In this document: in pieces, positions 1 to 62,595 of the stretch
Numbering within the stretch: the stretch's first letter is position 1
Layout: every line of letters begins with the position of its first letter
From: an uncultured Alphaproteobacteria bacterium
GTDB lineage: Bacteria > Pseudomonadota > Alphaproteobacteria > HIMB59 > GCA-002718135
DNA: 62,595 bases
Assembly (NCBI GenBank): GCA_902553945.1
Contig: CACDMT010000004.1
Coordinates: forward strand, 1-62,595
Reading direction: 5' to 3'
Notes under the pieces: generated by a model
Database searches by the model: none
Told to the model about the DNA's origin: nothing
What the model saw: the letters and a program-made list of their open reading frames with translations, nothing else
Position numbers and translations under genes: made by a program

Positions 1-878
1 GACATTATAGACATAGGCCATTTATATTTTAAGTGACTTTCTAAAAGTGATTTTGTTATTTCTCTATCACGAGGATACATTCCAAAATTTGTATCAGCTA
101 AATGCAAATTTGTAATTTTGAGCTTTTCAGCTCTTTTTGCTATGTATTGAATCTCTTCATTAACTCTATCTGTTGAAAACATATGAATTTTTTGAAAATA
201 ATCATTTCCTGTATGACAAAATGAGCATTTAAATGGACACCCTCTATTGGTTTCCAAAAAAGGTGTTAGTTTACCATCAAAAAAATGATCCATTAATCCA
301 TTTAAATAAGGTGAGGGAATATCATCTAATATTTTAATTCTTTCAGATGGATTACCTTTAAACAAATTATCTTTATTATTTTTATCTAAAAAAACAGCAC
401 CATTAATAGGTGTTTCAAATATTTTATCTTTATTTAAGTTAGATTCCATTATTCTATTTATTATATTAGTTGTTGTTATTTCACCTTCCATAATCATAAA
501 GATATCAGTAGAAGGTCTTAATTTCATAAATTCAATTTGTTGAGCGTCATCATGAGGAAAATTAGGGCCGCCTTGGGCAACTATTATGTTCGGATTTATT
601 CTTTTAGCAATTGATGAAATATGCTCAGAAAGATTACTATTCCAAGAATAATTACTTAAACATATTAAATCCGGACTTTCATTTTTTAATGCTTCAATGA
701 CAGTATTGGGATATTTAAACAATTGAACACTTATTTCATTTTCAAATTTTTTTTTAGCGTATGATGCTATAAAACCAATGTTTATTGGTATTGTATCAGA
801 AACAAGAATAATAGTGTCATATGTTAAATCACAAAAAAATATTTTTAAAGGTCTTCTTTTTTTAAAATTTTTATTCAT
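1..878 (-). CDS. Cobalamin (B12)-binding radical SAM protein, 3' end outside window
   Basis: Not in the ORF track. Hand translation from ATG at 878 gives MNKNFKKRRPLKIFFCDL...SNYSWN...QGGPNF...EGE...SPYL...ETNRGCPFKCSFC...LADTNFG: a B12-binding N-domain plus CxxxCxxC. The frame stays open to the window edge. Confidence 0.9.
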   Translation of the reverse strand, partial: MNKNFKKRRPLKIFFCDLTYDTIILVSDTIPINIGFIASYAKKKFENEISVQLFKYPNTVIEALKNESPDLICLSNYSWNSNLSEHISSIAKRINPNIIVAQGGPNFPHDDAQQIEFMKLRPSTDIFMIMEGEITTTNIINRIMESNLNKDKIFETPINGAVFLDKNNKDNLFKGNPSERIKILDDIPSPYLNGLMDHFFDGKLTPFLETNRGCPFKCSFCHTGNDYFQKIHMFSTDRVNEEIQYIAKRAEKLKITNLHLADTNFGMYPRDREITKSLLESHLKYKWPMSIM

Positions 879-1007
879 TTATATTTTTGATTTAATCAAC
901 CTTAAGCCTTAGTAAGATAATTTATCTAATATTATAATGTAATTAATTAATTTCTAAAATTGTTTTTTGAATAAAATTATGTAAAAAATAGAATATATAG
1001 ATTTAAA

Positions 1008-1670
1008 TTAAAATAATTTTCCAACTATAAATAATCCAAAAGACACAGAAAAACCTATAGTAAATGCAGATACTATTGTACCTAAACCGACAATACCACC
1101 CAAATAATAACCTAAAAGTACAGCTGTTAATTCCAAAAATGTTCTAATATACGATAAGGGTAATTTTGTTTGTTTATTAATACCAGTCATTAACCCATCT
1201 CTTGGTCCTGGTCCTAAATTAGCAATTAAATAAAATCCACTACCTATACCTATAATTAAAATTCCTATTATCATTTGAATAAATTGTAATAAGAAAACTT
1301 GAGGTTTTGGTAAAAATGGCAAAGTAATATCTAAAACAATCGAAATAAGTATAGCATTTAAAATAGTGCCTATTCCAGGTTTTTGTTTTAATGGAAACCA
1401 AAATAAAAGAACTAAAACACTTATAATAAATGTAGTAACACCAATTGTAAAACCAGTTTTAAATGATAATCCTTGATGAAGAACAAACCATGGGCTTACC
1501 CCAATATTAGCATTTAACAATAGAGCCTCACCAATAGCAAATAAAATTAATCCAAAAATTAAATATATAATAGTTAATTTATTTGGTTTTAAATTATATT
1601 CATAAGATGAGCTCCATGTAAGATTAGGGATTTTTTTTAAAGTAAGCACATAAATTATATTTTTCATCAT
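1008..1670 (-). CDS. YczE/YyaS/YitT-family membrane protein
   Basis: Multi-TM with GVSPW, PGIGT and LGPGPRDGLMTG motifs. Confidence 0.85.
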   Translation of the reverse strand: MMKNIIYVLTLKKIPNLTWSSSYEYNLKPNKLTIIYLIFGLILFAIGEALLLNANIGVSPWFVLHQGLSFKTGFTIGVTTFIISVLVLLFWFPLKQKPGIGTILNAILISIVLDITLPFLPKPQVFLLQFIQMIIGILIIGIGSGFYLIANLGPGPRDGLMTGINKQTKLPLSYIRTFLELTAVLLGYYLGGIVGLGTIVSAFTIGFSVSFGLFIVGKLF

Positions 1671-1719
1671 AAATTTTATTTTGTTTATTACATATTAATG
1701 TTTAAACTTATATTTAATT

Positions 1720-2898
1720 ATGAATGAAATTTATGAATATATTAATAAAGAAAAATTATCTTCTGTCTTAAAAAGTATAGAAAAAGCTAATGGGCTTCCA
1801 AACGAATGTTATTTAGAAGGTGAATATAATAAAATTGAAAGAAAAAAAATATTTGAAGATAATTGGGTTGTAATAGGAACAGCAAGCTCTATTCCAGAAA
1901 TTGGTGATGTTAAAAGTTTTAATCTCTTAGGTATACCGCTTATTATACTACGAGATAAAAAAAAAGATATTAAAGTATTTCATAATGTATGCAGTCATAG
2001 AGGGTACAAATTAATTAATAAAGATTGTAAAATTAATAATGTTATAAGATGTCCTTATCATTCATGGTCATATAATCTCTCAGGTGAGTTAGTAGCTACA
2101 CCACATATAGGTGGAGTTAATATTCATAATCATATTAATTTTAATAAAAATGAAAATAATTTAAAAGAAGTGAAAAGCTTTATTTGGTTAGATTTAATAC
2201 TCATAAATATCTCTGAAAATGCAATTCCATTCAATGATTATATAAAACCTCTAGAAAAAAGATGGTCTGAATTTATTTCTAAAGAAGATTATGAATTAAT
2301 TGTTCATCCAAAAGATTATGGTAATTTTAGTTTTGAAGCAAAATGTAATTGGAAATTTGCTATTGAGAATTTTTGTGAAAGTTATCACTTACCCTTTGTT
2401 CACCCAGGATTAAACGAATATTCTAAAATTGATGATCATTATCATATAGAAGGATTACCAAACCGTTTTGCTGGACAAGGATCATATGTTTATAATCCAA
2501 ATTTTAAAAACAAAGAACAATTTCCCACTTTTCCAAGTTGGCCTAAATATAAATATAAACACGCTGAATATGTTGCCCTATTTCCTAATGTTATGTTGGG
2601 TATTCATAAAGATCATTATTATGCATTTTGGTTAGAGCCTATCAATCATAATAAAACACTTGAACATATGGAAATATATTATGTCGGAGAAGAAGCTGCT
2701 TTATCAAAAAAATATAAAAAAATACGTAAAGAAAATTATATTCAATGGAAAAAAATTATGACTGAAGATTTAGACATAATTCAAGGAATGCAAGAAGGAA
2801 GAAACTCCCCAATTTACAATGGTGGTAATTTTTCACCAGTGCTTGATAATCCTACTCATCACTTTGCAAAATGGGTAGTTAATGAAATAATTAAATAA
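1720..2898 (+). CDS. Rieske non-heme iron oxygenase alpha subunit (choline monooxygenase / GbcA-like)
   Basis: Rieske CSH...CPYH; mononuclear Fe ligands in NWK..ENFCESYHLPFVH and a late Asp (EDLDI). Confidence 0.88.
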   Translation: MNEIYEYINKEKLSSVLKSIEKANGLPNECYLEGEYNKIERKKIFEDNWVVIGTASSIPEIGDVKSFNLLGIPLIILRDKKKDIKVFHNVCSHRGYKLINKDCKINNVIRCPYHSWSYNLSGELVATPHIGGVNIHNHINFNKNENNLKEVKSFIWLDLILINISENAIPFNDYIKPLEKRWSEFISKEDYELIVHPKDYGNFSFEAKCNWKFAIENFCESYHLPFVHPGLNEYSKIDDHYHIEGLPNRFAGQGSYVYNPNFKNKEQFPTFPSWPKYKYKHAEYVALFPNVMLGIHKDHYYAFWLEPINHNKTLEHMEIYYVGEEAALSKKYKKIRKENYIQWKKIMTEDLDIIQGMQEGRNSPIYNGGNFSPVLDNPTHHFAKWVVNEIIK

Positions 2899-2929
2899 AT
2901 ATATACGCCATTATTGATGGTTTAAAAAT

Positions 2930-3334
2930 TTATTGAAAATAACTTCTTATTTTTTTTCTTGATGCAAAGTGAACTATTATAGATACTACAAAAAAGAATA
3001 ATACAAATAAATACTCCCTGATTGGCACTTCTAAAGAATAAAAAACAAATAATGCACAAATTGTAAGTGATTTTAAATAAATGTCTAAAAATTGTAAGGG
3101 AAATAATTTTTCTGTCTGATAAAATAAATACCTCATACCAAAATAAATAAAAGTTAAAAAAACAGATAATCTTACTGAATTAGTTCTATGATAAGGAACT
3201 TCTTGTCTTTCGCTAAAATTAAATGGAAAATATACAGTGACTCCAAGTAGTTCCGAAATAACTATAAAAGCTGCCCATAATGATAAAATCGCAATAATAA
3301 ATTTAGATAATAATCTTGTCACTTCTCTAGTCAC
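2930..3334 (-). CDS. Hypothetical membrane protein (about 4 TM)
   Basis: 134-aa hydrophobic ORF with GTG start, filling a gap. Confidence 0.65.
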   Translation of the reverse strand: MTREVTRLLSKFIIAILSLWAAFIVISELLGVTVYFPFNFSERQEVPYHRTNSVRLSVFLTFIYFGMRYLFYQTEKLFPLQFLDIYLKSLTICALFVFYSLEVPIREYLFVLFFFVVSIIVHFASRKKIRSYFQ

Positions 3335-3477
3335 TTCATTATACTTTCATACGATCTTTTGCTACTAAACATAAATATTTTAAAGTTGTGACATGTTTAA
3401 TTATTATCTTTTACAATAAATTTGAAAAAATAGTATTAATTTCAAACATTATTTAAAAAATGGCTAATTATATAGAT

Positions 3478-3873
3478 TTAATTAAAGTTATTTTTAATAG
3501 GTGAAAAAAATAAGAGAATTAAAATTGCCCCACTTAACATTCCTCCTATTTGATCTAAAATTCCACTATATGAAGTAAAAATTACTGACCCATTAAAAAA
3601 ATTAAACAGAAGACCTAAAATAATTAAAATTAAATAAAGATTTTTAGCGTATGTGATAAAACGATAAAGTAAGTTTAGTGTAAGAAGATATAAAAGAAAC
3701 AAAGATAGCGATAATATTTTATTAAAGTATTCAAAATTAGATAATATACCTCTGTCTAAAAAATTATAAATATCTACAAATTCTTTTGGTTGATAAATAG
3801 AAGAAATAACTATTAAAATTAAAATTATAAAATCTAATATTATTAAATTTTTAAATAACTTTTCTAAATCCAT
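3478..3873 (-). CDS. Hypothetical membrane protein (about 4 TM)
   Basis: 131-aa hydrophobic ORF ending LILLFFSPIKNNF. Confidence 0.65.
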   Translation of the reverse strand: MDLEKLFKNLIILDFIILILIVISSIYQPKEFVDIYNFLDRGILSNFEYFNKILSLSLFLLYLLTLNLLYRFITYAKNLYLILIILGLLFNFFNGSVIFTSYSGILDQIGGMLSGAILILLFFSPIKNNFN

Positions 3874-3924
3874 AATACATAATTATGTTAATTAATACTA
3901 AAAAGAAAGTTAATTAATATTTTG

Positions 3925-4644
3925 TTAATAGTCTTTTATTGATCTTAAAAAACATATCCATGTAAAATATCCTGTACAAACTAACCAAATAATTAAAACT
4001 ATTGTATCATTAATAATTAAATTAATTTCTGATTTTGTAACTAATCTTATTGTTGTGGCAGCCCATATAATAGTAAAAAAAATTGTTAAATTTTTGTAAG
4101 ACTTTACCCTTAATGGGTGAACAAATTTCCATGGTATAAAAGTAAGAACAGATAATATAATTATCACAATTAAATTAATCCATTCATTGGTATTTAAAAT
4201 AAAAAAATATAAAACTACAATATTCCAAACTGCAGGAAATCCAGAGAAGTAATAATCATCAGTTTTCATATTTACATTAATAAAAGTGTAAAGTGAGACC
4301 CCTATTATTAATGCAGGTAAAAAAATATTGAATCCATTAGGGACCATATTAAAAAAGTAGATCATCAAAGCTGGATTAATAACGTAATTTAAATAATCAA
4401 TAATACTATCTAAAATAACACCATCTAAATTTGGAACTTTTTCTTCAACATTTATTTTTCTTGCAATATTTCCGTCTGTGCCATCTACAATTAAGGCAAT
4501 ACCTAAAAATAAAAATGCACCTACTTGATCATTATTTAAAGTAGAAATCATAGCTAAAAATCCAAGAATAGCTCCTGTAGCAGTATATGCGTGTACCGCG
4601 TAGCCAGATAATTTATCTTTATCAACTTTCATTATTTGATGCAT
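3925..4644 (-). CDS. pcs: Phosphatidylcholine synthase (CDP-alcohol phosphatidyltransferase family)
   Basis: VHAYTATGA, DGTDGNIAR...DGVILDSIIDYLNY, FSGFPAVWN and FVHPLRV match Pcs. Confidence 0.85.
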   Translation of the reverse strand: MHQIMKVDKDKLSGYAVHAYTATGAILGFLAMISTLNNDQVGAFLFLGIALIVDGTDGNIARKINVEEKVPNLDGVILDSIIDYLNYVINPALMIYFFNMVPNGFNIFLPALIIGVSLYTFINVNMKTDDYYFSGFPAVWNIVVLYFFILNTNEWINLIVIIILSVLTFIPWKFVHPLRVKSYKNLTIFFTIIWAATTIRLVTKSEINLIINDTIVLIIWLVCTGYFTWICFLRSIKDY

Positions 4645-4711
4645 TTATCATTAAAATTCTTCCTTGTTTAGATAAATAAAATAATTCCTAGAGTTATGGG
4701 AAAATATTTAT

Positions 4712-5092
4712 TTATAGTAAAGAAATTATATCTTTATCACCTTCAGCAAATTCGTAATTTTTAAATTCTTCTTTAGATACCCATGCAAAGTCTTCATGCT
4801 CATTTAATATTATTTCTCCTCTTAGAATTGAGCAAAAAAAATAGTGTAATCTCACATTTATCTTATCATCTTTATAATTTTCTTCACCTAACTTACTATC
4901 TACTTTTATATCAACGTTTAATTCTTCTTTAATTTCTCTAATTACTGTTTCTTCTAAAGTTTCATTTTCATCTTGTTTGCCTCCTGGAAATTCATAAAAT
5001 CCGCCCAGATGTTTTTTTTTATTTCTTTTAGCTATAAAAAATTTGTTTTTTTTTGTTATAATAGCAGCTGCAACGTTTATTTTTTTCATCAA
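4712..5092 (-). CDS. mutT: MutT/NudG-like Nudix (d)NTP pyrophosphohydrolase
   Basis: Nudix box in EFPGGKQDENETLEETVIREIKEEL; overlaps the photolyase stop by 4 nt. Confidence 0.8.
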   Translation of the reverse strand: MMKKINVAAAIITKKNKFFIAKRNKKKHLGGFYEFPGGKQDENETLEETVIREIKEELNVDIKVDSKLGEENYKDDKINVRLHYFFCSILRGEIILNEHEDFAWVSKEEFKNYEFAEGDKDIISLL

Positions 5093-6567
5093 GTTGTATT
5101 ATCACGAATAAATTGATTTGCTTTTTTTATTATATATTTTTTTCTTTCTTCTTTCATTTTATCATAAATAACAACCATCATATTTAATCTTGGATTTGTT
5201 TGAAAAAAATTTCTATTTTTATTTATAAATCGCCAATACAAACCATCCATAATATCATTCCATGGACCTTTTTTAAAATTCATCATTTTTTTAAAATAAC
5301 TTGATCCGCAAATATATGGTTTTGTACTAAAAATTCCACCATCGGAAAATAATCCCATTCCATAAACATTTGGGCTCATAACCCAGCAACTTGAATCAGT
5401 GTACACTTCCATAAACCAATTATACACTTGTTTAGGTTCTATCTCACACAAATTCATTATATTACAAATAATCATTAAACGTTCAATATGATGAGAATAT
5501 CCATATTTAATTGCATTTGAAATACTGTGATCTAAAGGATCTAGTCCTGTTGATCCATTATACCAACTTTTTGTTAAAGATTTTTTATGTTTAAAAAAAT
5601 TATTATTTTCTAATTCTTTGTCATAGTTTTGATAAATACCTCTAATAAATTCTCTCCAACCAATTATTTGTCTTACATAACCTTCATAAGAATTAATTTT
5701 AATCTTACTTTCTACTTTTTTAATACGTTGAATAATAATTTCAGGTGTTATTAATCCTAAATTAATTAGTGGACTTAATGCACTATGAAATAAGAAATTG
5801 TTATTAGTGTCAACAGCATCTTCATAATCTCCAAATAAATTAAATTTTTTTTCAATAAAATGATCAAGCCATTTAATTGCATCGAAATAAGTGGTTGGAA
5901 GCCAAAAATTATTTACATCACCAAGATGTTTTGGAAAATGCTTTTGTACTTCTTTTTTTAACTTCTGTGTGTGCATAGTTTCATTAGCACTTATCATACT
6001 TGGTATTTTAATTGATGATGGAAGTTTTTTTCTATTATCATCATCAAAACTCCACTTTCCTCCTTTTGGCTTACCTTTATCCATTAATATATCTGTTTTT
6101 GTTCTCACTATTTTATAAAAATTAGCCATAAATGGTTTTTTTGTTTTTGATAGATAGTTTTTAAAATCATCTCTGGAATTCAAAAACATTGGAGAAGGTA
6201 TTACTTTCCAGTTAATTTTAAGTTTTTTTATTAAGGACATTATTTTTTTTTCAAAAAATTTGTCTTCAATTTCAAATGAAACTAATTGATTTATTTTATT
6301 TTTTTTTATAAAAATCTCTAATTTTTTTTCATAAGGCACTTTGAAATCATTGTTAAGATCTAGATAATTTATTTTAAATTTATTTTTTTTAAGCTGATCT
6401 GCATAAGAGCGCATTGAAGATAAAAACAACAATAATTTAAGTTTGTGATGCTTTTGAAACGTACATAAACCATAATCTTCACACATGAAAAAAATGGATT
6501 TTTTATAATCTTCAAGGTTTTTTATAGGAAATAATTGATTTCCAAGTATCATAAATAAGCTATTCAT
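5089..6567 (-). CDS. Cryptochrome/photolyase, PhrB/COG3046-like prokaryotic (6-4) photolyase
   Basis: ILGNQLF, HHKLKL, GGKWSFDDDNRK, EGYVRQIIGWRE, GYSHHIERLM, KPY. Confidence 0.9.
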   Translation of the reverse strand: MNSLFMILGNQLFPIKNLEDYKKSIFFMCEDYGLCTFQKHHKLKLLLFLSSMRSYADQLKKNKFKINYLDLNNDFKVPYEKKLEIFIKKNKINQLVSFEIEDKFFEKKIMSLIKKLKINWKVIPSPMFLNSRDDFKNYLSKTKKPFMANFYKIVRTKTDILMDKGKPKGGKWSFDDDNRKKLPSSIKIPSMISANETMHTQKLKKEVQKHFPKHLGDVNNFWLPTTYFDAIKWLDHFIEKKFNLFGDYEDAVDTNNNFLFHSALSPLINLGLITPEIIIQRIKKVESKIKINSYEGYVRQIIGWREFIRGIYQNYDKELENNNFFKHKKSLTKSWYNGSTGLDPLDHSISNAIKYGYSHHIERLMIICNIMNLCEIEPKQVYNWFMEVYTDSSCWVMSPNVYGMGLFSDGGIFSTKPYICGSSYFKKMMNFKKGPWNDIMDGLYWRFINKNRNFFQTNPRLNMMVVIYDKMKEERKKYIIKKANQFIRDNTT

Positions 6568-6661
6568 TTAAAGTTAAGATAGTAACTTATTCTCTAATTT
6601 TAAGATTTTATTGTATTTTATTACTTATTTTAGACAATTTTAATTTATAATCTAAAATATA

Positions 6662-7171
6662 ATGTTCAAAATTTATAAGAATTTATTAATAATTTTACTG
6701 CTAAGTTTGCCTCTACTTTCTTGCAATACTACATCTTCAAATAATGTTAAAAAATCAGATGCCCAAAAAATTACTAACATAGAATATGGAACAATTAAAA
6801 CTTCACTGCCAGTGAAGATAAAGGGGGAAAGTGATTGGATTGGTTTAACAGCAGGAACAATGATTGGAGGATTATTGGGAACTCAAATATGTGGTCAAGA
6901 AGAAGTTTTAGGTACAAAATGTCAAGACATAGCCGTAGTTTATGGAGCAATTGGGGGAGCTGCATTAGGTTCAGTAATACAAGCAAAAATTGGAAATCAT
7001 GATGGATTTCAATATATTATTAATATTGATCAGTGTGGTGAAAATTCAACTAATTGTGAGAGTAATCAAGATAAAGCTTTTGTTCAGGGCGATGAAAATC
7101 CGATAGCTAAAGGTCATCGTGTTGTTATTATCTATGGTGATGATGTTAGAGTTATGCCATATGAAAATTAA
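6662..7171 (+). CDS. Glycine-zipper outer membrane lipoprotein (SlyB/17-kDa-antigen-like)
   Basis: Lipobox LLSC and glycine zipper GTMIGGLLG...GAIGGAALG. Confidence 0.75.
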   Translation: MFKIYKNLLIILLLSLPLLSCNTTSSNNVKKSDAQKITNIEYGTIKTSLPVKIKGESDWIGLTAGTMIGGLLGTQICGQEEVLGTKCQDIAVVYGAIGGAALGSVIQAKIGNHDGFQYIINIDQCGENSTNCESNQDKAFVQGDENPIAKGHRVVIIYGDDVRVMPYEN

Positions 7172-8018
7172 TTTATTAAAAATTTTAGTTATAATTATTT
7201 GTTTTTTTTCATTTAAAATAAATGCTGAATTAGTTTTTGAAGACAATTTTCCTAAAAATTTACAAGGAGTTTGGAGTGAAGATTGTCAATCGGAATATCA
7301 AGTTTTTATTATTTCCAATAATACTAGTATGTGGATCGACGAAACTTATGTAGGATTTAATATTTCTAAAACTTCTAAAGTTCAAGATTGGGTAGCATAT
7401 AAATGGGGGGAACTAGACGTTAGTTATTATTATTTTTTAAAAAAAGATGGAAATCAATTATTAGAAATTACAGCCCCTGAAGAATGGGATGGGATAGATT
7501 ATTCTTTTTTAAATTCATCAAACTACTCTTCTTATGAAAAATGTGAGTCAATACCGAGTATATATCAAATAATTTATGGAGAAATAATTAGTTTAATGAA
7601 TTCGCAAATTATAGAAACCTGTAACAATGATACAAATCCATCTAATTGTATAAATGAAACTTTTAGTTTTCTTGACGTATCAAAAGACAATGAACTATCA
7701 GTTGCTGAACTAACTCGTGCTGCAAGAATTGTTATTTATTTTACATTTATAGATAAAAAACTTGAAGAAGATAGAGATATTGGATTTGCTACATACACTA
7801 CTACCTCTCTTATTTTTCCAGCATTATCAAAAATTCTAATTGGAAATTATGATTATGATAATTCAAACACTATATCATTAAAAGAAATATATACCGATCG
7901 TATCGACACTTTAGATTATCAAGATTTATTTAAAGAAAATTTACAAGGCTTAGATCCTGGTGAATTAAGAAGATTAATTGAAAATTTAGATTTTTTGAAA
8001 TCATTAATGTTAAATTAA
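7161..8018 (+). CDS. Secreted hypothetical protein with two EF-hand-like loops
   Basis: ATG at 7161 gives signal peptide MKINLLKILV...INA; loops DVSKDNELSVAE and DYDNSNTISLKE. Confidence 0.65.
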   Translation: MKINLLKILVIIICFFSFKINAELVFEDNFPKNLQGVWSEDCQSEYQVFIISNNTSMWIDETYVGFNISKTSKVQDWVAYKWGELDVSYYYFLKKDGNQLLEITAPEEWDGIDYSFLNSSNYSSYEKCESIPSIYQIIYGEIISLMNSQIIETCNNDTNPSNCINETFSFLDVSKDNELSVAELTRAARIVIYFTFIDKKLEEDRDIGFATYTTTSLIFPALSKILIGNYDYDNSNTISLKEIYTDRIDTLDYQDLFKENLQGLDPGELRRLIENLDFLKSLMLN

Positions 8019-8062
8019 TTTACTAACTTGACTTTTTAATATTTAATTAAATATAAATACTT

Positions 8063-8146
8063 ATGAATAAAAGAAACTTATATGCAGCAATAGCAATTGT
8101 TTTTATTTTTTTGGCATTAAATTTAACAATTTTATTTTTTTATTAA
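8063..8146 (+). CDS. Putative 27-aa single-helix membrane microprotein
   Basis: MNKRNLYAAIAIVFIFLALNLTILFFY*, hand translated; ends 3 nt before the next ATG. Confidence 0.45.
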   Translation: MNKRNLYAAIAIVFIFLALNLTILFFY

Positions 8147-8149
8147 AGC

Positions 8150-8353
8150 ATGGTCATAAAAAATAAATCTAGTATCTATAAAAAATTATATGAACTTAAT
8201 GGCCAAAAATCTATGTTTGGTCATGATAACATTCATTTTAAAACAGTAAATTTACCCAATAAACAAAGGTACATTAACTTGTCTAGTAAATTTGGCTTAA
8301 AAAAAATCTATAGGTCAAAATCAATTAATATACCGTTTATATCTTTAAATTAA
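8150..8353 (+). CDS. Small basic hypothetical protein
   Basis: 67-aa ORF that abuts the start of the next gene. Confidence 0.5.
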   Translation: MVIKNKSSIYKKLYELNGQKSMFGHDNIHFKTVNLPNKQRYINLSSKFGLKKIYRSKSINIPFISLN

Positions 8354-9049
8354 GTGATTAAAATATTTTTATTTTTAACACCATTAGCATTAATTTATTT
8401 ACCAGATTTATGGATAAAATATAATTTTAAAAAAAATAATAAAATTTTTCAAGATATGCCCTTTTCTGGTAAAGAATTGGGAGAGAAAATTTTAGAAGAA
8501 AATAATATCAAAGAAATTCCTATAAATTCAATTAAAGATTTACCTATTGGAAGTTGTCATTATGATCCCAAAAAAAAGGAAATCAACATCTCTGAGAGTA
8601 TATATGATAGAAAAAGTATAACTAGTTTAGCTGTTATAGTTCATGAAATTGGGCATGCCATACAAGATAAAGAAAATTCAAAGTTACTAAATTTAAGAAT
8701 ATCATTAATTAGAAAAACAAATGTACTTCAAAAAATAGGATCAATAGTTCTTATTATAGGGGTCCCATCTATATTTGCATTAACTAAAAGTCCATTTATT
8801 GTATTATTAATGACTTTAATAATTATTGCATCTTTTTCTACTAATCTTCTTATTCATTTAATCACACTGCCTACTGAAATAGATGCTAGTTTCAAAAAAG
8901 CACTACCAATATTAAATAAATATGTACCTAAAGAAAATTTAAAACAATGTAGATCAGTTTTAACTGCTGCAGCACTTACTTATTTAGCTGCTTCTATAAG
9001 AAGTATAATAAATTTAAGATTTATACTTTTAGCTCTATTTAGAAGATAA
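8354..9049 (+). CDS. Neutral zinc metallopeptidase (YugP-like)
   Basis: HYDP, HEIGH (HExxH), LPTEIDAS, AAALTY. Confidence 0.87.
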   Translation: MIKIFLFLTPLALIYLPDLWIKYNFKKNNKIFQDMPFSGKELGEKILEENNIKEIPINSIKDLPIGSCHYDPKKKEINISESIYDRKSITSLAVIVHEIGHAIQDKENSKLLNLRISLIRKTNVLQKIGSIVLIIGVPSIFALTKSPFIVLLMTLIIIASFSTNLLIHLITLPTEIDASFKKALPILNKYVPKENLKQCRSVLTAAALTYLAASIRSIINLRFILLALFRR

Positions 9050-9074
9050 TATAAAAAAATTTAAATACTATGAA

Positions 9075-10436
9075 TTACTTATAATCTGGTAGAAAATCTT
9101 TATGAGCTTCAATTAATTTATCTGTCATAGAATAAATTTCATCTATAGAAAGTATTGATGATGTTAAAGGATCAAGAAGTACTGCGTGGTAAATATGTTC
9201 TCTTTTTTTTGTAATCGCTGCTTCAGCTGTTAATATTTGAACATTAATATTTGTTCGCATTAAAGCAGATAGTTGTTCAGGTAAATCACCTATCTTTTGA
9301 GGTATACATCCTTTTGAATTAATTTCACATGGGACTTCAACACAACAATTTTTTGGTAAATTAGTTATTAAATTATTATTCATAACATTAGCATTTATTT
9401 TAATATTTTTATTATTATAAACAGAATCCATTATATGAGATGCATATTCATGACTAATTTTTAATGGCTCATTGTTTAATGGAGTAATATCTTTTTCTAA
9501 TTCTTTCCATGTTTTAATATGATGTTCACATCTATCAATATACTCATCTATAGGAATTTTATATTTTTCAATAAGGTCTGATCTGTTATTTTTAATAAAC
9601 CAAGGAACATATTCAGCAAAATGCTCGCTAGACTCGGTTACAAAATATCCAAATCGTCGCAAAATTTCATAACGAACTTTTTCATGAAGAAATTTATCAG
9701 ACTCAAAATTTTTTTCTTTACTGCGGGATGATACGGTTTGGTCATTAACAATATTATCAGCAAGTTTTTTTAGTTCTGGATATAAATCTACTGGAGTACT
9801 TATACTTTTCTTTTCAAATTTAAGAAAAAAAGCCATATGATTAATACCAGCACATGTAAAATCAATATTTGCTATATCTTCGTTTAAATCTTCTGCTAAC
9901 ATTTCTGCTGTTCCTTGGACTGAATGGCACAAACCTAAAGATTTTATTTCTGGAAATAATTTATTTATTGCAATCATGTTAGAACACATGGGATTTACAT
10001 ATTGTAACCAAAGTGCATTAGGACAAACTTCCATGATATCTTTTGCTATATCTAATAAAACTGGAATAGTTCTTAAACCTCGCATAATACCCCCTATTCC
10101 AATTGTATCTCCAATTGTTTGAGCAAGGCCATATTCTTTTGGAATATCAAAATCTATTTTAGTTGATGGTTTGTAACCTCCTACCTGTATTGTTGTTTGA
10201 ATAAAGTCAGAATTTTCAAGTGCCTCTCTTCTATTAGTATGTAATGTTATATTAGGTTTTGCGTTAAGCTTAGAAGATACTACATCAATTAGATTTTTTG
10301 CTAATTTTAGTCTATCTTCGTCTATATCCATCAATGCGATATGCATGTTTTTAAATGAAGATATATGTAATAAATCAACTACTATATTCTTAGTAAATAC
10401 AGCACTTCCTGCTCCAATAATTGTTAATTTAATCAA
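9075..10436 (-). CDS. melA: GH4 alpha-galactosidase/alpha-glucosidase (NAD+/Mn-dependent)
   Basis: IIGAGS, DTIGIGGIMRGLRT, YVNPM, GLCHSVQ, GINHMA, TESSEH; TTG start with GAGG upstream. Confidence 0.88.
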   Translation of the reverse strand: MIKLTIIGAGSAVFTKNIVVDLLHISSFKNMHIALMDIDEDRLKLAKNLIDVVSSKLNAKPNITLHTNRREALENSDFIQTTIQVGGYKPSTKIDFDIPKEYGLAQTIGDTIGIGGIMRGLRTIPVLLDIAKDIMEVCPNALWLQYVNPMCSNMIAINKLFPEIKSLGLCHSVQGTAEMLAEDLNEDIANIDFTCAGINHMAFFLKFEKKSISTPVDLYPELKKLADNIVNDQTVSSRSKEKNFESDKFLHEKVRYEILRRFGYFVTESSEHFAEYVPWFIKNNRSDLIEKYKIPIDEYIDRCEHHIKTWKELEKDITPLNNEPLKISHEYASHIMDSVYNNKNIKINANVMNNNLITNLPKNCCVEVPCEINSKGCIPQKIGDLPEQLSALMRTNINVQILTAEAAITKKREHIYHAVLLDPLTSSILSIDEIYSMTDKLIEAHKDFLPDYK

Positions 10437-10521
10437 AAAATAACCTCAAAAAAATATCTTATCATAAAATTTCCTTAATTATATCCTTATTTAAACAGAA
10501 TTTAACTTTAAACATATTATC

Positions 10522-10620
10522 GTGGCACTTATCAAAAGAATAGTTCTTTTTTTCATTTCATTATTTTTTATAATAATTCTCCTTGTTGGTGCCACAACTT
10601 CATTTGGATTAACTATTTAG
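10522..10620 (+). CDS. Putative 32-aa single-helix membrane microprotein
   Basis: GTG...TAG frame: MALIKRIVLFFISLFFIIILLVGATTSFGLTI*. Confidence 0.45.
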   Translation: MALIKRIVLFFISLFFIIILLVGATTSFGLTI

Positions 10621-10638
10621 TTATAGTAAACATAAATA

Positions 10639-11058
10639 ATGAAAAATATTATTGATGATTTAACTTTTAATACTTCTGGCAAAGGTATGTATGAAATAAC
10701 AAATCAAATAATTGAGTGGGTAAAAATAAATAAAGTTGATAAAGGTCAATTAAATCTATTTATAAAACATACTTCGGCTTCAATTACTATAATGGAAAAT
10801 GCAAGCCCAGATGTTTTAGACGATATAAATCAATTTTTTTTAAAATTAGTACCTGAAGACTCATCATTATATTCTCACGGATATGAAGGTGATGATGATA
10901 TGCCAGCACATATTAAGTACATGCTTACTCAAACTTCTTTAACTATTCCTATTAAAAATAAACAATTAATATTAGGAACTTGGCAGGGAATATATCTTTT
11001 TGAACATAGATATAATGCACATTCAAGAAAAATAACTTTAAGTTTTATAGGAAATTAA
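10639..11058 (+). CDS. yjbQ: YjbQ/UPF0047 secondary thiamine-phosphate synthase family
   Basis: HTSASI..EN, DDMPAHIK, LGTWQGIYLFEHR. Confidence 0.9.
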   Translation: MKNIIDDLTFNTSGKGMYEITNQIIEWVKINKVDKGQLNLFIKHTSASITIMENASPDVLDDINQFFLKLVPEDSSLYSHGYEGDDDMPAHIKYMLTQTSLTIPIKNKQLILGTWQGIYLFEHRYNAHSRKITLSFIGN

Positions 11059-11093
11059 TATTATAATTTACTATTAAACTAATAGGAGGACAT

Positions 11094-11378
11094 ATGTCTG
11101 TAGCTAGAATAACAACTATAAATTTTAAGTCAAAAGAAGATGCCGATAAATCTATTGAAGATTATTCATCTAATGCACCAAGTGAATTTCCAGAGGCAGA
11201 ACAATTACTGCAAGTCAGAGCAAGTGATACAACAGTAATGGCAATTTCTTTATACTCTGATAGTGATGCAATGGAACGTGCTTCAGCTGCAAGATCCAAA
11301 AGAATGAGTGCAAATGAAAATGTTTTTGAGGTTGTTGATACACAAACTGGAGATGTAACACTAAATCATAAAAATTAA
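11094..11378 (+). CDS. Small hypothetical protein (ferredoxin-like / dimeric alpha-beta barrel-like pattern)
   Basis: Strong SD (AGGAGA) and a downstream terminator; alternating beta/alpha sequence pattern. Confidence 0.75.
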   Translation: MSVARITTINFKSKEDADKSIEDYSSNAPSEFPEAEQLLQVRASDTTVMAISLYSDSDAMERASAARSKRMSANENVFEVVDTQTGDVTLNHKN

Positions 11379-11387
11379 ATATATAAT

Positions 11388-11411
11388 GAGGGTTATAAAA
11401 CCCTCTTTATA
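11388..11411 (+). terminator. Intrinsic terminator
   Basis: GAGGGTT-ATAA-AACCCTC followed by TTTAT, between convergent genes. Confidence 0.7.
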
Positions 11412-11443
11412 TTAAATAATCCATATACTTAGAACTTGAATAG

Positions 11444-12424
11444 TTACCATTTATGATGAATGTCATTTTTGAAATATTTATTATAAATATTTACAATTTC
11501 ATCTTCTAAATTATCGATATTATCAAGATCAGTTGCTTTTGTATTTAATTCAGCTTGAGATTTATTTTTTGCTCCAGGAATGACTACTGTAACTTCATTA
11601 TGTGATAGTATCCATTTTAAAGAAAGATCAGTAAGAGAATAATTATTTGGTAATATTTTTTTTAATTCCTCTACAGCATCAAGTCCTTTTTGAAAATCCA
11701 CACCAGAAAAAGTTTCACCAACATCAAATGCCTCTCCTTTAATATTATAGTTTCTATGATCATTTTTGGGGAAAGATGAATTTGCATTCATTTTACCTGT
11801 TAATAAACCACTAGCTAATGGTACACGAACTATAATAGCTACATTATTTTTCTTAGCTTCTTTAAAAAATTTTTCGCATGGCTTTTGACGAAAAATATTA
11901 AAAATTATTTGAATACTTTTTACATTTGGGAACTTTATAGCATCCATAGCCTCTGATACTTTTTCAACACTTACACCGTAGTGTTTTATCTTTCCTTTTA
12001 AAACTAATTCATCCATCATTTCATAAGTTTCTTTTTTTCCACAAATTATAGAAGGTGGACAGTGTAATTGAACCAAATCTATAATTTCTACACCTAGGTT
12101 GATAAGTGAACGATCAATAAAACTTTCAATATTTTTAAGGTTATACCCTTCAGCATTATGTGGATCTAATCTTCTTCCTGCTTTAGTTGCAACATAAACT
12201 TTCTCTTTTGTATTTTTTAAAACTTTACCTATTATTTTTTCACTTCTTCCATCACCGTAAACATCTGCTGTGTCAAAAAAATTAATTCCATTATTTAAAG
12301 AAGTATATAGAGCATCTTTTGCATCATTTTCTGATACATCGCCCCATTCAGATCCAATTGCCCAACAACCTATTCCAATTTCTGATACTTTCCAGTCTAA
12401 ATCACTAAAATTTCTATAATTCAT
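11444..12424 (-). CDS. Aldo/keto reductase
   Basis: DTADVYGDGRSE, ATK, DLVQLH, PLASGLL, IPG. Confidence 0.92.
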   Translation of the reverse strand: MNYRNFSDLDWKVSEIGIGCWAIGSEWGDVSENDAKDALYTSLNNGINFFDTADVYGDGRSEKIIGKVLKNTKEKVYVATKAGRRLDPHNAEGYNLKNIESFIDRSLINLGVEIIDLVQLHCPPSIICGKKETYEMMDELVLKGKIKHYGVSVEKVSEAMDAIKFPNVKSIQIIFNIFRQKPCEKFFKEAKKNNVAIIVRVPLASGLLTGKMNANSSFPKNDHRNYNIKGEAFDVGETFSGVDFQKGLDAVEELKKILPNNYSLTDLSLKWILSHNEVTVVIPGAKNKSQAELNTKATDLDNIDNLEDEIVNIYNKYFKNDIHHKW

Positions 12425-13208
12425 TTATATTATTTTCCCTTATTGTTTTTTCATAATGTTCAGTACGCTCTAAAAGTCTTTTATGACCCTCTTCGTCAAA
12501 ATCTTCTTTAGCGATTATATCTTTTTTGAAATTATTAAAATTATCTTCACCTCTTACACATATTGCACTATCATCATTGCTCTTTAGCTGTTTCATGTCA
12601 GTTGTAATATATTGAAAATTCAATCCAATCCTTCTATCATTACTGTTATTAGGTTGAGATGCATGTAAAGTTAAGCCATGATGAAAAGAGGCTTCACCAG
12701 GTTTTAAAGGGCAAGAAACAGCTTTATCAATATCTATATTATTAACTGTTTGACCTCTTGATAAAACATTATCACTATCTTTTATTGTTTTATGATTGAA
12801 GAAACCTTTTTTATGGGATCCTGGTATCATTTGCATACATCCACTAGTTGCATCAGCATTAGATAATGCAATCCAAGCACTTACTTGCTTTTGATTATTA
12901 TCAAAACCCCAATATGTTAAATCCTGATGCCAACTTACATAAGTTTTCGTTTGTGGTTCTTTTATAATAAAAGTTGCATTGTACAGTAAAATATTTTTTC
13001 CAATTAAATCTTCTATAAAATCTAAGATAATTTTATCTGTTGCTATATCATATACCCATTTGAGCATAGTATAGGTTTTAGTAAAATAATGAAGTGGACC
13101 TATTTGACTTTCAACATCTTCTAATTGATTTCTGTATTTTTTAGCTTTTTCATTACTAAATAACCTTAAAGGTGAATAAAATCCATTAGTAAAATAATAT
13201 TTTTTCAT
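12414..13208 (-). CDS. Phytanoyl-CoA dioxygenase (PhyH) family Fe(II)/2OG oxygenase
   Basis: WHQD, SAWIAL, GCM..IPGSH, H-ASQPN...R. Confidence 0.9.
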   Translation of the reverse strand: MKKYYFTNGFYSPLRLFSNEKAKKYRNQLEDVESQIGPLHYFTKTYTMLKWVYDIATDKIILDFIEDLIGKNILLYNATFIIKEPQTKTYVSWHQDLTYWGFDNNQKQVSAWIALSNADATSGCMQMIPGSHKKGFFNHKTIKDSDNVLSRGQTVNNIDIDKAVSCPLKPGEASFHHGLTLHASQPNNSNDRRIGLNFQYITTDMKQLKSNDDSAICVRGEDNFNNFKKDIIAKEDFDEEGHKRLLERTEHYEKTIRENNINEL

Positions 13209-13247
13209 TATTATATATAACTATCTTAGTAAAAGATTAAATGTAAA

Positions 13248-13319
13248 TCAATAATAATGAATGATAAAAATTCCAATTAAACTTATAATAAGTAAATCAA
13301 AAATAATAAAAAATTCCAT
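13248..13319 (-). CDS. Putative 23-aa hydrophobic microprotein
   Basis: MEFFIIFDLLIISLIGIFIIHYY*; the ATG directly follows the hairpin U-tract. Confidence 0.3.
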   Translation of the reverse strand: MEFFIIFDLLIISLIGIFIIHYY

Positions 13320-13376
13320 AAAAAAAATTGTGGTGTAGATTTTACTGACTAAATATATAGGTACTTCCACACCACA
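13320..13376 (-). terminator. Structured hairpin with U-tail (terminator, attenuator or sRNA 3' end)
   Basis: Minus strand TGTGGTGTGGA...TCTACACCACA-A-T8: 11-bp stem with one G-U pair that forms only on the minus strand. Confidence 0.6.
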
Positions 13377-13486
13377 TAAATTTTATAAATTAGAAATGAG
13401 ACAAAATTTGATAATAAAAGTGTCAATATTATGAAAATAATTAACTGGATTACTAACTCTGTTTAAGATAATCCATTAAATCAATC

Positions 13487-14341
13487 ATGAGTCCAAGAAA
13501 TAAAGGTTTGTTATTATCACTAGTAGGTGTTTTAATTTTAAGCCCAGATAGTTTATTAATTCGTTTATCAGGATTAAATGACTTTAGTCTTATATTTTAC
13601 AGAAGCTCAATTCCTACAATATCAATATTTATTTTTCTTTTATATTATTATAAATTTAATATTTTAAATTCGTTTATATCCATAGGATCTATTGGAATAT
13701 TTTATGCATTATTATATGCAATTACTCATATTTGTTTTGTGTATTCTATTCAAAATACTTCAGTGGCAAATACACTTGTATTAATTGCAGCTGCTCCAAT
13801 TTTTGCTGCAATATTTTCAACTTTTATTTTAAAGGAAGTTCCAAATTTTTTTACATGGATTGTTATAATTATAGCTATTCTAGGTATGATTATAATTGGC
13901 TGGGGTAGTTTTACATCTACAGGTATATTTGGCGATTTAATGGCACTAATAGTAGCTATAGGAATGGGAATTAGTATGGTTATAGTTAGATATTATAAAA
14001 ATAAAGATTTAGTTCCAGCTTGTTTACTAGGTTGTATATTAGCAGCTATTTATGCTTTACCCTTTGAAATTGAATATAATTTAAACAATTTTCAAATAAT
14101 TATACTTTTAATAATGTGTTTAATAATATTACCTATTCCTTTTGTAATTTTAACTATAGCACCTAAATATGCTCCAGCACACGAAGTAGCATTAATTTTT
14201 TTAATGGAAAGTGTTTTAGGAAGTACATGGGTTTGGTTTGTTATTAAGGAAGCTCCACCAGTAAATACAATTTTAGGTGGAATAATTATTCTTTTAGCAG
14301 TTTCTATATTTGTGATTAAAACAACTAGAGAAAAAAATTAA
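13487..14341 (+). CDS. DMT/EamA family transporter
   Basis: About 10 TM with duplicated EamA pattern; SPDSLLIR. Confidence 0.88.
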   Translation: MSPRNKGLLLSLVGVLILSPDSLLIRLSGLNDFSLIFYRSSIPTISIFIFLLYYYKFNILNSFISIGSIGIFYALLYAITHICFVYSIQNTSVANTLVLIAAAPIFAAIFSTFILKEVPNFFTWIVIIIAILGMIIIGWGSFTSTGIFGDLMALIVAIGMGISMVIVRYYKNKDLVPACLLGCILAAIYALPFEIEYNLNNFQIIILLIMCLIILPIPFVILTIAPKYAPAHEVALIFLMESVLGSTWVWFVIKEAPPVNTILGGIIILLAVSIFVIKTTREKN

Positions 14342-15192
14342 TTGCTTTTATTTTTTGGTTTATTTTCTCTAATAAATATATAAACACCACTTGATATGAT
14401 AAGTAAAAGACCAGAATATATATAAATATCTGGAAGATAACCAAAAAAAGAAAAACCTACAAAAATATTAGTAATAATTTCAAAATAACCAAGAGGTGCT
14501 AGCTTAGAAGCTTCTCCAAGTTTTAATGATAGTATTATTAAAAAATGTCCTATTGTACCTATAGAAGCAAGTGAAATTAAAAGTATAACTTGAATAAAAT
14601 TTAAATTAATCCAAAATAATGGAACTATTATTGTAATTAAGATACTTCCAACTAAACTTGTAAATATTAAAGTTACAAATGGACTGTCAGTAAAAGATAA
14701 TTTTCTAGTATATATCAAAAATAATGCATAAATTATTCCCGCTAATAATGCTGATATTGATGCGAAATTTATTTCATTATAACCAGGTCTTAAAACAATT
14801 AAAACACCAATAAAACCGACTATTACTGCAACCCATCTATGAATACCAACTCTCTCTTTTAATAAAAAAATTGAAAAAAATGTAACTACTATTGGAGAAA
14901 TAAATGCTAAAGTTAAAGCTTCAGGTAAACTTATAATAGAAATTGAATAAAAAAAAAGTATTGTTGTTAAAAAAAGTAAAAAACTTCTAATTAATTGTAT
15001 TTTAATATTTTTAGGCCAATAAATTTCTTTTCTAAAAAATAAAAATGAAATAAAAAGTGTTAGAATAAGCATAAAAAAATACCTACCCCATACAACTTGT
15101 ATAAAATGCATTTCGGTAGATAGATATTTTGCTAATCCGTCCATAAAAGGAAGAAGCATCCATCCAGTTATATTATATACATAAGCTCTCAT
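14338..15192 (-). CDS. DMT/EamA family transporter
   Basis: About 10 TM; LKERVGIHRW, GFIGVLIVLRPG. Confidence 0.9.
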   Translation of the reverse strand: MRAYVYNITGWMLLPFMDGLAKYLSTEMHFIQVVWGRYFFMLILTLFISFLFFRKEIYWPKNIKIQLIRSFLLFLTTILFFYSISIISLPEALTLAFISPIVVTFFSIFLLKERVGIHRWVAVIVGFIGVLIVLRPGYNEINFASISALLAGIIYALFLIYTRKLSFTDSPFVTLIFTSLVGSILITIIVPLFWINLNFIQVILLISLASIGTIGHFLIILSLKLGEASKLAPLGYFEIITNIFVGFSFFGYLPDIYIYSGLLLIISSGVYIFIRENKPKNKSN

Positions 15193-15198
15193 TTTAAA

Positions 15199-15585
15199 TT
15201 ATTTGAATGCTGAAGAATCACAAATTTTGCAAATTAATTCACCAGCACCACTTTTAGGTTTATATACTTGATAAAATATATCTTTAGATGAAATGTTATA
15301 ATCAAATAAATATTTTTCAATTTCCCAATATTTTCTCAAACATTTTGAACAGTTGGATGAATGTTTTAAATGTTCAGGTTTAAATTCCTTAATCCATAAA
15401 TCTTTAACTTCATTTATTTTATCATCATTTATATTTTCAGATAATATAGAGGGAATATCCATAAAACATTTTGAACATTGAATTTCAAATAAGACATTTT
15501 TATATGGACCACTTAAAAATTTTTTTCCAATAGATTGCTTACCTTTAAACTGAACAGAGCCACAATTAGGACATAAGAATTTCAT
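15199..15585 (-). CDS. Hypothetical protein with four CxxC motifs (double zinc ribbon-like)
   Basis: Likely start MKFLCPNCG at 15585; CPNC, CSKC, CSKC, CKIC. Confidence 0.7.
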   Translation of the reverse strand: MKFLCPNCGSVQFKGKQSIGKKFLSGPYKNVLFEIQCSKCFMDIPSILSENINDDKINEVKDLWIKEFKPEHLKHSSNCSKCLRKYWEIEKYLFDYNISSKDIFYQVYKPKSGAGELICKICDSSAFK

Positions 15586-15670
15586 AATTATTTTAATTGT
15601 TGTACAAGAAAATCTATATAATAGGTATAAATATAATAAATTAATAAAATAACACAAATGAGATTCTAAT

Positions 15671-16861
15671 ATGCAATTATCTTTTAGATGGTATGGTCAA
15701 AAAGATCCTGTTAAACTAACAGATATAAGACAATCAAATGCTGAATATATAGTAACATCTTTGCACCATATTCCTGCAGGAAAAAAATGGTCAAAGTATG
15801 ATGTAAAAAAACATTTAAATTTTATAAAAAGCCACAATAACAAATACAACATAAATTTAAAATGGAATGTTGTAGAAAGTATTAATGTTCATAATAACAT
15901 TAAGTTAAGAAATAAAAATTTTAGAAGTTTAATTAATAATTATAAAGATAGTATTTCAAATGTTGCAAAAAATAAAATTAAAATTATTTGTTATAATTTT
16001 ATGCCAATAATAGATTGGACAAGGACTCAATTAGATTATCAATTACCGACAGACGGTTTGGCTTTAAGGTTTAATTATATACATTTTTTAGTTTTTGAAA
16101 AATACATTTTAAAAAATTCAAATCTTGAAGATAGATATGAAAAAAAAGAATTAATTTCGGCAGAAAAGATCTATAAAAAAATGAATGCAAAAGATATTAA
16201 AAATTTAAAAATTGCTATCATGGGTGGATTGCCTGCATCAGAAATTAAATACACAGTCAATCAATTTAAAAATATGCTTGATGCTTATAAAGAAATTAGT
16301 CCAGATCAATTAAAAAATAATTTAAAAGAATTTTTAAAAGAAATAATACCTGTTGCGGAAGATTATAATGTTAAAATGGTATTACATCCTGATGACCCAC
16401 CTATCCCACTTTTTGGTTTACCTAGAATTGTTTCTACAATTAAAGATTATAACTATATTTTAAAAGCTTATGACTCAAAATCAAATGGAATTACATTTTG
16501 TGCTGGTTCATTGGCTTCAAATATTAATAATAACGTTTATGAAATATTTAAAACTTTTAAAAATAAAATTAATTTTATTCATTTAAGAAATGTAAAAATA
16601 GAAAATGATAAAAAAAGTTTCTTTGAATCAAATCATTTAGAGGGAAATATAAATTTTGTAAAATTAATTAAAATGATATTAAACGAGGAAAAAAAACGAA
16701 AAGATAATGGAGATGAAATATCTAATATACCAATGAGACCTGATCATGGTCATTGTTTATTAGATGATAAAAAAAAGAAATTAAATCCTGGTTATTCAGC
16801 TATTGGCAGAATGATGGGATTATCTGAGTTAAGAGGAATCATTAAATCTCTTCAAAACTAA
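15671..16861 (+). CDS. uxuA: Mannonate dehydratase
   Basis: FRWYG, CYNFMP..DWTRT, HPDDPP, MRPDHGH, PGYS.IGR. Confidence 0.95.
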   Translation: MQLSFRWYGQKDPVKLTDIRQSNAEYIVTSLHHIPAGKKWSKYDVKKHLNFIKSHNNKYNINLKWNVVESINVHNNIKLRNKNFRSLINNYKDSISNVAKNKIKIICYNFMPIIDWTRTQLDYQLPTDGLALRFNYIHFLVFEKYILKNSNLEDRYEKKELISAEKIYKKMNAKDIKNLKIAIMGGLPASEIKYTVNQFKNMLDAYKEISPDQLKNNLKEFLKEIIPVAEDYNVKMVLHPDDPPIPLFGLPRIVSTIKDYNYILKAYDSKSNGITFCAGSLASNINNNVYEIFKTFKNKINFIHLRNVKIENDKKSFFESNHLEGNINFVKLIKMILNEEKKRKDNGDEISNIPMRPDHGHCLLDDKKKKLNPGYSAIGRMMGLSELRGIIKSLQN

Positions 16862-17710
16862 ATGATAAAATATTTACCTTTATCATTTATTATATTTTGG
16901 AGTTCTGCATTTGTTAGTGGACAATTTATTGTTCAATCTGCAAGTCCTTTTGCTGCTTTAACATTTCGTTTTTTTATAGTTGCAATATGTTTTTTATTAT
17001 TTTCATTTTATTTTAGAGAAAAAATTATTGTTAAAACTAATTTAGCTATACAAGCATGTATTACTGGGATTCTATTTCATGGTTTTTATCTAGGCGGAGT
17101 TTTTTTTTCTTATAGTATTGGATTATCTGCAACTCTATCGGCATTAATAGTTGGATTACAACCAGTATTAACTAATATATTAAGTGGACCAATTCTTAAA
17201 GAAAGGGTTACCTTTATACAATGGTTAGGAATTTTCTTAGGTTTTATTGGAACAGTTTTAGTAATTGGAAATGATATTGGCAAATCAATTCCTATATTAG
17301 GAGTTGTATCTACTATAATAGCATTACTAGGTGCAACAATAGCAACAATTTGGCAAAAAAAAATAACAAGTAATTTAACTCTTTCTGTAAATAACTTTTA
17401 TCAAGCTTTTTCTGCATCAATTTTTTTATTAATTATCTCATTTTTATTTGAAGTTCCGTATATTAATTTTGATAATAGATTTATATTTTCAATGGGATGG
17501 CAAATAATTATGGTATCATTTGGTGCATATGCAATACTTATGTATTTAATAAAAACTGGAACAGCAAGTAAAACATCGAATCTTTTCTTTCTTGTGCCAC
17601 CTGTTACTGCTATTATGGCCTGGTTTGTACTTAACGAAGAATTATTTGTAATTGATATTGTTGGTTTATTAATTTGTGCTTTTGGAGTTTATATTGCTAC
17701 TAGAAAATAA
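16862..17710 (+). CDS. DMT/EamA family transporter
   Basis: WSSAF, HGFYLGG, LQP.LT; about 10 TM. Confidence 0.9.
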   Translation: MIKYLPLSFIIFWSSAFVSGQFIVQSASPFAALTFRFFIVAICFLLFSFYFREKIIVKTNLAIQACITGILFHGFYLGGVFFSYSIGLSATLSALIVGLQPVLTNILSGPILKERVTFIQWLGIFLGFIGTVLVIGNDIGKSIPILGVVSTIIALLGATIATIWQKKITSNLTLSVNNFYQAFSASIFLLIISFLFEVPYINFDNRFIFSMGWQIIMVSFGAYAILMYLIKTGTASKTSNLFFLVPPVTAIMAWFVLNEELFVIDIVGLLICAFGVYIATRK

Positions 17711-17734
17711 ATTAATATTTGTTAATTTATAATA

Positions 17735-18082
17735 ATGTATTTAATTTTAAAAACATTAATAAGTGCTATCATAATCGTAGTTGTTTCAGAAATAGCAAAA
17801 AGATACACATGGTCTGCTGCAATTATTGTATCGCTTCCATTAACTTCGGTATTAGCTTTTATATGGCTATATTGGGATACAAAAGATGCTCAAAAAGTAA
17901 TAGAGCTATCCTATAGCACAATAGTTATGACATTACCTTCTTTCGTTTTTTTTATTATTCTTCCACTTTTACTAAAATTTAAACAAAATTTTATACTTTC
18001 TATTATTGTCTCTATATTAAGTACAGCTATTGTATATGCAATTTTTATTATAATTATAAAAAAGTTCAATTTTAATTTTTAA
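17735..18082 (+). CDS. DUF3147-like membrane protein
   Basis: SEIAKR...SLPLTS pattern, 4 TM. Confidence 0.75.
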   Translation: MYLILKTLISAIIIVVVSEIAKRYTWSAAIIVSLPLTSVLAFIWLYWDTKDAQKVIELSYSTIVMTLPSFVFFIILPLLLKFKQNFILSIIVSILSTAIVYAIFIIIIKKFNFNF

Positions 18083-18257
18083 TTACATTATCCATATTCA
18101 TTAATATAGGACGACCATCATGAGCTGTATTTAGTGGAAAATATTCATTATTATATCTAACACATAATGTTAATCCTGTTCTTTTCTCTTTTCCTAAATT
18201 TACTTCTAGATCCACTATTACTAATTCTGTTTTCTCTAAAACTTTTAATATTTTCAT
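18072..18257 (-). CDS. Small hypothetical protein
   Basis: 61 aa with AGGA SD upstream; PLNTAHDGRPILM looks like a conserved motif. Confidence 0.6.
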   Translation of the reverse strand: MKILKVLEKTELVIVDLEVNLGKEKRTGLTLCVRYNNEYFPLNTAHDGRPILMNMDNVIKN

Positions 18258-18338
18258 TTTTTTCCTTTGTTAATAATATATTTAGATAAATATTAATTTT
18301 AATTTAAAAAGGGGCTAATATGATTTTAAGTAAAATTT

Positions 18339-19130
18339 ATGATTAAATACATGATTTTTATAATTATTTTAATTATGAATTTAAATGCTTATGGTAAAAA
18401 TTACATATATATTGCAAGTACAACCTCAACTCACGATACAGGATTATTAAAACATATTAACAAATATTTTAGTAAAGAATTCAATATAAATGTAAAAGTT
18501 TTATCATTGGGAACTGGTCAAGCATTAAAAATTGCTAGGGATGGCAATGTTGAGATTCTTTTAGTTCACCATTATCCATCAGAATTACAATTTATGAAAG
18601 ATGGATTTGGAAAAATTAGATATAATTTAATGTATAATGATTACGTTTTAGTTGGTCCAAAAGATGATGTAAATAAATGTAAATCAATTAAAGAAAAATT
18701 GAATGAAATTCATAAGAAAGAATTAATATTTATTTCAAGAGGTGACGACAGTGGAACACATAAAAAAGAAAATGAATTATGGAAACTTATACAAATATTA
18801 CCTAATACTAATTCAAAATGGTATTTAAGTGTAGGTCAAGGAATGGGTCAGACACTATTAATAACTAATAACAAAAAGGGATATACTTTAAGTGATAGAA
18901 GTACATGGATATCTTTTAATAAAAAAGAAAATTTGAAGATTGTTTGTGAAAATTTACCACCTCTATTTAATCAATATGGAATTATATTAGTAAATAGTTC
19001 AATTAATAATAACTTAAATACTAAAGATGCAAAAAAGTATATTAATTGGATAATTTCAAATAAAGCAAAAAAATTAATTAATAATTATAGAGTTAATGGA
19101 GAACAATTATTTTTCTTTAATCATCACTAG
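18339..19130 (+). CDS. tupA: Tungstate ABC transporter substrate-binding protein
   Basis: ASTTSTHDTGLL, GTGQAL, MYND, SRGDDSGTHKKE, GQGMG.TL, YTLSDR. Confidence 0.88.
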   Translation: MIKYMIFIIILIMNLNAYGKNYIYIASTTSTHDTGLLKHINKYFSKEFNINVKVLSLGTGQALKIARDGNVEILLVHHYPSELQFMKDGFGKIRYNLMYNDYVLVGPKDDVNKCKSIKEKLNEIHKKELIFISRGDDSGTHKKENELWKLIQILPNTNSKWYLSVGQGMGQTLLITNNKKGYTLSDRSTWISFNKKENLKIVCENLPPLFNQYGIILVNSSINNNLNTKDAKKYINWIISNKAKKLINNYRVNGEQLFFFNHH

Positions 19131-19909
19131 TTTATTCTTCCAAAAAATGTCTTTCTTGCATTTTCTGAAAGCATAGTTCCCTCTTCTTCATTATAATTTA
19201 AAGTTACTAAAATTCTTGGTTTCGTTGAAAGTACTGGGGTTACACGGTGCAAATAATTTCTTCCATAAAATAAAACCAAAGCACCCGCATCAACATTAAT
19301 AGTTTCAGGTAAAATTTTTCTATCTAGGATTTTTTTTATAAATGTTTTATCAATATAGTTATTGGTATAATCTCTTCCTTTATTAATATATTCAAATTCG
19401 CCTCCACTATCTGAAGATTGGATCATTAAAGTGATTGCAAAAGATGCATTATCAAAATGCCAACCAAGTTGTTGAGATTTTTGATAATAATTATAATTTA
19501 TTGAAGATAAAGAATCTCTATATGGATAAATATTATCAAGATTTAAAACTCCTTTTAAGAAATTTTTAAATAAAGACGATTTATACAATATGTTTAATTT
19601 TGAATTTTGATTTAATAAATCATGTGGAACACAACCTTTATCACTTACTACTTCAGCATTTAAAGGATCATTACTATTAATAGATTTATCTGGTTTATTT
19701 AATAAAATAGTATGATTTTGTGAACAATAAAAAGCTTGATCCTCAAGTTTAAGCGCTTCATAAATTAAGTCTTCTAAACATTCATTACTAAGAAAATTTT
19801 TCAATATTAAAATTGAATTTTTTTGTATCTCATGATTACATTTTTTTATATATACTTTACTGTTGATTGGATGGTTTTCAATATTTACTATTTCTTTTAA
19901 ATCATTCAT
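19127..19909 (-). CDS. Fe(II)/2OG oxygenase (BesD/HalD-like family, HxD form)
   Basis: LGWHFD, ITLMIQ, GGEFEY, HRVTPV, R. Confidence 0.75.
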   Translation of the reverse strand: MNDLKEIVNIENHPINSKVYIKKCNHEIQKNSILILKNFLSNECLEDLIYEALKLEDQAFYCSQNHTILLNKPDKSINSNDPLNAEVVSDKGCVPHDLLNQNSKLNILYKSSLFKNFLKGVLNLDNIYPYRDSLSSINYNYYQKSQQLGWHFDNASFAITLMIQSSDSGGEFEYINKGRDYTNNYIDKTFIKKILDRKILPETINVDAGALVLFYGRNYLHRVTPVLSTKPRILVTLNYNEEEGTMLSENARKTFFGRIN

Positions 19910-19983
19910 TATTTGATTGTATATTTATATATTAAAATTGTAGATGTTAAATTTAAATTATTAATATATATTTAAACTACAAT

Positions 19984-21375
19984 ATGGTTTGGAATTTTCA
20001 AGATAGTTATACAAATTTACCTGAAATTTTTTATAGTAGAGTTAAACCAGATAACTTTAATAATAAAAAACTTTTATTATTTAATGAAGATTTAGCAAAA
20101 GAAATTGATTTAAATTTTGATAACTTAAATAAAAATCAAATATGTGATGTTTTATTAGGAAATAATCAATTAGATAAATATTTTTTTTCACAAGCTTATG
20201 CAGGGCATCAGTTTGGTAATTTTACAATCTTAGGTGATGGAAGAGCTTTATTACTAGGTGAGCATATTACAAATGATAAGCAAAGATTAGATATACAATT
20301 AAAAGGATCGGGAAAAACTCCTTATTCAAGAAATGGTGATGGAAAAGCAGCATTAGGACCAATGATTCGAGAATACTTAATTAGCGAAGCAATGCATAAT
20401 CTAGGAATACCTTCAACAAGAGCTTTGGCTGTAATTAGTACAGGTGAAAAAGTATTAAGAGAAAAGTTTGAACCTGGTGCTATATTAATTAGAGTTGCAA
20501 AGTCTCATATTCGTGTTGGAACTTTTCAATTTGGAAGTCTTTTAAAAAAAAGTGATGAATTTGATAATTTAATCTCCTACACAATTAATCGATTATATCC
20601 AAATTTAATAAATAAAAAACATAAATTTTTAAATTTTTTTGAAAAAATATGTGATTTACAAATTAATTTAATTGTAGAATGGATGAGAGTTGGTTTTATA
20701 CATGGAGTAATGAACACAGATAATATGTCATTATCTGGTGAAACAATTGATTATGGACCTTGTGCTTTCTTAGATAACTATAATCCAAAAAAAGTTTTTA
20801 GTTCAATAGATAAAATGGGAAGATATAGCTTTGAAAATCAACCTAAAATTGCCTTATGGAACTTAGCAAGATTAGCAGAAACATTTATGCATTACATTGA
20901 TAATAATGAGATTAAATCAATAAAAATTATAGAAGAAATATTAAATAAAAACGAAAAAAAATTTGAAAGAAACTGGAATATTATGATGAGTAAAAAGTTA
21001 AATCTAGATATAAATAATAAAAATAATAATGAGGTGATAAAAGAATTTTTAGACTTAATGCATATATATAAACTTGATTATACTAATACATTTTTAGATT
21101 TAGAAAATAATAGATTAAATAAAGAAATTTTTAAAAATTGGATTAAAAAATATAATAAATGTAAGTTAAAAAAATATAATAAATTTAATCCAACAATAAT
21201 ACCTAGAAATCATATAATAGAAAAAATTATTAATGAGTCATATAATGGAGAGTTGAATAAATTATATGAATTTGAAAAAATTCTTAAAAATCCATATAAA
21301 AATAATATTAATAAAGAATTTTTAAATCCACCCACTGATAATGAAAAAGTCTATCAAACATTTTGTGGTACTTAG
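19984..21375 (+). CDS. selO: Protein adenylyltransferase SelO/YdiU
   Basis: YAGHQFG, LGDGRA, KGSG.TPYSR.GDG, HGVMNTDN, IDYGP, C-terminal TFCGT. Confidence 0.95.
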   Translation: MVWNFQDSYTNLPEIFYSRVKPDNFNNKKLLLFNEDLAKEIDLNFDNLNKNQICDVLLGNNQLDKYFFSQAYAGHQFGNFTILGDGRALLLGEHITNDKQRLDIQLKGSGKTPYSRNGDGKAALGPMIREYLISEAMHNLGIPSTRALAVISTGEKVLREKFEPGAILIRVAKSHIRVGTFQFGSLLKKSDEFDNLISYTINRLYPNLINKKHKFLNFFEKICDLQINLIVEWMRVGFIHGVMNTDNMSLSGETIDYGPCAFLDNYNPKKVFSSIDKMGRYSFENQPKIALWNLARLAETFMHYIDNNEIKSIKIIEEILNKNEKKFERNWNIMMSKKLNLDINNKNNNEVIKEFLDLMHIYKLDYTNTFLDLENNRLNKEIFKNWIKKYNKCKLKKYNKFNPTIIPRNHIIEKIINESYNGELNKLYEFEKILKNPYKNNINKEFLNPPTDNEKVYQTFCGT

Positions 21376-21377
21376 AT

Positions 21378-22208
21378 TTATTTTACAGCTCCTTCAGTAA
21401 GGCCTGAAACAAAATATTTTCCTATAAATAAAAATAATAAAATAACAGGCAAACTTGCTAATACTGCGCCAGATAATAAAAAACCCCAATCAATTTGATA
21501 TTGACCAACAATTGCCGATAAACCAACTGGTAATGTTTTTAAACTATCTGTGCTAATTAATATTGAAGCAAAAAGATATTCAGTCCAAGAAATGATAAAG
21601 CAAAAAATTGCAATACTTGCTATACCTGGAGCTGCTAAAGGGATAATAATTTTAAATATAACAATAATTCTTGAAGCTCCATCTATATATGCTGCCTCTT
21701 CTATTTCAGTCGGTATTAATTTAAAAAATGCTTTTAACATCCATACGGCGAAGGGTGTAGCAAACAAAACATTGACAATAATTAATGCAATGTAAGTATT
21801 AAGAAGATAAATTTTTGCAAATAATAAGTATATGGGTATTAATAATATAACACCTGGGAAAGCATAAGTTACCAATAGTGAATACTCTACAAATTTATTG
21901 CCATAAAATTTAAGCTTATGTAATCCATATGCAGCTGAAACAGACAAAATAATTGAAATAAACATAGAAAAAAAAGATACAATAAGACTATTAATTAAAT
22001 ATGTAAAAAAATCAGAATTAAATAAAATTTTTTCATAATGTTCTAATGTAAAAGATCTTGGTATTATTGTAGTTGATGTAGCAATAATTTCTTCAGGTGA
22101 TTTAAAAGATGATGTTATTATCCAAAAAAAGGGGAAAAAGAAAATTATTAATATTATTATTATTGATAACGTCAAAAAAATATATTTTAAATATGTCTCT
22201 TTAATCAT
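21378..22208 (-). CDS. Carbohydrate ABC transporter permease
   Basis: EAA motif IEEAAYIDGAS; C-terminal GLTEGAVK. Confidence 0.93.
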   Translation of the reverse strand: MIKETYLKYIFLTLSIIIILIIFFFPFFWIITSSFKSPEEIIATSTTIIPRSFTLEHYEKILFNSDFFTYLINSLIVSFFSMFISIILSVSAAYGLHKLKFYGNKFVEYSLLVTYAFPGVILLIPIYLLFAKIYLLNTYIALIIVNVLFATPFAVWMLKAFFKLIPTEIEEAAYIDGASRIIVIFKIIIPLAAPGIASIAIFCFIISWTEYLFASILISTDSLKTLPVGLSAIVGQYQIDWGFLLSGAVLASLPVILLFLFIGKYFVSGLTEGAVK

Positions 22209-23073
22209 TTTCTTTAGGAGCCATAAATTTAATAAAAAACAATGAAAATATTAATAGTAAAAAACTTGTTATTATCGATAGAGTTGCTGCTTGACTTATT
22301 CTAAATTTTGTAAAAGCTGTTTCATATATTAAAAGTGGTAAAGTAGTTGTTGCATTTGACGGCCCTCCCTTTGTGATAAGCCAAATAATATCAAATATAT
22401 TAAAGGATAATAAAGTACCAACTAACCCTAATACAAATAATACATTTTTTAAATTTGGAATTGTGATGTGAATAAATTGTTGAATGAAGTTAGCACCATC
22501 AACTTTTGATGCGTCATAAATTTCTCTATTAATAGAATTTAATCCAGATAAAATTATTAAAGCAAGAAATGGACTCCATCTCCAAGAATTAATAAGAACT
22601 AAGGAAACAAAAGCTTTATTCGGAGTACTAAAAAAACCAGTGGCATTATCTAAAATACCTAAATTAATTAATAAAGAATTAACTATACCACTACTACTGC
22701 TTAACATTAATTTCCAAATTACAACAACAACTACAGTTGGTATAATAAATGACAAAATAATCCAATTTGCCATTATCTTTTTACCAGGAAATCTATAGTT
22801 AATTGTTAAAGCTATAGTAAAAGCAAAAAATGTTTGGCATATAGCGTTACCAATTATCCAATAAAAACTGTTAATAGAGGCATTAATAAACTTAGTTGAT
22901 TTTATTAATTTAAAGTAATTATCTATACCTATAAATTTTCCTGATGTTCCAATAATTTTTACATTAAAAAAACTTAATTCAAATGCAATATAAATTGGAA
23001 TTATAATAATTAATGAAATCCATATCAATAAAGGTGAAACAAACAACCAGCCTTCAATATTATTTTTTTTCAC
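22201..23073 (-). CDS. Carbohydrate ABC transporter permease
   Basis: YDASKVDGA, T.GGP..AT; GTG start. Confidence 0.92.
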   Translation of the reverse strand: MKKNNIEGWLFVSPLLIWISLIIIIPIYIAFELSFFNVKIIGTSGKFIGIDNYFKLIKSTKFINASINSFYWIIGNAICQTFFAFTIALTINYRFPGKKIMANWIILSFIIPTVVVVVIWKLMLSSSSGIVNSLLINLGILDNATGFFSTPNKAFVSLVLINSWRWSPFLALIILSGLNSINREIYDASKVDGANFIQQFIHITIPNLKNVLFVLGLVGTLLSFNIFDIIWLITKGGPSNATTTLPLLIYETAFTKFRISQAATLSIITSFLLLIFSLFFIKFMAPKEND

Positions 23074-23081
23074 AATAAATA

Positions 23082-23103
23082 CAGCACCTCTATTGAGGTG
23101 CTG
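23082..23103. terminator. Intercistronic hairpin (terminator or mRNA stabiliser) after the binding-protein gene
   Basis: CAGCACCTC-TATT-GAGGTGCTG, a perfect 9-bp stem; TATTTATT follows on the minus strand. Confidence 0.75.
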
Positions 23104-23114
23104 CTTTTTTATAT

Positions 23115-24386
23115 TTATTCAATAGCTTCAGACATTATTTCCATACCCTCAGTAACTGCATCTGATGGACTTTTTCCATCAATCAAAGTTAATTGAAGAG
23201 TTTGAGCTAATAAATTCTGAGCTGATATTGAGGATATACTTGTAAATGTATTACCATTAGTAAAACCAAAAAGACTACCTCTAGTAGAATTATCAAGCAT
23301 AGTTTCAACCTGTGATTTATACTTAACTACTACTGGATCATCCCAATAAGTTGAATCTTTACTTCCAGCTTCAGTTATAGGTAAAAATAATCCTGGTTCC
23401 ATATTGATAAAACGACCATAATTACCCGGTTCCATTAAATAACTCAGAAACTTTTTAGAAGCTTCCATTTTTGCTGGATCTTCAGTCATAATCATAGCTG
23501 AATTAACATAAGAAACAGTACCCGCTCTATGAGCTTTACCATTAGCATATGGAATTTGAATTACACCAAGATCATCAGCATCGCCACCAGCTTGAGAATC
23601 ATAGGTAGAAATAACTGTAAATTGTAATATCATTGCACAGCCTTTACTAGCAAAACAAGCCTCTGCCTCTCCCCAAGTCCAGTTTGCAGCATCTGGTGCT
23701 GAATATTGATATAATTCTTTATATACATCATATGCAGCGACTGTTTCGGGATTATCAAATCTTAGTGTTCCATCAGAATTATAGATTTCTTCTGCACCTG
23801 AATTTACCATGAAGCTATAAATTGTTTGATCTGTATAAAGTTGTTTGTTACCTGGAAGACCAATTCCATAAACTCCATCTTTAGTTAGAGTTTTTGCAGC
23901 TTTTTTTAGATCAGACCATGTTTTTGGTGGTGAAATACCGGCTTTTTCAAAATCACTTTTTCTGTACCAAACAGATAGAGCCATATTCCAAAGTGGTACT
24001 GCCCATGTATGACCATTATAAGTATATTGATCAAGAGCTTTCTGATAAAAACCGTACTTAGAGTCTAATTCTGCAACAAAATCTTCAACAGGTTGCGCTG
24101 CACCCATCTCTGCTAAGATTGGTGTAAAATCAGGTATACCAACTAATATCTCTGGAGCAGTACCAGCTGCAACAGATGCTGGGGCTTTAGCATAAATCTC
24201 ACCCCAATTTTGAACTTCTTGAGTTACATTTATGTCAGGATTAGCTGAATTGAATTCATCTATTAAAGTTTGAATTCTGTCCACTCTATGAGGCACACCT
24301 TCCATGTGCCAAAAAGTAACATTAGTAACTGCAAGAGCATTAAATGAAAATAAAATTGAAATTATAAATAGTAAAATTTTATTCAT
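23115..24386 (-). CDS. Carbohydrate ABC transporter substrate-binding protein
   Basis: Signal peptide, VTFWH, F...NPDI, PPKTW; strong SD AGGAGG. Confidence 0.92.
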   Translation of the reverse strand: MNKILLFIISILFSFNALAVTNVTFWHMEGVPHRVDRIQTLIDEFNSANPDINVTQEVQNWGEIYAKAPASVAAGTAPEILVGIPDFTPILAEMGAAQPVEDFVAELDSKYGFYQKALDQYTYNGHTWAVPLWNMALSVWYRKSDFEKAGISPPKTWSDLKKAAKTLTKDGVYGIGLPGNKQLYTDQTIYSFMVNSGAEEIYNSDGTLRFDNPETVAAYDVYKELYQYSAPDAANWTWGEAEACFASKGCAMILQFTVISTYDSQAGGDADDLGVIQIPYANGKAHRAGTVSYVNSAMIMTEDPAKMEASKKFLSYLMEPGNYGRFINMEPGLFLPITEAGSKDSTYWDDPVVVKYKSQVETMLDNSTRGSLFGFTNGNTFTSISSISAQNLLAQTLQLTLIDGKSPSDAVTEGMEIMSEAIE

Positions 24387-24436
24387 TATCTTCCCTCCTA
24401 TATTTATAATTTATATTATATAGGAATTAATGATAA

Positions 24437-25924
24437 CTACCAGATTTTATCTAAAGATTGTCTTAGTTCCTTATATTTCTTGTATTTTAAAAACAAATAA
24501 TCTGAGTTTTTTTTATTAGGAAAATATATTTTATTTATTTTTGTGTTTCTTTTAATTAATAAATTTAAATTTTTTTTATTTACAAAACTGGATATTAAAT
24601 AACTTACACCTAATGCCCCAAGTTCAGAATTAAATAATGTTTTAACTTTTATATTTAAAGCATTAGAAATTAATTGAGGTAATATAATACTATTTGATGC
24701 TCCGCCAGAGAGATAAAGAATATCATTTTTTTTAATTCTATTACCAAAGCAATCTTTTATTGATAAGGCTATACCTTCATAACATGAAGATAAAATATCA
24801 AAATTATCGTGATGTGGTAACAAGCCAAAAATTTCAGCTTTAGAATTAAAGTTTACAAATGGAGAAATAGAACCTCCATAATTAAGATAAGGTAAAAAAA
24901 TAATTGATGAATGGGGATATTTCATATTTATATATTTTTTTTCAAACATTTTTATAATTTTAATTTTATCTTCATAATTTTTTGAAAACTTGAAAAAATT
25001 ATTAATAACCCAATCGATATTTGTTGTGCCAGAAACATTAATCATTGTTTCAAGCCAGGTGTTGTTTGTTGAAGCGAAAAACAAGCCAGCATTATTATTT
25101 GGAATTTTTGAATTATCTTTAATTATAATATTATGACAGGTAGTACCAATTATACTAATTTTTTGATTATTTTTAATTCCGCCAGAACCTAATACAGATG
25201 CAATTACATCACCACAGCCAATAATTACAGGAGTTCCCTTTATAAGCATTGTCATATTTGAAGCTTTTTTTGTTATATAACCACCAATTTCATTTGATTT
25301 TTTAATTTTAGGAAAAAGTTTTAGATATTTTGTATCTAAGTTAAAAATTTTAAAAATTTTTTTTGATAACGTTTTTTTTTTAATATCACCTGGGAAAACA
25401 GAAACTTCAGTTTCATCATTATAAATTTCATTTGTTAAATTAAATCTTAACCAATCTTTACATGTAAGAATATATTTAATTTTTTTTAAATTGTTTTTTT
25501 CATATAATGACATCCATTTTAAGATTGGAATGGTACACCCGTATTGAGTAATAGATCCAGTAATCTTATAGAGCTCGTTAAAAATATTCTTTTTTTTAAA
25601 TATTATTGAACTTCTCGTATCATTCCATAAAATAGCATTTCTAATAGGTTTGTTATTTTTATCTATAGACCAAAATCCAACCATATTAGCTGTAATACCA
25701 ACGCCTATAATTTTTTTTGGGTTAATTTTTGATAGTAATATAGCAGACTTTATAGATTTTGAAGTCAAGTTCCAAAATTTTTTCATATCTAATTCAGATT
25801 TTCCAAAATCATCAGTAATCAAAGGATTATTTATTGAGTAAGATAATATTTGTTTAAATTTTGAATTAAATATTACAGTCTTTATTACTGAAGTACCTGC
25901 GTCAATTGTAAGATAATAATTCAA
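24437..25924 (-). CDS. FGGY family carbohydrate kinase
   Basis: IDAGTSVIK, ILWND.R, KDWLRF.LT, GD, IIGTT, SGGAS, ELGALG. Confidence 0.9.
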   Translation of the reverse strand: MNYYLTIDAGTSVIKTVIFNSKFKQILSYSINNPLITDDFGKSELDMKKFWNLTSKSIKSAILLSKINPKKIIGVGITANMVGFWSIDKNNKPIRNAILWNDTRSSIIFKKKNIFNELYKITGSITQYGCTIPILKWMSLYEKNNLKKIKYILTCKDWLRFNLTNEIYNDETEVSVFPGDIKKKTLSKKIFKIFNLDTKYLKLFPKIKKSNEIGGYITKKASNMTMLIKGTPVIIGCGDVIASVLGSGGIKNNQKISIIGTTCHNIIIKDNSKIPNNNAGLFFASTNNTWLETMINVSGTTNIDWVINNFFKFSKNYEDKIKIIKMFEKKYINMKYPHSSIIFLPYLNYGGSISPFVNFNSKAEIFGLLPHHDNFDILSSCYEGIALSIKDCFGNRIKKNDILYLSGGASNSIILPQLISNALNIKVKTLFNSELGALGVSYLISSFVNKKNLNLLIKRNTKINKIYFPNKKNSDYLFLKYKKYKELRQSLDKIW

Positions 25925-25934
25925 TGTATTATAA

Positions 25935-26489
25935 TTATTTTATAAATTTATTTTTAGATAAAATATCAACTAAATATACTAATATAATATGATGAGACAT
26001 TTCAATAAAATTATACTGATTACTATTTATATAAAAATTAATATTACCTAACTTTGATAAAGGATTATTTTTTTTAAAACCACTTAAAGTTATTGTTTTA
26101 ATATTATTATTTTTACAATATTTTGCTGCATTAACTATATTTTTAGATGTTCCACTACTACTTATTAAAATTATAACATCTTTTTTAGACATGTATGCCT
26201 TAATTGCTTCGACAACCCAATTTTGATAACCATAATCATTTGCAAAACAAGTTATTAGATTAGAGTTATTAAAAGTAGAAGACTTAACTCTTGCTGCTTT
26301 AGCAAAATCAACACTAACATGACTTGCTATAGAAGCACTTCCTCCATTTCCAACAATATAGATTGTCCCCTTTTGAGCTATAGTTTTTTTAATCATTTTT
26401 ATAGTTTCAGTTAGTTTTTTATCTGAAATACTTAATAATAAGTTACTAATAGATCTATTGTAGTCACTAAATTTATATTTAATATTCAT
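25935..26489 (-). CDS. SIS-domain phosphosugar isomerase (GmhA-like)
   Basis: GNGGSASIASH, T..ANDYGY, ISSSG.S.N, E..H. Confidence 0.85.
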   Translation of the reverse strand: MNIKYKFSDYNRSISNLLLSISDKKLTETIKMIKKTIAQKGTIYIVGNGGSASIASHVSVDFAKAARVKSSTFNNSNLITCFANDYGYQNWVVEAIKAYMSKKDVIILISSSGTSKNIVNAAKYCKNNNIKTITLSGFKKNNPLSKLGNINFYINSNQYNFIEMSHHIILVYLVDILSKNKFIK

Positions 26490-26590
26490 AACTTAATAAC
26501 ATAAATTTATATCAAATTTATTTAGAATTTAATATCTTTTATATTTAGATTTTATAAGGCATATACATATGCAAGATTTCTATCTATAAA

Positions 26591-26932
26591 TTATATTTCA
26601 TTTATTTTATCAATCTTTGATGCTAAAATAAAATCATTTATAGAAAGTCCTTTAATTGCATGGGTATGTATCATTACTAAACAATAACCATAACCTATAC
26701 TTAAATCTGGATGATGTGATTCAATTTCCGCAATTTCTCCGACTTTATTTGCAAAATTCAATGATTTTTTAAAATTTTTAAATTTAAATTTTTTAAAAAT
26801 CATTTCTTGATTATCATTTACTGTCCATTCATTTAGATCAGATAAATATTTACTAATTTCTTCAAAATTAAGTTTAGGTGTATTACCAGTGCAAGGTTCA
26901 CATTTAGAAAGTGATAAATTATTTTTAATCAA
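26591..26932 (-). CDS. Pterin-4a-carbinolamine dehydratase
   Basis: CEPC, HHPD, THAIKGLSINDFILA. Confidence 0.9.
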   Translation of the reverse strand: MIKNNLSLSKCEPCTGNTPKLNFEEISKYLSDLNEWTVNDNQEMIFKKFKFKNFKKSLNFANKVGEIAEIESHHPDLSIGYGYCLVMIHTHAIKGLSINDFILASKIDKINEI

Positions 26933-27881
26933 ATTTAGCTCCTTGTTGATTTAATTCAATTGAATAAAGGCTTGTTGTTGCAGTAACATATAAAATATTA
27001 CCTTCTTTACCTCCAAACTCACAATTTGAAACTAATTCAGGAATGTTAATTTGACCTATTAGTTCTAAATCACTATTAAAACATTTTATTGCTTTACCAG
27101 CACTGGTCCATATATTCCCATCTTTATCACATCTAAAACCATCAGAAAAAAAGGGTTTAAAATCATATATTAAGGTTCTGTTAGAAACTTTATTATCGGT
27201 TAGATCATAACTATATAAATGTTTAATATTTTCTCCTGTATCTGCAACATATAATTTCTTTTCATCAGGAGAAATAGTTATGCCATTAGGTCTTATTAAA
27301 TTTTTAATTACTACTTCTAAATTATTAGTTTCAGGATAATAACAAAAAACATAACATCCATCATATTCTTGTTTACCTTTATAACCTTCATAATCGGTTA
27401 ATATTCCATAAGGTGGATCAGTGAACCATATTGAATCATCTGATTTTACATATACATCATTTGGAGAATTTAATCTTTTTCCATTATAATTATCAATTAA
27501 AATTTCAGTATTTAAATTATTATCTATTCTATACAGACAACGACCACCATGAGAACAGGATATTATATTTCCATAATTATCAATTGTATTACCATTTACA
27601 AAATTTGATGGATTTTTATATTCTGAAACTTTTCCATTAATTAATTTCAACATTCTATTATTAGGTATATCACTCCAAACTAACATATCTGATTGAGAAA
27701 CATATACTGGTCCCTCAGCCCATAAAGTACCAGAGTATATTTTTTTAACATTATTAGATTTAATTAATTTATTAAATTTTTCTGTATTTTGTATATTTTT
27801 ATTTTGTAAATTTTTATATTTGTAACTAGGATTTCTTGGATCTTCATGTGCTGGTGGCAATTTTTTATAAGAAATATTCAT
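26925..27881 (-). CDS. SMP-30/gluconolactonase family protein
   Basis: WAEGP, SDIPN, NG, LNSPND, FTDPPYG, PNG, DG. Confidence 0.92.
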   Translation of the reverse strand: MNISYKKLPPAHEDPRNPSYKYKNLQNKNIQNTEKFNKLIKSNNVKKIYSGTLWAEGPVYVSQSDMLVWSDIPNNRMLKLINGKVSEYKNPSNFVNGNTIDNYGNIISCSHGGRCLYRIDNNLNTEILIDNYNGKRLNSPNDVYVKSDDSIWFTDPPYGILTDYEGYKGKQEYDGCYVFCYYPETNNLEVVIKNLIRPNGITISPDEKKLYVADTGENIKHLYSYDLTDNKVSNRTLIYDFKPFFSDGFRCDKDGNIWTSAGKAIKCFNSDLELIGQINIPELVSNCEFGGKEGNILYVTATTSLYSIELNQQGAKFD

Positions 27882-28825
27882 TATTTAATTTCGATTGCTC
27901 TTTGTTTTGGTTGATAATCAACAAGTTTTTTAGGAAAGTTTTTAGCACGCATTTTTATATTACATTTTTTTTCAATTAGTTTCACAATACTTGTGCTAAA
28001 AGACCTATTACCAAATTTAGTTATTCCTTCTATAAATTTTTTATTTACGATTTTGCCTAAATCAATTGGTATATTATATTTTTTACCCAATTTATTAAAT
28101 AAAGATATATCTTTATTTGCTAAATCCATCGTAAAACCTACATCATAGCTACCACTTAATATAACTTTTGTTTCTGTTTCATTAACAAAACTATTACCTG
28201 AGCTAATTTTTATAGCTTTATAAGTTAAACCTAGATCTACTCCATTTTTTTTAGCAACTGCCAGTGACTCACCAATTCCAATTAAATTTAAAGATGCTAA
28301 GTAATTTGTAATAACTTTTAAAATAGATGCATTACCAATTTTACCACAATATAGAATTTGATGTCCTATTTTTGATAATATAGGAAATGCTCTTTTAAAA
28401 TTTTTCTTTTGTCCTGAACACAATATAGATATGTTTCCAGAAAAAGCTCTATGTTCACCTCCTGTGATTGGAGACTCTAGAACATTACCTCCATTTTTTT
28501 TGAAAATTTTTGAAAGTCTTAACATTTCATCTTTATCAGTAGTGCTCATTTCAATCCATAAATGAGTATTGTTTATATTTGTTGATAAAGATTTGATAAC
28601 ATTATTAACTGCTTTAGGTGATGGAAGACAAGTAATTATTATACTACAATTATTTGCTATTTCTTTTAAATTATTACAATTATAAGTATTTTTATTTTTA
28701 AATTTTAAATATTTTTTTTTGTTCTTATCGAAAATAAATAATTTTTTTTTATTATTTAATAAATTTTTAGCAAGTTTTTCTCCAACATTTCCTAATCCTA
28801 TAAAACCAATTGTTTCATTTCTCAT
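27881..28825 (-). CDS. NAD(P)-dependent beta-hydroxyacid dehydrogenase (3-hydroxyisobutyrate DH family)
   Basis: GFIGLGNVG, EMSTT, PITGG, catalytic K in LKVITN. Confidence 0.87.
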   Translation of the reverse strand: MRNETIGFIGLGNVGEKLAKNLLNNKKKLFIFDKNKKKYLKFKNKNTYNCNNLKEIANNCSIIITCLPSPKAVNNVIKSLSTNINNTHLWIEMSTTDKDEMLRLSKIFKKNGGNVLESPITGGEHRAFSGNISILCSGQKKNFKRAFPILSKIGHQILYCGKIGNASILKVITNYLASLNLIGIGESLAVAKKNGVDLGLTYKAIKISSGNSFVNETETKVILSGSYDVGFTMDLANKDISLFNKLGKKYNIPIDLGKIVNKKFIEGITKFGNRSFSTSIVKLIEKKCNIKMRAKNFPKKLVDYQPKQRAIEIK

Positions 28826-29574
28826 AAATTAATTTGTAACCCGTCATAGCCAGGAAAAACATTTTTTGGACACATATTTTTTAATTTTACTTCATCTAAT
28901 AATGCTGTCATGTGAGTAAAAACAGTTTTTTTAGGCTTTAAATATTCAATATATTCCATAATTTGTGAAAAACCTGCATGAGAAGGATGTTCATTTTCCC
29001 TTAATAATCCTACAACCCATAAATCTAAATTTTTAAGATTATCAATATCAGAATTATAAAATTTTTTTAAATCTGTTGAATATGCAAATTTATTAATTTT
29101 ATATGTTTGAACATCTATTGAACCATGGTTATGTTTAAAACTTTTAATATTTATATCATGAAAGTTAAATGATTTTTCCAACTCTTTAATTTCCATAAAT
29201 GGTAAGTAATCTTTTTCACCTTTAAATATATATTTATAACATTGTTCCATCTCAGGTATCATATCAATTGGCATATACGCAGGAATTATCTTATTATTAA
29301 TTAGAGACATTGCTCTCATATCTGGTAAGCCTGATGTATGATCTGAATGAACATGAGTATATAAAACTGCATCTATATTAGTACATCTTGCATCATAAAG
29401 TTGTTTTCTTAAATCAGGGCTAGTATCAATTAGAATATTTTTATTATTAATTTCAATTAAAACAGAAGATCTAGTTCTAAAATTTCTTTTATTATTTATA
29501 TCTATGTTTCCGTGTCTTTGCCAAGCCAATGGTGATCCAAAAGAGCCTCCACAACCAAGGATAGTAATTTTCAT
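28822..29574 (-). CDS. MBL-fold metallohydrolase (PhnP-like)
   Basis: LGCGGS, THVHSDH, HG, D, H; typical position after tatD. Confidence 0.9.
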   Translation of the reverse strand: MKITILGCGGSFGSPLAWQRHGNIDINNKRNFRTRSSVLIEINNKNILIDTSPDLRKQLYDARCTNIDAVLYTHVHSDHTSGLPDMRAMSLINNKIIPAYMPIDMIPEMEQCYKYIFKGEKDYLPFMEIKELEKSFNFHDINIKSFKHNHGSIDVQTYKINKFAYSTDLKKFYNSDIDNLKNLDLWVVGLLRENEHPSHAGFSQIMEYIEYLKPKKTVFTHMTALLDEVKLKNMCPKNVFPGYDGLQINL

Positions 29575-30356
29575 AATAAAAGATTATCTCTTTTTGTTTT
29601 ATTAAACAATTTAAAAAAATTATTATCAGTTATTTTTTCGAATACATCTATATCTAAATTATAAAATTTGGATAAAAATTCAGCTGTATATTTAATAAAT
29701 GCAGGTTCATTTTTCTTTCCTCTCATGGGAACTGGTGAAAGGAAAGGACTATCAGTTTCTATTAATATTAAATTTAATGGAAATTTCTTAATATCGTTTC
29801 TTAAATCGTCAGCATTTTTAAATGTTACTATTCCTGACAAAGATATATAAAAATTATTTTTTATACAAAAATCAAGTAAATTTTTAGATCCAGCAAAACA
29901 ATGGAAAACAACTTTTAAGTTATAATTTAAATAGTTTTTTAATATAGAAATGATTTCATTTTCAGAATTTCTTTGATGGATTATCAATGGTAATTTGTGT
30001 TTTATTGATGCCTCTATATGCAATTCAAAACATTTAATTTGCTCTTTAATAAATTCTTTTGAATGAAACAAGTCTAAACCTGTCTCACCTATACCTACGA
30101 CTAAGGGATTATTACAATTGTTATCAAAATTTAAAATAGATAATTCATTAAATTTTTTTACTTCACATGGATGTAAGCCATATGAAATATATATACCTTT
30201 ATATTTTTTAATTAAATTTAAATGTTCGTTAAAATTATTAGGGTTTGTATTAATGGATAGAATAGATCTAATATTATTTTTTTTAGAATTATTAATAATT
30301 TTATCAAAATTATTTTTAATAGAGTCAACATTTAGATGACAATGAGAATCAATCAT
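29571..30356 (-). CDS. tatD: TatD family hydrolase
   Basis: DSHCHL, GLHP, IGETGLD, HCF, ETDSP. Confidence 0.93.
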   Translation of the reverse strand: MIDSHCHLNVDSIKNNFDKIINNSKKNNIRSILSINTNPNNFNEHLNLIKKYKGIYISYGLHPCEVKKFNELSILNFDNNCNNPLVVGIGETGLDLFHSKEFIKEQIKCFELHIEASIKHKLPLIIHQRNSENEIISILKNYLNYNLKVVFHCFAGSKNLLDFCIKNNFYISLSGIVTFKNADDLRNDIKKFPLNLILIETDSPFLSPVPMRGKKNEPAFIKYTAEFLSKFYNLDIDVFEKITDNNFFKLFNKTKRDNLLL

Positions 30357-31870
30357 TAAAGAATTCTTGGAAAAATAGGTGATGGTGAATCAATAATAAT
30401 ATTTTTAGAAATTAGTAAATCAAATTTGTTAAAATTAATATTATTAATATCCATATTAAACATTGATAAAATTTTTTTAGTACTTTTTGGTATTATGGGA
30501 AAAAGCATTATTGATGATTTAATTATAATATTTACAACAACAAATAAAACAACCTGCATTCTTTCTTTATCTGTTTTTTTTAAAGACCATGGAGCTTGTT
30601 CATCAACATATACATTAGTTAATGATAATAATTCCATTACAGATTTAATAGATTTATCAATTTGTTGGTTATTCATATAATTTTTATAATCATTAAATTT
30701 TTTATCTAGATTTTTTATTAATTCTTTATCATCATTATTAAGATTGTTTGTTGGATTAATGGAAGAGTTACAATTTTTTACTATAAATGTTGAAATTCTT
30801 TGAACTAAATTTCCAAAATTATTTGATAAATCAGCATTTACTCGATTAGCAATTGATTTTTTTGAAAAATCACCATCATTACCAAATGGCACTTCTCTAA
30901 ATAAAAAATATCTAAATTGATCAAGTCCAAATTCATTTATTATTTCATAGGGATCTATAACATTACCTATAGACTTAGATATTTTTTGACCTTCATTAGT
31001 CCACCATCCATGAGCATAAATCTTTTTAGGTGGATCAATGTCTGCTGCCATTAAAAAAGCTGGCCAGAAAACTGCATGAAATCTTAAAATATCTTTACCA
31101 ACAATATGAATTGCGGGCCAAAATTTTATAAATTTATCATTATTTATATCAGGGTAACCAATTGAAGTAAGGTAGTTACATAAAGCATCTATCCAAACAT
31201 ACATAACGTGTTTATTATTATTTGGAACTTTAACACCCCATTCAAATGTTGTTCTTGATATAGAAAGATCTTTTAATCCACCTTTTATAAAACTTAATAC
31301 TTCATTATATCTAGTTTTTGGAGAAATTGCGTCTGGATTATTTTCATAAAATTGTATTAATTTATCCTCCCATTTAGATAATTTAAAAAAATAACTTTCT
31401 TCTTTAACCCATTCAACACTTGATCCACTTTTAGTTTTAAATTTTCCATCTACTTTGGTTAATTCATTTTCAAGATAAAAAGCTTCGTCCCTAATTGAAT
31501 ACCAACCTTCATAATTAGACAAATATATTTGATCATTTTCAAGTAATTTATTCCATAAAAATTGTGCTGCTTTAATATGCCTAGGTTCAGTGGTTCTAAT
31601 AAAATCATCAATTTCACAATCTAGATCTAAAACTAATTTTTTAAAATTAATTGATAATTTATCTACAAATTCTTTAGGATTTACATTTGCATCTTTGGCA
31701 GATTTTTCAACTTTTTGACCATGTTCATCAGTACCAGTTAAAAAATAAACTTCTTTACCTAACAATTTATTATATCTTGCAAGAATATCACATGCAATTG
31801 TAGTATAAGCATGACCAATATGAGGAACATCATTAGTATAATAAATTGGCGTAGTTATATAAAAACTCAT
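30356..31870 (-). CDS. metG: Methionine--tRNA ligase (short, zinc-less form)
   Basis: HIGH, TGTDEHGQK, YVWIDAL, GKDILRFH, KISKS. Confidence 0.97.
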   Translation of the reverse strand: MSFYITTPIYYTNDVPHIGHAYTTIACDILARYNKLLGKEVYFLTGTDEHGQKVEKSAKDANVNPKEFVDKLSINFKKLVLDLDCEIDDFIRTTEPRHIKAAQFLWNKLLENDQIYLSNYEGWYSIRDEAFYLENELTKVDGKFKTKSGSSVEWVKEESYFFKLSKWEDKLIQFYENNPDAISPKTRYNEVLSFIKGGLKDLSISRTTFEWGVKVPNNNKHVMYVWIDALCNYLTSIGYPDINNDKFIKFWPAIHIVGKDILRFHAVFWPAFLMAADIDPPKKIYAHGWWTNEGQKISKSIGNVIDPYEIINEFGLDQFRYFLFREVPFGNDGDFSKKSIANRVNADLSNNFGNLVQRISTFIVKNCNSSINPTNNLNNDDKELIKNLDKKFNDYKNYMNNQQIDKSIKSVMELLSLTNVYVDEQAPWSLKKTDKERMQVVLFVVVNIIIKSSIMLFPIIPKSTKKILSMFNMDINNINFNKFDLLISKNIIIDSPSPIFPRIL

Positions 31871-31872
31871 AA

Positions 31873-32856
31873 TTAAATATTCAAAAATTGTAACATAAAC
31901 ATTTTTTTATCAAGATTAAAAGTTATTAATTCTTTTTCACTATTAGATAAAAAATCTAATTTATCATTAATTTTTTTAATTGAGAATTTATTTGCAATAG
32001 AGTTTAAGATTTCATAATTTTTTTTAGTCAAAAAAGATGATTTGAAATTATAAAATTTAATTTTACTTGTTAAAATTAAAATAGATTTTAATATTGATAG
32101 ATAACTTTTAAATTTTTCATTATTAAAATTAGATAGTGAATTAGCCAAATCTATAGTAGATTGATTAAAAGTACTATTATTTTGCAAAATATTTAAAGTT
32201 TCATTAAATAATTCTACTACATCCTCCTCTAGTAATAAAATAGCCTGTCCCGGAGATCCTTTTGTAAGATTATATAAAAAATCTATGTGATCTATATCAA
32301 TTTTAGTATGATTTTTTGTAATTATTTTAGAAAAATTTTCGAGATTGTGATGTATAAATCTCATATTTAAACATCTTGATCTAATTGTTGGTAATAAAGA
32401 AGAAATTTGATGAGAGATAAGAAATAAATAAGTATTAGATTTAGGTTCTTCTAAAGTTTTTAAAAAACTATTAGATGAATTTATATTAAAATCATCAGCG
32501 CTATCTACAATTATTATTTTAAATAAGTTTTTTGATAATGAAGTTTCGTTTAAAAAATTTTTCAAATTTCTTACTTGTTCTATAGAAATGTTACTTTTTA
32601 ATTTTTTTGTTTTACTATCGAATTCTTTTGATAGAATTTTTATATTTGGATGAGATAAATTATTTAATAAATTAAGATGATGATTTAAATTATTTTTATC
32701 TTTTATTGTAAAAAAATTATAAATTAAATCATTTATAAAAGTTCTCTTACCAATTCCTTTTGGACCATTAAAAATAATTGAATTATGCAGAGTTGAAGAA
32801 TTAAATTTATCAATTAACAATGACATTTGACTTTTAAATCCAATACAATTTTGCAT
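31873..32856 (-). CDS. holB: DNA polymerase III delta' subunit
   Basis: GPKGIGK, NSFLKTLEEP, LLPTIRSRC; tmk-holB-metG synteny. Confidence 0.9.
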   Translation of the reverse strand: MQNCIGFKSQMSLLIDKFNSSTLHNSIIFNGPKGIGKRTFINDLIYNFFTIKDKNNLNHHLNLLNNLSHPNIKILSKEFDSKTKKLKSNISIEQVRNLKNFLNETSLSKNLFKIIIVDSADDFNINSSNSFLKTLEEPKSNTYLFLISHQISSLLPTIRSRCLNMRFIHHNLENFSKIITKNHTKIDIDHIDFLYNLTKGSPGQAILLLEEDVVELFNETLNILQNNSTFNQSTIDLANSLSNFNNEKFKSYLSILKSILILTSKIKFYNFKSSFLTKKNYEILNSIANKFSIKKINDKLDFLSNSEKELITFNLDKKMFMLQFLNI

Positions 32857-33468
32857 TTATAAATCCAATTTATTTATTATGAATTGATGAATTTCATTTT
32901 TAGATAAAGAAGCATTTATATTAATAAATCTTTTAGAATTTGAAATTTTTTTATAACCCTTAATTACAGAATTATGAAAATTTATATCTAATTTATCATA
33001 TTTATTTTTATTTTTTCTTTTTTTTAATCTTGAAATTATTTCTTTTGGTTTGATATTGAAAACAAAAGTATAATTTGGAGTAAAATTATTTAATAGAAGT
33101 GAATGTAATTTTTTTACTTTTGATATACCAAATTTATTTACATAACCTTGATAGACAAAAGTAGAATCTGCAAACCTATCTGAAATAACAATTTTACCCT
33201 TTTTTAAATTAGGTAGAATAACATTGTTTATATGATTAGATCTTGCTGTCATTAAAAGTAATATTTCTTCTATGTTGTTTATTTGTGATTTATTATCTAA
33301 GATTAATTTTCTTAGTTTTTCGGCAAGTTCAGTACCACCTGGTTCTCTAGTTATAAAAAATTTGATTTTATTTTTAATAAAATAATTTTTTAACAATAAT
33401 ATTTGAGAAGATTTTCCACTAGCTTCAGGTCCCTCAAATGAAATAAATAGACCTTTATTATTTTTCAT
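32857..33468 (-). CDS. tmk: Thymidylate kinase
   Basis: FEGPEASGKS, TREPGGT, DRF..ST..YQG. Confidence 0.96.
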   Translation of the reverse strand: MKNNKGLFISFEGPEASGKSSQILLLKNYFIKNKIKFFITREPGGTELAEKLRKLILDNKSQINNIEEILLLMTARSNHINNVILPNLKKGKIVISDRFADSTFVYQGYVNKFGISKVKKLHSLLLNNFTPNYTFVFNIKPKEIISRLKKRKNKNKYDKLDINFHNSVIKGYKKISNSKRFININASLSKNEIHQFIINKLDL

Positions 33469-34588
33469 TTAAACTATTTCCGAATAAGAGATATTTAGCT
33501 GCTGCTATTATCTTATAAAAAGGGTTAACTTTTGAAATATTTTTTTCAGCAACTAGCGGAAGATTTATTGTTGGCTTGCCATCAATCATAATTTTTATAT
33601 TACCATATTGCTTACCTTTAATTACTGGCGCAGCTATTGGTTTTGTATATTCGATAGTACTATTCATCAGTTGTATTTGATCAAAAGATAATGTTGATAT
33701 TATTTTTTCTGGACTTACTAAATTTATTTTTGCATCTACACCTAACCAAACATCAACTTCTTTTACTATTTGATTTTTTTCAATTAATGTTTTTTGAGAT
33801 GTTTGATTAAATGCCCAATTTATTAAATTTGATGATTCATTTAATCTTGAACGTGAACTATTAGTACCGTTTATAACAACAGTTATTCTACGATTATTTC
33901 TTTTAGCAGTTGCAGCTATTCCCCAACCAGATTTTTTTGTAAAACCAGTTTTAAGTCCATCTGTTCCATCTACTTGTTTTAATAGTTTATTTCTGTTTGG
34001 TTGACTAATGTCATTATATGTAAAGTCATTTAATGCAAAATAAGTATATAAATTAGGAAAATTTTTAATTAATGCATTTGACAAAATAGCTATATCATAA
34101 ACACTTGAGTAATGATTTTCATGAGGCCAGCCAGAAGAATTAGTAAAATTTGTGTTATTCATATCAAGACGCTTAGCATAAACATTCATTAATTTAGCAA
34201 AATCATCTTCAGTTCCTGCTAAACACTCTGCTAGAGCGATTGAAGCGTCATTACCTGATTGAACGATAATTCCTTTTAATAAGTCATCAACAGTTACCTG
34301 ATCGTCAATTTCTAAAAATGTTCTAGATCCGCCCATTTTATAAGCTTTAGCAGAAATTCTACATTTATTATTAATTGAAAAATCTGAGTTTTTAATTCGG
34401 TCAAAAGCGACATAAACTGTCATAATTTTTGTCATTGAAGCTGGTATAACTTTATCTTTGTAATTTTTGTCAAACAATACTTCGTTAGTATCAAAATCCA
34501 TTACTACTGCTTGTTCAGCTTTGGTATCAATAGATTGAGCTTTGAAAGAAATAAAAATAAAAATGATAGGGAAAATAATTTTATACAT
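33458..34588 (-). CDS. dacA: D-alanyl-D-alanine carboxypeptidase
   Basis: SMTK, SGN and KTG motifs. Confidence 0.93.
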   Translation of the reverse strand: MYKIIFPIIFIFISFKAQSIDTKAEQAVVMDFDTNEVLFDKNYKDKVIPASMTKIMTVYVAFDRIKNSDFSINNKCRISAKAYKMGGSRTFLEIDDQVTVDDLLKGIIVQSGNDASIALAECLAGTEDDFAKLMNVYAKRLDMNNTNFTNSSGWPHENHYSSVYDIAILSNALIKNFPNLYTYFALNDFTYNDISQPNRNKLLKQVDGTDGLKTGFTKKSGWGIAATAKRNNRRITVVINGTNSSRSRLNESSNLINWAFNQTSQKTLIEKNQIVKEVDVWLGVDAKINLVSPEKIISTLSFDQIQLMNSTIEYTKPIAAPVIKGKQYGNIKIMIDGKPTINLPLVAEKNISKVNPFYKIIAAAKYLLFGNSLNEK

Positions 34589-34624
34589 TATGTTATTTAT
34601 TAATTAATTGTGACCTTTATTTGA

Positions 34625-35548
34625 CTAATTTAATATAATTTTTGTCTCCTTATACCCTTTTGATATAAAGTATGAAACCAAATTATTAATTTCTTTTTTA
34701 TCTAATGGCCCTAAAGTTAGGTCAAAAAATGAACCATTTTTTTCAGTGGTATACTCTACATTAATATTTAAATTTTCAATTATAGTTTGTATTTCTGAAT
34801 AACTATTAAAATTTAAAACTTTTAAAAATAATTTAAAATCCTGAATTTCTTCAGATGATATTTCAATTGGATCAGAAATATTTGAATTATTATTATTTAT
34901 ATTATCTGGACTACTATCCAAATTTGAAATAGATACAACATCAGTTGGTGCCGAAGAAACAGTTTGATCAAATTCAGGTTCATTTAAGCTCAATGATACA
35001 TTTTTCCATTGTTTACTTGCATCCGATAAAATATCAACTCTAACAGTAGCAATTTTATCCTTATAAAAACCAAGAAGTTGAGCAACTTTTCTAGAAACTT
35101 GTATTAGTGATGCATTATCGTTATGTCTATCAATAATCTTTATGTTTATAGATAAGCCATTATCTAAATTTGTAATTTTTACCATACTTGGTATTGGTAA
35201 AGTCTTATGCCTTCCTAATAGTTCAGTGACTTTATTAAAATCATTATTTACTGTTTTAATATTGTGTAATTCTTTTCCATAAAATGTAGAAATACCAATT
35301 TCTGAATATGCATAATTTTCTTCAGGAAAATATTCTACACCCTCGATAAAATAAGGGTCCCCAATATAATAAAAAATTGTATCATTTTTTTTATTATCTA
35401 ATAAATTTTCATTATTATCTTTTTTTTCAATAATTTTTTCTATTTTTTTTATTCCATCATTAACATTTAATGAAATTTTTTTATTTTGAATTTCTTTACA
35501 TGAATATGTAAAAAAAATTATAAAAATACTAATTAGTAATCTTATCAC
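34625..35548 (-). CDS. rlpA: RlpA-family lipoprotein (degenerate double-psi barrel plus SPOR-like C-terminus)
   Basis: Lipobox YSC, G.PY...G..Y.P, HKTLPIPS.V.ITNL.NG; mltB-rlpA-dacA synteny. Confidence 0.8.
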   Translation of the reverse strand: MIRLLISIFIIFFTYSCKEIQNKKISLNVNDGIKKIEKIIEKKDNNENLLDNKKNDTIFYYIGDPYFIEGVEYFPEENYAYSEIGISTFYGKELHNIKTVNNDFNKVTELLGRHKTLPIPSMVKITNLDNGLSINIKIIDRHNDNASLIQVSRKVAQLLGFYKDKIATVRVDILSDASKQWKNVSLSLNEPEFDQTVSSAPTDVVSISNLDSSPDNINNNNSNISDPIEISSEEIQDFKLFLKVLNFNSYSEIQTIIENLNINVEYTTEKNGSFFDLTLGPLDKKEINNLVSYFISKGYKETKIILN

Positions 35549-36563
35549 TTAATAATCCTATGGAAACTGCATAATATGCTGAGCAATTATAATATAATAT
35601 ATTTTTATAGTTTTGATAAACTATAAACATTCTACCTTTTAATCCATCAGGCATAATTAATCTCGCTTCAATATCATTTCTAGAAGGTAATGAGTCTCCA
35701 TTAATTTTTTTAAATCCTAAATCACTCCACTCTGATAATGACATTGCTTTAGATCTCCTTTTTACAGCTCCACAACCTTTTGGATTTATTTGTTCTAATG
35801 TTTCATAAAAAGCAGCAATATTATTAGGTGGTAAAACTTCTCTACCCCAGGTAGTATCAAAGTGCCATGGATTTTTATTTATTGAAGTTAGGTAATTAGC
35901 AGTGCTAGCAAATGCATCTGCATAACTGTTCCATATATCAATTCCTCCACCATCCCAATCATAAGCACTTTCAAGAAATGTAGTTGGTATCATTTGAGTC
36001 ATTCCAACAGCACCTCCCCAACTTCCTTTCAATTGTCCGCTTGGAACTAAATCTTTATCAAGAATTTCTAAGGCTGCAAATAATTGTTTTTTATAAAAAT
36101 CACTTCTTCTTCTATCAAAAGCAAGAGTGGTAATAGCAATTATAGAATTTATTTTACCTTGATTCCTTCCATAATAACTTTCCATACCTAAGACAGCTAC
36201 AATAAATCTGGGTTGAATTTGAAAGTAATCTCCAATTTCTTTTAATAAGACTTCATGTTTCTTTAAAAAATTTTTTCCAACAAATATTTTATCTTTTGTA
36301 ATAGTATAAAATAAATATTCATCTAAAGTCATTGTAGATGCTGCTTGACATCTATCTCGCATAATAATTTTACTTTGTGGGAGCACATTATTTAAATGTT
36401 GTGAAATAGTATTTTGACTTATACCTTTTTGTAAAGCCTCTTTTTTGATATTGGTAAGCCAAATATTCCATTCATCGTCAGTTGGCATTTTTGGTTTTTC
36501 ACAATCTGTTGCATAAACATAAAAAGATATAAATACAAAAAATATTACAAATCTAACAATCAT
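35529..36563 (-). CDS. Lytic murein transglycosylase (MltB family)
   Basis: GMESYYG (catalytic E), GSWGGAVG..Q..PT, DWDGGG.DIW, STANYL, YN.S..YA. Confidence 0.9.
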   Translation of the reverse strand: MIVRFVIFFVFISFYVYATDCEKPKMPTDDEWNIWLTNIKKEALQKGISQNTISQHLNNVLPQSKIIMRDRCQAASTMTLDEYLFYTITKDKIFVGKNFLKKHEVLLKEIGDYFQIQPRFIVAVLGMESYYGRNQGKINSIIAITTLAFDRRRSDFYKKQLFAALEILDKDLVPSGQLKGSWGGAVGMTQMIPTTFLESAYDWDGGGIDIWNSYADAFASTANYLTSINKNPWHFDTTWGREVLPPNNIAAFYETLEQINPKGCGAVKRRSKAMSLSEWSDLGFKKINGDSLPSRNDIEARLIMPDGLKGRMFIVYQNYKNILYYNCSAYYAVSIGLLSDKITN

Positions 36564-36656
36564 TTTATAAAGTTACCAAAACTATCGTTAATTAGAAATA
36601 ATATATTTCTTAATATTTTGACATTTTTACGATGAAACTATAGTAAGTCTTTTATT

Positions 36657-36746
36657 GGAGAGATGGCTGAGCGGTTGAAAGCACCGGTCTTGAAAACCGG
36701 CAAGGTGGCAACACCTTCCAGAGTTCGAATCTCTGTCTCTCCGCCA
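36657..36746 (+). tRNA. tRNA-Ser (anticodon TGA)
   Basis: GGAGAGATGGCTGAGCGG...CCGGT-CTTGAAA-ACCGG, long variable arm, GTTCGAATC, CCA end; 90 nt. Confidence 0.97.
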
Positions 36747-36768
36747 TAAATTTGAAAAATCTATAATT

Positions 36769-37866
36769 CTATTTCCTCTCAAATAACCATAACTTATCTT
36801 GAGCTAGTAAGTAAATTTTACCATTTTTTGGGTGTATTTTAATATCTCTAATTCTCCCAATGTCCCTCTTAAAAATTACTTTTTCAATAACATTATCTAA
36901 GTCTGAAAAATCCAATGATATTAGTGATTGAGATTTTAAAGAAGTAATCAAAGCAAGACCATTAAATTCAGGAAACTCATTACCTTTATAGATACTAATA
37001 GCACTTGTAGCAATTGATGGCACCCAATAATGAATAGCTTTTGTATAGCCAGGTAACCATTTAGGACCAATCTTTGAAAGGTTATAATTTTTACCGCCCC
37101 ATCCTAATATTTTCCATCCGTAATTTTCACTTTTTTTAACTTCACCAAACCAATCACCTCCCCTTGCACCATGATTGCTAATGTAAACCTTATCATCAAA
37201 TGGGGAAATTGCCATTCCTTGAGGATTTCTGACCCCTATTTGATATATTTCAGGTAACCATTCTGGTTTGTTAATAAATTTTGGATTATCTTTTGGAATA
37301 GAGCCATCTAAATTTATTCTAATTATACTTCCAGGATGTTTATCTGCTTCTTGAGCAATCATTCCCTTACCACGTTCACCAATTGAAGCATATAAATGAT
37401 TATCTTTAATAACTATTCTGGATCCAAAGTGATAAGGAGATCTGATTGGTGGATCTGCTCTAAATATATTTTTGAAATTTAAATTTTTTCTATTAAATTT
37501 TGCTTTTGCTATTGAAGTACTAGTTGGTCCATATAGTTTTGACTCACCTCTATTTTCTGAATAACTTATATAAATTTCATCATTATGATACAAAATCTCT
37601 AGTAACCCGCCTTGCGAATTATTATCTTCTAAAAAGTTTAAGTTATGATTTATTTCATTTATATTACTATTAGTAAGATTAAATAATTTTATTTTACCAG
37701 TTTTTTCACTTATTAAAATTTCATTTTTATTCACAAATGAAATGCTCCAAGGAGAGCTTAAGTTTGATTTTAAAATTTTGAGTTTATATTGGCTATCTAA
37801 AGACAAAACGTTTTTACCTAAAAATAAGATAATAAAAAAATTAAATATTAAAAAAACTTTAATCAT
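36769..37866 (-). CDS. PQQ-dependent sugar dehydrogenase (glucose/sorbosone DH family)
   Basis: PW, QGGLL, HFGSR, GERG, GVRNPQG, HGARGGD, NYGW, GRIRD. Confidence 0.9.
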   Translation of the reverse strand: MIKVFLIFNFFIILFLGKNVLSLDSQYKLKILKSNLSSPWSISFVNKNEILISEKTGKIKLFNLTNSNINEINHNLNFLEDNNSQGGLLEILYHNDEIYISYSENRGESKLYGPTSTSIAKAKFNRKNLNFKNIFRADPPIRSPYHFGSRIVIKDNHLYASIGERGKGMIAQEADKHPGSIIRINLDGSIPKDNPKFINKPEWLPEIYQIGVRNPQGMAISPFDDKVYISNHGARGGDWFGEVKKSENYGWKILGWGGKNYNLSKIGPKWLPGYTKAIHYWVPSIATSAISIYKGNEFPEFNGLALITSLKSQSLISLDFSDLDNVIEKVIFKRDIGRIRDIKIHPKNGKIYLLAQDKLWLFERK

Positions 37867-40800
37867 TATTTAATTAAATTAATGACTTTTTTAGATAATT
37901 CAAATCTGTCATCAAATAAATTGCCACCAAAATCATAAAAAATTTTTTGATCTGGTCTTAAGATTAAAGAATTTTTTTTTGATAATGAAAGTTCTAATAA
38001 TTTTTCTGGTTTTTTTGGTTTATTTTGAAAAAAACTTATTAATATACCCTTTCTACTAAACTCAAATTTTTCAATGTTTTCTTTTAAACACAAAATTTTA
38101 ATTTCTACTAATTTAAATAAGTTAATTAACTGGCTAGGTAATTTACCAAACCGATCTATTAATTCTAGCTTTATGTCTTCTATTTCTTTATTATTATTAA
38201 TGTTTGATATTCTTTTATAAATAGAAAGTCTTAAATCAACATCGTTAATAAAATCTTCAGGTATATATATTTCGACAGGTATTTTAATAATAGGTTGAAA
38301 GCTTTTATTTTTCACAAAATCCGAATTAATTTTACTTTTTTGTAAATTTATCTCTTCTTCAAGCATTTGATGGTAAAGTTCAGTTCCAATTTCTTTTATA
38401 AAACCACTTTGCTCTTCACCAATGATAGAGCCGCCACCTCGAAGATCTAAATCTTGTGATGCTATATTAAAACCTGCACCAAGATGATCTGAGGAATTAA
38501 TTATTGATAATCTTTTTCTTCCATTATCTTTTAATTCGTTTTCTTTATATGTTATGTATGCATATCCACGTTTAGAAGATCTGCCTACTCTTCCCTTCAA
38601 TTGATATAATGCAGCCAAAGAGAAAATATTTGATCGGTAAACTATAATTGTATTTACATGAGGTAAATCTAAACCATTTTCGATAATATTAGTACTAAGC
38701 ATTAAAGGAACTTCTTGATTATAAAATTTTGATATTCTGCTTTCTAATAATTTAGGACTAAGTTGACCGTGGGTAATTACATATTTTATTTCTGGTAAAT
38801 TATCATTTAAAAATTGTTCGACAAAAGGTAAATCTTTTTTTCTAGGAACAACAAAATAAACTCCATTTTTTCTTCCATATATCTCTCTCTTAATAGCTTC
38901 TGTTATAGTTAAAGAATCAAAAGGTGAAACGTAAGTTCTAACTGCCATTCTTTCAAATGGCGCTGTAAGAATTAGACTAAGATCTCTTATTCCTGAAAGA
39001 GACATACTTAAAGTTCTTGGAATAGGTGTTGCGCTAAGCGAGATACAATGAGCTTTAGGGGCAATTTCTTTAAATTTTTCTTTTTGAATTGTTCCTAATT
39101 TTTGCTCTTCATCGTAAACTATTAAACCAAGCCTATTAAATTTTAGCTTGTCATTAAATAAAGCATGTGTTCCGACTAATACATCTATATTACCAGCATT
39201 ACATTTTTCAAAAATTTCTTTTTTATCTTTTAATGATACTAATCTAGAAATTTCTTCTATGTTAATACCAAAAATAGATAATCTTTTTTTGAAATTAATA
39301 AAATGCTGTCTAGATAAAATTGTAGTTGGAACAAAAACCACAGATTGTAAATTTGATTTTGCTGCTAAAAATATAGCTCTCAAAATCACTTCTGTTTTAC
39401 CAAATGCTACATCGCCTACAATTAATCTGTCTGATGGTATCATTTTAGAGAAATCATTAATAATATCTTGAATTGCATTTAATTGATCATCAGTTTCTAC
39501 AAATGGAAAAGTACTTACAAATTTGTCATATTCAGGAATATTCGTATTAATTTCATAGGATTGAGATTGAAGCCTCTTAGAGGCTATTGAAATAAGTTTT
39601 TTTGCAGCATCTTTAATTTTCTTTTTTGCATCGGCTTTTCTTTTTTGCCAATGTGAAGCACCAAGTTTATCTAAAATAATGTTCCCATCGGTATCATCAC
39701 TGTATTTTGAAACATAACTTAAATTTTCAACTGGTAAAAAAAGTTTCTGATTATCTAAAAATTCTAGCTCTAAACACTCATGAATTGAATCATTTAATTC
39801 AATTTTTCTTATGTTGTTGAACTTACAAAGACCATATTCAGAATGAACAAGAATAGAGTCAATTAATAATTTATTTAACTCTTCAAAAAAAATAGTCTGT
39901 TTACGTGATTTTGATATTTGTGTATTAAAAAAATAACCAAATAACGACTTTTCATTAATAAATATATATTTATCAAACTTCAATGACTCCTCAATATCTA
40001 AAATAGTTAGTAAAATAGTATCTGAAAAAGAATGATTAAAGTTTTTGATGTCTTTTAACTTTAAGTTTACGTTATTCTCTAATATTTTAGAAACTCTTTC
40101 TAAACTTCCTTTACTTCGACAACATATATAAATTATATTATCTTTAGAGTTAGTAGTAAAAAATTGATTTATAAAACTAAAATCTATTTCTTTCTTAATA
40201 GATGATAAGTTATGAATAACATTTACATCAATATTTATATGATTATTTTTATTAAATGTATTGAAGTAATAATGTTCATTATTATCCAAATATTTTTTTA
40301 AAGTTTGTTTGTTCAAGTAAAAATATTCAGGCGATAAAAAGAAGCTTTCTTTATTATTTTTTCTTGCTAAATAAAAATCATTTATATTTTCTAATCTATT
40401 TTCAAATATATTTTTAAATTCATCATTTAGCAATATTGTATATTCTTCTAAATAATCAAATAATGTTTCTAGATTATCATAAAATAATGGCATAAATTGC
40501 TCGCCACCAGAGGGAATAGTTTTATCTGAGAAAAGATTATAAACTTGGCTATTTCTATATTCTGGAAATATTTCTCTAAATTTTTTTCTAAATAGGTTCA
40601 AGTTAGTATCATTAACTATTAATTCATTAACAATGTTAAACTCTAAATCAGTATTTATTTCCTTTAATCTTTTTTGGGTAATTGAGTCAAACTCAAAAAT
40701 AGTCTCTATTTCCTCATCAAAAAAATCTATTCTTATTGGTTTTGATCTGTCATTTGGAAAAATATCTAAGATTGATCCTCTTACAGAAAATTCTGATTTA

Positions 40801-41243
40801 TCTCGGACTAAAGATGTTCTTTGAAATCCTAATAGAACAAGGTTATTAATAAAATCTTCAAATTTAAATTTTTGTTTTTTAGAAATTTTGAAAAGTTGTG
40901 AATTAATAATTGATTTAGGAATTATTTTTTGTGTTATCGAGTTAACTGTTGTAAGTATAATTCTTTTTGCATTTGAATTAGATAATGTTTTAAGAGTTTT
41001 TAATCTTTCAATTTGAATTTCTTTTGAAGGAGAAACATTATCATAAGGTATTTGATCCCAAGATTTAAATAATAAAGTCTCAGTATCAGGCAATAACCAT
41101 TTAAGTTTTTGCTCAATAGATGATATTTCTCTTTCATCTTTACCAATGTATAAGATTGATTTATTGGTATTTTTATAAAACTTTGAAATGAAAAAAGGTT
41201 CAACTTTATGTATTGAAGGACCAATAGTATTTTTATTTTTCAT
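37866..41243 (-). CDS. mfd: Transcription-repair coupling factor
   Basis: VRGSILD, CarD-like domain, GDVAFGKT, DEEQ, SATPIPRT, QLKGRVGR, TRCF C-terminus. Confidence 0.96.
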   Translation of the reverse strand: MKNKNTIGPSIHKVEPFFISKFYKNTNKSILYIGKDEREISSIEQKLKWLLPDTETLLFKSWDQIPYDNVSPSKEIQIERLKTLKTLSNSNAKRIILTTVNSITQKIIPKSIINSQLFKISKKQKFKFEDFINNLVLLGFQRTSLVRDKSEFSVRGSILDIFPNDRSKPIRIDFFDEEIETIFEFDSITQKRLKEINTDLEFNIVNELIVNDTNLNLFRKKFREIFPEYRNSQVYNLFSDKTIPSGGEQFMPLFYDNLETLFDYLEEYTILLNDEFKNIFENRLENINDFYLARKNNKESFFLSPEYFYLNKQTLKKYLDNNEHYYFNTFNKNNHINIDVNVIHNLSSIKKEIDFSFINQFFTTNSKDNIIYICCRSKGSLERVSKILENNVNLKLKDIKNFNHSFSDTILLTILDIEESLKFDKYIFINEKSLFGYFFNTQISKSRKQTIFFEELNKLLIDSILVHSEYGLCKFNNIRKIELNDSIHECLELEFLDNQKLFLPVENLSYVSKYSDDTDGNIILDKLGASHWQKRKADAKKKIKDAAKKLISIASKRLQSQSYEINTNIPEYDKFVSTFPFVETDDQLNAIQDIINDFSKMIPSDRLIVGDVAFGKTEVILRAIFLAAKSNLQSVVFVPTTILSRQHFINFKKRLSIFGINIEEISRLVSLKDKKEIFEKCNAGNIDVLVGTHALFNDKLKFNRLGLIVYDEEQKLGTIQKEKFKEIAPKAHCISLSATPIPRTLSMSLSGIRDLSLILTAPFERMAVRTYVSPFDSLTITEAIKREIYGRKNGVYFVVPRKKDLPFVEQFLNDNLPEIKYVITHGQLSPKLLESRISKFYNQEVPLMLSTNIIENGLDLPHVNTIIVYRSNIFSLAALYQLKGRVGRSSKRGYAYITYKENELKDNGRKRLSIINSSDHLGAGFNIASQDLDLRGGGSIIGEEQSGFIKEIGTELYHQMLEEEINLQKSKINSDFVKNKSFQPIIKIPVEIYIPEDFINDVDLRLSIYKRISNINNNKEIEDIKLELIDRFGKLPSQLINLFKLVEIKILCLKENIEKFEFSRKGILISFFQNKPKKPEKLLELSLSKKNSLILRPDQKIFYDFGGNLFDDRFELSKKVINLIK

Positions 41244-41481
41244 TTAGTATTTTATTAAAAATTCCCTTAAATTCTAAAGGAAGAGATACCTTAGATGTAA
41301 GAAAATCATAAATCTCGTTATCGGAGAATTGATTAAATAAAGATTCAATATCTTCAAGATCTTTTTTACTAAGTTTATCTAACTGATCAATAAAATATCT
41401 TTTGTATAATATATCTGTTTCTTTTGTTCCGGAGTATAAAACTCTATATTTTATTGATTTTTTTAGTGAATTGAATGACAT
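41233..41481 (-). CDS. sdhE: Succinate dehydrogenase assembly factor SdhE/Sdh5
   Basis: YR...SGTKETD...D..IY; recG-sdhE-mfd alphaproteobacterial synteny. Confidence 0.82.
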   Translation of the reverse strand: MSFNSLKKSIKYRVLYSGTKETDILYKRYFIDQLDKLSKKDLEDIESLFNQFSDNEIYDFLTSKVSLPLEFKGIFNKILNEK

Positions 41482-41517
41482 AATAATTGAATATAGTTTA
41501 TAATTTTATAAAAATCT

Positions 41518-43599
41518 ATGAGACCAAAAGGATTAAATTACATATTATCTTCAATATCATCTCTTAAAGGAGTTGGTCCAAAATTAGAACAAATTATTAA
41601 TAAATTAGGCATTTATAAGAATATTCATTTTGTTTGGAACATACCAAATAATATTCTGGAAAGAAAATTCTATGAAAATATACATGATGCAGAAGTTAAT
41701 TCGTTAGTAACATTAAATTTAAAAATTATAAAACATGAACCCTCAAGATTTAAAAGACAACCTTACAAAATTAAATGTATCTGCGGTGATACCAATATTG
41801 ATTTAGTATATTTTAATGCAAGACATCCTATGTTGAGGCAAATGCTTCCAACAAATGAAAATAGATTAATATCTGGAAAATTAGAATATTTTAGAAACTC
41901 ATTTCAAATAACCCACCCTACTCATGTAAGTGCTTTAAACAATAATAAAATAATAAAAAGTAAAGAAGCAGTTTACAGTTTAACTAGTGGTCTCAATCAA
42001 AATATAATGAATAAATTAACAGATCAAATATTAAATAATTTACCAAATTTTAATGAGTGGATAGAAAGTACAATATTAAATAAATATAAATTTAAACCAT
42101 GGAAGGAGGTAGTTAAAAATCTACATAATCCAAGCGATAATAATATTAAAGACAAAAATTTGTTCAGAAGAAGATTAGCATTTGATGAATTATTATCTCA
42201 TCAATTGGCTGTAGGTATTATGAGAAATTTTAATCAAAAGAAAAAAGGCTTAAAAATTACTAGTGAAAATAAAACAATAAATAAATTTTATAATAATTTA
42301 GATTTTCAACTTACTAGTTCACAAAATAATGTAATCAAAGAAATACTTCATGATCTAGCAAGCTCTAATCAAATGATAAGATTGTTGCAAGGAGATGTTG
42401 GGTCTGGAAAAACTATTGTAGCTTTAATTTCAATGCTAAAAGTTTTTGAAAGTAATTTTCAATCTGCTTTAATGGTGCCTACTACAATTCTAGCATTTCA
42501 GCATTATGAAAATATTTTAAATTTGTTAAAAGACTTAAAAATAAATGTTCTTGTTCTAACTGGAAAGGATAAAGGAAAGGAAAGGAAAGAAAAATTAGAT
42601 AAAATTGTAAATGGAAAAGCAGATATTATAATTGGCACACATGCTTTGATACAAGATACAGTAAAATTTAACAATTTAGGTTTAGCAGTAATTGATGAAC
42701 AACATAGATTTGGTGTTTATCAAAGAATGGTATTTAACCATAAAAATCATAAACCAAATATTTTAGTAATGAGCGCAACTCCAATTCCAAGAACATTAAC
42801 TTTAGCAGCATATGGCGATATGAAAGAGAGTAAATTAATTGAAAAACCTTTAGGTCGAAAACCGATAATAACTAGCTCATTATCATTAAAAAAACAAATT
42901 CAACTTATTGATAGAATAAAAGAAAAGATTAAAAATCACTCATATAAATTTTATTGGGTATGTCCTTTAATAGAAGAATCTGAAGAATTAGATTTAAAAG
43001 CTGCAGAAGAAAGATACAAAATTTTAAAAAAACATTTCAAAGATAAAGTTCTTTTAATGCATGGACGTTTAAGTGAAATAGAAAAAGAAGAAATAATGTC
43101 AAAATTTAAAAATGAAGATTATAAAATTTTAGTTTCAACAACTGTAATTGAAGTTGGTGTTGATATTCCCTCTGCTACAACTATTGTAATTGAACATGCA
43201 GAGAGATTTGGTTTAGCTCAACTTCATCAATTGAGAGGACGTGTTGGTAGAAATGATATTCAATCTTATTGTATACTTTTACATAAAGAAAATATTGGAG
43301 AAATTTCAAAACAAAGAATTGATATAATGAAGAAAACAAATGATGGATTTATAATTGCTGAAGAAGATCTAAAAATAAGAGGTCCAGGAGAAATTTTAGG
43401 AAAAAAACAATCTGGTAGCCCATCTTTTTATATCGCTGATCTTAGTTTTGATTACGATTTGTTAGAAGATGCTAAACTTATGGTTGAAAATATATTATTA
43501 AAAAATCCAAAATTAGAAAATATTGAAGGAGATAATCTTCGAAATTTATTGTATCTACAAGAAAGAGATGCAGCAATCTTAACACTGACTGCAGGATAA
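41518..43599 (+). CDS. recG: ATP-dependent DNA helicase RecG
   Basis: QGDVGSGKT, DEQHRFG, SATPIPRT, QLRGRVGR, DL.IRGPGE. Confidence 0.97.
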   Translation: MRPKGLNYILSSISSLKGVGPKLEQIINKLGIYKNIHFVWNIPNNILERKFYENIHDAEVNSLVTLNLKIIKHEPSRFKRQPYKIKCICGDTNIDLVYFNARHPMLRQMLPTNENRLISGKLEYFRNSFQITHPTHVSALNNNKIIKSKEAVYSLTSGLNQNIMNKLTDQILNNLPNFNEWIESTILNKYKFKPWKEVVKNLHNPSDNNIKDKNLFRRRLAFDELLSHQLAVGIMRNFNQKKKGLKITSENKTINKFYNNLDFQLTSSQNNVIKEILHDLASSNQMIRLLQGDVGSGKTIVALISMLKVFESNFQSALMVPTTILAFQHYENILNLLKDLKINVLVLTGKDKGKERKEKLDKIVNGKADIIIGTHALIQDTVKFNNLGLAVIDEQHRFGVYQRMVFNHKNHKPNILVMSATPIPRTLTLAAYGDMKESKLIEKPLGRKPIITSSLSLKKQIQLIDRIKEKIKNHSYKFYWVCPLIEESEELDLKAAEERYKILKKHFKDKVLLMHGRLSEIEKEEIMSKFKNEDYKILVSTTVIEVGVDIPSATTIVIEHAERFGLAQLHQLRGRVGRNDIQSYCILLHKENIGEISKQRIDIMKKTNDGFIIAEEDLKIRGPGEILGKKQSGSPSFYIADLSFDYDLLEDAKLMVENILLKNPKLENIEGDNLRNLLYLQERDAAILTLTAG

Positions 43600-43604
43600 T
43601 TATT

Positions 43605-44042
43605 ATGTATATAGAAAAAGGTATTAGATTTGAATGCCAAGGTTCTGGAAATTGCTGTGTTTCACGAGGTAGTTATGGTTTTGTTTATTTAAGTAATAAA
43701 GATATTAAAAAATTGTCTATAGGACTTAAGACAACAGAACAAAACTTTATAAAAAACTATTGTCAAAAAACTGATGGTTTAATCCACTTAAAAGAATTAA
43801 AAAAAAATAATGGTAATTGTATATTTTTAAAAGATAAAAAATGTAGTGTTTATAGGTCAAGACCTATACAATGTAGAACTTGGCCTTTTTGGCCTGAAAA
43901 CATGAATACAAAAACTTGGAATAACGATATTGCTAAAAATTGTCCAGGTGTAGGGAAAGGTAAAGTAAAAACAAAGAAAGAAATTTTAAAGCAAGTAAAA
44001 ATTGATTATGAAAATGAAGTTAATATAATTAATAAAAATTAA
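43605..44042 (+). CDS. YkgJ family cysteine cluster protein
   Basis: FECQGSGNCC, CIFL...CSVY..RP.QCRTWPFW, CPG. Confidence 0.9.
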   Translation: MYIEKGIRFECQGSGNCCVSRGSYGFVYLSNKDIKKLSIGLKTTEQNFIKNYCQKTDGLIHLKELKKNNGNCIFLKDKKCSVYRSRPIQCRTWPFWPENMNTKTWNNDIAKNCPGVGKGKVKTKKEILKQVKIDYENEVNIINKN

Positions 44043-44221
44043 CCATCTGACTCAAATTCCATTTCTTTGAAATGCCCGATATATTTATTAGTCTGTTTTT
44101 TTAATAATATTTTTATTGTAGTTCCTTCTAATACAACTTCGAGAATATGTTCATTTTTTCTTAAGATATCACATTGTTTTTTAATGCCGGAATTGATATT
44201 TTTTATTATTGTTTTTTGCAT
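44039..44221 (-). CDS. Small hypothetical protein
   Basis: 60-aa ORF starting just after tRNA-Lys on the same strand. Confidence 0.55.
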   Translation of the reverse strand: MQKTIIKNINSGIKKQCDILRKNEHILEVVLEGTTIKILLKKQTNKYIGHFKEMEFESDG

Positions 44222-44227
44222 TTTTGA

Positions 44228-44303
<76 letters not shown>

Positions 44304-44351
44304 ATCGCTTTTATTCTATATAGTTCAAATATTGTAAGCGCAAGAGATTAA

Positions 44352-44846
44352 CTAAGTGTTTTTTTTATTAAGAACATCTAATGTATTAGTTGATACAAAA
44401 TTTGAAACATCTCCTCCAAGTTTATGAACTTCTTTTACAAAATTAGAAGAGATAAACGAGTTTTTTTCTGAAGTCATTAAAAATATTGTCTCTATATCGG
44501 GGTTAAGTTGATAATTCATACCTGTCATTTGAAATTCATATTCAAAATCAGAAACGGCTCTTAATCCTCTAATTATACATGTGGCATTTTTTGATTTTGC
44601 AAAATTTGTTAATAAACCAGATAATTCAGTAACTTCAATTTTAGGATTAATATCTTTTAAATTTTTAATATCATTTTTAATTAATGATATTCTTTCTAAT
44701 GTATTGAATAAAGTATTTTTATTTAAATTATCTGTAGCTACTGCTATTACTAAATTATCAACAATTTTAAGTGATCTTTTAACTATGTCCATATGACCTG
44801 TGGTCATGGGATCAAAGGTTCCTGGATAAATACCTATTTTATTCAT
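44352..44846 (-). CDS. coaD: Phosphopantetheine adenylyltransferase
   Basis: [27 protein letters not shown]; likely start MNKIG at 44846. Confidence 0.96.
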
Positions 44847-47514
44847 CCTTATCAATTTCCTGTACTCTTGAAACTGAGACAATTTTATCCATTTCAGGTA
44901 TTTTAAATATACTCACTCCTTTTGTAGACCTTCCAGCTATTCTTATTTGATTAACATTAACTCTAATGATCTGTCCTTTATCACTAACTAAAATAATTTC
45001 ATCATTTTCCTGCACTACAAAACAATCTACAACTTCTCCATTTTTAGATGAAGTTAGAATTCCTGTAATTCCTTTACCTCCTCTATTTGATATTCTGTAT
45101 TCATAAGCAGATGACCTTTTACCAAAACCTTTAGATGTTACAGTTAATAAGAATTCTTCATTTTTATTTAATTCTTCAAATCCATTTTTTAATGATGATG
45201 ATGCTTTTCTGCTTTCAGAAGAGGCTCTTAAATAATCTTGCCTAATGTTCATATCTATAAAAGAATGTTTTAATATTGATAAAGATATAATAGTATTATT
45301 TTTATCTAATTTAATTCCCCTTACTCCAGAAGAATTTAATCCTGAGAATAATCTTAATTTTTCAACAGGAAAACGAAGACATTTACCATTTGATGATGAT
45401 AAAAATATATCATCATCCTTAGTACATAATTTAACAGATATTAGTTCATCTTTTGGGTTTAATTTAATTGATAACTTTCCTGAGTCTCTTAAATCTCTTT
45501 TTCCACTTTTTGCAATATCAATAAGTTTGTTTTTCTTAACCATTCCATTTTTGGTTACAAAAATAACGTAAAAATTATCCCATTGATTTTCATTTAAAGG
45601 CATTGGTAGAAAAGTTGATATTTTTTCATCAGATTTGAAAGATATTAAATTTATTATTGGTTTACCTCTAGCTTTTAAACTTGCCTCAGGAATGTCGTGT
45701 GCTTTCAATGAATAAACTTTACCTAAGGATGAAAAAACAAGTAATTTTGTATGAGTATTAGCAAAATGAATTTCCTTAACAAAATCTTCTTCTCTAGTTG
45801 ACATGCCTGTCTTACCCTTACCGCCTCTATTTTGTGAACGATAATTCGATAAAAGAGATCTTTTAATATAACCATTATTTGAAATTGTTAAAACAATATC
45901 TTCTTGCTGAATATATTTTAATTCATCTACATGCTCATATTCTTCCTCAATAATTTCACTTCTCCTATTTGTTGAGAATTCTTTTTTGATTTCACTTAAT
46001 TCATTTTTAATAACTTCTAATAGAATTTTTCTTGAATTTAAAATTTCAAGATGATTTTTTATTTCTAAAATTAATTGCTCTAAATCTTTTTGAATGTCAT
46101 CTCTTTCTAAAGCGGTTAATTTTTGCAATCTTAACTCCAAGATTGCTCTAGCTTGACTATCAGATAAAGAAAACTTATCATTTTTTAGTTGATTCGATTG
46201 ATCATCTACTAATTTAATAAAATTAATATTATCTTTAGATAACTTCCATTTTTTAGAAATTAATTTATTTTTTGCTTCTTTAGTGTCCTTTGAATTTTTT
46301 ATTAAATCTATAATTTCATCTATGTTTGAATTTGCAACAACAAGACCAACTAACAAGTGTGCTTTGTCTCTTGCTTTATTAAGTTCAAAAAGAGTTCTTT
46401 TAGTAATAACTTCTTCTCTAAAATCAAGAAAAGAACTTAATATTTGTTTTAAATTTAATTGTTCTGGTTTTCCTTTATTCAAGGCTAACATGTTAGAGTT
46501 AAATGAAGTTTGTATTAATGTATGCTTATAAAGTTGATTAAGAATAATTTTAGAGTCAAAATCTTTTTTCAACTCTATTACAACTCTAACTCCATTTCTA
46601 TCTGACTCATCTCTTAAATCAGAAATGCCTTCTAATGTTCCATTTTTAACTATTTCAGCAATTCTTTCTAAAAGTTTTGATTTGTTAACTTGATATGGAA
46701 TTTCATGCAAAATTATTGCTTCTCTATCTTTCTTAAAATTTTCAACACTTGTTTTTGATCTTACTAAGCATGCACCTTTACCAGTATCAAATGCTTCATT
46801 GATACCATTTCTACCAATTATTTGTCCTCCTGTCGGAAAATCTGGACCTAAAATGAATTTTTGTAATTCTGTTATACTGCATTCAGGATTATCTATTAAA
46901 AACAATGTTGCATCAATTACTTCTCCTAAATTATGAGGTGCTATATTAGTTGCCATTCCTACTGCAATACCTGATGAGCCGTTAACTAATAAATTAGGAA
47001 ACTGCGATGGTAAAACAGATGGTTCTTTTGTAGTATCATCATAGTTAGGTTGAAAAGATATTGTTTCTTTATCCAAGTCAGCAACTAATCTCTCTGATAC
47101 TTTTGAAAGACGTGCTTCAGTGTATCTCATAGCTGCTGGTGGATCGCCATCTAATGATCCAAAATTTCCCTGACCATCTATTAATTCCAATCTCATAGAA
47201 AAATTTTGAGCCATCCTAACCATTGAATTATAAATAGCTGAGTCTCCATGTGGATGATATTTACCCATAACATCGCCTACAATTCTAGCGGATTTTTTGT
47301 ATGGTTTATTATGAGTATATCCTGACTCACTCATTGAGTATAAAATTCTTCTGTGTACAGGTTTTAGTCCATCTCTTACATCTGGAAGTGCTCTGCTTAC
47401 AATAACTGACATAGCATAATCCAAATAGGATTTTTTCATTTCCTCCTCTAATGATATGTTAGAGGTATTTTGCGGACCCTCTGGATTACTTGATATATTT
47501 TTATCTTCTGACAC
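44839..47514 (-). CDS. gyrA: DNA gyrase subunit A
   Basis: HPHGDS, AAMRYTE, GyrA-box QNRGGKG. Confidence 0.98.
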
Positions 47515-47653
47515 TTAAAAACTCAATTTTTTCTTGAAAAATATAGATTTTTTATATCAAAAATAAATTTTTAAACAATTATTAAAATCTTAAAATTTTT
47601 TTAAAAATTTCTATATAAATCAATAAATTATAACGTTTTTTTAATGTTAATTT

Positions 47654-48127
47654 TTAAAAAGGAATATCCTCATCCAAATCTGGAGAATCAGAAGTTTCCG
47701 TTGAGAAAGAATTATCATCAACTGTATTTGATTTTTCAATGTTTTCATCATTATTATTAGAAATTTGATTAGTATTTCTATTATCTAATAAAGTTAAATT
47801 ACAATTGTAACCTTGTAAAATTACTTCTGTAGAATATCTATCATTTCCATCTTTATCTTGCCATTTACGAGTTTGTAGTTCACCTTCAACATATATTTTA
47901 GAACCTTTTTTTACATATTTTTCTACAATATCAACAAGTCCATCTCCAAATATAACAATGTTATGCCAAGATGTTTTTTCCTTTTGCTCTTGAGTACTTT
48001 TATCTTTCCATCTTTTTGAAGTAGCAATTGAAAATGTAGCCATCTTTGAGCCAGATTGCATTGATCTAATTTCAGGATCTCTACCTAGATTACCCAGTAA
48101 AATTACTTTATTAACACTACCAACCAT
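47654..48127 (-). CDS. ssb: Single-stranded DNA-binding protein
   Basis: [15 protein letters not shown]; C-terminal DEDIPF. Confidence 0.98.
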
Positions 48128-48182
48128 ATTTTTTATATATATATCTTATAACATAATAGAAATTTAAACTAACATTAAATTA

Positions 48183-50987
48183 ATGAATCTAAATAAAATT
48201 GTTATAAAAGGTGCAAGAGAACACAATCTTAAAAATATAAATCTAGAAATTCCAAAAAATAATCTTGTTGTTATAACTGGTGTAAGTGGTTCAGGTAAAT
48301 CAACCTTAGCATTTGATACAATTTATTCTGAAGGGCAAAGAAAATATGTGGAAAGCTTATCAGCATATGCAAGACAGTTTCTTCAAATGATGAATAAACC
48401 AGATGTAGATAGTATAGATGGATTATCACCTGCCATTTCAATAGAGCAAAAAACTACTCAAAAAAATCCAAGAAGTACTGTTGGAACTGTAACTGAAATT
48501 TATGATTACTTAAGAGTGCTTTATGCTAGAGTTGGCGTACCTTATTCTCCAACAACAGGCAAGCCAATTAAATCACAATCAGTAAGTGAAATGACTGATC
48601 TCATTATTAAAAATAATATTGATAAGAGAATTTATATTTTATCTCCAATAGTTAGAGATAGGAAAGGTGAATATAGAAAAGAAATCGAAGATTTAAAAAA
48701 AAGAGGTTATCAACGTCTTAAAGTAGATAATGTTGTCTATGATATTGAAGAAGTGCCTACACTTAAAAAAAATTTTAAGCACAATATTGATGTTGTGATT
48801 GATCGACTTGTTGTAAAAAAAAATATTCAACAAAGATTAAGTGAAAGTATAGAGGTAGCATTAACGCTATCAGATGGTTTGTTATATTTAGAAAATCTAG
48901 ATACAAAAAAAATATCCATATTTTCATCAAAATTTGCATGTCCTGTATCTGGTTTTAGTATTGAAGAAATTGAACCTAGATTATTTAGTTTTAATGCTCC
49001 ACAAGGTGCTTGTTCTGAATGTGATGGACTTGGAGTTGAAAAATATTTTGATGAATACAAGATTGTACCTGATGAAACTAGGTCAATTGCTGATGGAGCT
49101 ATTAAACCATGGGAAACAAAAGTATTCGGTTATCAAAAAAAATATTTTGTTGAAACAATAGATAAAATTTTAAAACAATTTAAAGTAAAAAAAAATGTTC
49201 CTTGGAGAGAAATTCCAAAAAAAGTAAAAAATATTATTCTTCATGGAGATGAGAATAGTGAGCTAAATTTTTTATATGATTTTGAAGGAATAATAAACTT
49301 TATTGATCGAAAATATGAAGAAACTGAAAGATGGTGGCTTCAATATGAATTAGAAAAATATTTATCTGAAAGAGACTGTGAAGTTTGTAATGGTTACCGT
49401 CTTAATGAAAAAGCTTTAGCCATAAGAATCGATGAAAATCATATTGGTAATATTACTAAAAAATCAATAAGCGAGTGTTTAAACTGGTTTTCAACACTTG
49501 AGAGTAAACTTGATAAAAATAATAAAAAAATTGCTGAAGGTGTAATAAAAGAAATTAAAGATCGTTTATTATTTTTAAATAAAGTAGGTTTAGATTATTT
49601 ATCATTAGCAAGAGCTAGCAAAACTTTATCTGGAGGGGAAAGTCAAAGAATTAGATTGGCAAGTCAAATTGGGTCTGGCTTAACAGGAGTTTTGTATGTT
49701 TTGGATGAACCATCTATTGGATTACATCAAAAGGATAATCAACAACTGATTGAAACTTTATTTAGATTAAGAGATTTGGGAAATACAGTAATTGTTGTTG
49801 AACATGATGAGGATGCAATTAGACAATCTGATCATATAATTGATATAGGTGTTAAGGCTGGCGTAAATGGAGGTCACATAATTGCAGAGGGAAATCTTAA
49901 AAAAATATTAAAAAATAATAAAAGTTTGACAGCAAAATATTTGAATAAATCCCTAGAAATAGAGATTCCAAAACATAGAAGAAAATTTAATAAAAATAAA
50001 ATTTTTAAAATTAATAAAATAAAAACAAATAATTTAGATAATCTTAATGTCACTTTACCTTTAGGAAATTTTATAACTGTCACAGGTGTATCCGGAAGCG
50101 GTAAATCTTCGTTAATCATTGATACATTGTATCAAAGGTTAGATGAGTATTTCAATAAATCTTTAAATAAAGATGAAAGTCGTTTTAACTTTAAAGGTAT
50201 TAATCATATCGATAAAGTCATTGATATAAATCAATCTCCTATTGGAAGAACTCCAAGATCAAATCCGGCAACATATACAGGATGCTTTACTCCTATTAGA
50301 GATTGGTTTGCAAATTTAAATGAGTCAAGTGCTAGAGGTTATAAACCAGGTCGTTTTTCATTTAATGTTAAAGGTGGGAGATGTGAGTCGTGCGAAGGTG
50401 ATGGAGTGAAAAAAATAGAAATGCATTTTTTAGCCGATGTTTACGTAGAGTGTGATATCTGTAAAGGCAAGAGGTATAATAGAGAAACTTTAGAAGTAAA
50501 ATATAAAGATAAATCTATTTCTGATGTTTTAGAAATGACTGTTGAGGAAGGTTATAAATTTTTTGATAAAATTCCTTCAATAAAGCAAAAATTACAAACT
50601 CTAATGGATGTTGGATTAGATTATATAAAAATAGGTCAATCAGCTACTACTTTGTCAGGTGGTGAAGCACAGAGAATAAAATTATCTAAAGAATTATCAA
50701 AAAGATCAACAGGAAAAACACTATATATTCTTGATGAACCTACAACTGGTCTTCATTTTGATGATGTTAAAAAATTACTTAAAATTCTTCATACGCTTGT
50801 TGATGAAGGAAATACTGTAATCGTTATTGAGCACAATCTTGATGTTATTAAAACAGCTGATCATATAATTGATCTTGGTCCACTAGGAGGCATAAATGGA
50901 GGTAAAATTGTTGGAACTGGAACTCCCGAAGATATTGCAAATAATAAAAAAAGCTATACAGGTGAGTTTTTAAAGAAAATTTTATAA
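48183..50987 (+). CDS. uvrA: Excinuclease ABC subunit A
   Basis: Two GVSGSGKS Walker A motifs, LSGGE twice, zinc-finger cysteines. Confidence 0.98.
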   Translation: MNLNKIVIKGAREHNLKNINLEIPKNNLVVITGVSGSGKSTLAFDTIYSEGQRKYVESLSAYARQFLQMMNKPDVDSIDGLSPAISIEQKTTQKNPRSTVGTVTEIYDYLRVLYARVGVPYSPTTGKPIKSQSVSEMTDLIIKNNIDKRIYILSPIVRDRKGEYRKEIEDLKKRGYQRLKVDNVVYDIEEVPTLKKNFKHNIDVVIDRLVVKKNIQQRLSESIEVALTLSDGLLYLENLDTKKISIFSSKFACPVSGFSIEEIEPRLFSFNAPQGACSECDGLGVEKYFDEYKIVPDETRSIADGAIKPWETKVFGYQKKYFVETIDKILKQFKVKKNVPWREIPKKVKNIILHGDENSELNFLYDFEGIINFIDRKYEETERWWLQYELEKYLSERDCEVCNGYRLNEKALAIRIDENHIGNITKKSISECLNWFSTLESKLDKNNKKIAEGVIKEIKDRLLFLNKVGLDYLSLARASKTLSGGESQRIRLASQIGSGLTGVLYVLDEPSIGLHQKDNQQLIETLFRLRDLGNTVIVVEHDEDAIRQSDHIIDIGVKAGVNGGHIIAEGNLKKILKNNKSLTAKYLNKSLEIEIPKHRRKFNKNKIFKINKIKTNNLDNLNVTLPLGNFITVTGVSGSGKSSLIIDTLYQRLDEYFNKSLNKDESRFNFKGINHIDKVIDINQSPIGRTPRSNPATYTGCFTPIRDWFANLNESSARGYKPGRFSFNVKGGRCESCEGDGVKKIEMHFLADVYVECDICKGKRYNRETLEVKYKDKSISDVLEMTVEEGYKFFDKIPSIKQKLQTLMDVGLDYIKIGQSATTLSGGEAQRIKLSKELSKRSTGKTLYILDEPTTGLHFDDVKKLLKILHTLVDEGNTVIVIEHNLDVIKTADHIIDLGPLGGINGGKIVGTGTPEDIANNKKSYTGEFLKKIL

Positions 50988-51002
50988 ATCGAAGGAAATA
51001 AA

Positions 51003-51599
51003 ATGATAAATCTAGAGTTACCAGATCTACCCTACAGTAAAGATGCTCTAATGCCGTATATGTCGGCAGAAACTTTAGAGTTGCATCATGATAAGCATCA
51101 TATGGCTTATATTACTAATGGAAATAAGTTTATTAAAGAACAAAACATATCAGATGATAATGTTAATGATATAGTAATCAACTCTTATCAAAAAAATGCT
51201 CCAGTATTCAACAATGTGGCACAACATATAAATCATGTTCATTTTTGGGAAGTAATGAAAAATAACCCAGATGGAAAAATTCCATCTGAACTCGAAAATA
51301 AAATAGTTTCAGATATTGGTTCAGTTGAAAAAATGAAAGAAGATTTTATAAACGCAGGTATTGGTCAATTTGGATCAGGTTGGTGTTGGTTAGTTTTAAA
51401 TAATGGAAAATTAGAAATTACTAAAACACCAAATGGAGAAAACCCAATTGTTCATGGTCACACTCCTCTACTTGGATGTGATGTTTGGGAACACTCATAC
51501 TATGTTGACTATAGAAACAGAAGACCTGATTATTTAAAAGCTTTTATTGATAATTTAGTTAATTGGGAAAAAGTTACAGAAAATTTAAACAACGCTTAG
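51003..51599 (+). CDS. sodB: Fe superoxide dismutase
   Basis: HHDKHH, NNVAQ..NH (Fe-type Gln), FGSGW, DVWEHSYY. Confidence 0.9.
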   Translation: MINLELPDLPYSKDALMPYMSAETLELHHDKHHMAYITNGNKFIKEQNISDDNVNDIVINSYQKNAPVFNNVAQHINHVHFWEVMKNNPDGKIPSELENKIVSDIGSVEKMKEDFINAGIGQFGSGWCWLVLNNGKLEITKTPNGENPIVHGHTPLLGCDVWEHSYYVDYRNRRPDYLKAFIDNLVNWEKVTENLNNA

Positions 51600-52495
51600 T
51601 CATCTTCATCTTGCGGTCTAAACTTAAAAATTAATAAAGTTGGGACCGCAATAAAAACAGATGAGTAAGTTCCAATTATTACACCAATAATCATTGTTAA
51701 AGCGAAAGGCCTAATAACCTCTCCTCCAAATATAAATAATGATACTAGTGCAAGAAGAGTTGTTAAACTTGTCATTATGGTTCTGGATAAAGTATTATTA
51801 ACTGATAAGTTAAATAGATCTACTAACTCTAACTTTTTATATTTTCTCAAATTTTCACGAACCCTATCAAATATTACAACTGTATCATTAATAGAATAAC
51901 CTGCAATTGTAAGAATTGCAGCTATTGTTGCGAGAGAAAATTCTACATTTAAAATAGATAGTAAACCTAGAGTAAATAATACATCATGAGTTAAGGCAAC
52001 AACTGCTCCGAAACCAAATTGCCATTCAAAACGCAACCAAATATAAATTAAAATAGCAATTAATGCAAAAGAGACGGCTTGAAACCCTCTAAACAATAAC
52101 TCAGAACTAATTGTAGGGCCAACAAATTCAGACCTTCTAAACTCAATAACTTTATCTTGTATTAAATTTTTTACAGAATTAACTGTTTCGATACTTTCTT
52201 GATTACTTTTATTTTGAAGTCTGATTAAAATAATATTTTCATCACCAAATTCTTGTAAAGATACATCATTATAGGAAGAGGATAAAATTTCCCTTAATTC
52301 TCCAATTGAAGTACTTTTTGTACTTACCTCAATTAATGTGCCTCCTTTAAAATCAATCCCTAGATTTAAACCTTTTATACTTAATAATGTAATTGAAATT
52401 AATATAGCTAAAATAGAAAAAATTAAAAAATTTCTTCTTAACCCTAAAAAATTAATATTAGGCTCAACAGGAATAATTTTATTTAAACCAAACAT
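51596..52495 (-). CDS. secF: Protein translocase subunit SecF
   Basis: GIDFKGG, VGP, HD, GYSINDTVVIFDRVRE. Confidence 0.96.
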   Translation of the reverse strand: MFGLNKIIPVEPNINFLGLRRNFLIFSILAILISITLLSIKGLNLGIDFKGGTLIEVSTKSTSIGELREILSSSYNDVSLQEFGDENIILIRLQNKSNQESIETVNSVKNLIQDKVIEFRRSEFVGPTISSELLFRGFQAVSFALIAILIYIWLRFEWQFGFGAVVALTHDVLFTLGLLSILNVEFSLATIAAILTIAGYSINDTVVIFDRVRENLRKYKKLELVDLFNLSVNNTLSRTIMTSLTTLLALVSLFIFGGEVIRPFALTMIIGVIIGTYSSVFIAVPTLLIFKFRPQDEDD

Positions 52496-54045
52496 TATAG
52501 TTTTAATTCCTTTTTATTTGTAAATGTTAAGTACATATATACTAAAAAATTTGTAAGCATTAAAGCAGTGAACATAGATGCTATTACTCCTAAAGATAAT
52601 GTAATGGAAAAACCTCTTATTGGGCCAGAGCCAAAAGCAAATAATAAAACAGCAGCAATCAATGTGGTAATATTAGCATCAAGTATAGTTGACATAGCTC
52701 TGTCAAAACCATTTTTTACTATCTGAAAAACTTTTGTTTGCTTTAAACTCTCTTCTTTAATTCTTTCAAAAATCAGAACATTTGCATCAACCGCCATACC
52801 AATTGTTAATACAATTCCGGCTATACCAGGCAATGTTAATGTTGCACCAATTGTCCCTAATAATGAAATAATAATAAATAAATTTACTATTAATGAAACG
52901 TTGGCAAGAGCACCAAAAACTCCGTATATGAGTATCATAAATATACATACCAAAACCATACCAATAATAGCAGCTATTTGACCAGCAGCTATAGAGTCAG
53001 CTCCCAAACCAGCACCGACAGATCTTTCTTCAACTATTTCTAAAGGGGCAGGTAATGCTCCAGCTCTAAGCAGAACCGCTAAATCAGCAGCTTCTTGTGC
53101 ATTAAAATTACCTGTTATTATGCCTGATCCACCCGTAATTGCACTATTTATTCTTGGAGCAGTAATTACCACACCGTCAAGTAAAACTGCTAAACGTTTT
53201 CCTATATTGTTAGATGTAATTTTTCCAAACTTTTGAGCACCCTCAGTATCAAATCGAAAAGATACAGCGTGTCCTTCAGTTTGATCAAATGAACCTTTAG
53301 CATCAATTAAATTTTCACCTCCAACAAGAACTCTTTTATCTAATAAATATTTTATATTTTCATCGTAAATATCTGAAACTATCATCTTCCCAAAAGGTTC
53401 AATGTTTGCACTTATTGCTGTTGTATTTTCATCATCTACTAAATGAAATGTTAATTTTGCAGTTTTACCAAGCAAATCTTTTATTCTTTCAGGATCTTTT
53501 ACTCCAGGTAATTGTAATAATATTCTTTTTTTTCCTGATCTTTGAATAAGTGGTTCTTTTGTACCAGATTCATCAATTCTCTTTCTTACAATTTCAAGAG
53601 ATTGTTTTATTGCTGAGTCTTGAATGGATTTTTTATATGTATCATCTAATGTTATTTTCAGTACATTATCATTCACCTGTAAAGAAACACCTCTATAAAG
53701 TTGAAAAAAACTATTTTTAATATCATTAATGTTTTTATTATTTTCAAATGTAATTAATACTTCATTATTATTTGTAATAACTTTATTAATTTTAGTTGAA
53801 CTTTCTCTTGAGATTAATCTAATGCTATCACTAAAGTTTTCAAGCTCTTCTTTGTATAGTACATCAAGTTGAACTTCTAATAATAAATATGAACCACCTT
53901 GTAAATCTAAACCAAGATTGATTTTATTTTTTAAAAACCAATTTTCAGAATTATCATTATAAATAATTGATGGTATAGAAAATATTATACCTAATAATAC
54001 AAGTGAAATTACCGTAAATGATTTCCAAATTGGATAATTCTTCAT
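52495..54045 (-). CDS. secD: Protein translocase subunit SecD
   Basis: LGLDLQGG, LRAGALPAP, GMAVDANVLIFERIKEE. Confidence 0.97.
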   Translation of the reverse strand: MKNYPIWKSFTVISLVLLGIIFSIPSIIYNDNSENWFLKNKINLGLDLQGGSYLLLEVQLDVLYKEELENFSDSIRLISRESSTKINKVITNNNEVLITFENNKNINDIKNSFFQLYRGVSLQVNDNVLKITLDDTYKKSIQDSAIKQSLEIVRKRIDESGTKEPLIQRSGKKRILLQLPGVKDPERIKDLLGKTAKLTFHLVDDENTTAISANIEPFGKMIVSDIYDENIKYLLDKRVLVGGENLIDAKGSFDQTEGHAVSFRFDTEGAQKFGKITSNNIGKRLAVLLDGVVITAPRINSAITGGSGIITGNFNAQEAADLAVLLRAGALPAPLEIVEERSVGAGLGADSIAAGQIAAIIGMVLVCIFMILIYGVFGALANVSLIVNLFIIISLLGTIGATLTLPGIAGIVLTIGMAVDANVLIFERIKEESLKQTKVFQIVKNGFDRAMSTILDANITTLIAAVLLFAFGSGPIRGFSITLSLGVIASMFTALMLTNFLVYMYLTFTNKKELKL

Positions 54046-54053
54046 TTATTAAA

Positions 54054-54401
54054 TTATTTATTTTTTTTTGAAAAAATTCCAGAAAAACTTGATTTATTTT
54101 CTTTGTCTTTTTTAGGAGGATCTTTTTTTTGAGCTTCTGGAATAGAATATAAATCAGCTACCATTCCTGGTGCAATTTTAATTTCAACATTATTTGCTAT
54201 TTCAAGAATTAATTCTCTATTATCTGCAACTTTGTTTATAGTTCCTATAATGCCGCCAGATGTTATAATCTTATCACCACGTTTAAGATTAGATAACATT
54301 TCTTTATGTTGTTTAACTTTTCTTTGTTGTGGTCTAATTAAAAGAAAATAAAAAACTGCGAATATTAGTATTAGTGGTAAAAAAGTCCCAAAAGCTTCCA
54401 T
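54054..54401 (-). CDS. yajC: Preprotein translocase subunit YajC
   Basis: FYFLLIRPQQ, GD.IITSGGIIG. Confidence 0.96.
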   Translation of the reverse strand: MEAFGTFLPLILIFAVFYFLLIRPQQRKVKQHKEMLSNLKRGDKIITSGGIIGTINKVADNRELILEIANNVEIKIAPGMVADLYSIPEAQKKDPPKKDKENKSSFSGIFSKKNK

Positions 54402-54477
54402 AATATATACCTATGATGAATTAATTTGTGAGTTCTATTATACTGTGTAATAAGAAAAATCAATTAAACTATTTATT

Positions 54478-55281
54478 ATGTTTTTAAGCGATTTATTCAT
54501 TAAAATAACACTATCAAAATACAGATCATTCATATGGGATAGTAAAATAAAAAAATTGAAAAAAATACAATATTTTAAAGCTCTAGATATTGATATGTTA
54601 ATTGGGATAGAGAGACAAAAAAAAATATTATTAAAAAATACAGAAAATTTTGCAAATGGTAATTTTACTAACAATGCACTGTTATGGGGATCCAGAGGTA
54701 ATGGAAAAAGTTCATTAATTAAATCTATTTTTTATAAAGTTAATAAAAATAAAAAAAAATTAAAATTATTACAGTTAAATAAAAATGATATATTTGATAT
54801 TGAAATTATTTATGAAAAATTGGGAAAGATAAAATTATATAATTTTATAATTTTTATAGACGATTTATCTTTTGAGAAAATAGATAGTGATTATAAAATA
54901 ATTAAATCTACATTAGATGGAAGTATACAAAATCAACCTTCAAATATTCTACTATATGTAACTTCGAATAGAAGACATTTAATGCCTAGAGATATGATTG
55001 AAAATGAAAGATCTTCTGCAATTCACACAGATGAAAGTGTAGAAGAAAAAATAAGTTTAAGTGATAGATTTGGATTATGGATTGGTTTTCATAATATATC
55101 ACAAGATGATTTTATAAATATAATTAAAAAATATTGTAAAGTTTATGATTTAGAATTTAATGAAAATATTATCAAAGAAGGAATTAGATGGAGTCTGCAA
55201 AGAGGTAATAGAACGGGAAGATCTGCATGGCAATTTATATTAAATTATGCAGCCGAACAAAATAAAAGAATTAATCTTTAA
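54478..55281 (+). CDS. DUF815 family AAA+ ATPase
   Basis: GSRGNGKSS, FIDDLSF, TSNRRHL, SLSDRFGL; divergent from yajC. Confidence 0.9.
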   Translation: MFLSDLFIKITLSKYRSFIWDSKIKKLKKIQYFKALDIDMLIGIERQKKILLKNTENFANGNFTNNALLWGSRGNGKSSLIKSIFYKVNKNKKKLKLLQLNKNDIFDIEIIYEKLGKIKLYNFIIFIDDLSFEKIDSDYKIIKSTLDGSIQNQPSNILLYVTSNRRHLMPRDMIENERSSAIHTDESVEEKISLSDRFGLWIGFHNISQDDFINIIKKYCKVYDLEFNENIIKEGIRWSLQRGNRTGRSAWQFILNYAAEQNKRINL

Positions 55282-56008
55282 TATCTTCAAACTTAAAATT
55301 TGTTTTTTTTAAACCTTCGATACCATCTTTTAAATGGTAAATATTTTCTTGTTTTAGCTGTTCAACAAAGCCGTTAGCCAGGATAGATGAAATTACTCCA
55401 TCTTTACTAATAAAAACTACCTTTTCACCTGGTTTAACAATTGCCTGATACTTATTTAAAAAATTAGGAAGAAAATTTCCATTTTTATCAAAGGCTGTTA
55501 TTATAATTGAATTAGGAATTTTTCCAGTTTTATTTATTTCATCAAGATCTCTTATATCTATAACTTTAAACTTATAATCAGTAAGAGCTAATTTTAACTG
55601 ATTATTATCAATTTCTTTATACTTTGGAGGTACAACTTCAAAAACTTCAATTTCAAAAATAAGATTTGATTTTGGAGGGATAAGATTGCCTGCTCCTTTA
55701 TCTCCGTAAGCTAATTCATAGGGAATAAATATCGATCTTTTACCCCCTACTTTCATACCTAAAAGACCTACTTCCCAACCAGGTATTACTTGTCGAGTGC
55801 CTATTTGAAATTTAAAATATTCACCTCTTTTATATGAGTTATCAAATTCTGTTTGATCTTCTAATTTACCAATGTAATGAACAGATACTTTTGAATGGTT
55901 GATTACCTCAACACCATCTCCTAATGTTTCATTTAGAATTTTTATTTCATTTGCTAAAACAATATTACTAAATGAAAAAAAAACGAATAATAAGATAAGT
56001 ATTTTCAT
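55271..56008 (-). CDS. FKBP-type PPIase fused to a rhodanese-like domain, with signal peptide
   Basis: VHY.G, VIPGWE.G..GMKVGGKR, AYG, IPP.S.L.FE; then VIDIR...TG.IP...HLKDGI. Confidence 0.88.
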   Translation of the reverse strand: MKILILLFVFFSFSNIVLANEIKILNETLGDGVEVINHSKVSVHYIGKLEDQTEFDNSYKRGEYFKFQIGTRQVIPGWEVGLLGMKVGGKRSIFIPYELAYGDKGAGNLIPPKSNLIFEIEVFEVVPPKYKEIDNNQLKLALTDYKFKVIDIRDLDEINKTGKIPNSIIITAFDKNGNFLPNFLNKYQAIVKPGEKVVFISKDGVISSILANGFVEQLKQENIYHLKDGIEGLKKTNFKFEDIKD

Positions 56009-56011
56009 TTA

Positions 56012-56890
56012 CTATGTATTATTTAATTGTTTTATCTGAGATGGTATTGACAATATACCACTAAATACAATTAAGAAAGCTCCAAAATACGCATAAAAAT
56101 TCATATATTCATTAAATATAAATATACCAGCCAATGATGACCAAACTACCTGTAAGTAGACTAAACAAAAAACAGAGGAATAATACTTTTGTGCCATTCT
56201 AATTGCAGTAGTTACAAGAAAAATAGCAGCATTTATAAAAATTGATGCAGTTATAATTAAAAAAAATTCAAATAGTGAAATTAATAAAGGATCATAAATA
56301 AATAAAAATATTGAGAGTACATGTATTATAGAACCACCATATATAAAATATCCTGCAGCAGAAGTAACATAATAATATTTATTTACTATTAGTGTTGTAA
56401 TTGTAATGAGAATAACTCCAAATAAAGTAACAATAAAATAAAAATTAAAATTTTGAAATCCAGGTTGAATAACAAAAAGAACTCCAAAAAATCCAAAAAT
56501 TAATGATAAATATGTATAAAAATTTAATTTTTCTTTAAGAAAAAATATTGCTAAAACTGATGCTACTATTGGAGAAGCCATATTAAGCGTTGTAAATTCT
56601 GGAAGTTTAATATTTTCCAAACAAATAAAAGTTATAAAAGGCATTGGTGCAAAAATTAAACTACGTATAAAAGGTATATAATAATTTGTGCATTTCAAAT
56701 TTTTATTTAAAGTTCCATTGAAAAATAGATAAATTGGAACAAATAGGAATGCTGGTATTCCATAAAATATAAAATGATAAAATTTAATTTTGCTTACAGC
56801 TAAGTAATTAATTATTGCATCATTTGTTACAAAAAAAGTACCGGCTAATATTATAAAGAAAGAAGCAATAATTACATTTTTGTTAATCAT
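56012..56890 (-). CDS. DMT/EamA family transporter
   Basis: About 10 TM; NDA, FLKEK, GFFGVLFVIQPG. Confidence 0.87.
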   Translation of the reverse strand: MINKNVIIASFFIILAGTFFVTNDAIINYLAVSKIKFYHFIFYGIPAFLFVPIYLFFNGTLNKNLKCTNYYIPFIRSLIFAPMPFITFICLENIKLPEFTTLNMASPIVASVLAIFFLKEKLNFYTYLSLIFGFFGVLFVIQPGFQNFNFYFIVTLFGVILITITTLIVNKYYYVTSAAGYFIYGGSIIHVLSIFLFIYDPLLISLFEFFLIITASIFINAAIFLVTTAIRMAQKYYSSVFCLVYLQVVWSSLAGIFIFNEYMNFYAYFGAFLIVFSGILSIPSQIKQLNNT

Positions 56891-56959
56891 TTTTTATAGA
56901 AAATTTATTGTATCAAATAAAATAGTTCTTATATTAATATAATAATAATTGATACAAAT

Positions 56960-57256
56960 ATGAATAAAAACGAATTTAAAACATACAGACTAATAATAAA
57001 AGGAAAAGTTCAAGGCGTAGGTTTTAGACATTGGTTTAGTGATCTTGCTATTTCTTTAGGCTTAAACGGTTATATTCAAAATAAAGAAAGTAAAGATGAA
57101 GTAGAAGCGATTATACAAGGTGATATGCAAAGTATATTATCTATCACTGAAAAAGCTAAATTTGGACCAGAAATGGCGCTCGTAGAAGGTGTAATTCCTA
57201 ATAGCATTATAAGCAATGTAAAATATTCAGGTTTTATTGTTAAATATGAAAAATAA
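56960..57256 (+). CDS. acyP: Acylphosphatase
   Basis: GKVQGVGFR, G...N, GP. Confidence 0.92.
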   Translation: MNKNEFKTYRLIIKGKVQGVGFRHWFSDLAISLGLNGYIQNKESKDEVEAIIQGDMQSILSITEKAKFGPEMALVEGVIPNSIISNVKYSGFIVKYEK

Positions 57257-57257
57257 T

Positions 57258-58592
57258 TTAACTAAAAATTTTTTTTATAGTTTTATGAAGAGAATTAAAT
57301 ATTTCATCAATTTCAGATTTTTTGATAATGAATTGTGGGCATAAAACAATAGCAGGGCCTAAAGGTCTGCAAATTAAACCATTATCTATTGATAAGTTTG
57401 CTACTTTGTCTCCCATATTTAAATGACCTTCAAAAGGTTCTTTTGTTTTTTTATTTTTAACCATTTCTAAAGCAGCCATTAACCCCACTCCTCTCGTTTC
57501 ACCAATGTTATCATATTCATTAAATTCATTTAATCTATCCATGAAGTAAGGAGAAATATTTTTAACATTATCTAATAATCCTTCATTAATTATTACATCT
57601 ATTGCTTTTAATGCAATAGCACAACCTACAGGATGTCCTCCAGCTGTAAAACCATGAGGGAATTCTTCTGCTTGCTCAGATACATCAACAAATTTATCCG
57701 AAAATTCTTTATTAATTATTACTGCACCCATTGGAAAGTAGCCTGCGGTCAAACATTTAGAAGAAATTATTATATCAGGTTTAATATTATAAGTTTCGCA
57801 ACCCCATAGTTCACCTGTTCTACCAAATCCACAAATAACTTCATCTGCTATTAAAGGTATTTGATATTTTTTTAAAATAGGTTGAATTAAATCAAAATAA
57901 TTTTTTGATGGAGGAATAACTCCACCAGCACCTTGTACTGGCTCAGCAACAAAACCTGCAATAGTTTCAGGGTCTTCTTTTAAAATTAAATTTTCTAGAT
58001 TTCTAGCCATTCTTTTAGAAAACTCATCTTCACTTTCATTTTCTAATCCAAATTTCCAAAAATGAGGACAATCTGCATGAATAAATTCCTTTAAAGGTAG
58101 TCCAAACTCTTTGTTATAGGGTTTGCCAGTCATTGATGAAGCACCCAGAGTTACGCCATGATAACCATTTATACGTGTTATAATTTTTCTTTTATTTGAC
58201 TTACCAATTCTGGAATTAAACATCCAAAGCATTTTAACCATTGTATCATTTGCTTCTGATCCAGAATTGCAAAAAAAGACTCTGCCTTGATTAAATGGTG
58301 ATACCTCTATTAATTTCTCTGAAAGTTCTAATGTTTCTTCAGATAAACGACCAAAAAGAGAATGATAACCAGCAAACTTTTCATATTGATTTTTTGCAAC
58401 TTCAATTAATCCAGGATGATCAAAACCTGCACATGCATTCCATAATCCAGAATTTGCATCTATATACTTGTTGCCATTTGTATCAAAGACATGAATTCCT
58501 TTTCCATAAGAAATAACAAGAGGGCCTCTTTCATTTAATGACTTTAAATCTGTAAATCCATATAAATGATTAGAAATATTATTTCGTAACAT
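57258..58592 (-). CDS. Class III PLP omega-amine:pyruvate transaminase (V. fluvialis-type)
   Basis: LYGFTD, DANSGLWN, SGSEANDT, DEVICGFGRTG, SSK, HGFT..GHPV, ICRPLG. Confidence 0.92.
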   Translation of the reverse strand: MLRNNISNHLYGFTDLKSLNERGPLVISYGKGIHVFDTNGNKYIDANSGLWNACAGFDHPGLIEVAKNQYEKFAGYHSLFGRLSEETLELSEKLIEVSPFNQGRVFFCNSGSEANDTMVKMLWMFNSRIGKSNKRKIITRINGYHGVTLGASSMTGKPYNKEFGLPLKEFIHADCPHFWKFGLENESEDEFSKRMARNLENLILKEDPETIAGFVAEPVQGAGGVIPPSKNYFDLIQPILKKYQIPLIADEVICGFGRTGELWGCETYNIKPDIIISSKCLTAGYFPMGAVIINKEFSDKFVDVSEQAEEFPHGFTAGGHPVGCAIALKAIDVIINEGLLDNVKNISPYFMDRLNEFNEYDNIGETRGVGLMAALEMVKNKKTKEPFEGHLNMGDKVANLSIDNGLICRPLGPAIVLCPQFIIKKSEIDEIFNSLHKTIKKIFS

Positions 58593-58616
58593 AACATTTA
58601 AATATTTTTTTTTACT

Positions 58617-59510
58617 ATGAAAAGCAAGATCTTATTTTCAACTGGGGTATTTGGTATTTTATTGATGATGGCCGGCCAACTATCTTTTGCGGTAAACGAT
58701 ACTTTTGTCAAACTGGCGGTAAAAAATATAGAAGTTAATAGCTCAATTTTTTCTGTAATTTTTACAAGAGGATCAATTACAACATTATTATTAGGATTAT
58801 ATTTAATTATTATAGAGAAAAAAAATTTGATAAATATATTATTTGTTAGAAAGTTTCATATCAGAGGTTTATATGAAGTTTTAACTGCATTATTTTTTTT
58901 TATTGCTTTAATTTTTTTACCTATATCGGAGGTATATACATTACTTATGACTAATCCATTTTTTGTAACGATATTTGCCTTTATTTTTTTAAAAGAAAAA
59001 GTTGGAATTAGAAGATGGTTAGCTGTACTAATTGGTTTTATAGGTGTTGTAGTTGTTATTAATCCTCATAATTTAGATTTTAACTATTTATTTTTACTAC
59101 CAATTATTTCAGCAATATTTTTAACAATTAGAGACATTTCAACAAAAAATCTTGCGACTAAATCAAATAATGTAGAAATTACATTTGTTACAGCATTCTT
59201 AATTACAATATTTGCAGGATTAGCATCATTATTTTTTGGGTACCATGTTACAATAGATGAAACGCCCCACATCTTAATCTCAAGTATTTTTGTTTTATTT
59301 GGATATTTATTTTCAGTCATGACAGTATATTATGCACCATTATCCTTAACAGCTTCAGCAAGATATAGTGTAATTATATTTGGAATAATTTTTGGATATT
59401 TTATTTTAAATGAAGTCCCAAGTTCAAATATGATTATTGGCGCAATAATTATTACATTAAGTGGTTTGTTTGTAATAAAAAGAGAAAAAGAAGTTGGAAA
59501 GATTGATTAA
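58617..59510 (+). CDS. DMT/EamA family transporter
   Basis: About 10 TM; ND..VK, KEKVGIRRW, RD..T. Confidence 0.9.
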   Translation: MKSKILFSTGVFGILLMMAGQLSFAVNDTFVKLAVKNIEVNSSIFSVIFTRGSITTLLLGLYLIIIEKKNLINILFVRKFHIRGLYEVLTALFFFIALIFLPISEVYTLLMTNPFFVTIFAFIFLKEKVGIRRWLAVLIGFIGVVVVINPHNLDFNYLFLLPIISAIFLTIRDISTKNLATKSNNVEITFVTAFLITIFAGLASLFFGYHVTIDETPHILISSIFVLFGYLFSVMTVYYAPLSLTASARYSVIIFGIIFGYFILNEVPSSNMIIGAIIITLSGLFVIKREKEVGKID

Positions 59511-59957
59511 TTATTTTAAATCTCTGCAGAAATTATAAACTTCTTCTGCATGACCTTTAACTTTTACTTTATTCCACTGATTTAAAATTTTACAATTATT
59601 ATCAATTATAAAGGTTGAACGATCAATTCCAAAATATTTTCTACCATACATTGATTTTTCAATCCAAATACCTAATTTTTCACAATTCTTTCCTTCATCT
59701 GATCCTAGTGGATATTTTAATTTATACTTTTCTAAAAATTTTCTATTTCTCTCAACTGGATCTTTTGAAGCTCCAATTATTTCAAAGCCTAGTTTTTTAA
59801 ATTTATTAAAAAACTTTTGAAAATCAGCAACTTCAACAGAACATCCTCCAGTTAAAGCTTTTGGATAAAAAAAAAGAACAGTTGGTGATTTAATTTTTAA
59901 ACTATCAAATTCTTTATTATTTGTTAAATTTAATTTAATTTTTGGAATTTTTTTCAT
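59511..59957 (-). CDS. bcp: Peroxiredoxin Bcp/PrxQ
   Basis: FYPKALTGGC, KSMYG, RSTF, VKVKGHA. Confidence 0.93.
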   Translation of the reverse strand: MKKIPKIKLNLTNNKEFDSLKIKSPTVLFFYPKALTGGCSVEVADFQKFFNKFKKLGFEIIGASKDPVERNRKFLEKYKLKYPLGSDEGKNCEKLGIWIEKSMYGRKYFGIDRSTFIIDNNCKILNQWNKVKVKGHAEEVYNFCRDLK

Positions 59958-59958
59958 G

Positions 59959-61080
59959 TTAAACAGCTATTTTCAAACCATATCCAGTTTTTTTAATTCT
60001 TGTTTTAAAATAATTTTTATTAAATTTATTTAACGTTGGTTTTGTATTAATTTGATTTTCAACTTTAATACCAGCTTTTTTAATTGAACTAATTTTATTT
60101 TTATTATTAGTTATTAAATTAACTTTCTGAATTTTTAATAATTTAAGTATTTGTGCAGCAATTTTAAAATCTCTTTCATCATCTAAAAAACCAATATTAT
60201 GATCTGCATCAATAGTATCCATTCCTTTTGATTGTAATGAATATGCTCTCATTTTATTTGCTAATCCTATTCCTCTGCCTTCTTGTTCTAAGTATAAAAT
60301 AATACCTCCATTATTTCTAGACATATAACTTATTGATTGATTTAATTGCTCACCACAATCACATTTCAATGAATGAAAAATATCACCGGTAAAACATGCT
60401 GAATGAATTCTTAGATTAACACATTGTTTTTTTATTTTATTTGGGTTAACTATTATAGCGACATGTTTTTCTGAACCAATATATGATTTAAAAATTTTAA
60501 AATTTGAATTTTGATTTTTTGGCAAAGGGACTTTAGCACTTGATACTAATTTTATACTTTTAGAAATTAATTCATTTTGATTTACTAAATCTTTATAATT
60601 AAACAATAAAACTCCATTTTTAAAAGCAAAATCATTAATATTTTCATTATATTTATTAGATATTTTTTTAAAGATTAAAGAAGGGATCATTTTAGCATTT
60701 TTAGAAAGATCAATACAAACATCATGGAATTTTTTTGATTTAAATTTTTTAATTTTACTAAATTTAATAGTTTTGTTTTTACTAAGGGGATTAACAAACA
60801 AATTTACAATATTGTTAATATCAGTTTTGTGATTAATCTCAAAAAAAATGTTATTTTTAATATTTTTATTGAAGATTGAGTAAGCCTTTTGCTTAGTTAC
60901 CAAAAGATATTTTTTATCAATTAAATACTTGTTAAATTGATTAAAAATAGATGAATGAGAATGTTCTATATTAAAAAACATCCAATTTTCCTCATTATTT
61001 TGAATTATCAGAGGTCTTCCAGTTCTTAACTCATTTATAGCTCTATCTATAATTGTACCAGCATTAGATTTGAAACTCAT
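59959..61080 (-). CDS. ribA: GTP cyclohydrolase II with degenerate N-terminal DHBP-synthase-like domain
   Basis: RIHSACFTGD...CDCGEQL, QEGRGIGL.NK, D.R, TNN; likely start MSFKS at 61080. Confidence 0.88.
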   Translation of the reverse strand: MSFKSNAGTIIDRAINELRTGRPLIIQNNEENWMFFNIEHSHSSIFNQFNKYLIDKKYLLVTKQKAYSIFNKNIKNNIFFEINHKTDINNIVNLFVNPLSKNKTIKFSKIKKFKSKKFHDVCIDLSKNAKMIPSLIFKKISNKYNENINDFAFKNGVLLFNYKDLVNQNELISKSIKLVSSAKVPLPKNQNSNFKIFKSYIGSEKHVAIIVNPNKIKKQCVNLRIHSACFTGDIFHSLKCDCGEQLNQSISYMSRNNGGIILYLEQEGRGIGLANKMRAYSLQSKGMDTIDADHNIGFLDDERDFKIAAQILKLLKIQKVNLITNNKNKISSIKKAGIKVENQINTKPTLNKFNKNYFKTRIKKTGYGLKIAV

Positions 61081-61116
61081 GAAAAGTTTATATAGATAGA
61101 AAATAGAGAAAAACAA

Positions 61117-61953
61117 ATGATAACTTCACAAAATATTGGTAAATTGCTTGAAAATATCAAAAATTCAAAGAAAACAGAAAGTTTGTTTTTTCAAATAACT
61201 AAATCTGTAATTAAAAAAACAACAAAAAATAAAAGATATAATTTTTCCTTAATTAAAAACAATATAGAAACAGATTTTAAATTAAGTCTTTTATACAAAT
61301 CAATTCTTGATATTTTGATACCGATTATAAGAGAAAAAAAGAAATTGACTATTGCACAATTAGGTCAAAGTATTGATGGGAGAATTGCACTAAATAATGG
61401 AAATTCTCATTACATTAATCATAAAAAAGGAATACACTATTTGCATTGTTTAAGAAGTATTAGTGATGCAATTATAGTAGGCTCAAACACGATAAAAAAA
61501 GATAACCCTCAGTTAACAACAAGAAAAATCAAAGGTAGTAATCCAAGACGAATAATTATAGATGGAAGCTTATCTTTAACAAATAAATATAAAATATTCA
61601 ATGATGGTTACGAAAATATAATATTTACAAAAAGTAAAAAAAATAAAATACTTAATAATTCAACAATTATAAGACTTGATAAAAATGATTTTACAAAAAA
61701 AATAATATATCAGATAAATAAACTTGGATATAAATATGTACTTATTGAAGGAGGATCAAAAACAATTTCAGAATTTATAAATAATAAATACATAGACTTA
61801 CTTCAATTTATAATAGCACCAATTGTTATTGGTTCAGGCATTAATTCTTTAAACTTAAAAGAGATTAAAAGTCTTAATAAAGCATTAAGACCTAAATTTT
61901 CCTACAATATTTTAGAAAAAGAACTTGTCGTGAATTTATTTCTTAATCGCTAA
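61117..61953 (+). CDS. Stand-alone RibD C-terminal reductase-family protein
   Basis: AQLGQSIDGRIA, H.LR...DAIIVG..T...DNPQLT, IEGG..T, IAP...GSG; no HxE/PCxxC deaminase domain. Confidence 0.88.
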   Translation: MITSQNIGKLLENIKNSKKTESLFFQITKSVIKKTTKNKRYNFSLIKNNIETDFKLSLLYKSILDILIPIIREKKKLTIAQLGQSIDGRIALNNGNSHYINHKKGIHYLHCLRSISDAIIVGSNTIKKDNPQLTTRKIKGSNPRRIIIDGSLSLTNKYKIFNDGYENIIFTKSKKNKILNNSTIIRLDKNDFTKKIIYQINKLGYKYVLIEGGSKTISEFINNKYIDLLQFIIAPIVIGSGINSLNLKEIKSLNKALRPKFSYNILEKELVVNLFLNR

Positions 61954-62595
61954 AAAATCAGTATTTTGCAAAATTAATCTTGAATTTTTTTCTTTAATAC
62001 AATTGTATCTAAACTGTAACCAAGATGAGTAATCTACTTTATTTTTTACAATAACTTTTTTACAAAAATATAAAAAATATTTTTGAAATTGATAATTTTT
62101 TACTACATCCCATTTTGAATTCATTAAATAAGTATTATGTGTTTTTTTGAATACATTATTAATCAATTTACTACAATCTGGGCCAATAGCTTTATTACCT
62201 ATACCCTTATCAGTTTTTTGATCTTTGTTAAAAAAATTAACGATTTTTTATCATATTTATGTTTTGGAAAAAATTTAAAGTCTCCATTATAATTTAAAGC
62301 AAATAATACTATTTCTGTTTTAGTATTAAATTTATGAAATTTATAAAACCAGCTCCGGGGTAATATATCTAAAAAAGCAGAACCAGTAACTATATCAAAT
62401 GTTTTAAATTTGATTCTATCTAAATCTTCAATAACATCAAAAATCTGAAATTTAGTTTTAATAATTTTATTAGATAAATTTATATTCTTTTTAAAATAAT
62501 TCATTGAATTTGAAGAAATATCGGTAAAAACCCAATTTTGTTTAAATTTTATTTTGGGTTTTAAATAATTAAAATTAGAGCCAGCTCCTGTACCT
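61936..62595 (-). pseudogene. Class I SAM methyltransferase-like gene, 5' end outside window, split by a -1 frameshift (possibly sequencing error)
   Basis: Frame from 62594 reads GTGAGSNFNYL...QNWVFTD...FDIVTGSAFLD...ALNYNG. Adding one A to the A6 run (62244-62249) restores DKKIVNFFNKDQKTDKGIGNKAIGP and joins the 61936-62166 ORF. Confidence 0.75.

Follow-up and report, generated by a model that had tools for sequence, protein, structure and literature searches.

Clusters built around a protein of the PTPS-IV subfamily of COG0720 are represented in Streptomyces coelicolor by SCO6650-SCO6655. In Streptomyces loci, the genes for an MDR dehydrogenase, a PTPS, a GT4 glycosyltransferase, a methyltransferase and a membrane protein are followed by those for a creatininase-family protein and a GTP cyclohydrolase II (GCH-II). 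The GCH-II is short and of the Met type, the LPG_synthase_TM membrane protein is always present and a reductase is usually missing. The Met variant of GCH-II reportedly stops at the formyl intermediate (Bandarian laboratory). FGPAQ is the signature of PTPS-IV, and PF00925, the family of the GCH-II catalytic domain, has already been reported in PTPS-IV neighbourhoods (PMC5445326). No product of the cluster was named in the literature searched.

Two other groups of pathways are related in part. The pteridine glycoside pathways of cyanobacteria and green sulfur bacteria apply a PTPS-family enzyme and a glycosyltransferase to a GTP-derived pterin; their entry enzyme is GTP cyclohydrolase I and their PTPS is catalytic and binds zinc, neither of which applies to the cluster. 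In the archaeal and fungal branch of riboflavin synthesis (GCH-III/ArfB, then Rib7), the reductase acts before deamination (PMC8256712). This branch shares with the cluster a reductase without a fused deaminase (2AZN) and a creatininase-family neighbour. In contrast to it, the cluster uses a type II GCH and has no linked Rib2-type deaminase, lumazine synthase or riboflavin synthase, and the archaeal NCBIfam models score far below their cut-offs (86.8 vs 186 bits for the reductase, 30 vs 180 bits for ArfB).

We analysed a 62,595-nt window that corresponds to an entire contig (C4), at the right-hand edge of which are found a GCH-II gene, a gene for a RibD-type reductase devoid of deaminase and a convergent gene for a SAM methyltransferase. 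These three genes probably form the right-hand edge of an orphan biosynthetic cluster of the PTPS-IV/SCO6650 type that draws on GTP, and do not belong to housekeeping riboflavin synthesis. The first-pass annotation had proposed an undescribed system; this did not hold, as the neighbourhood is the PTPS-IV/SCO6650 one already noted in print. The locus adds a further example of a known orphan cluster type, for which we infer the chemistry below.

Genes at the contig edge

The longest open reading frame for GCH-II (59959-61116, minus strand) reaches a TTG at 61116. The start is likely the ATG at 61080, which gives a protein of 373 aa, the length of the same GCH-II in the protein collection (P0271); the relatives have 372 aa. 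The catalytic domain (59959..60540, minus strand) matches PF00925 (E 1.1e-49) and E. coli RibA (2BZ0, E 5.6e-41), and the AF2 model of the protein superimposes on 2BZ0 with a TM of 0.88. The three zinc Cys and the equivalent of E. coli Tyr105 are conserved in this half. Tyr105 of E. coli RibA has a role in deformylation.

An N-terminal domain of about 180 aa on this "ribA" (60541..61080, minus strand) had been overlooked in the first-pass annotation. It has no Pfam match even at E 10, PF00926 included, and was recognised with hhalign and Foldseek as a degenerate DHBP-synthase-like domain. GCH-II is collinear with the RibB(X) encoded elsewhere in the genome (residues 9-344 vs 11-365, probability 97%, E 5e-11 with hhalign), and Foldseek pairs the N-terminal half with structures of RibBA (4I14), RibBX (6MNZ) and stand-alone RibB, with TM values of 0.5-0.6 when normalised to the target. 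In the alignment to the genome's own RibB(X), the acidic catalytic loop of the DHBP-synthase half is shortened and its acidic residues are replaced. The model NF006456 (PRK08815, "GTP cyclohydrolase II RibA") covers the protein from one end to the other (residues 14-383) with 265 bits, for a cut-off of 464. Judged from these alignments, the protein is RibBA-derived, with an inactive-looking DHBP-synthase half and an intact catalytic GCH-II half. It has the two-domain layout and the fold of RibBA and RibBX, but the degenerate half is the DHBP synthase in the cluster protein and the GCH-II in RibBX (6MNZ and the gene on contig C23). An active bifunctional RibBA was considered and rejected: the fold is kept, but the catalytic loop is shortened and replaced and PF00926 is absent.

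The second gene (61117..61953, plus strand) encodes a stand-alone RibD_C-type pyrimidine reductase of 278 aa. PF01872 (RibD_C, residues 79-251) is its sole Pfam match, in agreement with the earlier description of a reductase without deaminase. No Pfam family matches the first 78 aa, which include an extension of about 60-75 aa that fits no family. TIGR00227 (112 bits) and TIGR01508 (86.8 bits) both score under their cut-offs, and matches in the PDB include RibD (2HXV, E 3.4e-20) and the M. jannaschii reductase (2AZN, E 2.8e-15); the sequence thus resembles bacterial RibD and the archaeal/fungal reductases alike.

The compact arrangement proposed in the first-pass annotation was borne out. When the GCH-II start is placed at 61080, the two genes are head-to-head and separated by a divergent spacer of 36 nt (61081..61116), which is 38 nt in another family of the host order (L032). 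As the methyltransferase ends at 61936 and the reductase at 61953, their convergent 3' ends overlap by 18 nt (61936..61953); the overlap is also 18 nt in L030 and is 12 nt in L032. The claim that ribE, ribH and nusB are not nearby holds too, PF00677 and PF00885 matching only contig C23 in the assembly.

Contig C23 carries a ribD-ribE-ribB(X)-ribH operon, with a RibD of 360 aa that includes the deaminase and a RibB(X) from which the GCH-II zinc motif is lost, and contig C2 carries an intact stand-alone ribA of 196 aa. The search for a separate canonical set proposed earlier therefore found one, and the ribA/ribD pair at the edge is not the sole copy, has no deaminase domain and is not linked to ribE or ribH. 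The edge genes are not the ordinary riboflavin genes of this bacterium; their separation from riboflavin synthesis, suggested in the first reading, is supported by the canonical copies and by the predicted partners present in relatives. For annotation, this means that "ribA" and "ribD" calls at the cluster in these genomes do not denote riboflavin genes; in the genome analysed, riboflavin synthesis is covered by the RibB(X) operon and the stand-alone RibA.

The third gene encodes an incomplete class I SAM methyltransferase (61936..62594, minus strand), the first 43 codons of which lie off the contig end. It is split between frame A (62594-62199) and frame B (62247-61936) by a deficit of 1 nt in the A-run 62244-62249, where six A's align with seven in G009; relatives have a single open frame of 262-264 aa. 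The motif string reported earlier thus consists of real residues that span both frames and not one continuous frame. Both fragments match the cluster's own methyltransferase family, and by eye against the alignment every invariant or near-invariant residue within the window is conserved. The AF2 model of an intact relative (pLDDT 95) has 3MGG as its best PDB neighbour (TM 0.64), followed at TM values of at most 0.64 by phosphoethanolamine, juvenile-hormone-acid and histamine methyltransferases, and in the ESM Atlas the protein falls in "class I SAM-dependent methyltransferase" clusters only. Because these neighbours are generic small-molecule class I enzymes, the substrate cannot be read from the structure.

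Shortly after the break, a T_TTT_TTA heptamer occurs in frame. Programmed frameshifting at this heptamer was rejected, since relatives are uninterrupted and have other letters there and the missing base maps to the A-run; the break is a plain indel or a miscall and not recoding. In metagenome runs, short Logan contigs from related strains were recovered, none of which spans the frameshift stretch. Runs X1 and X3 contain relatives with one extra base near 62244, X3 further includes contigs whose letters at 62235-62238 are those of the window and for which no indel is listed, and three runs contain a more distant type.

As the window is the whole contig, this genome gives no view of the right flank. 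No other contig end of the assembly overlaps the last 15-55 bases of the window, and tblastn with the proteins of relatives found no GT4, PTPS, MDR or creatininase gene in the assembly, which is 63% complete. These missing partners and the frameshifted methyltransferase count against the main reading in this strain. They would fit a decaying remnant, in which the methyltransferase is a pseudogene and the rest of the module may be lost; the deficit is found relative to every relative compared, and some X3 contigs agree with the window letters. We nevertheless hold a remnant to be unlikely. The incomplete assembly simply stops at the contig end, and the nearest relative (G081, 82.6% nt identity), also read at a contig end, has an intact methyltransferase with GT4 directly upstream. 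Furthermore, the conserved residues are retained in both methyltransferase halves, a homopolymer miscall explains the deficit equally well and related contigs in two runs have the extra base.

The cluster in relatives

What the contig edge is likely to border is seen in six loci of the SAR11 type, which represent two families. A creatininase-family gene, transcribed divergently alongside the cluster, is followed by MDR dehydrogenase, PTPS, GT4 and methyltransferase genes, the convergent RibD_C gene and then GCH-II. The SAR11-type PTPS matches SCO6650 (3D7J, E 8e-34) and carries the FGPAQ signature of PTPS-IV. The motif of PTPS-I is CxxxHGH (PMC5041015); in an alignment of 40 PTPS rows, Ala occupies the position of its Cys and that of its last His. 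As read from this alignment, the PTPS-IV T-fold protein is without the PTPS catalytic Cys and one of the zinc-ligand His. The MDR dehydrogenase is BchC-like, and the conserved zinc-ligand Cys and His are absent from it. The flank foreseen in the first-pass annotation is therefore present in relatives as regards GT4, PTPS and a dehydrogenase, but this dehydrogenase is not of the zinc-binding kind that was expected. A CDP-alcohol phosphatidyltransferase, also predicted as a partner, was not encountered in the two SAR11-type loci scanned and adjoins the cluster in 3 of 14 diverse loci, in which the Pfam scan covered 59 of 113 unassigned ORFs; the scan of neighbourhood clusters covered 23 of 27 representatives.

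The creatininase-family gene was absent from the earlier list of partners. Its product matches PF02633 in the relatives (E 1e-54) with the metal motifs kept; among the NCBIfam models, MftE comes closest but stays under its cut-off.

Compared with the Streptomyces versions, the SAR11 version has a long, RibBA-shaped GCH-II of the Tyr type and a linked RibD_C reductase, and is devoid of the LPG_synthase_TM membrane protein. The Tyr type and the reductase go together: the reductase is present in 11/11 loci with a Tyr-type GCH-II and in 2/38 with a Met-type (Streptomyces-type) one, being missing in the remaining 36/38.

The cluster was found in 105/187 genomes of the host order. Overall, the loci detected number at least 594 and are distributed among Proteobacteria, Actinomycetota, Bacteroidota and Gemmatimonadota. 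Iterated profiles were applied to 80 loci of different phyla, some of them truncated, and detected PTPS in 80, GT4 in 80, MDR in 76, creatininase in 56, GCH-II in 53 and RibD_C in 25, and a separate strict profile detected the methyltransferase in 68. Within the order, a hand tally assigned the cluster reductase to 48/51 PTPS-IV-positive genomes and to 3/29 PTPS-IV-negative ones, in which all three copies lie at contig ends. The carriers in the order are oligotrophs whose streamlined genomes measure about 1.3-1.6 Mb. About half of the species in this dominant marine order, whose very small genomes rarely contain spare genes, retain the cluster, and its distribution takes in hundreds of species and at least four phyla.

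A proposed route from GTP

The cluster appears to convert GTP to a methylated, pterin- or pyrimidine-like compound that carries a sugar. GTP would be opened to 2,5-diamino-6-ribosylamino-4(3H)-pyrimidinone 5'-phosphate, which the reductase would convert to the ribityl form with the 2-amino group retained, following the archaeal/fungal order of steps. The dehydrogenase and the T-fold protein may then reshape the side chain or the ring to give a pterin- or pyrimidine-type core, to which GT4 would add a sugar and the methyltransferase a methyl group. Most Streptomyces-type clusters are without the reductase, so the ribityl step is perhaps not common to all clusters. A role of PTPS-IV in F420 synthesis, mentioned in print as unpublished work (PMC5041015), does not fit a GTP-derived glycoside. 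BrbF, of the creatininase family, has been proven to act as a formamidase on the formyl intermediate (PMC9478397); beside a Tyr-type GCH-II, this role looks redundant, which also counts against the main reading. The identity of the product would add a class of GTP-derived metabolite (cofactor, signal or envelope component) and would assign functions to PTPS-IV, to the BchC-like dehydrogenase and to a methyltransferase family for which curated models provide no name.

A more specific version of this route, which we consider quite unlikely, is that the cluster acts as a "split GTP cyclohydrolase I". GTP would be opened by GCH-II, with the creatininase-type formamidase where needed, and PTPS-IV and the BchC-like dehydrogenase would close the second ring to form a neopterin-type pterin that is then glycosylated and methylated. 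If so, the cluster would be the only dedicated pterin-forming route in SAR11-type bacteria, which are without FolE and FolE2, and would provide a so far unrecognised cofactor or signal, a pterin glycoside, to some of the most abundant cells in the ocean, possibly also feeding folate synthesis.

Folate, riboflavin and antibiotic pathways

A bypass of GTP cyclohydrolase I for folate synthesis was given only a slim chance. Here GCH-II would form the diaminopyrimidine phosphate, and PTPS-IV would carry out the Amadori step and the ring closure to dihydroneopterin phosphate. FolE (PF01227) was found in 0/81 genomes of the order that are at least 80% complete and FolE2 (PF02649) in 0/23 that are at least 90% complete, whilst HPPK is present in 62/81 of the former. 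By hand tally, HPPK occurs in 46/51 genomes with the cluster and in 15/29 without it (21/22 vs 2/12 in genus g2), but this association is confounded by kinship. Fifteen genomes are HPPK-positive without a PTPS-IV match, two of which (G081 and G128) carry the cluster at a contig end, and in genus g1 HPPK is kept in 7/8 genomes without such a match (5/6 when these two are excluded). GT4, the methyltransferase and MDR have no place in folate synthesis, and Streptomyces and many other cluster carriers are expected to have FolE. A precedent exists in Chlamydia, where RibA and TrpF lead to dihydroneopterin phosphate (PMC4161248). As in that bypass, the GCH-II product would be the entry to pterins in organisms without FolE; in contrast to it, the cluster has no TrpF and carries tailoring enzymes unrelated to folate.

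Very improbable is a second, modular riboflavin route, in which GCH-II, a BrbF-like formamidase and the reductase would feed precursors for internal use, as has been proposed for Sinorhizobium. In favour of it, BrbF, a creatininase-family protein, deformylates the formyl intermediate and is needed for riboflavin synthesis (PMC9478397), and the operon RibB(X) of this genome is without its GCH-II zinc motif. However, an intact ribA on C2 and a ribD with deaminase on C23 are at hand, and no deaminase is linked to the cluster. Of 80 genomes with a completeness of 80% or more, 29 are moreover without the cluster, one of them a single-contig genome that is 99% complete, and the most constant members of the cluster (PTPS-IV, MDR, GT4 and methyltransferase) have no riboflavin role. 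Finally, clusters for toxoflavin or other azapteridine-type antibiotics (GCH-II, RibD and N-methyltransferases) resemble the locus in combining a GCH-II paralogue, a RibD relative and a SAM methyltransferase, but such an origin is hardly conceivable for a reductase without deaminase domain, for partners (PTPS-IV, MDR, GT4, creatininase) that are not toxoflavin-specific proteins and for a cluster located in the small genomes of streamlined oligotrophs.

A candidate gene family (X293) seen in the neighbourhoods was discarded as an antisense artefact over GCH-II. In the window, Rfam models detected no riboswitch and two tRNAs.

Three genes at the contig end and their order in relatives

The source assembly comprises 1.15 Mb in 58 contigs (63% complete, 22-30% G+C), the window being the whole of contig C4, and three genes lie within the last 2.6 kb. 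An ORF for GTP cyclohydrolase II (GCH-II) occupies 59959-61116 on the minus strand (PF00925, E 1.1e-49); its likely start, the ATG at 61080, gives 373 aa, the length of the same protein in the protein collection (P0271), and close to the 372 aa found in relatives. A 278-aa reductase is encoded on the plus strand (61117-61953), with RibD_C (residues 79-251) as its sole Pfam domain and no deaminase domain in the Pfam scan. The divergent starts of these genes are separated by a 36-nt spacer. The third gene, identified from its ORF and from relatives, encodes a class I SAM methyltransferase on the minus strand; it ends at 61936, overlaps the 3' end of the reductase gene by 18 nt and runs off the contig at 62595. 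ORFs and Pfam agree with the first-pass annotation, which had described a GCH-II, a deaminase-less RibD reductase and a convergent methyltransferase, with about 36 nt between the first two. That annotation did not record the split reading frame of the methyltransferase, its missing 5' end or the extra N-terminal domain of the GCH-II. A Bcp-type peroxiredoxin gene (AhpC/TSA; 59511-59957, minus strand) lies downstream of the GCH-II gene, one nucleotide away; as this arrangement is present within the genus (L030, L031, L035) and absent in the other family of the order (L032-L034), the gene probably does not belong to the pathway.

To the right of the contig end, gene order was compared in six loci from relatives, three of the same genus and three of the other family. 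In all six, a creatininase-family gene on the opposite strand is followed by genes for a BchC-like dehydrogenase (MDR), a PTPS, a glycosyltransferase (GT4), the methyltransferase, the convergent RibD_C and the divergent GCH-II. The contig of the nearest relative (G081; 82.6% identity over the window's last 1.6 kb) likewise stops inside the cluster, with the 3' two-thirds of GT4 directly upstream of an intact methyltransferase gene. GT4, PTPS, MDR and creatininase genes were not found in the source assembly, which says little because that assembly is only 63% complete. The flanking genes predicted from the window are borne out by gene order in relatives as regards GT4, PTPS and the dehydrogenase; the dehydrogenase lacks the zinc ligands expected of it, and the two SAR11-type loci scanned contained neither the predicted CDP-alcohol phosphatidyltransferase nor a YceI-like protein. 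The window does end inside a real cluster, of a type that is known but unsolved; in the source strain its methyltransferase gene is frameshifted and the genes beyond it are unassembled. Contigs break within the cluster in several genomes of the genus (G000, the source genome, G081 and G128). At one such end (L117:1-754, G128:C12) a GT4 fragment is inverted against the 3' half of the methyltransferase gene, suggesting a chimeric or fold-back end of the assembly.

The methyltransferase is a single open frame of 262-264 aa in relatives and is split over two frames in the window (62594-62199 and 62247-61936); its first 43 codons and all DNA to the right are absent because the contig ends. When aligned with the nearest relative and with a second one, the gene shows a 1-nt deficit in the A-run 62244-62249, with six A's in the window versus seven in G009, a relative. 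Judged by eye, both halves retain every invariant and near-invariant residue of the family that the window covers, so the lesion is either of recent origin or a miscalled homopolymer; contigs from metagenomes did not discriminate between a real lesion and a miscall. The protein gave no PDB sequence match worth naming, and the predicted structure of the intact protein from a relative (pLDDT 95) resembles generic small-molecule methyltransferases.

A RibBA-shaped GCH-II and the other cluster proteins

Compared with a RibA, the window GCH-II has about 180 additional residues, which form an N-terminal domain without a Pfam match even at E 10. The whole protein is collinear with RibB(X) of the same genome (hhalign probability 97%, E 5e-11), and its AF2 model (mean pLDDT 80) matches the structures of RibBA (4I14), RibBX (6MNZ) and stand-alone RibB. 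In the N-terminal half, which in RibBA is the DHBP synthase, the acidic catalytic loop is shortened and replaced; the catalytic GCH-II half is intact, with three zinc Cys and a Tyr at the position of E. coli Tyr105. Separate riboflavin genes are present on contig C23: ribD (360 aa, deaminase region included), ribE, a two-domain ribB gene and ribH. The ribB product (L006:1462-2565, G000:C23) has an intact DHBP-synthase half and is of the RibBX type because its GCH-II half has lost the zinc Cys motif. An intact 196-aa ribA on contig C2 (L001:1474-2064, G000:C2) provides the active GCH-II for riboflavin, and the window genes are not the riboflavin genes of this genome. This small genome thus encodes two reciprocally degenerate RibBA-shaped paralogues, the window GCH-II and the RibBX on C23, plus a plain RibA.

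The PTPS protein of relatives matches S. coelicolor SCO6650 (PDB 3D7J, E 8e-34) and has the sequence FGPAQ, described as the PTPS-IV signature in PMC5445326, where PF00925 in PTPS-IV neighbourhoods was already noted. In the 40-row alignment, Ala stands where the PTPS-I motif CxxxHGH (PMC5041015) has its Cys and its final His. Six PTPS-IV relatives (P0124, P0125, P0145, P0147, P0150, P0160; 373-855 aa) carry three tandem PTPS-IV stretches and, judged from sequence, may be the T-fold trimer fused into one chain. In the MDR protein the conserved Cys/His zinc ligands are missing and a GxGxxG motif is present; BchC was the best NCBIfam model, far below cut-off, for all three versions (SAR11, a gammaproteobacterium, Streptomyces), and no PDB sequence match was found. 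The creatininase-family protein keeps its metal motifs.

Distribution of the cluster and variants of its GCH-II

Species-representative genomes scanned by pattern yielded at least 600 stretches. Confirmation was obtained for 594, and 80 loci were retained, coming from SAR11-type single-cell genomes, Rhizobiales, Roseovarius, many Streptomyces and other actinomycetes, Bacteroidota, Gemmatimonadota, and Gamma- and Betaproteobacteria. Iterated profiles were then run on the 80 loci, a number of which are truncated: PTPS and GT4 were each found in 80, MDR in 76, the methyltransferase (strict profile) in 68, creatininase in 56, GCH-II in 53, the membrane protein LPG_synthase_TM in 50 and RibD_C in 25. 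Among 14 diverse loci (59 of 113 unassigned ORFs scanned), a CDP-alcohol phosphatidyltransferase adjoins the cluster in three, as do YceI-like lipid-binding proteins, outside SAR11 (L047, L053, L110). FkbM-type methyltransferases adjoin it in 3 of the 14, also outside SAR11 (L064, L110, L112). In the order, 105 of 187 genomes carry PTPS-IV (10 of the 22 at least 90% complete). By hand tally, the cluster reductase occurs in 48/51 PTPS-IV-positive genomes versus 3/29 negative ones, and all three copies in the latter sit at contig ends.

The column of E. coli Tyr105 was compared over 54 cluster-linked GCH-II proteins, the window's included (the locus counts leave the window out). Met is found in 38 short, Streptomyces-type proteins, with RibD_C linked in 2/38 loci; Tyr in 12 long, RibBA-shaped proteins (SAR11-type, two Gammaproteobacteria, one Longimicrobiales), with RibD_C linked in 11/11; and His in four short proteins of other actinomycetes, with RibD_C linked in 1/4. 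As the rows are kin, the association of Tyr with RibD_C rests on about three independent lineages. The Met variant reportedly stops at the formyl intermediate (Bandarian laboratory), and deformylation by a BrbF-type enzyme would then account for the constant pairing of GCH-II and creatininase in actinomycetes. BrbF, of the creatininase family, is proven to remove the formyl group of that intermediate (PMC9478397). The creatininase beside Tyr-type GCH-II is not accounted for by this role.

A proposed pathway and the folate alternative

From the enzyme families observed in the cluster, the catalytic motifs that they retain or have lost, and the linkage of their genes, we infer the following steps. 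GTP would be converted to 2,5-diamino-ribosylaminopyrimidinone phosphate, which would be reduced to the ribityl form as in the archaeal and fungal step order (PMC8256712), the 2-amino group presumably being retained because no deaminase is linked. The BchC-like dehydrogenase would oxidise a secondary alcohol, the T-fold protein, without two residues of the PTPS-I zinc/catalytic motif, would carry out ring or side-chain chemistry, and the product would be glycosylated and then methylated. Linked membrane proteins in other phyla point to export or attachment to a lipid; the cluster in its SAR11 version has none linked. The literature searched names no product for the cluster or the SCO665x genes. 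One sentence in PMC5041015, citing unpublished work, gives PTPS-IV a role in F420 synthesis; no follow-up to it was found.

It is improbable, in our estimation, that the cluster instead fills the missing FolE step through PTPS-IV, in the manner of Chlamydia with RibA and an Amadori isomerase (PMC4161248). In the order, the pterin branch of folate synthesis has no assigned enzyme for its first step: FolE was found in none of the 81 genomes with a completeness of at least 80%, and FolE2 in none of the 23 with at least 90%. HPPK is found in 62 of the 81 and FolB in 4 of 5 genomes checked. HPPK is commoner with the cluster (46/51 versus 15/29), but this association is strong in one genus only and 15 genomes without a PTPS-IV match keep HPPK. 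The window also encodes a pterin-4a-carbinolamine dehydratase (PF01329; 26603-26875, minus strand). PF01329 occurs in 5/5 genomes checked, none of which gave an aromatic amino-acid hydroxylase (PF00351); the dehydratase is not tied to the cluster, since one of the five, G037, is without it. In the source genome, folB-folK lies at 64438-65158 of contig C2.
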